A DNA stretch of 64,000 nucleotides from Harriotta raleighana (taxonomy: Eukaryota): positions 1,160,871 to 1,224,870 of the forward strand of contig JBNZDD010013641.1 of the NCBI GenBank assembly GCA_050575255.1, given 5' to 3'. A program made the position numbers and the translations under genes. Below, piece after piece: positions 1 to 64,000 of the stretch (positions within the stretch are counted from its first letter, which is position 1; the number at the start of each line of letters is the position of its first letter). The notes beneath the pieces are model-generated. The model made no database searches, was not told the origin of the DNA, and worked only from the letters and a program-made list of their open reading frames with translations.

Positions 1-160
1 CCCCTCTTGAGTCTCTACCTCCTCCTTGCTCCCACCCTCCCCCCACCCCGCCCTGAACATTTCCCCCTGCTCAGGTCTTAAACCAACTGTCCAGCGCCTT
101 GGGACGTCCTCCTGACGTGAAACGCTCTATAAATGTAATTTTGTTGTTGTTGTTGTTGTT
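1..160 (+). mobile_element. L2 LINE 3' end
   Basis: gtccagcgccttgggacgtcctcctgacgtgaaacgctctataaatgtaa followed by (ttg)n. Confidence 0.8.
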
Positions 161-280
161 GTGCTCTGTCCGGGCACAAAACTGCTGCCATGTTCACTTA
201 CCAGATAGTCACTATACTTTACAGTGAAGCACTTTTGAGTGTTACAAATTTTTTTTTAAATCATGCTGTGAGTTGTTGAT

Positions 281-658
281 AATAATAATTATGATAATAA
301 TCCTTGCATTTGATATAGGGCCTTATCAAAACATGGAGGCGTCTCAATGTGCTTCACATAATATACTGTAAAATGAAATGACTGTATTTTTTGTGGGCGA
401 ATGGCAATAGCCAATTGCACACAGCAATGCCCACAAACAGTCGTGGATTGAGTGACTAAATTATTCTTATTTTTTTGAAGGGATTATTACCACCGGAAAA
501 AGCGATCCGCCAATTAACTTATAATCAGGTTCCTAGTTACTGCCAGGGAAACGGAGTCATATGGAGAAGTAAGGAAAGTTGGCTAATGTTCCGCCCTGCC
601 CGGGAATCAAACCCAGGTCTTCTCGCTTGCGCGGCAAGTGCTCTATCTACAGGACTCC
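281..658 (-). mobile_element. tRNA-derived SINE (long subtype)
   Basis: Same family as 51256-51575, with an extra ~70-bp central segment. Confidence 0.85.
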
Positions 659-696
659 ACAAAAGGTAGAGTGAACTGGGGTTCAGTTAACAGATT

Positions 697-1000
697 GGGC
701 TCTGGCCTGCTCCATGTCCCCGACCCTTCCACCCCACCATCGGCGGGCGAGCCTTCATCCACTCTGCCCCTAATCTCTGGAATTCCATCCCGCAGTCCCT
801 ACTGTCTCGCCCCCTCCCTAGCCTCCTTCAAGTCCTTCCTCAAGACCCACCTCTTTGACGATCCCAAATTTTCCCTCCACCCTTCCGATCCCAGAACCTA
901 GCTCGGATCTGACACATTGACTGTCCAGCACCTTGGGACGTCCTCTCAACGTGAAAGGCGCTATACAAATGTAATGTTGTTGTTATTGTAGTTGTTGTTG
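697..1000 (+). mobile_element. L2 LINE 3' fragment
   Basis: Encodes an ...SGLLHVP...SLASFKSFLKTHLF remnant and carries the L2 tail. Confidence 0.8.
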
Positions 1001-4000
1001 GTCCCTCAGTTCTAAGCCATGTTCAGGTACTACACTCATCTTTGCTGCTGCATATTTTCTGGATGGATTTTCTTTGGTGGGCTTAGGGAAAGAATAAATC
1101 AATCAATATGGAGAGAAATTTCTGGAAAAGACACTTAATTGGGCAGCCTGAGTGAGGGTGGACTAGGAGAACTGAGGTTGCTCCCTGAAATGACTCCAGA
1201 GTGGATATCTCACCTGACGCACGTTTTCTGAAAGCATCAGGTTTTGTAAAAAACTTTGCATGAGATGAGTGAGAAAACGGAAGCGCAGAGAGCAAGCTGT
1301 GGTACACTGACCAACAGACACATTGCCCTGTTTCACGTTTGCATGTTCTGTTGCTAAACGCACTCCTCTCAGGCTGTCTGAATTGTGAGCCCTGAGATTG
1401 GGGAACACGGATGAACGGAGAGTGGGGGTGGATTGGAACGTTGCCATGACTCCTTGAGGGGTGGGGGTTGGGGCGGTAGGAGGGGAGGGCATGGTGCTGA
1501 ACTCGGAAGGCAAGCAGGCAGTCATGATTAAAGCCCTCATTCTGACAAGCAGCTAAGGATTCTAAGCGAAATGAATCTCCTCAGCCTGCACACAGTTGGC
1601 TCCCAGTGGACTGGAGGCCAGTTGTTTTTTTTTGCTCGATGCACAACTGACACCAATCTGACAAGCTCGTTGCGAGTTTGCCATCAGGACAGGTAATTCG
1701 AAACAAATGACAACAGTGCAGTGAGGGGGTAAGAGTGCAGAAGAATAACAGTGTTCTTCCATGACTCCACTGATAAGAGAGAATCTGAGAGCTAGCAATT
1801 CACTCACAAATCAAATAGCTTTTGTACAGTTACAATTAGAACTTTTGAGGATTTTTAAGATCTCTCTCTTTCTATCTCTTGCTGGTTCCTATTAAATCTA
1901 CCTCAGTAGACACATTGTTTAAACGTGTGTGCTGCCCGAGTAATACTGGAAACACTGCCTCGAAGGAGATTGGGAGGCTGACAGAACATGGACTGGAATT
2001 AAAGAAGGTGGTCACAAAAACGGAAGCACAGTGGATAAACAGATTGTATCTGTTCCCATTAATTCAGCTGTCTCGAGCTCTTAACGCTAGTCAAAGCCAG
2101 TTTTCCCCAGTAATCGTCGCTTAATGTTTTTAAGGACACCATTGCCCACAAAGCCGGTGTTGGATAGGCTGTGACCACCCTCATCCCAGCAGCCTGCTGG
2201 CACTCACTGTCCAAGCAGGCTTAAACACAACCAATTTAAGTAGTTCGGTTGTAGTGCAAGTGACAGGTGCGTAGGTGGCTGGCTAGGTGGGTTGGGTGGG
2301 TAGGTCGGTAGGTAGAACCTGACTCCCATTAAGGTCAAACATCCTGACCTCAAGTCAACGACAACTTGCATTTATGTCTCGTCTTTCACGCGAGGTAGCG
2401 TCCCCATGCGCTTTCAATTCAATCCAAGCCAATTCAATGGCTGTCGGAACTCATCGGAAACAGACCACTGATCTCATCACTCTCCTTTGCCAGGAAAGGG
2501 AGATGGAGTTGGAGAGGAAAAGTACGACTATTTATGCTCCATGCGATGCTGTTATTCACACTTAAGTCTCAGAGCTCTGTGTACACACTAAAGGGTGATT
2601 GCAGAGTAGAAAACCCACAGCTAATCGCTCCACAACACAGCAGCACATCAATCTCTGAGCTCCGCAACACTGCTCAGCCACAGAAGACAGATAACCTGAT
2701 CTGCAAGCGCCTGACCGGGCGGGAGAGTGTAACTAAATTCCATTCAGTGGCACTGACATCCTTTAATTTGATGAGAATAAAATCAAGCTGGGGGAAAAAA
2801 AACAACGTTACATGGGAGTTTACATGTTTCATCTTAAGACATTCCCAATGCTATCATCCATCACCTTGACAAAATAGTAGCGGGCACAACACTCCCTCTC
2901 ACACACACACAAATTAGAAAATTACGAAGGATTAATGTTTGCTTTGTTTTAATATACAAGACATGCAGCAATTAAGGGCTAAAATTCTGTTTAATGTCCC
3001 CACTCCGCAGTGTTATCTCAAACAGTTCTATCCTTAGGGTCCGATGAACTGTTGACAAATTACTTTTTGGGAGCCTTCTGCAATTCCGCGTGACAATTTG
3101 TATGCCAGGCACACTCCTTATCTGCTTGCTGCACTTGTCTACATCGGAGATCTGATCACACACGCTCTACCACTTCAAAGAGAGCAGTTGAACTAAAACC
3201 AGCAACACCACAACTCTCCTATTAACACTGGTGTTTACAAAGCGAGCCAGGCTGCCAACTAGGGACAAGCGAGGTCCTTGCGGTAACAGTCCTGTGGCTC
3301 AGTGTTTAGACCACTCGCCTCACAAGCGAGGGATCTGGGTTTGATTCCAGGCAGGATAAAGCCTTGAACAAGTTTCCTTACTTCACGCGGTATAGGTGAG
3401 GGGAGTAGGGGAAATGGGCTTGAGTTGAGCATAAACCAACACCAATTAGTTGGGTCAAATAATCTGTGTATGCACTGCATTGCTCAAGATTTAACTGTGT
3501 CAAAGTTACAGCTCTCTGGTTTGGTCCCATTGCATCCCATTGACTGCTGGCCAGTTCAGGGAGTGGATTTTGTGTTGGCCCGGTTCCTTCCTTGTTGTCT
3601 ATGAGCTCAAGTGCATCAGGCTATGAAATGGGTTTCATGGGTTAGGAAGGAGGAAATCAGTTAGGGTCCCCCACTACTAACTGCTATACAGACCCCCACC
3701 CTCCAACTCCTTATCTTGCTGGAAGGTGCAGTGGGTTGGATGTTGTGTGAGGATAAGCTCAGCTCCACTGGCTAATCACGATCCTTGCATTTAATACAGA
3801 GCCTCATCTTGTCATTGAGACGTCTCAAAGTGCCTTACAGAATACACTGTAAAATGGAATGACTGTGTTTTGTGGGCAAAACCTATTTTGAGATATAGGT
3901 CCCCGCTCCCCCCACTCCGAGTTGAAAACCTCACCAACATTCACTGTGACAACGCACACATGAATAACATAGTGGAGCCTTGTCATCAAAATCCATCAAA

Positions 4001-5026
4001 TCCCAACCCATGCTATAAAGAAGTCTGAATTGATAGCGAAGTGTGATATTCGCCCACAAATATACAGTTGGTTTTTCCTGCTCTCCTTCCCCCTACACCG
4101 ACCCCTTCCCTTGCCATCTTTTCCCCCTTTCTCCCCTAACCCCACTCCCATGACTGTTTGTGGTACACTGCTGTGCGCAATTTGGCTGCCGCGTTTCACC
4201 CAAAAATATACAGTCAATTTTTTCCTACTTTCCTTTCCCTGACCCCTCTTCCTCCCCACCACCTTGATCCCTACTTGACTGTACAGTGCCTTGGGATATC
4301 CTCCCGACGTGAAGGACGCAATATAAATGTAATTCTGATTGATTGATTGATTGATTGAAGCGTGTTACAACAAAGGGCACCATAGCGTACCAGCCGGCTC
4401 TACGGTAATGTATCCTGGTAAAAGGTGGGAGAAAAAGTCAAATCCCACCCACCAGGAGAGGGGAGAACACCAGAGGAGAAAGACTGACAAATTTCCCACT
4501 TAAATAAATAATCTACCTTTCCTCTGCTGACTCCCCACACCAGGGTGTTGGCAGATCGCACGATTCCTGCATTAACATTTCACTCTGGCTAACCAGAGCA
4601 GTATAGACTTTGTGCAACTGTGTAAGTAAAAACTGCAAGTCTCCTCCTGTGCTCAGCTTCCCGGGAATCAATTTACTGATGTTTTTTTGCCGCTCTGGCT
4701 GTTTTCACACCGTTGTTTTTCAATTTGTTTTTGCTTCTGATCGTCTCTGTACATCTCGCCTCTTGTTCGTCCAGCCGGTCGGTCTCTGTCCGTTCCACAC
4801 AATCCACTAGCCTCTCTGTGTTCACCCACAAAACAGTCAATTCACTCCACTGTATAGTCTGTAAAGCGTTTTGAGACGCCTAGAAGACGTGATAAGGCAC
4901 TGTATCAAACGCCAGAATTGTTTTCATAATAATACTTTTAAAAAATAATAAATTGGTCATTTTATTCCTCGACTGTTTTGGGACACTGCTGTACACAATT
5001 GACTGCTGCGTTTCACCCACATATAT

Positions 5027-6045
5027 ACAACAACAACAACAACAAAAGTACACTTGATTAACGCCTTTCACGTAGGGAGGAAGTCCCAAAGAGCTGAACA
5101 GTCAGGTCGGGACCCGAGCCTGGGGGGGATCGGGGCTAGGGGGAGAGGGAAGGAGAGTGGGAAGAGTTAGGGTGGGGGGGAACCGAAGGTGCGGTCGAAG
5201 ACATGTCTTGAAGGAGGAAAGGGAGGAAGCAAGGCGGAGGGACTGCGGGATGGAGTTCCAAAGTGTGAAAGCCCGGCCACCGATGGTTGGGGGGTTAGGG
5301 CAGTGGACGCAGAGCAGGCCTGAGTCTGCTGAACGAAGGGTGCGGGCAGGCTGATAGGGAGATAGCAGGTCAGAGAGATAGGCCGGGGCAAGGCCGTGAA
5401 TGGCCTTGAAGATGAGTACGAGGATCTTGAAGTCGATCCTCTGGGGGGAGCCAGTGGAGGCAGGCGAGGGTGGGAGTGATGTGGTCGTGGAGCCTAGTGT
5501 GGGAGAGTACACGGGCTGCAGAATTCTGAATGATCTGCAGCCTGTGAAGGGAGGAGTTGGGAAGGCCGACGAGGAGAGAGTTCCCATAGTCAAGCCTAGA
5601 AGTGATGAAGGCGTGAATTAGGGTTTCGGCGGCGTGGGGGATGAGGTTGTGGCGGAGTCTGGCGATGTTGCGGAGGTGATGGAAGGCTGTGCTGGTCATG
5701 GAGCGGATTTGGGGCAGGAAGGATAGTTCGGAGTCGAACAAGATGCCCAAATTCCTGATTGGCTTCAAGAGGTGGAGTGAACAGCCTTGGACGCTGATGT
5801 CAGCGCCTGAGGTGCGGAGGCACTGGCATGAGCCAATCAGGGAGGGCTTCCGTCTTGTTGACGTTGAGATGTAGAAAGTTTGCCCTCGTCCAGGACTCAA
5901 TGTCGGTCAGACACGCAGTCAGGAAGCCAGTAGTCCTGGAGTCGAGAGTGGACACAGAGAAGTATAGTTGGGTGTCATCCGCATACATGTGGAAATTGAC
6001 CCCATGCCTGCGGATGATGTCGCCCAGGGGGAGAGTGTACAGTAA
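5027..6045 (-). mobile_element. L2-clade LINE, 5'-truncated (RT C-terminus, 3' UTR, (TTG)n tail)
   Basis: Minus-strand frames give LYTLPLGDIIRRHGVNFHMYADDTQLY (YADD 5974-5985), ETLIHAFITSRLDYGNSLL, LQIIQNSAAR, HITPTLACLHWLP and RIDFKILVLIFKAIHGLAPAYL, with frameshifts. (caa)n tail at ~5027-5045. Confidence 0.93.
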
Positions 6046-8413
6046 ATTCACATTGTAGTATATTCGGTGAAGCGCTTTGAGACATCTAGAAGACGTGAAA
6101 AGCACAATATCAAATGCAATGATTATTATTATATTATTATAAGTATTCTTATTATCATCATCCATTTCATCCCTCCACTGCACCCATAATTGAACGAATA
6201 TGTTTGCAGATAATGTTGTCAAAATCTTCACTGCTGTAACTGCAAAATATGTTCAATATTGACAAGATTAAGAATAATTCTTGTCTTTGATAAAGCGCCT
6301 TCACAGGATTGACTGTGAAATGTAGTGCCTGTGTCAAAGTAATTCGTAAAGCAGTCTAGAGATACAAGGGAACTTTCTATATGGAGCTGCATTTGAACAA
6401 AATTTATTTTCTTCAATAAAATGACCCTAACAATAAATAATTTACTTATCGTTCTAATCAGACGGAAGATTCTTTCAGTATCGAACCGAATGCTGCACTA
6501 CAGCACTATCGAAATCCTTATCATAGATAATTAGTATCCAACAGCTTGAAAAGGTTTCGCAAATGAAATCTGGCAGATTAATATTTGGACACTTTCCTTA
6601 CTCGGGAGAGCGGTAGGAATGAAAAAGTCGTCCTTGATGCACTCTCGCAGTTTGATGGCCATTGGAAGCAAGTCAAAGCTCCACAAATGTCCCGTGCCAC
6701 TTGTCACACCCAGACCAATGTTGTTTACCTTTGAAGGCCGCCAATAATTATTTCCCTTTTCTCTCTCTTTCTCTCTCTAGATTATGAGTTTGCATCTGGT
6801 GTTTTTTGGTTTATTCCCAAACGTCAAGTGCCATATACTTACAATGGCAGCCAGATCAACCTGGCTCAGTTGGCAAACAACAGCAACAACTCACATTTAT
6901 ACACAGGGTGGCATTCCAGAAACACATGACAGTAGCGGAGCAAGACTCTGAGCCGGAGGAGGTGACCGTAGGTGTGCTTAGGAGTCTCCAAACCAAGCTC
7001 AGATTTCCATGCATCCCACCTACACATGGAAATCCCAGAGATAGTTTGTTGGAATGCACTCTCCCTGGAGGGACGCCTCCTGCTTACCGAACTGCGCAAA
7101 GCATTAAGTATAAGGTTGGCACAAGACAAGTTTGAGAACCCCAGAGTAGGAATCTAGCCAAAACTGCACAGCTTGCTATTGATTTTGCTGCCTGGCAAGC
7201 TCTCTGGTTGCTTGTCCAGTTTGGACCACACTACCCATTAAGGCTTTGGCTTGGAGGATTAACAAGAGCTGATAAGGATGACTTCCTGCTCACAGTGACT
7301 GCTGATCAGCTACGTTGGACTGTATGGTCACCAGTAGTACCCTGGAATACTGCGGACCTGCCTGGTTCAGGACCGGGAGCACCGATACCGCACGGAGGGC
7401 TGGGTTGATTCCAACATTCCATTGCCAGGCTTGTCACCTTGAAGCCAGTTCAGCTCCGAGAAGATCCCATTTATCTCACTCCCCACAAAAGGAGGATGGT
7501 CACTAGTTAGGTGTTCGACATCCGACAAGCATGGCTTTGAGTCCTCACTAGGTGGGCAACAAACCTCAACATGAAATGTTTCAGAGGCATGTTTGAGAGG
7601 TATGGCTCCTTCTGTCATATCTGCCGGTTAAAATCCTTGGAAGTAAGAAAGGGTCGTTTGGTCCATCAAGTCCACTTCTTCAACAGTTGGTGTGAAACAT
7701 CTCCAACCAATGACCTCACCACCCCATCCTATCTCCTGCAGGTGCAGATACTTCCAAAACCACAAAAGCAACCGCGTAGCAGCTCAATAACATTCCACCA
7801 TTCAACCCTGGCCCCTTTGCACTTCCCAAACCCCTCCTTCGGCTACTTTCATTTCGGGCAGGCCTCAGCCCCACTTTCTCCTCGTCACACAGTAACTACA
7901 CCTTACTTTAAATCTTGTTGAGCACCTTGAGATGTCTTTCTGACACGAAAAAACATGAGATCAAATGCAAGACTTATTATGGTGGCTAATAATAGAATTA
8001 TTAACACTGCTTTCAAGCAAATGTAGATCTAGTTAGTCTTCTAAAGGCATGATAAGGCACTATATCAAATGCAATGATTTTTTTAAAAAAAGAATAGAAT
8101 TGAAAGCACCAGCTGCATTTGTTGGAAGCTGTTCCTGTAGGGAGCGGCACATATTTTGATCCTCACACAATGGGAGCTCACTCAGATGCCTATGTCGTTT
8201 CGTAGATATTTTAATTGAAGGGATTAATTTTTGAGGGAACGAGCTTCAAAGAGCAGAAGGAATTCTAGAAAAGCACGATTCCTGTAGCGAGTACCATATA
8301 GTGAGGTGCAGACCATTACACCCTTTCCTGATCTGACCATATTGAGAAATTGGTTGAAGTTAGCTGGGAGTGTGAGAGAGAGGGGGAATTGGGGAGGGGG
8401 GGGAAGAACATAT

Positions 8414-8794
8414 ATAATAATAATTCTTTCATTTGATATAGCTAGCGCCTTATCTTGCCTTCGGGACATCTCAAAACGCTTCACAGAATATACTGTAAAG
8501 TGAACTGACTATTTATTTCGTGGGCGAACTGCGGCAGCCAATTACGCACAGCAGTGTCCCACAAAGTCGTGGATTGAGTGTGATCCATTTACGATAATTT
8601 TTTTGGGGTAGGGATCATTACTCCGAGAAAATCACTCCGCCATTCGACTTACAACTGGGATGCCATTTACTGCTAGGTAAACAGAGGTGTATGGAGTAAG
8701 GAAACCTGCCAAAGATTTCGTCTAGCCCAGGAAGCAAACCCAGGTCCTCTCGCTTGTGAGGCGTGTGCTCTAAGTACTGAGCGAGCAGGACTCC
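8414..8794 (-). mobile_element. tRNA-derived SINE (long subtype)
   Basis: Head, body and (ATT)n tail recognisable. Confidence 0.85.
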
Positions 8795-9384
8795 TAAAAG
8801 AGTAAAGACTTAAGTCAATGTCCAGACCATTAGATTTCCTGATTCGTGAACACTAACGCTGAGCCTCTACTCTTATGGTCTTAAGTGAACTAATCCATCT
8901 CAACAACTATATCTGTGAAAGGTCATATGGGTTGCATCCTGCAGAGAACCTGCTGGTGAGTTAAGGTCAGGCTGTTCCTCAGATGCCTGCTCTGAAAGTT
9001 GCCTTTATTTGCTATACAAGCCAAAGCTTCACCAATTGTGGTCTTTTCATTTCTGTTGCACGAGCATTGCGGAGAACAGATTTGCAACAAGTCTCTTTTA
9101 TAGTACAGGTTTGGGATAGCTGGAAATTGATCTTATTCTAAAACAAGCAAGGAACGAGCAAAAGTCGCCGCTGGGGGAGAAGTTTGACCCGTTTCAAGAT
9201 TTACTGTATTTATGTAGCATTTCAGTGTGCACTATTTGGCAAATTCTCAATAAGCCTCAATATGGAAGCTCCTGTAAGATTATTTTTAAAAAACAATATA
9301 AAAAATGGTTTGAAAGTCGAGACTTTTCAAGAAATTTTCAAGTTTCAGACACTGCAGAACACTACATGCATAGTTTAGCGTAAA

Positions 9385-9800
9385 TTGAGCTCAGTTTACA
9401 GTCTTTAAGTCAGAAGGTTGTGGGTTCAACTCCTCCATCATGTATGCACTTCAGCGGCACTTGAGGTGAGATATTGGGGGAGACCAGCAATGCATCGGAG
9501 ATGGAAGAAAGCAGTGCTGGTGAGGGACCGGATGTGGAGGAGAAAGGATAATTGGGGGTTGAACCTGACGCCTAAATTGCATACAGGTTATTTTAGAAAA
9601 GAGAAGGTAACTTCTCCTGGTGTCCTGGCCAACATTCCCCAGATAAAAGTAGTCATTTACGTAAGGGCTGTTTGTGGGACATTGCTGTGCGCAAATTGTC
9701 CACTGCATTTGTCTACAAATACAGTCACCTCATTCGACACTATGAAGTACTGTGAAATGTTTTGACGATGTGACAAGACTCTATATCAAATGCAAGGATT
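9385..9800 (+). mobile_element. Older Deu-domain SINE (SacSINE/AmnSINE-related)
   Basis: aagtcagaaggttgtgggttcaa head and Deu-like core ttctcctggtgtcctggccaacatt...gctgtttgtggga..ttgctgtgcgcaaatt. Related copies at ~14975-15220, 42530-42920, 48660-48940, 52860-53120 and 61505-61990. Confidence 0.7.
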
Positions 9801-11308
9801 ACATAGAGACCGTACTAATAATAATCCTTGCATTTGACAAATAGAGTGCCTTTTCACGTGACATCTTAAAGCGCTTCACAGAATATATCGTAAAATGAAT
9901 TGACTGTATAGCTTGTGGCCGAAACTCGGCAGCCAATTACACATAACAATGTCCCACAAACAGTCATGGATTTTCAGTAACCAATTTTTTTTAAAAGAAA
10001 TTATGTTACCCCAGAAACCCGATCCATCAATTGACTCACGACTGGGTTCCTACTTCTGCTAGGTAAACAGAGGTGTGTTCTCGGGAATTGAACCCAGGTC
10101 TCTTGAGGGTGAGGGGGTTTGTGTGGAATATAAAAATCTCATGGACTAGTTAGGTTAAATGGCTAAGTATTTCTACGTCATTACATATGTCATAAAGCAA
10201 ACTGTTGATGGCCAGCCCCTTCTCCACTTGGTGAACACGTGGCAATCAAGAAGATCAGAAACACACCTCGCGTGAAGGGCGCTATATAAATGCAAATTGT
10301 TGTTGTTGCAATCGCTTTGTTCGAAACACTGGCAGGAAACATGGGAATGACATTGGACTAACCGTTTCACACTTGCTGTGTTTATATGTAGAGTTGTTAA
10401 TCAATGTACTTTCAAGGTCCCTGCTCATTGCCAGGTTTATCCGTTGGGCTCCAGTGAATTTCGCTTGGACTTTGTACTGCTAGTGACAATGTTAGCTTGG
10501 AACAACTAAAGTAAGTGGAAATCCCAGCTGGTGACAGGAAGCAATGCATCAAAGGAGATCAGTTTGGACAAACCTATCTGTGAGCTGACGGGCTGGAGGA
10601 GATGGCCATTGGGAAATGGAGGGAACTAGATTCCCCGGCCAGATTTTGTTTGAGTAGCTGGGTGTCCAACATGAAGAAACACCCATCGCCACGCTTCAGA
10701 ATATCCAAACCAAACTGAGAGGTCAACGTATGTTTCACGCACACCTGTAACGACTCCCTGTTTGTCTTGAACTGAGTCCTCAGAGGGCACACTCTGCTTA
10801 CCTAAATCCAGGATGTATTTAGCATAGGGTGTGTGGAGATATGGTGCGTATTTTATATACTGCTGGAGTTTAACTAACTACAAACTCGCAGTCTGCCATC
10901 GAGAGCTTTGGCTGGAAAGCTCCCACCATCCTCGATGCTCTGCTAGGACCATTCTTTAGGGCTTTGGCCTCCAAGTGGGAGGAATCCCTGTCCTAGTGTC
11001 CAGTCTGGGACCTTCCATGTCATACCAACAAGCCTGGCCTTTCGTCAATAGTGTCTTGAAGTATTGTGGTCCCAGCTGCCTACCAACACTGCCACAAAAT
11101 ATTGACTGTATTTCAATACATTCCATTGCCTCTCGTATCACCAGCTGAAGCCCAAGAAGAAACCCCCGCTCACCCACCTCATCTACCTCCCTCCACAAGC
11201 AGTTAGTTTGATTAATAATAATAATAATCCTTCCATTTGATGTAGCGCTTTTCACATCTTATCAACGTCTCAAAGCGCTTCACAGAATATACTGTAAAGT
11301 GAATTGAT

Positions 11309-11713
11309 TGTATATTTGTGGGCGAATTAACAGCAACAGTAGCAGAGAAGCACACAGAAGCCCAGGAGGCAACAAATCATGATATGACTCTGGTGGCACT
11401 AAAGATCTCACAGGCCATGTGTTTATGGCCATATATTTATGGCCATGGAACTCTCCACTGAATCGCTGATATCATTCACTGAAACGTCGAAGAAGATTGC
11501 GGGAGATANTGTATATTTGTGGGCGAATTAACAGCAACAGTAGCAGAGAAGCACACAGATGGGAGCCCAGGAGGCAACAAATCATGATATGACTCTGGTG
11601 GCACTAAAGATCTCACAGGCCATGTGTTTATGGCCATATATTTATGGCCATGGAACTCTCCACTGAATCGCTGATATCATTCACTGAAACGTCGAAGAAG
11701 ATTGCGGGAGATA
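11309..11713. other. 200/204-bp direct duplication either side of a single N (11509); likely unmerged contig overlap
   Basis: 11309-11508 equals 11510-11713 except for a 4-bp indel (tggg). Confidence 0.85.
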
Positions 11714-13169
11714 AGATTGTGGGGGAATTAATGTTAAACTAACAGGGGAGTTAGTCTCGGTGTCGCCGGTGACCCGGTTGCCCACTCTGGTCTGCCCGGG
11801 CTTGTTGGCCCGCTTGAACCCTCCGAAAACCGTCTCCTTCCTTACAGCTCGCTGTGTCATTTTGGCCGCGGCCGCGTGTTAGAAAGTGCCCCATTAAAAT
11901 ATTGAAAATTGCGGATGAAATTTATAATCTTGCCGTGGTGCTAGTCTCCTGCTGTGGGAGATTTGATGGGAGTGTGGCTGCGAATACATTAGCATAACTT
12001 ATTAGTGGAACCAAACCAGCGATGTGGGCTTATCTAGTTCATGTGGCAAATGCAGCGGAGGATCATCCATTGGCAGATAATAAGCATCGCAAAAGGCGTA
12101 GGCTTAACACCACTGGAGCAGGCTTTAAAGTTGGATCACGTGAGCTGTTGTGGGCCATCTCATTCACCCAGCCCAGCTCTGTAGTCTAAAGGAGTGTATT
12201 AGCATATTGTACCAATTAGGCAGAAACCATCAATAATGTATCAGTACGGCCTAATTATTAACATATAGCAAACTGACACCACTCGCTGGCAATTAGAAGC
12301 TTTCTGTTACAGGTTTTCCTCTCTCTTCTCCCCCCTACTCTTTTCTCTCTCTCCTGCATGTTACATGACACCGTTTCAATTGAGATTGTTATTCAGAGTT
12401 TTGACTCATCATTTTGAAAGCAAAATCCATCCATTCCATCCCCCTTTCACCCATTTTTAAACTGGGGGGAGGGGAGCAGAGGATAGGTAGGGTTGAAGGG
12501 AGAGGGGGGTGGAAGGGGGGCAAGAGCAGTCCCATTGATGGGAAGTTAGTTAAAAATAATGATTGGCAATTTGATTTGATCCACCCTGTCCCCACCACCA
12601 CCACCACCATTTTCTAAAGAGAGGATGGTGTATGGCAAGAGGGGTTATCTAATAAGATTGTTTTTATTATGTTAATTTTATTATAATATTCACAAACAGC
12701 GCGACTGAACAGCTGCCCCAAGAGAGTTTGGGATTATTCATGAGGAGACCTGGATTCCGAGCCCAACCCAGACCCACATTCACACTGGAGCGACTCTGGG
12801 AGTGCAGTGAAGAGGGTTCACCGAGGGAGGGAGGGAAGGAGGAGGGAGGGAGAGGCATATTTCCTATTCAGCGTTCACATGGATCTTTAAACAGCAGGAT
12901 TAGCAATAGGGTGCATGGCAATCTGGGTAGAATGGGATGGAGGGGTGGAGGAATGGGGGGAAGCAAAAAGGGAGAGGGAACGATAGGAGATTGGGACCTT
13001 TCTTTCTATCTACCTGGCTTGAGTGCAACACAGAGGCAGAATTGCAACTGATGGGAGAAGGTGGTGGTGATGATGGTGCGGGGGCAAAAGCGAAAAGCAT
13101 AACAATGGCGTTGAAAGTGAAAGCTGAAACGCGAAGGAACTGCGCCCCCCCCCCCCTCCCAACCAGGGT

Positions 13170-13445
13170 GTGTGTTTATTAACTGTGTGTGACGACAATA
13201 TATGTCTGTAGGTGTGCGTGCTTGTGTGTGTATGTGCTTGTTTGTGTGTGTACGTGCTTGTGTGTATGTGTTACGTGTGTCTGCAAGTTTGTCCATGTAT
13301 ACCTGTGTTTGCATCTTTGTGCTTTGAGTGTGTATTTGAGTGTGTCTGTGTATACCTGTTTGTTCATCTGTATGTCCATGAATGTATGCCTGTGTTTTCA
13401 TCTGTATGTCTATGAGTGCCTGTCTGTGTGTGTGTGTGTGTGCGC
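13170..13445. repeat. Degenerate (TG)n microsatellite
   Basis: TG-rich low-complexity tract. Confidence 0.9.
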
Positions 13446-13927
13446 ACGTGACTCACTCTACCACATGAATTTCAGTGCTTTCAAAATGGTGACTGACAAA
13501 TCGATCCCCCCCCACATCCCACCCACAAGAAAAATGAGAGCACATCTGCTCCCGTGGAGCTTGAGTTAAAACAAGAAGAAACTAAAAAAAAACAGCCCAC
13601 GGTTCCTCCTCAAAGCATCCCTCGTTCTCGGTGCAACCGGCTTCAAAGTTGCTGACAGCGAGGACGGAAGTTTAGTTGCCGTGGTTACTAAAACACTCGC
13701 AGTGTCGTGTCTTGGGAAAAGTGCCGGCTGCGTGCTTGGTTAGGCAGGCTGCGTGCTGGCTGCTGAATCCGCTCGATACGAGGAAGGAAAGCAAAAAAAA
13801 CGAGGCTCGGTGGAAAGAGAATGACCCCAATTCACACTGTGTGAGCGGACCCTCGCTCTCGCTCGCTTGCTCCACATCAGCGCCAGGGCCGCTCATCAAA
13901 AATAGCCGCAGGAACGGATAAAAGACT

Positions 13928-13940
13928 TGACCCCTGACCT
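13928..13940 (-). promoter_or_regulatory. Direct-repeat-1 nuclear receptor motif (AGGTCA-G-GGGTCA)
   Basis: TGACCCCTGACCT inside a repeat-free block. Motif match only. Confidence 0.35.
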
Positions 13941-16884
13941 GAATTAGCCGTACCTGTGGCCCTTAAAAATCACCAGCTTGAGCTGAATAAAACATGAATC
14001 AGTCGGTCACCTGTTTCACTTGGAGTAGCATCTCACGCAGCAATGAGCACATGAAAGATTCATGGGTTCAGAGTGTGCACTAATCTGTAGCTGGAGGCAC
14101 AGCCGAACACACTCCCTAATGCTTTTCATGCAAGTTAGGGGGGGGGGGGGGGGGGGCTGACGGGGGGGGACGACAGACAGACTTTTTATTAAAAGGAAGA
14201 GAAAGGAAGCAACATTTATTAGTGCAGCAGTCGCCTGGACATAAAACACCATTAACTGAACCTGTTTAAAAATGAGGCAGTCAGCAAATACCTGCCAGCC
14301 AACCAGCGACTGTTGTTGTCATCGCCTAGAGTGCCTGTGTGAACCATGTTATGTTAATAATTAGTCCACTGCGATGCATTATTAATAGTCTCCTTGCGAG
14401 TGGCACAATGCGCTAATTACAAACATCTTTCTCTGCTGGTTGTGGCAGGACAGTACTCCGCCGAGCGCAGTAGGGCTCAAGCCTGACTGAGATCCTGATT
14501 GTCAGGCAGAGAGGGGGCCCGGGCACATTAACAGAAGGTGGTCAGGCTCAGCAGCACAAGATCAACACAACGGCTTGTGTACGTTGCAATAAGGACAGCA
14601 AGGGCAAAGCGTCCGGCTGAGCGAGCACAGAGTGTTTACGAAAGGGGAATCTCGCGCTGTAATGAATGTCATCAGGGTCACGGCTCTGTCTAGCCCTGAT
14701 GGGATTTTGTCTGTCGTGTGTTTTATTTATTTCAGTTAAAATACATCTGAAGCTCCTGTCACAGACGCCTCCACCTCTGACGGACTGGACGCATGTGAGA
14801 CGTTGGGTGAGGGAAGGCAGAGAGGCGTTAACACGGGCCTTGGTTATGCAGCTGGCAGGGATTGTGTGAAGTGCAACTCAAGGTCAAAGGACTAGAGATT
14901 CTTCCCTCCTGATCATCACCAGGGCACCTGCCGTCTGCCTATTCTCCTGTGGATTTGAATCAGTTGCTACCCTGAGGTCCATGGCACCACTCGAAAGGAG
15001 AATGTTATTTCTCCTGGTGTCTTCGGTGACAATCCGCCATCCAGATAAAACTGGTCACTCACTTTGTTGCTACTTGTGTGGCATCGCTCTGTGCAAATTG
15101 GTTGCAGTGTTTGTCTACAAATACATAGTCACGACATTTTACATCAAAGCTGTGAAGCGCTTTGAGATGTCCTCCTAATGAGTAAGCCGCTGCATCAAAT
15201 GCAAAGGTTATTAATATTATTACTTAGTGGCCACCAGCCAAGTTCTCCCTAGTGCTCACATTCAGGTGTTTGTGGACAGTTGGTCAACACTGTCCTTTCT
15301 CTCTCTCCTTTCCTGTGAGCCCCAGAACTTGTTACAGCTCTTTTCAACGGAAGCTAAGACACCGGGAATGGGCTGGGTTTTACCCTGTGCTGAGCTACAG
15401 CCTCTAGCAATAAGCAATAAGCAAGAACCCAGTTGTTAGTCGATCGCTTTTACGAGGGTATCAATCCCTTAAAAAAAACAAATAATAATAATAATTTGGT
15501 CACTCAATCCACGACTGTTTGTGGGACACTGCTGTGAGCAATTGGCCACAGCGTCTCGCCCACAAAGCATACAGTCAATCTACTTTACATTATGTTCTGC
15601 AAAGTGCTTTGAGACCTTCCGAAGACGTAATAAGGCGCTGTAACAAATGCAAGGATTATTATTATTATTTTTCAGATCAAGGCAGTGACTATGGGGCAAT
15701 GCTCAGCATCACAGCCTCAGAATCCTAGCCATCACAGCGTCGGCAGGAACTGCTTGGAATGACTACCAATGGCAGTGTCAGTGCGGTCCTTTTCTTTAGG
15801 GAGTCTGGTGCAATGGAACACACTGAACCGCTGGAGGTGCAGATTTCACTAAAAATAACTCACTCCCTTTCTCTTCCCGCTGCACTGCTGCGGCTGAGAT
15901 TAATCATTGTCTTCCGTTTCCTTCCCTCAGCGCCTTGGGACGTCCTCCCGACGTGAACAAACATAATTTGTTGCTGTTTTGTTGATGCCTCTGCCCACCA
16001 CCACCCTTCCCGAGGGCATGCCCCTCACCACGCTCCCCCCTCCCCCCAAATAGATATGCTTTAAAGTTTGCACAGTATTTCATCCATTCACTTCGTGGCT
16101 GCTTGTGGGACAGACACACTGCTGTTTGCAAATTGGCTTGCCTGCTTCTCTAACAAAACCCACGGTCACCGCACTTTACAACAGAGCCGTGAAGCTTTTT
16201 GAGCCAGCCTCCCATCGTGAAAGGTGCTGTATAGCAAATGGAAGGATTCTTTAGGATTATTAGGAGTAGCCAGTGAACCCACGACATGCCTGCATATCTC
16301 TTCAGCCAAAGTACCTGTACACCTCCAAACAGGCAGGCGGTAATGAAATTGCACCCAAAGTAGTCCTATGCTTATCCTTTGACCCATGCAGAGTGCAAGG
16401 CTATATATAGCCCCCTGTGACTTCCCACCCATACTGAGCTCTTACAGCTGTTGGCGCGGAGCCGATGTCTAAACCATTACAAGGAACAATTAGTAAATAA
16501 TTTAATGAGAATGGCAACAATCGTCTTGGCACAACTCTGCTAATCCCACCTAAAGCATTTAACATTCTCAGCCACTGAGAGGAACTGCACACAAGATAAC
16601 AGTCGTTCTGTTGGTTCCACTCGAAGAACGGATGGCGGACCCTGTCGATGCAGGAGCGAGATATGTAACTCAGCTAATTTGCACAAGTTAACAATTTGCA
16701 GTAAGTTTTAACACAACCATCCATAAAATCAATTAACCAACTGTTATCTGGGGGCTCTGTGGTTTCTCTTCGCTTTTCGAGTCGTGTGATCTTTAATATC
16801 CACCAGAAAAGGCAGGAGAGGCAGGACCTTATCTGAATGTTTAACCTCTTATCTGAAGGACGTCACCTCTGGCAATGAGGACTA

Positions 16885-17208
16885 ATAATAATATTAATTA
16901 TCCTTGCATTCATTATAGTGTCTTATCATGTTCCGAGACATCTCAAAGTGCTTCACACAATATACAGTATTGTAAATGTCACAGAAACAGCTGTGGGTTT
17001 AGTGACCAAATTATTTTAAAATTTATTCTGAAGGATTTACAACCTCCAGAAAAGCCAATCGACTTACACCCGGGTTCCTACTTACTGCTCGGTAAACAGA
17101 GACGTGTGAAGTAAGGGAACTTGCCTAACGTTTCATCCTGCCCGAGAATTGAACCCATGTCCTCTTGCTTGCAAAGCAAGTGCTCTAACCGCTGAGCTAC
17201 AAGACCCC
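16885..17208 (-). mobile_element. tRNA-derived SINE (long subtype)
   Basis: Family head and tail motifs. Confidence 0.8.
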
Positions 17209-20200
17209 ACCTTAGACCATAAACCTACGTCACTAAGTAAGACCCAAATAGCAAAAGAGTGCAACCAAATAAATTAAGCCAAGTTCACCTATTCTTACAC
17301 AGCATTTAATGAGATTGACGGCTGATGACAAATTTTATGACCATATAAATCAGCAATCCCACACCTACATAAACAAAAAGATGCATACTGTATATGGAGT
17401 GAGAGAGCATGACCGACCAACCATTAATTTAGCATTAATAATAAATAATAATAATCATTGCATTTGAAATAACAGCGCTTTTCACATCTTGACGTCTCAA
17501 AGCACTTCACAGAATATACAGTGGAGTTAATTGACTGTATAATTGTAGGTGAAATGCAGCAGCCAGTTGCACACAGCAGTGTCCCGCAAACATCGTGGAT
17601 TTAACATTTAGTTTGAAATTTGAACCTTTAAGAAATGGGTTCCTGATCCCACGTAAGCAAACTTGAGACCTCCAAACAGGTGGGACCACAGAACGCGTGC
17701 AAGATCCCCATGATGGGACGAGGGAATATAAAATAAACAATAATAATCCTCGCATTTGGTAGTGCATTTGGGACGTCCTCCTGACGTGAAAGGCGCTATA
17801 CAAGTGTAATATTGTTGTTGTTGCCTTATCAGGACATCGAGACGTCTCATAGCCCTTCACAGAATAGTACTGTAAAGTGGATGAACTGCATATTTTTGGG
17901 GCGAATATGGGCAATGAAGAATAATTTATTGGAATGTTTCTTCGCTCTGTGGACCACGAGGCTCGATTTGGCAAGCCCTGTCTTGTGCAGATGGTGGCTC
18001 TGTCAGGCACACTCTTTATCAGATCATGGCCAGACCACTAAACAGAGCAGTATCTGATGGCAGAATATCGACAGGGAGTCATTGCCTCCGACTGCTATAG
18101 GGTCAGATCTGCACCTCAGCTGATCAGAGAACATGATGGATGAGACTGTGGAGCTGCACTCGCTCGCTCTGCCAACACGCTGCAGCCTCCATCGCCTCGG
18201 CCTCTCACAACCAGTTTACAACACCAGCTTCAGATAGTAACAGTAGGACCTGTTCCAACACTCCTGAGATCTCATCCAGAAATCCAGAGCTCGCTTTGCA
18301 AACTGCAGCTCAGATCTGCCCCCAAAACCAGTCTCACTCTCTATCTCTTGACATGAGGTAAGGTGCGTTCCTCCTTGTAAACTCAATGAACCCACAGTTT
18401 CATGTTAATGCGCCATCCACAACATCATCGCACCATCCTTCATATCGATGGCAAGTGTTACTTTGAGTTACACACAGAAAGAAACAGCATAGAAACTGGT
18501 GATATGACCTAAACAGTTAGCAACAGAAAGTAGGCCACTCAGCCCCTCAAACCTGTTCCGCCATTCGATAAGATCATGACTGATCTGCATCTCAAATCTA
18601 GTTATCTACCCTTGCCCATAACCCTTAATACCCTAAACTAACAAATAGGTATCCACCTCTATCTTGATTATGTGAATGGAGAGATTTCAGCTCGCCTTTG
18701 GGTGAAAAACTGCCTCCTGATTGCACTCCTAATTTCTGTTCCCTTCCGTGTTTATAAGCCACAAAAGCCTCCACCCCTCATTGTGGGGAAACCGAAAATA
18801 ATAATCCTCGCATCAAGTCCCCTCAATGCACACGATATGCACCTGAGGAGAAGGGCAGGAATTCCACCTCCAGCCAGGGGCAAGGACCGGGCAGCTGAGC
18901 ATCACGTGTAGAGGGGTAGGGAGTTGTGGATTCAGAAACACAATGACCTCTTCTTTTATAGACACTCGCTTGTGTGTCTAATTGCCAGAATCCACACAGT
19001 CATCCATCTAATGTTCAAGGCAAACCTGGTTTGAGCAAACGCTGACTGGATTTGTCACTCTCTAATAATCTCCCAAATCAGACCGAAGCACATTTCAGCC
19101 ATTTTCAAGTCCAATATCATCTTCCATTTGTCACAAGAAACAACATGTGACGTTGTCAGTAGGAACCCCATGGGATTGGGTAAGAATCCACCAGTAAAAG
19201 TAGACATTCGATTTTTATAGAGTCGAGAACATCCAAACGCACCAAAACTCTTCACAGAAATTGAATAGTCCAATAGTCACCCTGAACAGACTGGCTTTCA
19301 CTTATAAAAATAATAATTATCCTTATATTTGAGATATAAGGATCATCAGGAGTTCATCTCAAAATACTTCACAGGACATACTGTAAAGGTGTTCTGACTA
19401 ACATCTCATCTGAAAGTTGAAGGATGACATCTCCGACAATGACTGTTTGTGGGACAATGCCATGTGCAACTTGACTGCCATGAATGCTTATGAATAAAGT
19501 CCTGAAAATCTAAGAAGCGCCTTGAGATGATTTGACACAATGAGGCGCTATATCAAATGCAAGGACTGTTATAAATTTGTGCTCTTTCAACTGACATTTT
19601 TGCACGCTCACTAAATTCGGAAAGAGGTTCCCGATGAGAAGGCAGCTTATATAATTTCATTATTTATGGATGGCTCCCATGGTAAAGGTTGAACATAAAT
19701 CACTAAAGCAGGCTCTGTGCGGCAGCTAAGCTGCCTCTGAAGGTGGTTGTCTCTGAGAGAATGTAGCGGCACAATAACTCAATAAGATAAACCCAGATGC
19801 TCTTTATTTTACAATGTAAAGATTTTTAAGAAAGGCAATTTGGTCTAGTTCAAGACCAGGGTACAGTAGGCACTGGGTCCACTGAAGCATAAGCAGATGA
19901 TTCTAGATATTGGACAACTATAGTCTAGGTAGTTGGACCAAGATCAGTGACACTGTAGTGTGCCTTTCTGACAATCTATCTAACTGCATTTCGCTCATCC
20001 AAAACTGAAGACCAACCACAAAATATCGCCAACTTTTCCCCTAAATGACATTCCTAGCTATTTGTTAGGTCAGATCATTAAGTGATACGGGTCAAGGGCA
20101 AGTAATTGGACTTGAGGTACAAATCAGCCATGATCTTGTAGAATGGCGGAACAGGCTCGAGGGGCGACATAGCCTACTCCTTTTTTCTACATTTCAAAAT

Positions 20201-21159
20201 GGTTTGCAGGGTGGAAAGAGTTAATTCCATTCAGGACAGTATTCAGGCATAATATAAGCACACACAGCAGAGCTCTGAGGAGGAGCGCTCAGCACAAGCT
20301 GAGTTTAGGCATTGAGGTACAACAGACAAAAGCCATCAGTCTTGCACCATTAAACACGTTTAAGGAGGAGGCAGCCTTGGACAAGGCCACTGTCTGATAG
20401 CCTCCTAGTGTGATGTTTATTTTCGATGGAGCAAGACCAGAGTGACTGTGATTCAGTTTCCAACTAATGGTATTTATTTAAAGAGCTGTGGGTTTTTTTT
20501 TCTGCACTCAATCAGAGGTTCAGGCCTTAGATAATGGCCACAGAGACAGAAAACACATCCACAGTGTCTGAACTCAGGCTACTTTAGTGAGTCGTTCCTA
20601 CAGGGTGTGGTACAACAGCCCCTTGTCCCTCCACACACACACACACAATTACAGTGGGGCAACAGGACACAGGTTTAGGGTAATCCATGGACAAACACCA
20701 GGAAGTACAACAATACTTGTGTATGGGCTGTTTTCGCAGGTCGGGCTTTCAGCCACTACGCCCCGAAATTCTGGAACACTCCCTCAATCCCTCCTCCTTT
20801 GCCCCCTCTCTGTCCTTTTCCATGTCCTGCCTGAAGACCTTCCTCTTGAACCATGCATATGGCCACTATGCCCTCCCACCCACCCACCCCGGCTCGGAGT
20901 TAGGCTGCATCACTGTAAAGGCTCTGTGTGGAGGACACTATATAAATGCTACATAAGGTTGTTGTTGTATAAAATAATCTGATCTGCATTATATAAAGTA
21001 ACAATTTTGTTTATGTTGATGCTACATGCTGTTGCTGGAAGCCTAATGATTCTGCACATGTTATGAGATAACAGCCTATTTTGCAATGGATTAAGAGTGA
21101 GACCAAGAATGTGTTGAAGAGAACATTTTAACTCAATATTTTAAGGCAACCACAATACA

Positions 21160-21500
21160 ATAACAAGAACAACTTGCACTCATATAGCGCCCTCCCCACA
21201 GAGCAGTGTCTCAGAGCACTTAACAGTGGCAGAGACTGACTCCAAGCCGAGGGAGATAAATCCGGTTGAAAAGGAACTTTCCAGGTGGGACTTGAAAGAG
21301 GGGAGAAAGGGATTGAGGGAGAGTGTTCCAGAGTTTCGGGGCGCAATGGCTGAAAGCGTAACTACTGATGGTGGGACGATCAGGAGGCCAATGACAGTTA
21401 AGCAGAGGAGTCAGGGAGTGGATTGGGGAGTGAGGCAAGGTAGGGAGGTGCCAGGAAGTGAATGGATTTGAACACAAGTGTGAGGATCTTGAAGTCGAGG
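21160..21500 (-). mobile_element. L2 LINE 3' fragment
   Basis: AFSHCAPKLWNTLP remnant and tail. Confidence 0.75.
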
Positions 21501-21894
21501 CAGTGAAAGCGGAAGTGCTCGATGGCTCCCCAAAGTGTCGCTTGCAGACAATCGCACTAATAAAAATTTGTTTGCAACATTTAAATACTGGGCTTGTTGC
21601 TCTGGGCCAGCAAGTCATTCAGTTCCTGCCCCATTTCCTCGGTATCTCGCGTAGTTTTTGGACAGCCAGCTGATCATATCTGATGTTGACGTGGCCTTTA
21701 ATGACCTTGAGTTACCACATGACTGGCTGAAAACCAATAGTGATTGATTATGTGAAGGAGCGCCACCTGAATGTGGAAATGCAAGAGAATTCCTTGTGTG
21801 TGTGTTTTTGGGGGAAAATGTGGATTTAATCGAGCTTTTGTGCTAACACTCATAATCTCTGCTGAGTCATGGTGAAAACTCTGCCGCAGTCTTC

Positions 21895-22190
21895 TGCTTA
21901 GCGGTTAGAACACTCGCCTTGCAAGCGAGAGGATTGCCGGGCAAAACATTGGGCGACCTTCTGTACTCCATATGCCTCTGTTGCCCTTCCAAATAAGTAG
22001 GAACCCAGTTGTTAGGTTAGCTTTATCCGGAGGTAATAATTCCTTCAAAAATATATAATAATAATAATTTGGCCACTCAATCCATGACTGTTTGTGGGAC
22101 GCTGCTGTGCCCAATTGGTTGACGCATTTCGCCCGCAAAACATACAGTCACTTCACTCCTACAGTATATTCCGTGAAGTGCTTTGAGAAC
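21895..22190 (+). mobile_element. tRNA-derived SINE (long subtype)
   Basis: Family head and body motifs. Confidence 0.8.
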
Positions 22191-22245
22191 TTGCAAAGAC
22201 AGCAAACAACATAATAGTGAACATCGCAACGTTTAAATGGATATA

Positions 22246-22996
22246 CAGACAGTCCTCAAGTTACGTCAGGGTTAGGTTCCTAAGATGTGGTGTAAGTCGA
22301 ATTTGTATATAAGTCGAGTCACCCCCCTATAAAGCTTACAGTAACATACAGTGATTGGTTGTAGTGTATAGTGAGCTACCCTCTCTCCCCTGCACCCCTC
22401 CTAATATGTACAGTGCTGTAAATAAAATATTACTATATTTACATGGCTTCATTGTGAGTCAGGCACACGACGTAGCGCAACACAGGAGATCACACACGAT
22501 GTAGCGCAACACAGGAGATCACACGCGATGTAGCGCAACGCAGGAGATCACATGCGACATAGCGCAACGCAGGAGATCACACGCGATGTAGCGCAACACA
22601 GGAGATCACACGCGATGTAGCGCAACGCAGATCACATGCGACATAGCGCAACGCAGATCACACGTGACGTAGCGCAACGCAGATCACACGTGACGTAGCG
22701 CAGTCTAAAGGCTGGAGAGTACTGTACCGCCGAGCTCACAGACTCACACAGTACCTGTACAGTACACACTCGCGTCTCGCCTCCATCCTGTTCCTGTCCT
22801 GAACGCGTATCGTGGTCCCGTAAGTGTTGAGAGCGGCGACTCCAGTTTTCTATCGCGCGTGGGGCAACTAAAGTATTTACATAGTAGTGTCGTAACTTCG
22901 AGACTTTGGATGTAACTCGGACGTACTTTTACTGATTTTAAGTGTCGTAACTTCGAATTATCGTACCTCGAAACGTCGTAACTAGAGGACTGCCTG
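22246..22996. mobile_element. Non-autonomous Tc1/mariner (pogo/Tigger-like) MITE
   Basis: TIRs CAGACAGTCCTCAAGTTACG ... CGTAACTAGAGGACTGCCTG, with TA on both sides (22244-22245, 22997-22998). Confidence 0.88.
22464..22702. repeat. CpG-rich minisatellite (~9 copies of a 29/26-bp unit) inside the MITE
   Basis: Unit cacacgcgaYRtagcgcaacRca(gga)gat: five ~29-bp units, three 26-bp units, then a partial unit. Confidence 0.92.
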
Positions 22997-23939
22997 TATG
23001 TTCTCTATGTATCAGCAATGTTATAACCAAACAATGTTGACCGAATCAATGTTAAGTAGGGTCTACCTATAATAATTCCTCAACTTTGATATGATTCACT
23101 TGAAAGCTTTTATGTAGGTGTTCGACCTACAAAATACACAGTCACTACACTTTTACAGTATGATCTGCGAAGCGCTTTGAAACGTTTCAATAACATTATA
23201 AGATGCAGCATCAAATACAAGGATTATTATTTATGATGCCTTATGATTTTGAAATGTTTAAAAGTAATTAAGACTAAAAGTATGTATTTGTAGGCAATTT
23301 TAGCAGCCAATCTGCAGACCACATTAAAATATATTGGTACAGGTTGGAACAATTTTTAAATACTTACATTTGATATACAGCCTCTTAACGTCGGTGAAAT
23401 GTCTCAAAGTGCTCCAAATATTTTACAGCAAAGTGTAGTGACTGTTTACTTGTAGGCTAATAAACCCTCAGCCAATTTACGTAGAAATGCCAGATTCCTA
23501 CCGACTGAGCCAGGCTGACACCGATGTAACCTCTATATCTATGTATGTATATTTGTATATTCTAATATAATGAATTATACTTATATATCAGAGTTAATCT
23601 TTGAGCCCCAGGCACGTAGGGACCAGCTTGTTAAAAATTTCCACAGGAGACTGTTTAAATAAACATAAACCTATCCCATTTCTGAATTGCAAATTTCTCC
23701 AGCACGTGACGGTGGTAGGTTCCAGTCCAATGCTGACTGCATTCAGTTCACTGTAGTTTGTCACTTTCAACAACAACATCCATTGGCTGTATCTTAAACC
23801 CTCAGCGGGCAGCAGGGGAAAGGTGAGCAATCGGCCGCGAGCGACAGCATTTATTTAATCCTTCAGCGAAGCTGTGTGCTTTCCAGGAAGCTTTCATAAT
23901 AATAATAACATTAGCATTTTACTTTCACTTCCTATAGAC

Positions 23940-24233
23940 CAGTGGTTCTCAACCTTTTTCAGCAATGTGCCCCTTGTTCATTTTCAACATTATCGTGTAC
24001 CCCCACCCAACCACACACACACACATCACCCACCTCATTCCACTTGCATTTTATGACCAAGCTTTTCTTATGTAACAAAATAACTAGCATTTACAAAACT
24101 AGGGGCATAATAATTAAACATACAGTTTGGAAGGCTATAAAACGCTAAATAAGAGATAAATAAATCAACCTGTACCCCGTGGAAGTAATTTTTCACCCTC
24201 TGGGATACAAGTACCCCTGGTTGAGAACCGCTG
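23940..24233. mobile_element. hAT (Charlie-like) MITE
   Basis: TIRs CAGTGGTTCTCAACC / GGTTGAGAACCGCTG. The 8-bp TSD CTATAGAC / CTCTAGAC fits the NTCTAGAN Charlie preference. Inserted into a SINE tail. Confidence 0.9.
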
Positions 24234-24731
24234 CTCTAGACGTCTCAAAGTGCTTCACAGGATATACTGTAAAGCGAATTGAATGTATATTTCAGGAACG
24301 ATTCAGATAAGACCTCAAATTTATTGAGCTACCCTCTTTAAAAATCTACCCCATGCCCAGCTGCCCTACCCTACCCCCCCGCCCCCACCACCTCCAAACT
24401 ATGACGGGTAACAAATGAGCCTAACTCTCCTAGGCAACTGCAAGAAAACAAGTTAAAGCCACAACTCGTCCTGACATACCCTGTCTTCCTTCCCCCTCTC
24501 CTCCACCTCTCTCCCCACTCTCCATATTCCCTCTCTTCTCACTCCTTCACCTACTCTTCCTTTCCCCCCAGCCCCCTCTCTCTTCCCTTACCCCTCTCAC
24601 TTCTCCTTTCCCCCCACTCTGCTCCAGGCCTTGGGGCAGACACGGAAACCGACAAGCTGCAGCCACACAGCTCCTCAAAGCACCACCTCATAGACAGAAC
24701 CCTAACAACAACTTGTTTTATAAATGTAATT

Positions 24732-25056
24732 TTGTTGTTGTTATAGCTCAGTGGTTCGAGCTCTCACCTTGCAAGCTAGAGGCCACAACAACAAAATTAC
24801 ATTTATAGAGCGTCTTTCACGTCAAGGAGGATGTCCCAAGGCGATGGGACCTGAGTTATGATTCCTGGCAGTGGAAAACGTTGGGCAAGTTTCCTTACTC
24901 CACACGCCTCTGTTTACACAGTAGAAGTAGGAACATAGTCATTAGTCGATTGGCAGATCGTATTTCCGGGGGTTAATAATGCATTCAAAAGAAAAAAAAT
25001 GTGGTCAATCAATCCAAAACAGTTGTGGGACATTGCTGTGCACAATTGGCTGCTGA
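24732..25056 (+). mobile_element. tRNA-derived SINE with a nested ~60-bp L2 tail (~24786-24847)
   Basis: Head interrupted by acaacaacaaaattacatttatagagcgtctttcacgtc... Confidence 0.75.
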
Positions 25057-25278
25057 TTATTGTAACAGGAAGCACAGGATACTGCTCCGACTCTGTAAAG
25101 CACCCAAGACATTATCCTGTATGGAGAAAGTGTCGCTGATCAGTAACACAAACCGTGACTCCCCCTTCCCTTAAGTCCAAAAGCACTGAGACCAAACGCA
25201 GCAACCCTGAGTGCTGGTATCCACTAACTAATCACAACATGGAGAACTGGAACCTGCTGACCCCCCCCCTCCACATGG

Positions 25279-25867
25279 GCTGTATTAGTGAGTGCCGAGT
25301 TACCACAACAGTTCACAGAGCAGCTCAGGCAACAATGAATCAGCTGCTTCCTAACTGTATGTAGAACAAATGACGTTCCTCGCAATCCAAGCGGGTTTGT
25401 GGATGGCTTTAGCTGTGGTGATTATCGAGGCTTTTCCGACAATCCTTTATTAAAAGAATGGAGCGATGTCAGGAAGTATTGCCACCTCCTCTCCAAAGGC
25501 CACACAAATATCTATAATTAACTCACATTTTGTTGCCTAAACAATGCACGGAATAGGGGAGGGAGACGTGATTAGAGGCTTCAGTCTTTCATCATTCTTA
25601 ACAATAAAACTTTGGCTTCTGCGCTCCTGTAGAATTCTCAGTATCTTCGTTCGCTGACTGTTCAGGAAATATAGGATCGCGCAAAGTGATTCATTTTCTA
25701 GCCAGTGACACTGTTGATAAGGTCAGCCCAGTCGTAGTACACCAGCTATGTCTCTTAGCGACTGCTCATGTGTTCCTCTTTCACCACACTTAGGCAAGTG
25801 ATTAAAGGAACAAAATAGGAGCAATCAATAAAAGGAAAAATACTGCAGATGCTTGAAAATAATGAGT
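25279..25867. repeat. Copy A of a ~590-bp inverted duplication
   Basis: Its reverse complement aligns end to end with 40142-40775, ~93-95% by eye; 25441-25500 is identical. Confidence 0.95.
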
Positions 25868-26613
25868 TGTACAATCAACGACTGTTTGTGGGACACTGCT
25901 GTGTTCAATTGGCAGCCACGTTTCGCCTACAAATAGACAATCAATTCACTTTACAGTATATTCTGCAAAGGGGTTTAAGAAGACATGATAAGGTGCTGTA
26001 TCAAACGCAAGGATTATTATTTTATTAATTATCCAGCATCCCTCACGCAGGGTAGATACCAGAACCCCAAGGCTAGTTAGCCCAACTCCTCCAGGGGGAA
26101 AGATCTTTCTATTTTTTTTAAAAAAGGGTTAAAACTGAACAAGAAAAATCTCCCACAAGCTGTGAAGTTAACAAAGGTGCGGACATTGCAAGTTAGGCCT
26201 TTGATCATCGATTGCGATGTTTTTGCAAATACAGAAAAAACAATTACACAAGAAGCATTTTTTAATTTCCTTCTACGTCCTGTGGTTTGGCAATTGTTTC
26301 AAATGCCCATATTGTCTAACAGATTTAGACCTACCATAACACTGCTCCCTGTGCATCAGATGCACGTCTTACTCCCTCCCTCTCTTTCACTCTCTCTCTG
26401 CTCCTTTTATATTCTGTTACATAGCAACCAGCAGAACAGACATCAGAGCGACACTATTATTAACTTGGAAAAATATTTCACCAGGGCTTGTGATAAAAGG
26501 CCCAGGATAGTAATTACTGGAGAAACAAAATCACAACTTTCTCTTTCTGTTCAAAGTCAAAGTACAAACCTTTTCGTTCACCCTGTCAATCTACCAACAT
26601 AAACCCTAAATCA

Positions 26614-26647
<34 letters not shown>

Positions 26648-26949
26648 CTCTATATAATATATATATATCTCGCCTACAAATGTAAGTTCAACGGTTTGCC
26701 TCATTACAGGAAGAAACGCAGCATTCATTCAGTGCTCTGCAAAGCTTCCCACTACACGCAATGTTTTTGAAGCGTAGAATAATTTAAGAAGCAATTGATA
26801 AGAAAGGTGATGTCGTTGTCTATTTGATATACACTGTCTCCGAGTTCCATTCATCTTCATACGTCTTTTTATTTTAAAACACACTGCGGTCTGTAACCGC
26901 AAGACAAGAGGGAATGAGAGAAACATCAACCTATAGAAAGTGAGATTCT

Positions 26950-27300
26950 GATAACAACAAGAAGCATTTATATAGCGTCCTTTAATCCGGGATAGCGTCT
27001 CAGAACACTTGACGGTGGCAGAGTCTGACTTCGAGCCCAGAGGGCTGAGAGGAAGGTGGGATGGTGACTGCAAGAGCCATCAAAAAGAAAGGTCTTTAGT
27101 CAGGATTTGAAAGTGGGGAGGGATGGAGGGAGGGAGGGAAGGTGGAGGGTTTGAGGGATGCGAGTTCCAGAGTTTCGGCGCATAGCGGCTGAAGGCAGGG
27201 CTGCCAATGGTGGAGTGGAGGGGACGAGGAATAAACAGGAGGCTAGAGCCAGCCGAGCGGAGGCAGCGGGTGGCGGAGTAGGAGTTAAACAGATCGGATA
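26950..27300 (-). mobile_element. L2 LINE 3' fragment
   Basis: LRSAGSSLLFIPR...AFSRYAPKLWNS remnant. Confidence 0.8.
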
Positions 27301-27769
27301 ACACAGACAGTGTGGAAGAGAAACAGAAATAGGTAAACACATACACACACACATTAACACACATACATGCAGGCACGCATGCACACACACACACACACAC
27401 GTAGGCACGCACGCACGTACACGGAAACACAACCTCACTGGCATGAAGAAAATAAACCACATAGAGAAAGAAAAATAATTTACAGACACACCGTGAGAGC
27501 TATAGAGATATGAAAATGAGTGGATAAATTGTGACTAGCTGGGAACCTTGTTCTTTTATCCATGCACATTTGTGCTCATTATATTCTCTTGCTTTCCTCT
27601 CCTGAAGTCACTGAATCCCTCACTGGTTTACAGCACCCAGCGCCAAACAGTATCCTCCAAGGGGGGCTGGGGGTGCGCTCTGCGACGCTATCCCATGTGA
27701 AGAATGTTATACAAATACAAGTTGTTACTGTTGGAAGTGAAGAGAGCAATCCTGGAACTGCTGTGATCA

Positions 27770-28067
27770 TTATTAGAATAATAGTAATCCTCGCATTTGA
27801 TATAGCACTCTTCACATCTTCTAGACGTCTCGAAGCGCCTCACAGAGTATACTGTAAAATGAATTGCCTGTATATTTGTGGACAAAACGCAGTAATCAAT
27901 TGTGCACAGCATCAACCACCACAAACAGTCAGATTAAACCGACCAAATAATGATTGATTTTTATTTGGTGTGTGGAGTAAAGAAACTTGCACATGGTTTC
28001 AACATTGCCTGGAATTGAACCCAGATCTCTCGTTTGCAAGGCGAGTGCTCTAGCCACTGAGCTACAC
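27770..28067 (-). mobile_element. tRNA-derived SINE (short subtype)
   Basis: Family motifs. Confidence 0.85.
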
Positions 28068-28727
28068 GACACCATTTCTCTTCCCACTGCTCTTCCTGCT
28101 TGCTACACTAGGAGCTTCAGTCAAATGCTGGAAAAAGAAGGTCCCTTGGAAACCTAATTCCTGCTTTCCATCAATCTCACAGTTTGTCTCCCTTCATTTC
28201 ATTTCCATACATATATTTTTTATTGACTTCTGCGATTCTTTCTTTATTACTTCCCTCCCATCCCCTCCTGCCGTAGTTCACACACTGAGAAGCTCCTCCC
28301 ACCCACTCCAAGCACAATTGCTTCATTGTCTTTCCCTGTCGCCTCTTCCAATAGTTTCCATTCAATTCCCCAGCACTAGAAAGCCGTGCCTAATGCAGTA
28401 TAGCTAGGCTATGGCTAGGGACAGACGAGAGCCCAGCTGCTAATAAATACCACCTACAAATATACAGTCACTACACACTATAGTAATATCCTGTGAAGTG
28501 CTTGGAGATGCTTTTAAAGCCCTTCATGACCTTGCCCCCCCCCTACGTCTGCAATCTCCTAACCCCTCAGCAACCTGTCCACACCCTCCGCTCAGTGGGC
28601 TCCGGCATGCTTCATATGCCCCAACCCACCACCCTACCATTGGCAGGTGAGCCTTCAGCCACTCTGACGTGAAAGATGCTATACAAATATAATGTTGTTG
28701 TTGTTGTTGTTGTTGTTGGAAGCCATG

Positions 28728-29016
28728 ATAATAATAATAATCCTTGCATTTGATATAGTGCTTTTTACATCTTCTAGACATCTCAAGGAACATACTGTAA
28801 AGTGAATTGATTGTATTGTTTGTGGACGAAATGCGGCAGCCGATTGCGCACAGCAGTGTCCCACAAACAGTCATGGATTGAAATGACCAATTGTATTATG
28901 TTTTTTGAGGGATTATTGTTAGGCGTGTGGAGTACGGAAACTTGTCCAAGGTTTCACCCTGCCTGGAATCAAACCCAGGTCTCTTGCTTTGCAAGGCGAG
29001 TGCTCTAAAGACTCCA
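28728..29016 (-). mobile_element. tRNA-derived SINE (short subtype)
   Basis: Family motifs. Confidence 0.85.
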
Positions 29017-29839
29017 CATAAGATAGTGCATTAAATGCAAGGATGATTATTATTATTATTACTATTCACATGCAAACAAAATAAAGTTTGGATGTGTTGC
29101 TAAGTTTTATATGTAGAGATATAACACGTGCTGACTTCCCAACGTAGAAACATCATGTCTTCTAACGCATCAATAACTGAAGCGGCCTTATGATAAACAG
29201 TCTCGATGCACTGCGAGGACCCAGCTTTCTTCCAAGGAGTATCAATGTAAATTCATTAACTGCAGGGAGTGCGGGAAGAAGCAAGCCAAGGTAAGCAGTG
29301 AAAGAAACCCTGGGTTGTTAAGAAGCTACAACAACACAAAGATTACATTCTCTGACAGTTTTCATGCTGTGGCTAATCAAGCTAGTCAAAAGCTAATTTG
29401 TTCCAGAGGTTAACTTGTCCGGGTGTCTAGTCTTCACAGAGGAAGCTGCCTAATATAGTACAGCCAAATTCATTTGTGACATCTTTTCCAACCAATAATT
29501 CTGCAACTGTAACCGGACTGAATGTATTTTCCACAGGTCAGAGTGACATAGAGGCTAAATTAGCTTGTGTTGCTGAGAACAGTTAACCTTTCAACTGCAC
29601 AGTCAGTTGTCAGCAAGAGATGTACAGACACCAAACCTTTCAAAACATGAATACAGCAGGCACTTGAGTGACGTGAGCTGTTGTTGTACAACAGGCTAGT
29701 GTGCGAGATCTGCTCAACTCTGGGTATACTCGGCCTTACTAGATAAATGTACCAATGTCACACGCAGCCTGACTCACAACTGGTGAAACATCACAAGATC
29801 ACGACAGGGTTTGGAAGAAGAAGGTGGTAGAAGGGAAGT

Positions 29840-30052
29840 AGAAATCCAGAGTTCTCTTCCCTCAAAAGGCTGTGGATGCTGGATACATCCACACCTTCAA
29901 AAGTGAGGTTGCTGGATGTTTAGTAGGTCAGGTCAGGGTGTAAAGGGATATGGGAAGAATTGAAAGATTAGTTGAGTTGATCAGCCATGATCTAGTTAAA
30001 TGGCAGAACAGGCTCGAAGGGCTGAATGGCCTCCTCCTGTTCCTATGTTCCT
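29840..30052 (+). mobile_element. CR1 LINE 3' end fragment
   Basis: gatcagccatgatct...aatggcagaacaggctcgaagggctgaatggcctcctcctgttcctatgttcct. Related fragments at ~18500-18730 (-), 20065-20180 (+), 41390-41590 (-) and 53710-53860 (+). Confidence 0.75.
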
Positions 30053-30715
30053 AAGAAGGCCCATCTTACACAAGTCAATAACTTCAGTGTTGCAGTTCCC
30101 GCCACCTATACTGACTGCTATAAATAGCAAACAAGAGACGGCCAGCATATTGTTGCCATTACACCCTGGCACAAGTCCATGGCTTGCTCCTGATCTACTG
30201 TGCCACATGCGAGTGGTTTGGAAATTCAATGGATTAAAATCCTTCCCAACAATGCCCACAGATAAATCCCCACCCAAACCCACCCACCACCCACCCACTC
30301 ACTCACTGTGTGACATGTTAATGAATGAAACCACTTTCTATTCACTCCCGACTGTGTCAGACTCCTATTACACATGTCACACCCGGGCATGTGCAATCCT
30401 GAGTCAGGAATAAAACCTTCCCTTGTTCTCTGTAGCTTTAACGCTCAGTGACCCAATAAAGCCAGTCCCCTGGTGAGTTCCATGTGAACGCAGCAAGTCT
30501 GTGGAAAGTGAAACGATTTGCTGAATGACTAACGCCAAAATAGTTTGAGTTGCAAAGAATTGAAAATTGGGTCCTCTCAATCCGGTTGCTTAGGAATCTT
30601 CCAGCAAGCAGAATGTTCTGCACTGCTTGATCAAGGATTACATTCCCAGATATCCTCGGCCACATCAGGAGAGGGTCTGTAACTGCGGAGGAAATTGGGA
30701 TAATGGGATACTCAC

Positions 30716-30837
30716 TGAGGCAGCTGTGGCCATAATGCACCATGAAATCAGCTCCTAGGGCTCGGGCGGTGTAATCATCCACACAGCACGCGCCATATGT
30801 GACATCGCCCATCACCAAGGTGTCCGCTCCTGTAAAC
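30716..30837 (-). CDS. DPH1: Internal coding exon (122 nt) of diphthamide biosynthesis protein 1; probably equivalent to human exon 4
   Basis: Minus-strand translation (R)[40 protein letters not shown] matches the DPH1 hallmark motifs GDVTYGACC and VHYGHSCL. Acceptor is ...tattacAG|G (cag = 30840-30838) and donor is CTCA|GTGAGT (from 30715). Confidence 0.95.
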
Positions 30838-30844
30838 CTGTAAT

Positions 30845-31767
30845 ACACCAGGAGCAAGAGCTCAATCCACTTTGCTAAACACACATACACACGCTCTCAC
30901 ATATACACACACACACACACACATAGATACCAGGAGCGAAAGCTCAATTCACTTTCCTAAACACATACACACACCACACACACATATACATAAATACATA
31001 CACACACACCAGGAGCAAGAGCTCAATTCATTTTGCTAAAAATACCCGCCCCCCTCCCCACACACACACACACACATGCATAAACATACACACACAACAA
31101 CAAAAACACATTTATTTTTTCACATCGGGAGGACGTCCCAAGGTGCTGAACAGTCAGGTCGGGACCTGAGCAAGAGAGGGGCAGGGTAGGGGGGAGGGGC
31201 AGGAGAGAGTTAGCAAAGGAGGGATAGAATTGGGAGGGCAGCAGAGGGCATGGTCATAGAGGAGGGTCTTGAGACCGGGAGTAAGAGCTCGATTCATTGG
31301 TCTATGCCTTTGTCACCTCTCGGCTGGATTATTCCAATGCCCTCCTCACTGGGCTCCCCTCTGCTGCCATTCACAAAATCCAGGTTATCTGTTCCACCAT
31401 TAGCAGCCTTGCATTCAGCCACTATCCGCCCTGAGGCTCTGGAACTCCCTTCCTCACACCCTTCTCCTTGCCCCCTCTTTTCCTATTTTCAGGTCATGGC
31501 TAAAGGCCCTTCTTTTCGACCGTGCTTTGGGTCACCTTTTTCCTCCCTCCCTGACTTGGTCCAGGGAGCTGTTATTGTGAAGTGCTCTGAGACTCTTTCT
31601 GGCATGGAGGGCGCTATATAAATCCAAGTTGTTTTTGTTAAATAGGAGTGAAGGCTTAATTCACTTTGTTAAACACACACTTATACACGCATGCATGCAC
31701 ACACACACACACACACACATATATGTATACACAACACCAGGGGCGAGAGATCAATTCACTTTGCTAA
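30845..31767. repeat. Degenerate minisatellite: five copies of a ~35-bp unit separated by (CA)n, interrupted by L2 fragments
   Basis: accaggagcaagagctcaatYcactttgctaaa-like units at ~30845, 30929, 31006, 31644 and 31734. Confidence 0.8.
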
Positions 31768-32693
31768 GCAGCCAACATCTCAACAGGGAGTACAAACTGT
31801 TGCGTGAAAGCAAGCTTGTCTCTTACAAATCCCAGGATTATAATAATGATAATAATCCTTACATATGTGTAAGATTAATTTCACGTCAGTTTTTTTTTAA
31901 AAAGTTCATTGTCATCAAGCATGTGAGGCTGGCAGAGCCAATAATATATTGCCCGCCACTAGTGCCCTTGAGCAGGTGTTGCTGGATGACATGATAAGAG
32001 TGTGAAAAATAATAGACATGAGCGACCAGAACTGGATCTAAATAAGAAGTGGCTTATATGGAGAACTACCTGAAAGAGGTTATCTACCAAACAATTTGTA
32101 TGATAATAAAAAATATCCTTTAAATTTGACATAGCACCTTTTCAATGTCAGGAGAATGTCTCAAAGTGCTTCCCGGTATTTATTATAAAGTGAAGTGACT
32201 ATGTATTTAGTAGAAGAATGCAGCAGGAGTCCGGTTCCTGACTGTATTCCAGGGCACCGCTGAATGACAGCACAGCCAGCCTGGCTCATCAGGACCTGGA
32301 AGGGCAGATCAATCTCAGTAGCACTAGCCCAGTTAGCTCCTGTAACCCAAAGCCCTAGCCGGACAAGCATTGCCAGACAGCAATAGCAACGGCAAGCTGT
32401 GCGGTTTTAACTCGTTAAGACTCCAGCAGTTACCCCAAGCCTTTGCTCTCGCCAACCTGCGCTTAATACTTTCCAGACTAAGGTAAGCAGGGGGCATCAC
32501 TCCAGGAAGTGCATTCCATTTCAATAAACATCTCTGGAATTTCCATGTGGAGGTGGGAGCATGGATCCCTCAGTTTGATTTGGTTACTAGTAAGCACGTT
32601 GATGGGTTCTCTGCATGTGTCAGACACCCATCCTACACAAACAAAAATCAAATGCAAAGATTATTCTTCTAGGATTATGAAGCAGATTCCACC

Positions 32694-32869
32694 TGTTATA
32701 TATGTAAGGGCATTTGTGCATGCGCAGTAATCGATGACGTATTAGGCAGATATATTAAACCACTTTGGAATCGTAACTCAGCCAGGCTGCACATGTATTC
32801 TTTAAGTCATGAACAGTAAGGTAATCAATAGTAATCCATCGTATCAATAGCATGTATTGATACACAACA
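32694..32869 (+). repeat. 5' LTR of Gypsy element (176 bp)
   Basis: TGTTATATATG...GATACACAACA; roughly 90% identical by eye to 35548-35751. Confidence 0.93.
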
Positions 32870-32871
32870 TC

Positions 32872-32884
32872 TGGCGATGAGGAT
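32872..32884 (+). promoter_or_regulatory. Primer binding site, tRNA-Ser(GCT)-like
   Basis: TGGCGATGAGGAT lies 2 nt after the 5' LTR. It is one mismatch from TGGCGACGAGGAT, the complement of the vertebrate tRNA-Ser(GCT) 3' end. Confidence 0.75.
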
Positions 32885-32918
32885 AAACTTTCCATACAGA
32901 GGGATATTTTGAGGAAAC

Positions 32919-35434
32919 ATGGCCAAGTTTGGCAAAATAGGGGAGTTTCAAGCCGAGGAGGAGGAATGGTCACTGTACATTAAGCGTGTGGATCATTACT
33001 TCCCTGCAAACAATGTCACAGTGGAGGGTAAGAAACGCTCCATACTGCTTAGTGTTTGTGGAGCGACTACCAACAAGCTGATGTCGAGCTTGTTATCGCT
33101 ACGTAAGACGGGAACTGTCCCACTTTCAGAACTGATTTCTGTTGTGCAAGATCACCAAAATCCCAAGCCATCGGTCATCGTTCAGAAGTACAAGCTGAAC
33201 AGTCGCAATCGTCAAGACGCGTGAGTCAATTGTTGATCATATAGCAGTGTTACGGAAAATGGCCGAACAGTGTGAGTATGGAGACAAGCTCGAGAAAATG
33301 TTGAGCGATCGGTTATTCCGTGGAATATCAGACGACCGGATTCAGCGCAGGTTATGAGCAGAACCAACTTTCGACTACGCAAAAGTACTTCGAATTGCCT
33401 CCGCCCTGGAAATAGCAGATACGAACACGGCCGACCTACGAGGACATGCCAAAAAGGAACATGATGTTACTGTGAACAAAATGTCAGCTCAGAGTGGCAG
33501 TCAAAATGGCCGCAGGCCTTTTCGTGGAACAGGAGTGAAATGTGATCGTTGTGGCCGTACTGCTCACAGAGCCACCAATTGCCCAGCGAAAGAAATGGAT
33601 GTTATCGCTGTGGGAAAACTGGTCACAAGGCCAAAGTCTGCCGTTCGATGCCATCTTATAAACATCAAATTAATTTTCGTGAACAGCGGCAGAAAACAGA
33701 CATACCACATTCAGGGAGAGATTCGCCCTAGCAAAAGCGAAGAAGCCTACAGTCTGTTTACAAGAGTAGTAAAAACACTCCACATTCGTTACCACACTTC
33801 ATGTCCACGGCTGCGACTTGAGGATACAAGTGGACACGGGATCTTCGGTGTCGATCATGAGCGAAAGGTTGTTCCGTTCTACGTGGGGGGCAGACACACC
33901 CCCAATACGCCCCAGCAATGTTACGCTACACACTTACATGGGTCACAGAGTAATGGGTCACCTGAAATTGTCGGTGAGTGCGACGTGGCTGTGAGAAATG
34001 ATGAGACAGGTAAAAAAGTGAGGTATTGCTCATTGTGAAAGAATCAGGTCCTACTTTACTCGGTCGCGATTGGCTACGAGTTATTCAGCTCAACTGGCAG
34101 GAGCTGAATAAAATGACAACTTCCTCAAAGCTGGATAAATTGCTCGCGAAAAATGAGTTCGCACCAGAGTTTGGTAATCTGAAAGGCATGGAAGCCAAAC
34201 TGGATGCGGATGCCACAGCTATTCCGAAATTCGTGAAAGCGCGATCGGTACCGTTTTCTTTGAAGTCAAAGATCGAGAAGGAACTTGAGCGTCTCAAAAA
34301 TGATGGTATCCTTGAACCTGTCCAATGTTCTCGGTGGGCAGCACCCATCGTTCCCGTGGTGAAAAGTGACAGATCTGTCAGTATATGTGATGATTATAAG
34401 GTCACGATAAACCAAACAACAACAACCGATACTTACCCGATACCGCATATCGAAGAGTTGTTCACGTCACTGTCAGGAGGAAAACTGATCTCAAAGCTCA
34501 ACCTCAGCAACGCTTACCAACAACTCGTACTGGACTCCACGACTTGCGAGTATGTGACCATCAACACACATCGGGGGTTGTTTCAGTATAGGCGTTTACC
34601 GTTTGGAGTGATGAACGCACCCGCTGTTTTTCAGAGAACCATGGAGAGCCTTCTCGCAGGTATACCTCACATTGTAGTATATCTCGACGACATTCTGCTC
34701 ACTGGAGATACGCTAGAACATCATCTCGCCACGTTGATGAGTGTTCTTCAGGATGCGGAACTGCGACTAAAAAGGGAAAAATGTGTTTTCCTCGCAAGGA
34801 AGTAGAGTATTTGGGACATAAAGTGAGCACTCAAGGTCTCCAGCCAATCCAGACAAAGCACACGCTCGGAAATACGCCTGTCACTCCACCACAGATTCGT
34901 TTTTGGACTAATCGAGATCGCGTCTTGTCTTGTGTCCACTATTATGTGATGCACAGATGGCCAAAATCGATGGACGATGATGCTATGAAGCCGTATTTCA
35001 ATCGAAAAGCGAACTCAGTGTTTAAGATGGCTGCTTGATGTGGGGAGCACGTAATCATCCTGGAACATGGGCAAGCACAAATGATTGATGAGCTACACCA
35101 AGCACATCCCGGTATTGTGCGCATGAAAGCTGTTGCACATGGCTTAGCATGGTGGCCACACATTGACGTTGACCTGGAGCAAAAAGTCAAATCTTGTGAA
35201 ACGTGTCACAAACACCTACATCTTCCGCCCAAAGTGCCACTACATCCGTGGAAATATTCGAGCACGCCATGGGAGATGGATGGACATGAGGACAACGACA
35301 TTGACCAGGGTGATGCACCGGACGACAATGACCTCAACGAGGACCATCCAAACCAACCTGTAGCGTCCAACCACACCGACACGTCGAGTGAGAGGAAGAC
35401 GTTTCCATCTCGTCAAAATAAAAGACCCCCCTAA
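32919..35434 (+). pseudogene. Disrupted gag-pol of the Gypsy element
   Basis: Gag N-terminus MAKFGKIGEF; two CCHC knuckles (CDRCGRTAHRATNC, CYRCGKTGHKAKVC) in different frames; protease VDTGSSVSIM at ~33831. RT motifs WAAPIVPV, RLPFG and YLDD are in ORF 34026-34805, and the integrase HHCC finger is in 35081-35434. Contains stops and frameshifts; RNase H and the integrase core are absent. Confidence 0.9.
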
Positions 35435-35547
35435 ACGATTGTTAAATTTAAAATTAAGTTCTGGTTTTCTTGAGTGAATGTGACTCACAGTTAACAGTTG
35501 AACTTAGAAGTTCGGCTATGTTATGTCGGAACTCGGGGGGGGAGGTA

Positions 35548-35751
35548 TGTTATATATGTAACGGCATCTGCGCATGCGCAGATGTCGATGACGTAGGAGC
35601 GCAGATATCGATGACGTATTAGGCAGATGTATTAAACCACTTTCGAATCGTAACATAACCAGGCTGCACGTGTATTCTTTAAGTCATGATCAGTAAGGTA
35701 ATTGATTGTGATCCATCGTATCAATAGAATGTTACCTATTGATACACAACA
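35548..35751 (+). repeat. 3' LTR of Gypsy element (204 bp)
   Basis: Follows the polypurine tract. Has an internal ~23-bp duplication (gcgcagatRtcgatgacgta) and a 5-bp insertion relative to the 5' LTR. Confidence 0.93.
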
Positions 35752-37892
35752 CCACCTGAACGTTTTATAATGGGGTAACCCTGTAGTAATGGCAATAAAA
35801 TCTTTACATCAGATACAAACAACAAACAGCAAGACATAAAGAGGATAGATGTGCGTGTGAAATCCAGAAGAAGCAGCAACAACAAGCCAGTCAAGGTTAA
35901 ACGCATGTTTTACTGTAAAATACCTCAAGAGTTATTGTGGTTATTTTTGACTACCGAATTGTATGTGGCTCGAATTTTGCAAAAGCCCTTCTCTGCATGT
36001 CTCTGCAAGCAGTTGTCTGGATTAACTGGTCCCTGGGTAAACTCAGCTACAGGAGATCCATATGCATTAGTTTATCCAGAGAGCTGGCAGCAGAGATGTG
36101 TTGGATGGTGTCCCGAGAGCCTCAGACACTGCCGTTACAGCCACAGAACGCTTTGTGCTTTGTGGGGTTTGAGCGAATCATTTAAATGCCGACAAGGACA
36201 AGGCTGGTCTCACATCCACATGCAGTGGGTTTCCTCAGGCGACCCATCAGAAAGGTTAAAGGATTATTTGCCGCTATCAATCTATACTGGGAGGGAGTGG
36301 AGATGAGGGGTTTTGGGGAAGGAAGATAAGAGACGAGGAAATTACGCCTGTAGTTACAGCTCATTTGTTGAGCGTCTACACATGGATGAAGTGCCCACTT
36401 GACTAACTAAGGTGATCACCTAACAAGGTTCTTAAGAGCTTTTGACATTTAAATGTTGCCCACGTCATCAGGAACAAGACTGCGCTCACTTCCACCTGGA
36501 CCGAACCTCTCACCCTACTTCATAGCAGGTGTGTGATGAGGCAAGGTGAAACGAGCCAAGCGAAGGAGAGGAGGAGGTAACACAGTCGAAGAGGTGGGTT
36601 TCAAGACCAGACTTGAAGATGAGGGGACCCTGGACAACAACAACTATAACAACTTGCTTTTGTACAAAATTACATTTACATAGCAACAACAACACCTTGC
36701 ATGTATATCACACTTATCCAGAGAGCCAGGCGATGTCTCAGAGGGCTTACCATCAAAGATACCATCTGCAGAATAGAACACGTGCCTATTTCGGACTTCA
36801 CCCACAATATACAGTCCGTTAATTTCACAGAATATCATGTGAAGCGGTTTGAGATGTGAAAAGGTCCTATATCAAATGCAACCATTATTATTGGGGTTAT
36901 GATTATTATATAACCAACAAATTGAAAACTTGCATTTATAATTTAACGTCTCTCATGAAACCAAAAAAGTCTCAAACTCAGTGTCACCATCAAACCCTCA
37001 CAAACACGCTCTGAGTCACTTGTTTACATCGCTTACCGTGACCATAACGATGGCTGAGACAGAGCGGGCAGGTTGTTCTAAGTTGCCACAAGCTGACATT
37101 GGTGATCAACAAACCTATCAAAAGTCTCGTTGGTAAAAGGCAATCTATTACTGAACCGAGGTAAGGATAAGTCACCGAAGGACAGAAAATAGCCCAGGTT
37201 ATGATCAGAGGAACACATTTCTGAGTCCATACGACCGGCGGCAGTAAATTGAAATGCTGTGGTCCAAGAGTGTTGTCAGGAGAGGAGGTACGGTTATATT
37301 CCCTGCTCACTGAGGGTCTCAAGATGCTTTTAACCCCACACTGCCCGCGGGAAAGCCCACATACGGTTGGAGATGTTTGTGGTCACAGTCAGACCACGGA
37401 CAGCAGGCCTGGAAATTGGATGGAAACGCTTCAATGTCTAGATATGCGTCGTCAGATGCTGAGGACGAAGTATTCCCAGGTGTTCCTCCCCCCACCCCTC
37501 CCCACTCCTCAATCCGTTCCGTTTGACTGACCTGCTGCCTTATATCGCTACAGAACATTGATTAGTGTGCCTTGTTGCAATCTCTAAAACAAACCAGCTT
37601 GACCTTCAGTTCAGTGCATTTACCAAACCCTACGCTCTGCATTTTGCCAGCTAAATACACAAGAGTACAAACAGCATTCGCCGGGTTTGGTGTGAGTGCC
37701 GGTGTCTGCAAGAGCAGTGAGACTGTAATTATCCATCTGCCTGAAGGAACTTTCAACTGTTATCACATTAATGCCGAAATGAAGCAAAGCTACTTAAATG
37801 CTAACATTTCTGCTTCACAAGTGTCTCAAAGCAATGTGAGACTGGAAGGACAGAATGGAAAGAAACCAACGCAAGCAATAATAATAATACAG

Positions 37893-38203
37893 TAATAATA
37901 ATCCTTGCATTTGATATAGCACTTTTCACATCTTATCAATGTCTCAAAGTGCTTCACAGAATATACTGTAAAGTGGATTAACTGAATATTTGTGGATAAA
38001 ACGCTGTGCAAAGCAGTGTCCCTCAAACAGTTGTGAATGGAAAATGATCAACTTTTATTATTGAGATTTTTTGGGGGACGGATTATTATTAGGCGTGTGG
38101 AGGAAGGAAACTTGCCTAAGGTTTCACCCTGATCTGCCTGGATTCAAACACAGGTTTCACGCTGGTAAAGCAAGTGCTCTAACCACTGAGCTACAGGAGC
38201 TCC
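37893..38203 (-). mobile_element. tRNA-derived SINE (short subtype)
   Basis: Family motifs. Confidence 0.85.
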
Positions 38204-38907
38204 AATATAGCTTTTCTGGTGGCTGAGAGGGATTAATAATTATCCTGTCCAGTCCTCTTGGGACGTCCTCCTGACGTGAAAGGCGCTCTATAAGTGTAAT
38301 TTTGTTGTTGTTGTCTTGTGTATTGGATTTGACATTTTCATGTTTAGTGCAGTTTGAAATCACTGCTGTCATCTAGGCTGGGTATGGAGCAATGTGGAAC
38401 TAGGAGCCTTGAGTTGTAGACTGAAGGGGGTCCCTGCCTTCTACATAAATCATTCTTTCCATATACAAAAGCAAGTGGTGATATTTCATTGATCAATGGT
38501 GACCTCATCCAACACCCATACACCCCACTGGCTGTCTCCAGAACTGATGCTGGCTATCTGACTATCCACAGAAAGATGCCACTTGGACGACTGACCAGAA
38601 GAAGAAAAACAAACACTCAAAGGCTCCGACTGCAAAAATCCACCCCAAACCTGCTCAACATTGCCACGCAGCACACAGAGCTGGGAGGGACTCTGACGTC
38701 TGGTGGTGGATTTTCCATTCCAAGAACATTGGAGAGAGAGCACCTAATGGTGAGGGCATCATCAATGGCCTCATTATATACAGTACTTGGTGAATCCAGG
38801 TACTTCACACTTCATAGTTGTTCACACTGACAGCTCTGGGTGTGAGAGGGCTGTGAATTCCCTTCAGATCTTCAGCTCAGTGCAACACACCGAGGGGTAG
38901 GGGAATG

Positions 38908-38909
<2 letters not shown>

Positions 38910-38941
<32 letters not shown>
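38910..38941. repeat. Poly-G tract (~31 nt)
   Basis: Direct observation. Confidence 0.85.
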
Positions 38942-38944
<3 letters not shown>

Positions 38945-40032
38945 GCCTGCCAGCATCAGAGATGACGATCTTCACATAAGTTATTGAGCTAAGGTCCTAT
39001 CTGCTGATTTCAAACTTCAAACTTGAAGATCCAATTTGAAAAACATTTGTCACAGCCACCAATACTCCAGATTGCCTATTTACCCATTGCTTGGTTGTGG
39101 GACTTCTGCTGTTGCATTTATCAAGATTTCTACACTTGGCAAGTAATTGCTGAGATGCATTTTCAGATATTCCCACATTATACAGTAATAATAATCCTTG
39201 CATTCGATATAGTGTTCCTTTTGCCTTCAAAATATACAGTCGATTCACTTTACAGTATATTCTGCGAAGCGCTTTGAGTCGTCTCGAAGACTTGATAAGG
39301 AGCTGTATCAAATGCAAGGATTATTATTATTATCAGGTTTTCTAGATGCCTCAAAGTTTCACAGAACTTACTGTAAAATGAATCGAACATATGGGCATTA
39401 TATACTTCTTATGCACACGGTGAGAACCCCAACCATTGGCTTTTACCAGCCTCTGCCTAATGCTCTGGAATTAGCTACAGACTGTGGAGAGGGAGTTCAT
39501 TCCATTCCAGACCAAGGGACATCCTCCCGACATGAAAGATCTTATACTGTACAATGTAATTTTGTTGTTGTAGATGGGACACACACACAATAATAATAAT
39601 CTGTCCAAAAAAACCCCCACAATAATAAAATAAAATTGGTCATTTCAATCCACGACTGTTTGTGGGGACACTGCTTTGCGTAATTGGCTGTCGCGATTCG
39701 CCCACAAATATGCAGTCAATTCACTTTATGGTATATTCTGTGACGTGCTTTGAAATGTCGATAAGATGTGAAAAGAGTTATATCTAAAAGGATTATTATT
39801 ATTGTTATTACGGAGCTGTCAGTTTGCTTTGGGTACTTTGCAGCATGGTGATGGGTTTCCATGTGTGGCAGACACACAACTGGCAAAAAAAAATCCAGGC
39901 TCTTCTACCCGATCAGTGAAATAAGTATTTCTCAATGATATGTTCATGTACTAATCGGCAGCGGAACAAGAGGGAGAAAAATACAATTCATTAGAATGGC
40001 TATATAATCCTCTACTCTATATTGTTATTATT

Positions 40033-40185
40033 TTGGCAGCATCTTTGGAGAGGAAAGTGAGTCAATGTCAGATGAAAGAGTTCATCGACCTAAAACGTTA
40101 ACACACTTTCCTCTCTCCACAGATGCCGCGTATTCTCAGCGACTCATTTCAGATTTCAAGCTTCTGCAGTATTTTGCCTTTTATT
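40033..40185 (+). mobile_element. Penelope-like pLTR remnant (inverted arm plus degenerate hammerhead-like core)
   Basis: ggcagcatctttggagaggaaagtgagt is inverted relative to acactttcctctctccacagatgcc. Core CAGATGA...gacct-AAAAC-GTT-AAC at 40069-40102. Homologous to 40811-40915 and 48325-48498. Confidence 0.6.
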
Positions 40186-40775
40186 GATTACTCCTATTTT
40201 GTTCCTTTAATCACTTGCCTAAGTGCGGTGAGAGAGGAACACATGAGAATCGCTACAACAACAACAACAACAACAACAAAATTACACTTGTAAAGGCGCC
40301 GAGGGACACAGCTGATGTACTACGACTGGGCTGACCTCATCAACAGTGTCACTGGCTAGAAAATGAATCACTTTGCGCGATCCTATATTTCCCGAATAGT
40401 CGGCGAACGAAGACACAGAGAATTCTACAGGAGCACAGAAGCCAAAGTTTTATTGTTAAGAATGATGAAAGACTGAAGCCTCTAATCACGTCTCCCTCCC
40501 CTATTCCCTGCATTGTTTAGGCAGCAAAATATGAGTTAATTATAGATATTTGTGTGGCCTTTGGAGAGGAGGTGGCAATACTTCCTGACATCGCTCCATT
40601 CTTTTAATAAAGGATTGTCGGAAAAGCGATAATCACCACAGCTAAAGCCACCCACAAACCCGCTTGGATTGCGAGGAACGTCATTTTTTCTATATACAGT
40701 TAGGAAGCAGCTGATTCATTGTTGCCTGAGCTGCTCTGTGAACTGTTGTGGTAATTCCGCACCCACTAATACAGC
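40142..40775. repeat. Copy B of the inverted duplication, with a 46-bp L2-tail insertion (40256-40301)
   Basis: Reverse complement of 25279-25867, plus an inserted (caa)n-aattacacttgtaaaggcgcc. Confidence 0.95.
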
Positions 40776-40810
40776 ACTAAGCCATAGATGGGAGGGACGG
40801 GGAGGGGTCA

Positions 40811-40915
40811 GGAGTGAGTTCTGAAGAAAAGGTCTTCGACTTGAAACTTTGACTCACTTTCCTCCCTTCATGGATGCTGCCTGACCAACCACTTGTTCCC
40901 AGCGAATTCAGTCGT
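40811..40915 (+). mobile_element. Penelope-like pLTR remnant with type I hammerhead-like fold
   Basis: AGTGAGTT-CTGAAGA-aa-AGGTC ttc GACTT-GAAA-CTTT-GACTCACT. Stem I pairs 40813-40820 with 40851-40858, and stem II is intact. Confidence 0.6.
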
Positions 40916-42529
40916 TTTAATCACAACAATTTTAATCCTTAAAGAGAGTGCTGTGGCTGTTCAGAACCGTACTATTATACATAAAACATTGTTTCCGCCG
41001 CAGATCAGCAGCATCCGAAACCGACGCACAAATCATTGGGATTATTTCTCCCTTTCATTTATTTAATTAAGCAAATGATCCAAAGCGTTTCCCTCCTTCA
41101 GGAGAGAGCAACACTTCCAATTTGATGGGTGCAACTAAATTATTGTCGAAAGTGTTCTGGGGATTGAATCTGACAATTATGAGTAATCAATGTGCATTCA
41201 TCACTCACGCGGGATAAATGTTGTTGGTGCTTAATCAGATGCGTTGCCAGCTCCTCTTCATTGGACTCTCCTTCAGCTGCTAACATACAGGCCATTTATT
41301 CTCTGATAGTTTTTATTGCTCGAGCCTATTCACAGTCCTGATTAGCTCAAATTCTAACATGTCACCATTCCGCATTGGGGGAGGGGATTAGAATCATAGA
41401 GTCGTAGAATACTACAGCGCAGAGACGGAGCCACCATGCCTGTGCCGGCTCTTTGGAAAAGCTACTCAATCAGTCCACTCCCCGGTCTTTCCCCATATCC
41501 TTGAAAATCTTTCCTTTTCAAATACTTTGTCCAATTCCCTTTTGAAAGTTGTTCTTGAATCTGTTTCCATCCTCCCTTCAGGCTGTGCTTTCTAGCTCTA
41601 CATTGACGGAGATGTCATCCGTTGGTTGAGACATTAAGGCAAGGTCCTGTTCACCTGTTTCAGGTGGATGTTAAAAATCCCGCAGCACATATTCAAAAAA
41701 ACCTCACCCCACCTAGACACTGCAGGGAGAAATCAGGCAAGTCCACAGAGAGAGAGAGAGAGAGAGAAACTATGGCTCACAAGACAAACCTTTCTCTCAT
41801 TCCTTCTCACTGTAAATTTCCCCCGATCTTCAGCCTTCAATGAGTCTATCTGATTAACATAACATACAATTTTGGGCCCAATCCGTGGGAGCTGAAACTG
41901 TTTAAAATTCATACAGTGATTCGCAGAATAACAACATCACAGCGACTTTTAATCCTCTGAGGCCTGTGTTCACTGTTCAGAACCAAAAATATATATCTAT
42001 ACACAACAAGGGTAGCATTTGTAATCCTTTAGGCTTTCCTGACAAGGCATCTCTAATAACAGATACGCTGGGAACACTTGAGAATGGAAAGGGAATAAGA
42101 TGGTTATGATTTTGCAAGGGATTTATTCAGGGAGTGAGGAAGCCTTCTGTAGTTTTACTCTCTCCCACCACCCCTACACACATTGCATTAATCGGATTCG
42201 ATCACATGCAGTGATGGAGATGGCAAAACAATTAAAGGATCGCAAGCTATGTTGCATGTGGAATAATGGGGGATTTGCAAAACCGAAACAGCAATTTAAG
42301 TTTTTCCACATGTTAATAATAATAATCCTTGCATTTGATATAGCGCTGTCTGCATCTTCTAGACATCTTAAAGCGCTTCACGGAATTTACTGTAAAGTGA
42401 ATTGAGTATATTTTTGGACGAAATGCAGCAGTCAATTACATACCACAACCACCACCTTTCCCCTCCCTCCCTCCCACTCTCCCTAACAAATAATAATCCC
42501 CTTCCTGTATCTTCTCATTTAGTAATCAT

Positions 42530-42920
42530 GTGGTAGCCTGGTTCACTTGGAAGCACTCTTGCATCCGACTCTGAGGTTGTGAGTTCGAGCCCCATTTTGG
42601 GACTTGGAACTCACATTATTAGTATTAGTATTATTATTTTTATTATTATTCTTATTATATGGAGTTTGCTGACACTCCAATGTGCTGCTGTGGGTGCAGC
42701 TGTCTTTTGGATGAAGCATTAAACCAAGGTCTCATTTGCCTGTTCAGATGGATGTTAAAGATCTCATGTCACTATACGAAGAGAGAAGGTAGTTTCTCCC
42801 AGTATCCTGGTCAATAGATAGAATTGCTGTACGCAAATTGATTGCTACATTTCACCTACAACAATACAAAGTCACTACACTACAGTATACCTTATAAAGC
42901 ACTCCAAACATGAGCGATAT
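42530..42920 (+). mobile_element. Older Deu-domain SINE
   Basis: tRNA-like head gaggttgtgagttcgagccc; ggatgaagcattaaaccaaggtc...caggtggatgttaaagatc-like Deu segment. Confidence 0.65.
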
Positions 42921-43249
42921 ATATCATTATGATGCACTGTGTCTTTGATTGTAAGATGACCATTCCAGACTTCAAATAACATGAAGGAAAGTCAATGGAG
43001 TCTATCATCTAGGGAGCTCTGCTTGTGAGACAACAACAATAACAACTAGCATTTATACAGCACCCTTCACGTAGGGAGGGATCTGGGCAGTGATGCCTGG
43101 TAGATCCAGTAACCCATTCTCCATCTCCTTCAATCGGTCATTTTCATCCAAACTCCTCAATAGCAACTCAAAAAGTGGGTACATGTTACCAGACAGCCGG
43201 ACAGGACAAATGGGGCCTTAGTTCTTAATTGTCACTCCCACAAAAACTA

Positions 43250-44011
43250 AAATTTTATAACCCAGTTCAGTTACCAGATCTTAGCTAATGTTGCTCAAAC
43301 AGCCGTCAAACAGGTCAGCTTTATTCATCGCCCTGTGCACTGTCAAAACACGCACACTGACTGGCTTTCAGAGGTACAGAAATACTGCAATAGTCATACT
43401 ATTTAGCTAAATAATTCATATTGTCTATTTCAGAGCTAGTTATTATTCACACTTAATTTATACCAGGGAACGCCACTCATCCGGACATACACAATCCATT
43501 AGTTGGGAGTGAGATAGAGGCCTGACCTGTTATGGCAGTTGGAGGTTGGGAGGGAGAGAAAGAGAGAGACTGAATTTTGTTTCCTATTTCTCTCAAATTT
43601 TATAACCCAGTTCAGTTACCAGATCTTAGCTAATGTTGCTCAAACAGCCGTCAAACAGGTCAGCTTTATTCATCACCCTGTGCACTGTCAAAACACGCAC
43701 ACTGACTGGCTTTCAGAGGTACAGAAATACTGCAATAGTCATACTATTTAGCTAAATAATTCATATTGTCTATTTCAGAGCTAGTTATTATTCACACTTA
43801 ATTTATACCAGGGAACGCCACTCATCCGGACATACACAATCCATTAGTTGGGAGTGAGATAGAGGCCTGACCTGTTATGGCAGTTGGAGGTTGGGAGGGA
43901 GAGAAAGAGAGAGAGACTGAATTTTGTTTCCTATTTCTCTCAAATTTTATAACCCAGTTCAGTTACCAGATCTTAGCTAATGTTGCTCGAACAGCCGTCG
44001 AACAGGTCAGC
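43250..44011. repeat. Near-perfect tandem duplication, 345/347-bp period, ~2.2 copies
   Basis: aaattttataacccagttcagttaccag starts at 43250, 43595 and 43942. The full copies differ by about 1 SNP and one AG unit. Confidence 0.95.
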
Positions 44012-44246
44012 CAAAAAAGTTTTAGTAGCATGTTTGCACGCCAGGGATCCGAGTGAACCTGTAAATTGGCAATGTGGTTCAGATAAATGCAGAATTCGTG
44101 GGAGACACATGCAGAGTGTGAAAAAGAGAGAGAGAGAGAGAATCACAGTGAAGAGATATGCATGCAGAATGAATGAGCTGAGAGAAACAGAAAGACACAC
44201 ACACACATATAGTGAGAGAGAGTGATACAGTGAAACACACCATACA

Positions 44247-44546
44247 TAATAATAATCCTTGCATTTGATATAGCACTTTTCACATCTTCTAGACGTCTCA
44301 ATGTGCTTCACAGAATATACTGTAAAGTGAATTGATTGTATATTTGGCAGCCAATTGCACACAGCAGGGTCCCACAAACAATCTTGGATTGAAATGATCA
44401 AATTTATTATTGGTTTTTTTGAGCGATTATTATCAGGCGTGTGGAGTAAGGAAACTTGCCTATGATTTCACCCTGACCTACCTGGAGTCGAACCCAAGTC
44501 TCTCGCTTGTAAGGCAAGTTCTCCAACCACTGAGCTACAGGTCTCC
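44247..44546 (-). mobile_element. tRNA-derived SINE (short subtype)
   Basis: Family motifs. Confidence 0.85.
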
Positions 44547-45204
44547 ACAACAAGTTAAGCTGTCGTTCTTCTCCGAAGCAGGAGATAATTACCTAAGCAA
44601 CTAAAGAAAGTTAATTTGATTTGAATTTACAAAGGTTGCAGTTTGTTTTACAGCTCCTCCCCTAACCTTTAAGAAAAATAGATTATTTCTTATATTTATC
44701 AAACTATTACATTACAGAGTTGATCGAATTTGAACATATTATTTAATATACAGCATTACAAACTAGATACATTCATCAGCTAGCTCTATTTTGCTATCAA
44801 CCATACATACACACACACACATACACACAGTGGAAGCCGGGCTTTGCCGGACGCACCCGGGGACGGCCGTTTTGTCCGATTTAAGAGGCGTCCGAGGTTA
44901 ACCAAAACACCATTCCCACCCAGCAGAAGATCTGTGATGGCGCTTCCTCCCTCCCATTACCATTCCCATTGGACAGGACCAATTAGCAGCAGTGTTGGGG
45001 TGATTGATGGCCAGCAGCCACTTATGAACGATTGGATCCACCTATTCACAAGAAGCTCAGCTATCAATTGCAATTTCCCTCTCTTGTTAGCCCCGTTCCT
45101 CCGCCCCCTCACTGATTTGACAGCCCAACTCTAGCCATTTGTGAATGGCTGGAGTCTGCCGTCAATCAATCACTGTCACGACTCCTTGCATCTCCATCCC
45201 ACTG

Positions 45205-45845
45205 TATATACACACACATAGTAAGACACATACACTCACTCATACACCATGAGACACACACACACACACTATGAGAGACACACACTGTGAGATACACACA
45301 CTCACTCATTCACACTGTGAGAGATGTACACATTGTGAGAGACACAAACACATGTGAGACACATACACACACTGTATGAGACACACCTTATGAGAGATAC
45401 ACACACACACACAGTATGGGAGACACACACTATGAGACACGCACACTGTGAGACACATACCTACTGTAACAGACACACACAGACTGTGAGAGGTATACAT
45501 ACTGTGAGAGACACCCAAACACTGTGAGACACACTGTGAGACACACACACACTGTGAGACAAACACACACACACACTTTGAGAGACACACATGCATACTG
45601 ACAGACACACACACACTGTGAGAGATATATACACTGTGAGAGACACACACACACTGTGAGGTACACTCGCACACACTGTGAGACACACACACTGTGAGAG
45701 ACACACACTCCCTGAGGCACACACACACTGTAAGAGACACACACTATGAGAAGATTAACCTACTGTGAGAGATAACACACTGTAAGAGACACACACACAC
45801 ATAAACATATTGTGAGAGACACATGCAACACATTTTGTGAGAGAT
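45205..45845. repeat. Compound (CA)n/actgtgagag minisatellite
   Basis: Repeated actgtgaga(ga)cacacac units. Confidence 0.9.
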
Positions 45846-46599
45846 AAAAAGCGCTTTATCAAAATGCAAGTATTATTATTATGCACCCAGACACACATAT
45901 ATACAGTGAAAAATCAAGCAAGACACATACAGAGAGAAACACAGATACACACTGAATTGATTTCCCCGGATAATTGAGCTCTCAATAGCATATCTGTATT
46001 AACACAGAACCCGTTTACATCTTTGCTTTGTTTTACTATCGTTGTTATTTTGTGAGAGGAAGTTACACATTTTAGTGACTGCTCGAGCTAGTAATGTCTT
46101 GATCCCACAGGAGATAACGGAACATTAACAAGACTTAGAGCCAAGCCTATAAAGGCAAAATGCCTGTTGATCTCTTCCCCAGTAAAGCAGTCCCCATCTC
46201 CCAAGTTTACAGTTGAGGACATTTAGAAACAAGAGAGATTTGTGGGCACTTTGCAAGTTGCTGTTTGGCTTCTACTTTGACCAATTTGAAGGAAACCAGG
46301 AATCTGACGAGAGGAAAGTCATCTGTCAAGACTGGTGAATCTACAATGAAGGGTTTAAAGGTGCCATGCTTACAGCACATCTTGATAGATGTGTAGGTTT
46401 TATTGTGCTTTGTCCTCTCAAGGTCTGGAGGGATAAGGGAGGGTTTTCCTCTTGTGAATCCACCCCATATCAATCATCTGATGATTTGTTTTGCCACGGC
46501 TTTCATTGAGAACCTACGTTAATACGCAATCTTTTTTTCTACTGCATCAATGTCTCTTTTCGGGATATTTAACAAATCACCATTTATGTCAATAGCAAC

Positions 46600-47000
46600 A
46601 ACAAAAATAACGACAACTTGCATTTTATATACATAGAGCAGGTGGCGTCCCGGAGCACTCAACAGTGGCGGAAGTTTGAAGCCGATCCAGGGGAAGAGTG
46701 GGGGTTGACTCTGAGCACGATTAAAAAGGAAGGTCTTTAGGTGGGATTTGAAAGTGGGCAGGGAAGGGGGTAGGGAAATGGGCAAGGTGGAGGGATGGAC
46801 GGGTGAGTTTCGGGGCATAAAGGCTGAAGGCACGGCCGCCAATGATGGAGTGGAGGGAACGAGGAACAGGAGGCTGGAGCCAGCCGAGCGGAGGCAGCGG
46901 GTAGTGGAGTGAGGGGATTGTAGGGGGTAAATAGATGAGAGAGGTATGGAAGTGCAAGGGAATAAAGTGATTTGAAAACAAGTGAGAGGATCTTGAAAGA
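46600..47000 (-). mobile_element. L2 LINE 3' fragment
   Basis: FKILSLVFKSLYSLALPYLS...GGRAFSLYAPKL...FKSHLKTFLF remnant. Confidence 0.8.
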
Positions 47001-48324
47001 GATTTGTTTGGTGATTTCATAAAATCCAGCCTGGTTTCCTCGTGGACTGCCTGCCTGCCTCTCCTGCATGTGAAGGTTTACTTCAGGGCTCCCTCAAGCA
47101 AAAACACAGGACATCAAGAAACAGAAATGGACATGTTTTCAGCCCAGGGGTTCATTTGGCTCATGGTGTCTATCTCACCGTTACATGTATTTCCAAATCA
47201 TCCTTTTTTATGAGGCCCACCTTCTGGCTCTCTCTCCGAATCCCTAAATGTTTTTTTATTGATGTTGCAACCAATAAGTGAACAAAGTGCCTAAATAAAA
47301 CGGAATATAAAGCAGTAGGTACAGCACACTCCTGCAGTATGTGGCTTGACTGTGTTCAATTACTGTTCAGGGCTGAAATGCCTCACCAGAGACGAGGTTT
47401 CAATTGTTCCCTGAATCTCATCAACCTCGCCACCAGATTTTGTTTGGGGAGAGGCAAGCGGTTCATTTTTTATGATCAATGGTTGATTTTTGATGGGCTT
47501 TTTAACAAGATAGGGCGGGTGATTGTGTGTGGTGTGTGTGTGTGTATGTGGGTATGTGAGTGTGGAGGGTTTGCTTGTATATGTGTGGGGAGTGGGTGAA
47601 AGGGTGTGTATGGGCGTGTGGGTATGTGTGTGGAGGGGGGGTGGGGGGAGGGGGAGGGANGGCGTGTGGGTATGTGTGTGGAGGGGGGGTGGGGGGAGGG
47701 GAGAGTGTGGGCCTCCACCCCCAACACACACACGATAATTATTTCCAACCGGGGTGATGTGGTTCCTGGGGCCGTTACCCCCACTTGAAAGGTGCTGTGA
47801 AAATGCAAGTTGTTGTCATCGTTCCAAAAACCCTGCTGCTCGCTCCAAGCTCCACCAACAGGGGAGTGGATGGTGGGGGGGATCAGTTGTTTGCTGCGAG
47901 CCACATAGCCCTACATCTAGTCCGTCAGTGGCTTCCAGCTTCGCCTCGCGTCCTCTCTCTGTCACAGATATAACATTGCAGCTCTGTTTTCCACAGGCTT
48001 TAGCGCAAGAAGGTGTATGTCCGCAGGAAGGAACTCGCACTAAAAAAGAAAAGTCTGCCTACACTCTTTTATCCCAAAGCATCAGATATTCCCTGCACAC
48101 CATGACCTAAATAAGTCTGCTAGGATTTTTTGTTATAAAAAAAACGAACACGTGTCCTTTTAAATTTAGGTTTCTGCAACAGCCACTGTGCGCAAGAAGC
48201 TGAACACATGCTCTCTAAACACTACAAGTACAGTTCACTACGAGAAGCAGCAGAAACAACTGTAACCTTTCTCTATCCAGCTCCTGGACTCAAAAATAAC
48301 CAGGAGGCAACCCATTACTGTGGT

Positions 48325-48498
48325 TGGAAACCGGAGATTAAAAATAAACAGAAGTGGCTGGAAACAGTCGGCAGGTCAGGCAGCATCTATGGAGAGTGCT
48401 GATGAAAGGTCATCAACCTGAAACCTTAATTCACTTTCCTCTCTCCATGGATGCTCCTGACGTGCTGAGTGTTCCCAGCCATCTTCTGTTTTTGTTTC
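48325..48498 (+). mobile_element. Penelope-like palindromic remnant with hammerhead-like core
   Basis: ~50-bp inverted arms (48347-48396 / 48441-48490) surround CTGATGA-AAGGTCATCAACCT-GAAAC (48399-48424). Confidence 0.65.
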
Positions 48499-49781
48499 GT
48501 TAAACGATTTGCCGACGGCTGGGGCTCCTTGGAGGAGCAATCAGAGAGGTGGCGGGGGCAGATGGAAAAGAGAGAGGAAGGAATGCATATAAGGCATTAG
48601 CTGGCATCAATGACTAGCACTCTCCAGGACTAGGTCAGTAGGTTGGCATCATTGCATAATCCACGCTGACACTGCAGCACAGAGCTGGAGAGTGGGGAGA
48701 CGGCTGCATTATTGGTGGTCACTGCCTTCGGATGAGATATTCAGCTAAGGTCTCGTCTCGACGTACTGTTGTCGGCTGTTAACGATCCCAAGAAACTGTC
48801 CACTGCCCTGGCCAACAACCCTCATTGTCTTTGTTGCTGTTTGGGAACCTTGCTGCGTGAGAAACAGTCAAGGCATTCGCCTACAAGTCGACTGGATAGT
48901 CACTGCCTCCGAAGCTCTGGGAAATCCTTGAGGAGCTCCGAGGTCCTTAAATAGGGTCACAGCCCGAGGAAGAGGAACACTAACATTGTCTTGAACTCCT
49001 CCTTCATCTGACATCTTCATTCAGCCTCACAAGGCTGCAGTAACCCTTGCCATTATCAGCCTCATCTTATCCCTGATCATCCACAATCAGGCCCTTATAA
49101 TAACAGTAATCCTTTCATTTGATATATCATATATCATGTTCAAATGTTTCAAAGTGCTTCACAGGCGATTGCCCAAAGATTTGCAGAAGGAGCTGAGGTA
49201 GGGATTTGAATGCTTAAAATCCCAGAGTGTTCAGCAAAGTCCTTGCTTGGCACATCCTCCCAATGTGAAACGCGTACAAAGATAACTTCTTATTGTTGTT
49301 TGTCTTCTTACAATTTGAGCCCAGACAGACCTTTCCGGGCCCAACATAGCAATACAAGGTGAAGGTTAAAGCCAGTCTTGGCCTTTGTGCCAGACAGGCA
49401 ATGAATGCCCTTTTCATACATTCACAAATAAACACAATTTCAAATAACAACAGTGTAACAGGGGACCGAGCCTGCGCAGAAACCATTAGTGCTGATTACG
49501 AGGAAGTAGCAATGTGAAGGCTGAGCCCTAGAGAATTACACATTGTCTATTCCGAGAGAAAATAAAATTGCTCGTGTAGCTACTTCACTCACCGACCGCT
49601 CGCACCGTGCATTTTAATCAATGGTACAGACGGTGAGTGGTTCTGTATTATCGAACTCTGCGTAATTACCAGGCCTTCGTTTAATACACATGAATTCCGA
49701 GTAGCAACCCTGCTGAACAGCAGGAGGAAACACCAAGTGAGGTGGGCATTTTTCGTCATTCCATCAAGCTCATTAGAGGAG

Positions 49782-50088
49782 ATAATAATCCTTGCATTTG
49801 ATGCAGCGCCTTATCAGGTCTTCTAGACGTCTCAAAGCGCTTCGCAAAATATACTGTAAAGTGAACTGACCGTATATTTGTGGGTGAAACTCAGCAGCCC
49901 ATTGTGCACAGCAGTGTCCCATAAACAGTCGTGGATTAAAATGACCAAATTATTATTGTTTTATTTTTTAAGTGATTATTATTATTATGTGGAGTAAGGA
50001 AACTCGCCCAAGGTTTCACCCTGCCTGGATTCAAACCCTGGTCACTCGCTTGTAAGGTGAGTGCTCTAACCACTGAGTTACACAACTC
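49782..50088 (-). mobile_element. tRNA-derived SINE (short subtype)
   Basis: Family motifs. Confidence 0.85.
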
Positions 50089-51255
50089 TTAATACAGATG
50101 TCGTGGCTTTGTGCTACAGTGCTGTGCACCACCACCCAGACCTATGTTTGTGACATTCGTACATTCATATAGCGTCTTTCACGTCAGGAGGACATCCTAA
50201 AGCGCTGGTCAGTCAAGCAAAACAGCCTGAAATGAACGGCCAATTCTACCTCTGAGATGGTCGACTGGGAGAACAGCACCACTATATATATATGTATATA
50301 TGTTTTTAAATCAGCTTCTTCTTGGTCCCTGTGTCTAGCTGGCTAACAAGTACTTGGTCTCCTAACACCTTGAGAGCCTGAGACTAAGTCCTGGCCGGCC
50401 AGTTCAACCAGCCAGTCGGCGCCGGTGTGTAACGAAATATGTGACGGACCTTTAAACATCTTCGCTATGATCGCTAGACAACTGACAAGTGTGCTGGATA
50501 TAATGTAAATCCATAAAAATGTAATCTGAGTGAGCTGCAGATCATCCTGCCTGACCTGAACCCATCGCTGGCTGAACAAGGCACCGAATCAGCATTTAAC
50601 CAAGGGGACTGACTCCTTCCTTCCCAGAGGGTTGAGTGTATGAATGTATGTATCTGAACTAAGTCATAATTGGCAAAGGGAAGAGCATGATGAGTACACA
50701 GCACTCTGGCTAAAGCTGCTCTGCTCAGTTTCTCTCCGTCCACTGTCAAATCCCTCCACGCCACACCCTAATTCTGTAACCTCCTGAAAACCCTCCCGGG
50801 ATAGCAGCCCAACCCACTCCTCTTAGCCCAGGATCTAGTTTCAGATTTTCCTGGTTACCAAAGCACAGAGAGAGAGAGAGGGGGAGACAGATGGATGGAT
50901 GGACAGACAGAGAGAGGGACAGAGAGACAGAGAGAGACTGATAGAGAGAGACAGGCAGACAGATGGACGGAACAGAGTGTGGGTTTTTTACTGCCATGAT
51001 TGCTCCATACACTAGATCCCTTATCTCAGTTGGAATATTCAGGCTGGCGGCAAGTCCATCAGATTCCTCTCCTCTCAATCACCAGCTGAGCCACAGAACC
51101 CCGAGTGGGTGAGGTACATCGACATCCACCAGGGGCACCTACAGCAACAGATCAGTGCCCAGGTACAACACATCAAACAGAGTTTCGGAGAGAGGAGGAA
51201 TCAGGATAGTGAGTGTGATTAAGCACCTACTCCCATATATAGTAGGAGTTGTACT

Positions 51256-51575
51256 GGAGTCCTGTAGCTCAGTGGTTAGAGCACTCACCTTACAAGCGTG
51301 AGACCTGTGTTCAAATCCAGGCACGTCAGAGAAAAACCTTAGGCAAGTTTTGTTACTCCACACACCTAATAATAATCCGTCCAAAAAAAACACAATAAAA
51401 ATTGGTCATTTCAATCCACAACTGTTTGTGGGACACTGCTGTGCATAATTGGCTGCCGCGTTTTGCCCACAAATATACAGTCAATTCGCTTTACAGTATA
51501 TTCTGTGAAGCGCTTTGAGGCGTCAATAAGATGTAAAAAGAGCTATATCAAATGCAAGGATTTTTATTATCATTA
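51256..51575 (+). mobile_element. tRNA-derived SINE, full-length representative copy (short subtype)
   Basis: Head GGAGTCCTGTAGCTCAGTGGTTAGAGC with A box and GTTCAAATCC B box; body ctgtttgtgggacactgctgtg...; L2-like tail aagcgctttgag...atcaaatgcaagga(tta)n. Dozens of full or partial copies occur in the window. Confidence 0.9.
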
Positions 51576-52113
51576 CTCACCACATCGACAGCCATAACAG
51601 TTCTCCAGGGCAGGGTACTGAGGATCCTCACACTCTCGGAGAAAGCAACAGTCCAGGTGCCTTCGCAAGGCACACTGCAGTACAGGAGACAAGAGGCAAA
51701 GTTTGGGGCAGTCACAGTTGGGTGTCTGTCAGCGAGGGGACGAGTAACAAAACTGCGAATAGATTCACCATCCGAGCCCAGCAGAGGAAATTATCACATC
51801 AGATAAAGCGCTAGTTATCACGTTAAACCCGTCATTTTGTTTTACTGCTAAAAGGTGAACGAGGATAAGCCAGTGTCGAAGAGTTCAGTGTCTGGATAAG
51901 TAGGGGGCAGAATATTAACACTGGCACCTCCACACTTACTGAATCTTTTTTTATCTGAGGGATACAGCAGAGATAATTCACTCTCTGGATCTCTCTCTCT
52001 CCAGTGACAATTTCCATTCAGCTTTTCAGAAGGACCAGAATGACACATCAGCCTGGCTCAGCTGGTGGCCCTCTCACTTGCGAATCGTAAGGTCGTGAGC
52101 ATATACAATATGG

Positions 52114-52858
52114 AGTCTCAAAGCGCTTCACATAATATACTGTCAAGTGAATTGACTATAAACATATGGGCGAAACGCAGCAGCCAAATACGCACAGCAG
52201 TGTCCCCACAAACAGTCGTGGATTGAAGTGACCAATTTGTTATTGTATTTTTTCTTCAGGGATTGTTATCAGGCGTGTGGAGTAAGGAAACTTGTCCAAG
52301 GTCTCGCCCTGCCTGGAATCAAACCCAGGTCTCCTGAAAGATTATGGTTAGAATCATTGTTTGTTACCCAGGGAGTGTGTAAGAATGGGGACAATCTTGA
52401 TTGATTTTAAGGAATGTGAGAGGAATCAGAGGAACTCTCACATTCCTAAGATTAAACCATGATAAACCTATGGAGGTACCCTGTGTAAGGAAATGTGATG
52501 AGACTTTGTTTGGTTATAAGGATCACATGGGCTAAATTTGAGTTAGGAACATATAAAAGAAAGATGTAATTTTGGAATAGTTGGAATCATTGTAGGAGGA
52601 ACAGTTGTGAGGTAGCTGGTGGTCAGTGACTTCCCTCAATGGAATCGGGTAATATCGATTACCCGATTTCATTGAATCTTACTGCTTTAATGTAACTCAA
52701 CAATATAACAATTGTTTGTGTTAAAGCATTAACCTTTGAATTGTGTATGATATTAAAAGATTTGTAATCCACACACCTGTATTGGGTAAAGTCTCTTTCT
52801 AATGAACCTTATTCTCACTTACGAAGTGAGTGCTCTAACCAGTGAGCTACAGGACTCC
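52114..52858 (-). mobile_element. tRNA-derived SINE split by the solo-LTR-like insert
   Basis: Body at 52114-52334 and head at 52813-52858 are contiguous in the family consensus. Confidence 0.8.
52335..52812 (+). mobile_element. Probable solo LTR inserted into a SINE head
   Basis: A ~480-bp insert interrupts the SINE motif ccaggtctc|tcgcttgc. It starts with TG, has TATA-like ATATAAAA at ~52551 and ATTAAA at ~52751, and a possible short TCTC duplication. The 3' end is not a clean CA. Confidence 0.6.
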
Positions 52859-53128
52859 ATCAGCGGATGAGATGTTAAACCAAAGTACTGTCTGCCTGTT
52901 TAGGTAAACCATAAGATGATCCCACTCCATTATTTGAAAGGAATAAGTAGTTTCTCTCGGTCAGTGTCCTGGCTAACAATCGCCAGCACTTCATGGCAGT
53001 TTGTGGTATATCACTGCGCGAAAACTGGCTGCCATGTTTTCCGAAAAATACAATACACAGGTCCTTTACTCTGCATTAAATCCTGTGACGTGTTGTGACA
53101 TGTTCTCCTCATATGAAAGGCACAATAT

Positions 53129-53420
53129 GGAGTCCTGTAGCTCACTGGTTAAAGCACTCGCCTCAGAAGCAAGAGACCTGGGTTTGATTCGCAGCAGGTC
53201 AGGGCGAAACCTCGGGTAAATTTCCTTACTTCATATGCCCAATAATAATCCCTCAAGAAAAATAAACAATAATAAATTGTTCACTTCAATCCATGACTGC
53301 TGCCGCATTTCGCCCACATACAGAGTGTCAATTCACTTTACGGTATTAATCTGTGAAGCGCTTTGAGACATCTAGAAGACATGATAAGGCGCTGTATCAA
53401 TGCAAGGACTCTTATCATTA
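53129..53420 (+). mobile_element. tRNA-derived SINE (short subtype)
   Basis: Family motifs. Confidence 0.85.
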
Positions 53421-56400
53421 ATATCAAATCCAAGACTGTAACAGAGAGAATGTCACACTAAACAACATGAATTCAAAGTCTCAACGTAAGGTTGGAACCT
53501 TTCTGTTTCGGAGTCGAGTGAGCTACCAACTGAGCCAGCCCAACAAGTGATTTTGGAACCCGATATCAAGTTCTCTACTGTATTGTTCTCAAGCAGGCAC
53601 TTAACAAGTTAGCTTTTGATGTAGATAATCAATGAGCATGTTGTTTCTACATATGCAACTTGGGGGGAGGCGGGAGGTGGGTGGTGATGGAAAGAAAGAA
53701 AACAAATAATCTACTGTCTATTTTGGCAAAGGAACCAGAGGGGAGATAGGAAGAATTTTTTTTTACCTGCAGTTATTAGTCTGGAATGGGTGGTGGAAGC
53801 AGATTCCATACTAATTTTCCAAAGAGAATTGGATTTTTACTTGAAAAGGAAAAAATTTGCAAGACTATAATAATAATTATAATCCTTACATTTTGATATA
53901 GTGCTTTACACATCTTATCGACGTCTCATAGAGCTTCACAGAATGTAGAATATACTGTAAAATGAATTGAGTATGTATTTGTCGGTAGGCATTACTTTTG
54001 AATTTTTTTTTTTTTTAAATTCCATTTAAAAAAACTTCAAACTTCAACTTCAATGGGCTGAATGGCCTCCTCCTGTGCTCTGTTAAGCTTCTCTGGTGAA
54101 TTTATTACCTTCACGTACCTGTCATTGCCTGTTTAAAATCTCTACCCCTGCGCATTAAAGGCGAAGAAGAAAAGCCACTGTTTGTGAATTGCACATCATG
54201 AAAGAAAAATAAAACGCTCAAGTTCACTTCGAAAATGTCAGAAATCAAATAAAAAATCTGGTGAGAACAAAAAAAATGACATCTCAGCTTATTGACAAAT
54301 AAATCATCAGGTTTCCTAGCGTTTGCGGAAGGTGAGTAATGACCTGGTGCCCAAGTAACACCACAGTATTTCAAAACCAATCTTTCATCCCACCACTAAA
54401 AGTCAGCCCTCAATTATCCCATTCTTAACAGCTGCTTCCACAAGACCAATAACCTCCACATAACACCCCCTCCCTCTTCATCAATGGGGTGGGGTTGGCG
54501 AGGGGGGAAGAGAAGGGACATACGGACCTCTGACAGACTTCCTCACTTCCCCTCACAGATTATATACATATGTATTCGGAGCATATATGCGAGTGATTGC
54601 TAGGAAGGTGAACTAGATGGACCTCGGTTGTTTTTTTCATCTTGCTTTTCCTTATGTCCTTATGTTGTTAAGGGATGTTGCAATATTGGAATCTCAATAC
54701 ATCAGCACAATACGTTGATGTGTTCATCCGACTGCGGTGATGTGCTTCGAAATGCATCTCAGGCAGGTCATAAGGTTTGAAATTCACAAATAAATGCCAG
54801 TTTATGAGATAATTCCTCTTTGCTCAAAATCAAGTTTCCACAGACAACTTAGGCACACGGTACATACCACACAGCAACAGCAAAGAATTGCAAAATACAT
54901 TTTTACAGCGCCCTTCGACTGAGTAGTGTCCTAGAGCGCTATATAACACACACACAGAGGAATACCAACGCACTTTCACATCACTTAGCCAAAGTAAAGT
55001 TCAGCAATTTTAGTTAAGTACCTGTCTTTTAGGTATTTTTTTCATAGAGGTGCAAAGTGTACAATAATAATAATAGTGATGAGCGAGAGACACACACAGT
55101 GTTAGAGAGTTAAAGAACGAGAAAAAAAAAGCATGTGTACACACACATGCACACTCGCCCACAGATAGCTAAAGAGGCAGACAGGGAAAGAGAAATGCAA
55201 GCACATAGAGAGACCTCATATCTGCAGTTTTAACAGCCATTAATTAATGGGCTCTCTATGGTATATAAGTATTTAAGAGTTCTGAGATGCCGTCTGGCAT
55301 AGAGGGGCTATATCAATCAAAGTTGTTGTTATTGTATAAATAAACAACTTGGGTCTCCTTCGCAGAGGTGATCAGACTTATCGCAGCGTCTGTCAGAGAC
55401 TAGGTGGCAGAATCGGGAGGTCCACAGGGCGAAACATTAACCCCTCCTTTGCTTCCGATTGGCCTGCTGCTCAGCTCCCGTTTTAAACAGGGTGCACTGT
55501 AATGTTCCACACCTCAATCTGATCTCTCCATCTCCCGCTGCTCGCAAAGTGATGACGCACCTGGTACATTCCCGAGCATCTAAACATTTCCACTGATATC
55601 GTAGCCTGATTTCACTTCAGACGTGATGTGGAGCACACAGGCATTTCATTCTACTGTCTGTGTAGTGGAAGAGAGAGTGCTTTTATATTGATTCTTTTTA
55701 TTTGGCAGATAATGTGTGTGTGTTGTAATACATAATATTCCTGTATATATATATAATATATTTGCCTGTGTGGGGAACAGCTGCCCTCGTATTGGTTCTC
55801 TTGCATAACGTTTCCTAATATAATAATAATCCTTGCATTTGAATATAGCGCTTTTCATGTCTTCTAGACGTCTCAAAGCGCTTCACAGAATATACTATAA
55901 AGTGAATTAACTGTATATTTGTGGGCGAAACGCGGCAGTCAAGTTGTGCACAGCAGCGTCCCCACAAACAGTCGTGGATGGAAATGACTAATTTATTATT
56001 GTCTCTTTTCTCTGTAAAGTGAATCGACTGTATATTTGTAGGCGAAACAAAACCTACCCATCGAAAGTGGGTAATAGAATCTTAAATTCCCCTCTCGTTC
56101 CCCCACACAGCCTGGGTAAGATACCGAGTGAGGAAACAGGTTGGATGAGAGCACACACACAGCCAGATACCCTCCACCCCATCCAGGATACAAACATAGA
56201 CCTCGCTGGGTCAGAGTCAGTGCTTTTCAAAATGATTATTTTAATTATAGACATTTTTAATTGGCAGATTGTTGGCAACAGAAGCACAGTATTAGCAATT
56301 CTAATGCCAACGGCACTAATTAAAGAGCGGCTGGTATCGATAGTGCAACCCACCACCTGTCTATAACAACCATCTGCCAACCATAAAAGACAAAAATACA

Positions 56401-56825
56401 TCAACGATACAACGATCCATGTCCCCTTTCCTTGAGTTGTCAATCGGATTCCTCTGCTGTGCTGTCCAGGAGAATAAATCCCATCTCCCGTTTTGGACAT
56501 TTCAAGACTTATGGCTTCAAACTGTGAATATCTTCAAAGTCCTTCAAAGCTTCAAAGCTCCTTGATCAGGCTTATTGCAGCGTATTCTACCTCTGCTAGC
56601 CCCATATCAACCTGCCCACTCCCTCCGCTCAGCAGGCTCCGACCTGCTCCACGTATGCCCACCCGGGCACCATGTGTAGTCAGGCCTTCAGCCTCTCTGT
56701 CCCCATCCTTTAGATGTCCATCCCATATTCCCTTCTTCTCGCTCCCTCCCTTGGCTTCTTAAAGGCACGTCTCAAGACCCTCCTCTTGAACTGCACCTAC
56801 AGGAATTTTTCTACCCCTACCCTCC

Positions 56826-57172
56826 CAGGAACGGCGCAAGGAAACTTTGGCGCCCTAGGCGAGCCTTCAGATGTGCGCCTCCTAATAACTTTTGATAAGC
56901 TAATGTTAATTCTACTTACTGCTGTTCACTGCTTGTTCACTGCGTCTATGTTTGTGTAGTCCGTTTAAAATCACACCATTCTGCATGTGTGTATGTGGTG
57001 CGCTTAAAATCATGTGTGTGTGTGTACTGCTTGTTCAATTGCTGCTAATTCTCATGCCTCCGCCACTATATGCCGCAGTAATTTTCACCGTGCACGGCAA
57101 ACCATATGTGCTCTGTAAAATTTGGGCACCCTAGGCAACCGCCTCGTTCATCTAAAGGTAGCGTCGGCCCTG
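56826..57172. mobile_element. hAT (Tip100-like) MITE nested in an L2 3' fragment
   Basis: Ends CAGGAACGGCGC... / ...GCGTCGGCCCTG, with a perfect 8-bp TSD TACCCTCC (56818-56825, 57173-57180) and subterminal GCCCTAGGC-like motifs. Confidence 0.85.
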
Positions 57173-60097
57173 TACCCTCCCGCCCTCCACCATTCCTGAA
57201 ACTTGGGATGTCCTCCTGAGGTGAAAGATGCTGTACTAATGTAATTTTGTATTGCATAAGCTGACTGAAACATACACTGAGGTGCGAAGGTGCCAGATCA
57301 GAGAACACAAATCAACCATATCAAAAAAGAGCTAATTTGACCCAGTGTGTCTGTCTATTACCTCTTGTTTCTCTAGCTGTAATAATAATCCTTGCATTTT
57401 GATATAATGGCTCATCACGTTGTCAAAATATTTCAAAGCACTTCTCGGGATTGTTACTGTAAAGTGTCAGATGCGTTTGTACTCAAAATCATCTTTTTTT
57501 AATGGCTAATTCCACTTTCCAGCTAGTATCACTTAAATGTTTTGTTTTACTGATCAGATGCCTATCCAACTCCCTTTTGAATGCTTCAGTTGCTCTGGTT
57601 TCGAAAGCCAATTCCAAACCCTCTGAGTCAAGATATACCTCCTAAAGTCTCCCTTCAATTTTCTTATGATCGCTTGTAGGTCTCGGCATAGATTCAACAA
57701 CCACAAACAACAAAACAATAAAATTACATTTATAGAGCGCCTTTCACGTTGGGAGGATTCCCTATTAGTGTTCATGCTTTTGCTTTGTACATTTCTCCAC
57801 CATTCTCTGCTCCTCCTCTTACAAATCCTACTGTCACTCTTGAACCTCCTCTTGTGGATCAGAGGTGGTGAGAGATGCGATCACGAGGCTTCTTACTTTG
57901 CTTGGATATTAAACTAGAAGCACACCTAGCCTAGCCATCTAGATCCCAACCCCTGCCCATCTACACAGGGCATCCAGCAACCATCCGTCACCTCTCCAAA
58001 GTGGGCATTAATTAACCCTGCTAAAGTCAGCATGCTTTAGCATGCGTGGGGTATAATAATATTCTGTACTTTGATACTGCACCTTATCAAAGTACGGCTG
58101 TTTGTGGGACACTGCTATGGGGTGGCTGCCACGTATTGCCCACAAAATAGATAGTCAATTCACTTTACAGTATATTCCGTGAAGCGCTTTAATGAGGCTG
58201 ATAAGGCGCTGTATCAAATGCAAGGATTATTATTATTAAAGTGGTTCGCAACATTTCCTACAAAATGCAGGCAAAGTTTGGAGAGGATGTGAGAGGTGGG
58301 TGGAAAGGGAGAATAATTGGGAGAGGAAGTACCAGTCTTATTTTCTTCCCCTCTTATTTTCTTCCCCTCCCAAAGCAGTGACCAAATCCTCCCATCTTTC
58401 CCCCACCCCCAAACCCCCCAGCTTCCTCTGCTTCCTCAGACACAGAGAGAACAAGGGATTGGTGTGTGCGATGTGTGTCTAGATGAATCCACCAGAGAAG
58501 ACATTCAACAACCACTTAAGTTTGCAATCACGCAGAAATAGCTAGTGTACATCCACAGGAGAGCCGGCAACACAGCCACTGTCCTCTCTACTCCCCCCAC
58601 CAACCCCCCTTCCAAATTCGAGCAGCTGCAGAAAAAAAGACCAGTTACAGACAACCTTGTTAAGAAACTCGCCTAGACCATCCCAAGTCCCCAAGCAAGT
58701 ATCTATGTAGGCTAATCCTAGTTTTTAATGCATTAGAATTTATGCAAATTCTTAAGATTCTTTTCTCAACAAAACTGCAGCCAAAACCCAGGAGGCAGAA
58801 GGAATTTATATCAAATGAATTGAGCTTCACAGTAATAACAGCTGACAGCAGTCAGGCTGGGAGTGAGTACAATTATGCCAACGGAGTCAATCGCTGACTC
58901 GAAGCGCCATTTCTCATCTTGCTCGTAACTAGCTGCAGTTTATTCACAGTTTATCAACCTCGGCCCTTCACCTTGGGGGTCTGTCAATTGTTTACCTGGT
59001 TTTCCATTTCCTGCAGCAAAATAAAACCAGCCGCAGGAGGTCCGTAAAATAAGTCACTTAGAATGCTAAAGTTCGCCAGTGTTTCACAAAACACTGCTTG
59101 AAAAACATAGTGAGGGCCAGATAACAATCAGGCTGTTATTTAACAGTTAATTCCGCCAACCATGGCAGGGTGCAAACATTAATAATAACAATAATCCTTG
59201 CATTTAATACAGTGCCTTAGCACTTCTTACAGAGATGCCTCAAAGCGCTTCACAGCATGTACTGTAAAGTGAAATCGATTGTATATTTTACGGGTGAAAC
59301 ACGGCAGCCAATTGTGTGCAGCAGTGTCCCACAAACAGTCGTGCATTGAAGTGACCAAATTCTTATTATTTTGTCGTACAGTTGCAGTGTACAAATGTAC
59401 AGGACTCCACAATTGGGACACAACTCACTGAGCTTGTCAATTCAACACACTTGTGTAAGGACTAATGCACTGGCCTACTTTCCTTTTCCTGCAATAACTG
59501 GAGTTCTCCAGTCTCCAGATAATTTTGCCCAGATAATTTTGCCCACAAATATACAGTCAATTTTTTCCTACTTTCCTTCCCCCGATCCCTCCCCTCCACC
59601 CCACTTTGATCCCTACTTGACTATACAGCGCCTTGGGACTTTCTCCCGACATGAAAGGCACTATATAAATGTCATTTTGATTGATTGATTGACAATAGTC
59701 AGTCAGGTTTTGTAGTCGTCGTCACATCACCGTATGTAATGCATCATGATGTATAATAATCCTTTCTCCTTTTTTTGTTCCTCTTTAGCATCTGAATCAA
59801 TTCCAAACATTTCAAAGTGCTTCGCAGATAATTTCTGTCAGATGTCGGGACTTTTTACTGCGGTGACTATTCTTAACCCTGGGAGGAAATCTTTTGTTTG
59901 AAGGATGTGGTTGGGATCTTTTAACGTCTATCTGATCAGATAAGATCATTCAGGTGAACGCAATCAGTCTAACTCAGTTCAGAATGAGGAAAGACTTTCT
60001 CCTCAACCAATGAGACCAGCCCCCAAGTAAAACTGTCATTCAAGACATGGACATTTTTTTTAATATACAGAAACAAACTGGCTGTTACCCTTGCCCC

Positions 60098-60465
60098 ATA
60101 ATAATAATCCTTGTATTTAATATAGGGCTTTTCATGTCTTTTAGACTTCTCAAATCGCTTGACAGAATTTACTGTAAAGTGAATTGACTGTATATTTGTG
60201 GGCGGAATGTGGCAGTTAGTTGGAACATGAAAGGCAAACAGCCGTGGACCGAGTGACCAAACTATTACCGTTTTGGTTTGTTTTTAAAGATTATTATCCC
60301 CAGAAAAGTGATCCTCTAATTGACTAACAACCAGGTTCCAATTTACTACTGGGTAAACAGAGGCGTGTGGAGTAAGGAAATTTGCCCAACGTTTTGCCCT
60401 GTCGGTAACAGAACCCAGGTCACTCGCTTGGGAGGCGAGTGTTCAGCTAACCACTGAGCTACAGG
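60098..60465 (-). mobile_element. tRNA-derived SINE (long subtype)
   Basis: Family motifs. Confidence 0.85.
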
Positions 60466-61504
60466 AATAAACATCTGGAATGTTAAAGTTGCTTGATAGG
60501 AATTACCCACGATGCTCGTTGAGATGTTACCCAAGTGTTATTATTAAAGCGTAAATCCCTGTATTTGGGCTGAATTCTGGCGTTTTAGCCGTCATAACAA
60601 TTTGAAGCACACGTCATTGTGAACACTGTGTCTGTTCATTCAGTAGCGCCTTGGGACGTCCTCCCAACCGTGAAAGATGCTCTACAAATGTAATTTTGTT
60701 GTTCTTGCAAAGCGGCCAAGACTTATTACTGCCTTCGTAATAAACCATACACTGTTGATTTAGCAGAGTAAGGGATGTAATCACTTGTCAGTAGCAAGCT
60801 AAAATTTCAGCTTAGTTCAAACTGGGTTACTATGACACTGAGACATTGCAAATGCAGGCAGCATCTTGTTGTAGACATGACCTGCCAAAACACTGTGGAA
60901 CTCGATCCTCTGCATCATCAGTCTATTCTATCCTTTCCCCACCACCCCACCACCCCAAGCAGGCTGCCCGTAGCTAACAATAACTGTGAGAGGAAGCCTG
61001 AATACTGTACATCACAAGATCAGTTCGGATCCAGGAGACAATACTGGAAAATTATATTTGTATCATGCCTCTCATGTTGGGAGGACGTGTCAGGAGCAAG
61101 GAGACCTTTTTGCCCATCCGATCCCATCTCTCCAGAATATCCACCCTACTGTCTTCCCATCAAGCTGCTGTTTAAGTAAAAAAAACTTCCATCTCACCCC
61201 CTCCCACTGACAAAATAAAAGCTGTGTTCAGATTTGTTGCTCAGTATGTCAATGTAGAGCAGGGAGCTGAATCAACAGCTCACTGCGTTAGCAGGGCCTA
61301 CATCCTACAGAAATCACTTTCTGAAGCTGAAACTGTATCTCAGTTCAATATCTGATAACACCAAGGTCCTGGATACTCATTTTCTCCATTTGAGATTTTA
61401 TTCAGTCAGTTCCCAAAAGCCACAGACTCTCTACCTCCGTGATCTCGACTGACTCCGGCACTGTGATTTTAGTGGCCTCTGTCTCAGTGACAAATCACTG
61501 GGTG

Positions 61505-61990
61505 TCAGACCTGGCTCAGTGAGCAGCAAGCACTCCTGCCCCACGACTCAGAGACTGCGAGTTCAAATCCCTGTGAATCTCTGCGCTGTGAGAGGTGCCG
61601 TCCTTCGGATGAGACATTAATAATAATAATAATAATCCTTGCATTTGATATAGCGCTTTTCACATCTTCAAGATGCCTCAAAGCGCTTCACAGAATACAT
61701 TAAACTGAGCTCCAATCTGCCTGCTCAGGTGAACATTAAAAGATCCCTTGACACTAGTTAAGAAGAGAAGGGAGTTTCTCTCTCCCAGTCTCCTGGCCAA
61801 CAATCCTCCAAATACATAAAATTGTTTAACTCACTTCATTGGTTGCTGAAGGGACCTTGCTAGGTGCAAATTGGCTGTTGTGTTTGCCTACACAGTCACT
61901 ACACTCTACAGTAAATCGTGTGAAGCGCTTTGAGGTCTCAATGACAGGATAGTGTGCTGTATATCAAATGCAAGCATTGTGGTGATTATT
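61505..61990 (+). mobile_element. Older Deu-domain SINE with a nested younger SINE tail (61620-61700)
   Basis: ggctcagtgagcagc head; ccttcggatgagacattaa...aaagatccc...cctggccaac. Confidence 0.65.
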
Positions 61991-63386
61991 ATTATATTAT
62001 TATTAAATTCTGCGCACGTCTATAATGTAAACCATCACCAGGAGGGATCATACATCAGAGAAGGACAACTTGTTCTGAATGAGGAACCAGGATGTCTTTT
62101 TACATAGTCAACAAATGCAGATTTAAATAAAGAGAGCCGGCGAGAGAGTGAGAGGGGCTCAGCATTCATCAGCTCCTCATGCTGCGTACACTGACTGACG
62201 TCAATCTGGCTTTAAATGGCCTCTGGACTTTCAGAGACCACTAATCATTAAATCCCCCCCCACCTCTCTCACACACATACATACCCATCACTTCCCAAAA
62301 AATATTCCTGTCACAACACGGGTTACTGCAGGAGGCAAGGTGAAAGTGGCATTGCCGGCAACAACAGAAGAAAGTGTTCGATGGAGGGTGTATGGTGCCG
62401 AATGCCACAGTACAAGTCAGAAACCAACTGCGTGTGGAATGGAGTTGGGGTGTAACAGGATACAATTTACACTGACTTGAGAGGCACAGAGAAATGCTGT
62501 AATCATCAAGGTGTGGGTTGGATAGTGTATACAGGGTGTGTGTATACAGGGTGGAGTGTGTATACAGGAGGGTTTGTATACAGGGTGGGGTATGTATACA
62601 GGGAAAGAATGTTTCGCCCAATCTAGGGATGCAGAGTATTAAATATGTAAGTCCTGTACACTGTGATTTCCTGGTTCCCAGTTTCTTTCTGGGAGAAAAA
62701 CGAGGAGAGGAAATATATACAATATTACACTCTTGGCTTTCAATCTCTGGAAGGGATTTGGGACCTGGAACAGTAGCCAACTACCATGTCTGTGGGCGAG
62801 AAGGAACAGTTTTGAAAGTGCTGTTTACATCACTGTTCAGGATCTAATAGAACCTATTGGGGAGGTGACAGGAAGGAGCCTCATTTATCAGCTGAGTTAC
62901 TTGCAGCTAAATTCACGGGGATAACAATAACGTTTCACTTTCCCTCCAGTTCTGCCTTGGATAGCAGCAAATTGCAAATATTCCGGATAGCAAATTTTTT
63001 TTTTCTCATCAGCCGGATGTCTGTCATACGTGGCAACCCCTTCACCATGTTTAACAGTGTCCACAATAAACATGTGGTGTGCCACTACACCTGAAAATTT
63101 CCACACATTATATCAAATGCAAGGATTATTATTATGTGGATTGTCTGCCTAGAGAGTAATAGGGGGTAAATTGTTGTAATGAGCAAAGGTTTGGGGACCC
63201 CAGAGATGCTTCTGGAATCTAACCAGCTAACCAGCTAAAACTGCATTGTTTGAATGAAATATTGCTGGATAATTTGGGGGCAACGTTAAGCGGGGTCTAC
63301 CTGTATTTTGTGCCGATATACTTTAGTCTTCCTATAATAATGCTTGTATTCTGTATTGCACTTTTCACATCTTCTACATGTCCCAA

Positions 63387-64000
63387 AGTGAGAAGGATAG
63401 TAACCATCTGCAAGAAGATATAGACAAATTGGTAAAGTGGGCAGACACATGGCAGATGAAGTTTAATGCAGAGAAGTGTGAGGTGATGCATTTTGGGAGA
63501 AGAAATGAAGGGAGGCAATATAGACTAGATAGTGCAAATTTAAATGGTGTGAAGGAACAGAGAGACCTGGGGATTTGTGTTAGTGACTCGTTGAAGGTGG
63601 CAGGTCAGGTAGACAAGGCTGTTAAGAAGGCATATGGGATACTAGGCTTTATAAATAGGGGTATAGAGTACAAAAGTCAGGAAGTGCTGACTAACCTCTA
63701 TAGAACTTTGGTGAGGCCTCAGCTGGAGTACTGTGTTCAATTCTGGTCACCACACTATAGAAAGGATGTGAAGGCATTGGAAAGGGTACAGAGAAGATTT
63801 ACTAGGATGGTGCCAGGATTGAGGGACTTCACCTATGAGGAAAGGCTAGATAGGCTAGGGTTATTCTCTCTAGAACAGAGAAGATTGAGGGGAGACCTAA
63901 TAGAGGTTTATAAGATCATGAGGGGTTTCGACAGGGCAAATAGAGAAAAACTATTTCCACTCGTGGGCGAATCTGTGACCCGTGGTCACAGATTTAAAAT
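63387..64000 (+). mobile_element. CR1-clade LINE ORF2 C-terminal region, 5'-truncated, continuing past the window end
   Basis: Open frame with no stop: LQEDIDKLVKWADTWQMKFNAEKCEVMHFG...RDLG...LYRTLVRPQLEYCVQFWSPHYRKDVKALERVQRRFTRM...RRLRGDLIEVYKIM...TRGH. It is missing from the ORF track because it has no stop codon in the window. Confidence 0.95.

Follow-up and report, generated by a model that had tools for sequence, protein, structure and literature searches.

An inverted two-copy intronic segment around a DPH1 exon in Harriotta raleighana, probably an old duplication kept alike by gene conversion

The inverted pair and the exon between its arms

A segment of about 590 bases occurs twice, in opposite orientations, in the introns on either side of one coding exon of the housekeeping gene DPH1 of Harriotta raleighana. 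We consider it rather probable that the pair stems from one old copying event of the repair type, after which the likeness of the copies was kept by gene conversion; the data show no function for it. The analysis started from a window (the whole stretch of DNA analysed, 64,000 nucleotides long) with the following features:

25279..25867, forward strand: arm A, one of two genome copies and probably the acceptor (inserted) one, judging from the SINE pieces around it
40142..40775, reverse strand: arm B, probably the donor copy, with a repeat remnant at its inner end that runs on past the junction
40256..40301, reverse strand: 46-nt insertion in arm B, a high-copy repeat tail with a TTG run at its end, which falls after arm A position 25755
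30716..30837, reverse strand: DPH1 coding exon of 122 nt (FTGADT...HSCL) with AG/GT ends and a Pfam PF01866 match, between introns of ~103 kb and ~52 kb

The arms are inverted, lie 14,296 nt (~14.3 kb) apart and align end to end with 558 of 585 columns identical (95.4%), which bears out a sequence-only reading of this DNA that had described ~590-bp reverse-complementary copies with ~93–95% identity. Their position was also as described there, 4.85 kb past the donor of the exon (30716) and 9.3 kb ahead of its acceptor (30837). They differ by 27 substitutions and four indels (3, 46, 1, and 3 nt), and these differences are unclustered (P = 0.12 for a perfect run of at least 96), a point against conversion; ungapped blocks are 94–96% identical, and BLAST, with gaps counted, gave 88% for the pair, the top non-self match within the window. 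A genome search with the arm returned two candidates and two matches, and a 24-mer of the arm, searched genome-wide with up to two mismatches, had one forward and one reverse match, while two dispersed repeats used as controls in the same genome gave 350 and 2099 candidates. The segment is thus not a common dispersed repeat, apart from ~35 nt at the inner end of each arm, which are part of one. Weak similarity reaches ~25 nt beyond the outer arm ends (~25254/40813), with a score matched by 2 of 200 shuffles; five of the seven flank comparisons for homology further out than the arms were at chance, the one at the edge reaching 2/200 and a repeat-containing one 4/200. One similar inverted pair was found in 1.66 Mb sampled, a background of 2 such pairs per 1.66 Mb, and a scan of 33 of the 36 reading frames listed between the arms of this second pair yielded one weak match, below the cut-off.

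Inverted duplications mark staggered-break inversions, and the arm starts within a repeat remnant; both points would suit an explanation in which the arms mark where a 14-kb inversion broke, or represent a transposon of low copy number or a flank carried along by retro-transduction. The exon is the only one of DPH1 inside the window, but not a lone one, as the sequence-only reading had it, since further DPH1 exons lie elsewhere on the contig. All DPH1 exon matches on the contig, the bracketed exon included, share the minus strand and follow one another in gene order, and therefore nothing is inverted, which largely refutes the inversion put forward in that reading; an inversion that was later turned back is the one version that would still fit. 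(Raw reads of X10 covered the arm with 1–4 per position, too thin for an inversion test.) Against a mobile element stand the mere two genome copies and the arm ends themselves, where only 5–8 of 30 terminal letters match as inverted repeats and neither poly(A) nor a clear target-site duplication was found, just matches of 4–5 nt. We regard this group of explanations as the least credible of those considered here. A search for a nested gene in the window gave Pfam matches for 3 of 32 long ORFs, all of them retroelement domains.

The segment in a related organism

Contigs assembled from runs X5 and X9 (two samples from two studies) represent a relative with ~7% divergence, hereafter organism B. 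The X5 assembly has a single contig over 25173–25903 at a depth of 34.6, compared to 18 and 21.4 in the flanks, while X9 has a single contig over 25173–25755 at a depth of 79.1, compared to 38.3–46.9. The depth ratios are 1.76 and 1.85, where 1.38 would be expected if the arms of organism B were as different from each other as those of H. raleighana. The two-copy block of organism B thereby includes a stretch outside the H. raleighana pair:

25173..25278, forward strand: single copy in H. raleighana, within the two-copy block in organism B

The X9 contig ends at 25755, the base preceding the 46-nt insertion of arm B, and continues in two paths of single depth (41.8 and 46.9), a break seen in one of the two runs, the X5 contig being unbroken at this base. 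The second path covers 25768, not 25763, and the H. raleighana arm B alignment stops there too; the X9 contig over 25769–25903 has a depth of 49.4, not ~88. As the segment stands at about twice the flank depth and X9 branches at the insertion, the duplication is probably older than the split from organism B, whose second copy would presumably match its H. raleighana counterpart in place and orientation. Our initial reading, of an arm B specific to one lineage, was downgraded because the X9 break point coincides with the insertion. Collapsed contigs can mask differences between arms, since X1 merged even the two arms of H. raleighana into one contig (depth 7.03 vs. ~3 elsewhere); X2 kept both paths. 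Conversion polymorphism was not adopted as the explanation of a mosaic contig in X1 or of an additional allele in X2, as both have depths <5 and path switching or CpG decay may account for them.

Likeness of the arms within and between species

The divergence between the arms (27/585) is lower than that of the orthologous flanks (49/644; Fisher p = 0.03). Among the sites listed for 25279–25755 (from tables that, for X5, covered 40 of the 51 differences), 20 have arms A and B alike and unlike organism B, against 7 in the A-only and 8 in the B-only class (p = 0.02 and 0.04, in a test that is not independent of the previous one). Arms that are more alike within a species than between species point to gene conversion, provided that the second copy of organism B is orthologous. 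Organism B carries G/C at 25 of the 31 weak/strong sites listed, as GC-biased conversion would give, in an excess that is not significant relative to non-arm sites (11/18; p = 0.18). Conversion from arm to arm was absent from the options offered by the sequence-only reading, and it is the process favoured by these sequence comparisons.

In the scenario that we propose, the lineages of H. raleighana and organism B would have split after the insertion into arm B, and non-crossover recombination between the arms would have homogenised them within each lineage. In organism B this would have been recent, over 25173–25755 and halting at the insertion, and in H. raleighana longer ago. A crossover between the arms would reverse the exon and disrupt DPH1, and such products would be purged by selection.

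The main competing account is a young duplication of arm A or arm B in the H. raleighana lineage, followed by neutral decay without conversion, with organism B having duplicated nearly the same segment independently. The organism B contig on the outer flank of arm B (40814–41359) runs into 568 non-arm letters, its match starting at 40814, where the similarity of the arms ends, and the two species have different block edges (25173 vs. ~25254), both of which would fit this account; in H. raleighana, the point 568 nt inward from the inner junction lies in a repeat tail, as predicted for an empty site. Arms A and B have also changed equally often since they were last identical (8 in A, 8 in B, and 1 third allele at 17 called sites). 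Nevertheless, almost identical stretches of 0.6–0.7 kb would have had to be duplicated twice, against the low background of such pairs in the sample, and it would be chance that X9 breaks at the exact base of the insertion; we find this account unlikely, if worth keeping in mind.

An enhancer or other conserved element in duplicate, as also proposed from the sequence alone, would be in keeping with non-repetitive sequence retained in two species. The arm is no more conserved than its flanks (51/731 sites differ from organism B vs. 49/644; p = 0.68, in a single comparison with low power), which leaves the proposal without support, and within the arms there was no Rfam match at the gathering threshold and, in arm A, no reading frame >61 codons. 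Its probability appears very small.

Gene conversion occurs between the int1h and int22h copies of F8. These repeats of introns 1 and 22 resemble the DPH1 pair as short inverted copies with a gene-disrupting crossover (going by titles cited in PMC3961182), but the two DPH1 arms are part of a single gene and a single pre-mRNA, and an inverted allele was not seen. Inverted arms around a spacer also characterise the X-chromosomal palindromes and inverted repeats of primates that undergo gene conversion, the repeats around FLNA-EMD included; those described in PMC8327919 and PMC3961182 measure 8–140 kb with >99% identity, as opposed to 0.6 kb and 95% in DPH1, where, moreover, the arms are non-coding and the spacer holds one internal exon, the inversion of which would break the gene. 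If the conversion reading is true, concerted evolution spans a species split in arms of only 0.6 kb with 14 kb between them; such pairs would then seem younger than their actual age, and each would be a standing risk of an exon flip in an important gene, DPH knockouts in mice being described as embryonic-lethal (PMC10669111). Concerted evolution of short arms would be a small extension of known biology, weightier if RNA showed skipping controlled by the pair.

Predicted pairing of the arms in the transcript

By DNA-based prediction, the arms are so placed that the exon could be looped out. Of the 135 inverted pairs bracketing it within the window, the arm pair forms the strongest predicted duplex (~−1040 kcal/mol), the lowest value among the next 11 pairs by score being −368 kcal/mol. 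Frame analysis confirmed that skipping would shift the frame, with a stop as codon four of the exon that follows. Pairing of the arms in the pre-mRNA would be feasible, most likely as a by-product; the 12 sequencing runs listed as matching arm A comprised 0 RNA runs.

Selection could instead keep the arms matched, if pairing in the pre-mRNA looped out the exon and the resulting frame-shifted, decay-prone transcript or circle tuned DPH1. The strength of the predicted duplex, the early stop, and the probable persistence of the pair in two species would agree with this, as would arms that each lie <10 kb from the exon, the widest window given for Alu pairs in the material drawn on from PMC13019944. 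On the other hand, there is no bias towards kept base pairs (G-U in 12 of 19 transitions; p = 0.36), 8 transversions and 4 indels are tolerated, six of the 135 bracketing pairs have a shorter span, the captured duplexes reported in that part of PMC13019944 lie mostly in one intron and nearer than background, and conversion alone accounts for the similarity. We therefore judge selection on splicing to be improbable. Slightly more doubtful still is a switch that depends on structure only, in which the arms would drift neutrally between species while conversion and selection kept them matched, and pairing across 14 kb would cause frame-shifting skipping and the decay of part of the DPH1 mRNA. The arrangement resembles the exon skipping by inverted intronic repeats treated in PMC13019944 (Alu pairs, TBXT), where complementary arms also flank an exon at <10 kb each, but, compared with what is described there, the DPH1 arms are not high-copy, the exon is frame-shifting, and the pairing is predicted from DNA.

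Probable origin of arm A

Both arms border on repeats:

24837..25053, forward strand: head of a tRNA-type SINE without tail (family positions 44–207), on the outer side of arm A
25872..26027, forward strand: tail of the same tRNA-type SINE family (family positions 163–326), abutting the inner end of arm A
40040..40185, forward strand: remnant of an old dispersed repeat, presumably Penelope-like, spanning the inner end of arm B
40814..40912, forward strand: second remnant of the same family as 40040..40185, at the outer end of arm B, where the match of the organism B flank contig begins

Under the preferred reading of an old copying event, DNA of the arm B site, starting inside the old repeat remnant, would have been copied in reverse into a SINE across the exon, giving rise to arm A, and arm B would have acquired the 46-nt repeat tail after the duplication. 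Arm A has a SINE head lacking its tail on one side and a tail lacking its head on the other, a layout with a comparable counterpart in 7 of 27 head-only pieces. The two pieces overlap by 45 nt without common derived letters and may be two separate insertions.

Repair-mediated duplications of this kind were described by Pace, Sen, Batzer, and Feschotte (2009, PMC2671141). As in the cases presented there, the DPH1 segment is unique sequence in exactly two linked copies of a few hundred bases that show neither poly(A) nor a target-site duplication, and it may have entered a transposon; its copies are, however, 14.3 kb apart, compared to <5 kb in their confident class, and apparently more alike than their age implies, whereas the donor-acceptor divergence reported in that study tracks neutral time. 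The 'Inverted Dup' variants of the 1000 Genomes Project (PMC4617611) similarly involve <1 kb duplicated in reverse nearby, but those described are nearly all within 5 kb and are young polymorphisms. No description of this locus or configuration was found in open-access papers, and the event proposed is of a known kind.

An Rfam search of 39900–41100 at E ≤ 5 returned eight weak matches, none at the gathering score and none to a hammerhead. The arm junctions, where a repair origin would be expected to leave microhomology, filler or a deletion, have aged and eroded. In keeping with the proposed copying, arms A and B have in common a 7-nt variant within the repeat remnant that occurs in 0 of 27 other copies.

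Sequence and copy number of the inverted pair

The best non-self match in a self-comparison of the window paired 25279–25858 with 40775–40154, and a global alignment of arm A with the reverse complement of arm B showed identity in 558 columns against 27 mismatches (95.4%), together with four indels, the longest of which is a 46-nt insertion in arm B that consists of high-copy repeat tail. The inverted duplication of about 590 bp noted in the sequence-only reading is thus real, and an assembly artefact is argued against by the divergence between the arms and by the contigs of sequencing run X2, which carry both versions. In a search of the 1.1-Gb genome the arm core had two candidates, both of which proved to be matches, and an arm 24-mer with two mismatches allowed gave one forward and one reverse match. 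As two dispersed repeats of the same window, used as controls, returned 350 and 2099 candidates, the search was able to reveal repeats, and the claim that the arm sequence is not high-copy was borne out genome-wide.

Features of the window and of contig C13641, which holds it
22242–22998: young dispersed element, 757 nt, with at least 39 other copies that are 91–95% alike
24837–25053: SINE head without tail, outside arm A
25279–25867, plus strand: arm A
30716–30837, minus strand: DPH1 exon, 122 nt, AG/GT ends, PF01866 match
34014–34805, plus strand: reverse transcriptase frame of a decayed retroelement
35039–35434, plus strand: integrase zinc-binding domain of a decayed retroelement
40040–40185: old dispersed-repeat remnant spanning the inner end of arm B and running on past the junction, other copies mostly 69–83% alike
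40142–40775, minus strand: arm B
40256–40301: 46-nt insertion in arm B, after position 25755 of arm A in the global alignment
C13641:1653596–1654162 and 1659106–1659693 (L110:8726–9292, L111:4236–4823): second local inverted pair, about 570–590 nt, 91% alike, 4.9 kb apart

The DPH1 exon between the arms

The seven PF01866 matches on C13641 all lie on the minus strand and in profile order, and the upstream DPH1 exons were placed on the same strand by short motifs. The spacer between the arms is therefore not inverted, so that the 14-kb inversion proposed as an alternative fails on the strand and order of the exon. DPH1 spans about 300 kb (C13641:999663–1303221), and the 122-nt exon is flanked by one intron of about 103 kb and another of about 52 kb. 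The last codon of the upstream exon is interrupted after its second base, and splicing from there to the exon after the skipped one would lead to a stop at the fourth codon, in agreement with the frameshift expected from skipping; the DPH1 GACC cysteine is presumably an iron–sulfur cluster ligand.

An upstream DPH1 exon is present twice, in a direct repeat of 1885 nt whose copies are 100% identical and flank a single N (C13641:1300412–1304182, L042–L043); such gap-flanking direct repeats are numerous and probably assembly artefacts. Further PF01866 matches, which we take to resemble DPH2, lie on two contigs (L008 at C13672:14224–14340; L003, L004 and L010 on C13666). Just upstream of the exon acceptor, a unit of about 82 nt with CA runs is repeated about three times (30847–31099) and includes acceptor-side sequence, and these repeats could act as decoy acceptor sites.

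Arm ends and origin of the duplication

Of the dispersed-repeat remnant, arm A retains only some 35 nt, after which a tRNA-type SINE follows with its tail half, and both arms have in common a 7-nt remnant variant that was seen in none of the 27 other readable copies (29 fetched). The SINE head and the separate tail around arm A suggest that 25054–25871 was inserted into a single SINE, which would make arm A the copy and arm B the donor. Head-only pieces make up 27 of 1015 matches of this SINE family, and for seven of these 27 a tail piece lies 100–1500 nt downstream. Since head and tail overlap by 45 family positions and have no derived letters in common, two separate SINE insertions are a possible alternative. 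Inspection of the arm ends revealed neither a terminal inverted repeat nor a clear target duplication nor poly(A). Arm B has on either side a remnant of one dispersed-repeat family, both in one orientation (40040–40185 and 40814–40912); we assume a hammerhead-like core for this family, for which an Rfam search gave no hammerhead match.

The arms in a relative

Among 12 listed runs, from two coded organisms, nine contained the arm or part of it; X1, X5, X9 and X10 were compared on 24905–26380, and X5, X9, X1 and X2 on 40305–41370. Organism A proved nearly identical to the window, its contigs of 367 and 377 nt being free of differences. Organism B, a relative, differed at 51/731 sites in arm A and its edge, 25/377 in the outer flank of arm B and 24/267 in the inner flank of arm A.

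The arm of organism B formed a single contig at about twice the flank depth, namely 34.6 against 18 and 21.4 in X5 (ratio 1.76) and 79.1 against 38.3–46.9 in X9 (ratio 1.85). Arms as unlike as those of the window would give a computed ratio of 1.38, so organism B has two copies, which are probably much more alike than the window's arms. Contigs lose variants, X1 giving the window's own arms as one contig (depth 7.03). In X9 the arm contig stops at 25755, immediately ahead of the insertion of arm B, and is followed by two single-depth paths, one aligning through 25763, as arm A does, the other covering 25768 but not 25763, where the window's arm B likewise fails to align. Our reading is that the second copy in organism B carries this insertion too, and hence that a single duplication would predate the species split. 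Against this reading, the X5 contig runs through 25755 unbroken, and the next contig in X9 has a depth of 49.4, not about 88.

Also against it, an organism B contig on the outer flank of arm B matches 40814–40869 and 40983–41359 and then has 568 letters without placement on the arm, so that a second copy at the site and in the orientation of arm B is putative. The letters may have been deleted in the window's lineage, or they may belong to an empty site, as its inner flank; the point 568 nt inward of the window's inner junction is repeat tail, a possible contig break.

Probable conversion between the arms

Arms that were duplicated before the split should be no less divergent than orthologous flanks, yet they differ less (27/585 against 49/644, p = 0.03). 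Among the sites listed in 25279–25755, the arms agree with each other and not with organism B at 20, with seven changes in A only and eight in B only. Organism B has G or C at 25 of the 31 weak/strong differences listed (p = 0.0009 against even), an excess that is no more than suggestive because 11 of the 18 non-arm sites listed lean the same way (Fisher p = 0.18). In a study of primate X palindromes (PMC8327919), the same pattern serves to infer arm-to-arm conversion. A repair-type duplication, later homogenised by gene conversion between the arms, is the explanation that we favour, with some reserve.

The pair works like the repair-mediated duplications described in PMC2671141, but proximal repair duplications have a 5-kb distance as a defining feature, from which the DPH1 pair departs. 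Later arm-to-arm conversion is proposed here as for inverted repeats and palindromes, whereas X palindromes are defined by an arm length and an identity that are not those of this pair. With one defining feature missing for each named class, we file the pair only under the broad kind of local inverted duplication with arm-to-arm conversion. No description of the locus was found in the open-access literature searched.

RNA pairing and conservation

The arm pair forms the strongest predicted duplex among the exon-bracketing pairs folded. Exon skipping is associated with inverted Alu duplexes in human cells, but most captured duplexes lie inside a single intron and at shorter distances than background (PMC13019944). 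At E < 1e-5 the window has 135 inverted pairs around the exon, of which 79 are at least 100 nt long, and six pairs of at least 60 nt have a shorter span than the arms. Of the 19 arm transitions, read on the transcribed strand, 12 preserve pairing as G-U (p = 0.36); transversions and indels have also built up between the arms. An RNA switch looping out the exon would be a very improbable role for the pair. The arm is no more conserved than its flanks (p = 0.68), which speaks against the duplicated enhancer also put forward.

Background frequency and neighbouring repeats

In 1.66 Mb from three contigs, surveyed for low-copy pairs of at least 250 nt, 26 pairs passed the filter: 23 adjacent direct copies, mostly 99–100% alike and many at assembly gaps, one pair between contigs and two local inverted pairs, including that of DPH1. 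In the second inverted pair both copies start and end in repeat tail, and the unique part matches only its two places. Local inverted low-copy pairs are uncommon yet not exceptional. Between the arms, decayed retroelement frames occupy 33358–35434 on the plus strand, and the element at 22242–22998 has two further pieces, inverted relative to it, within introns of DPH1 at distances of 68 and 156 kb.
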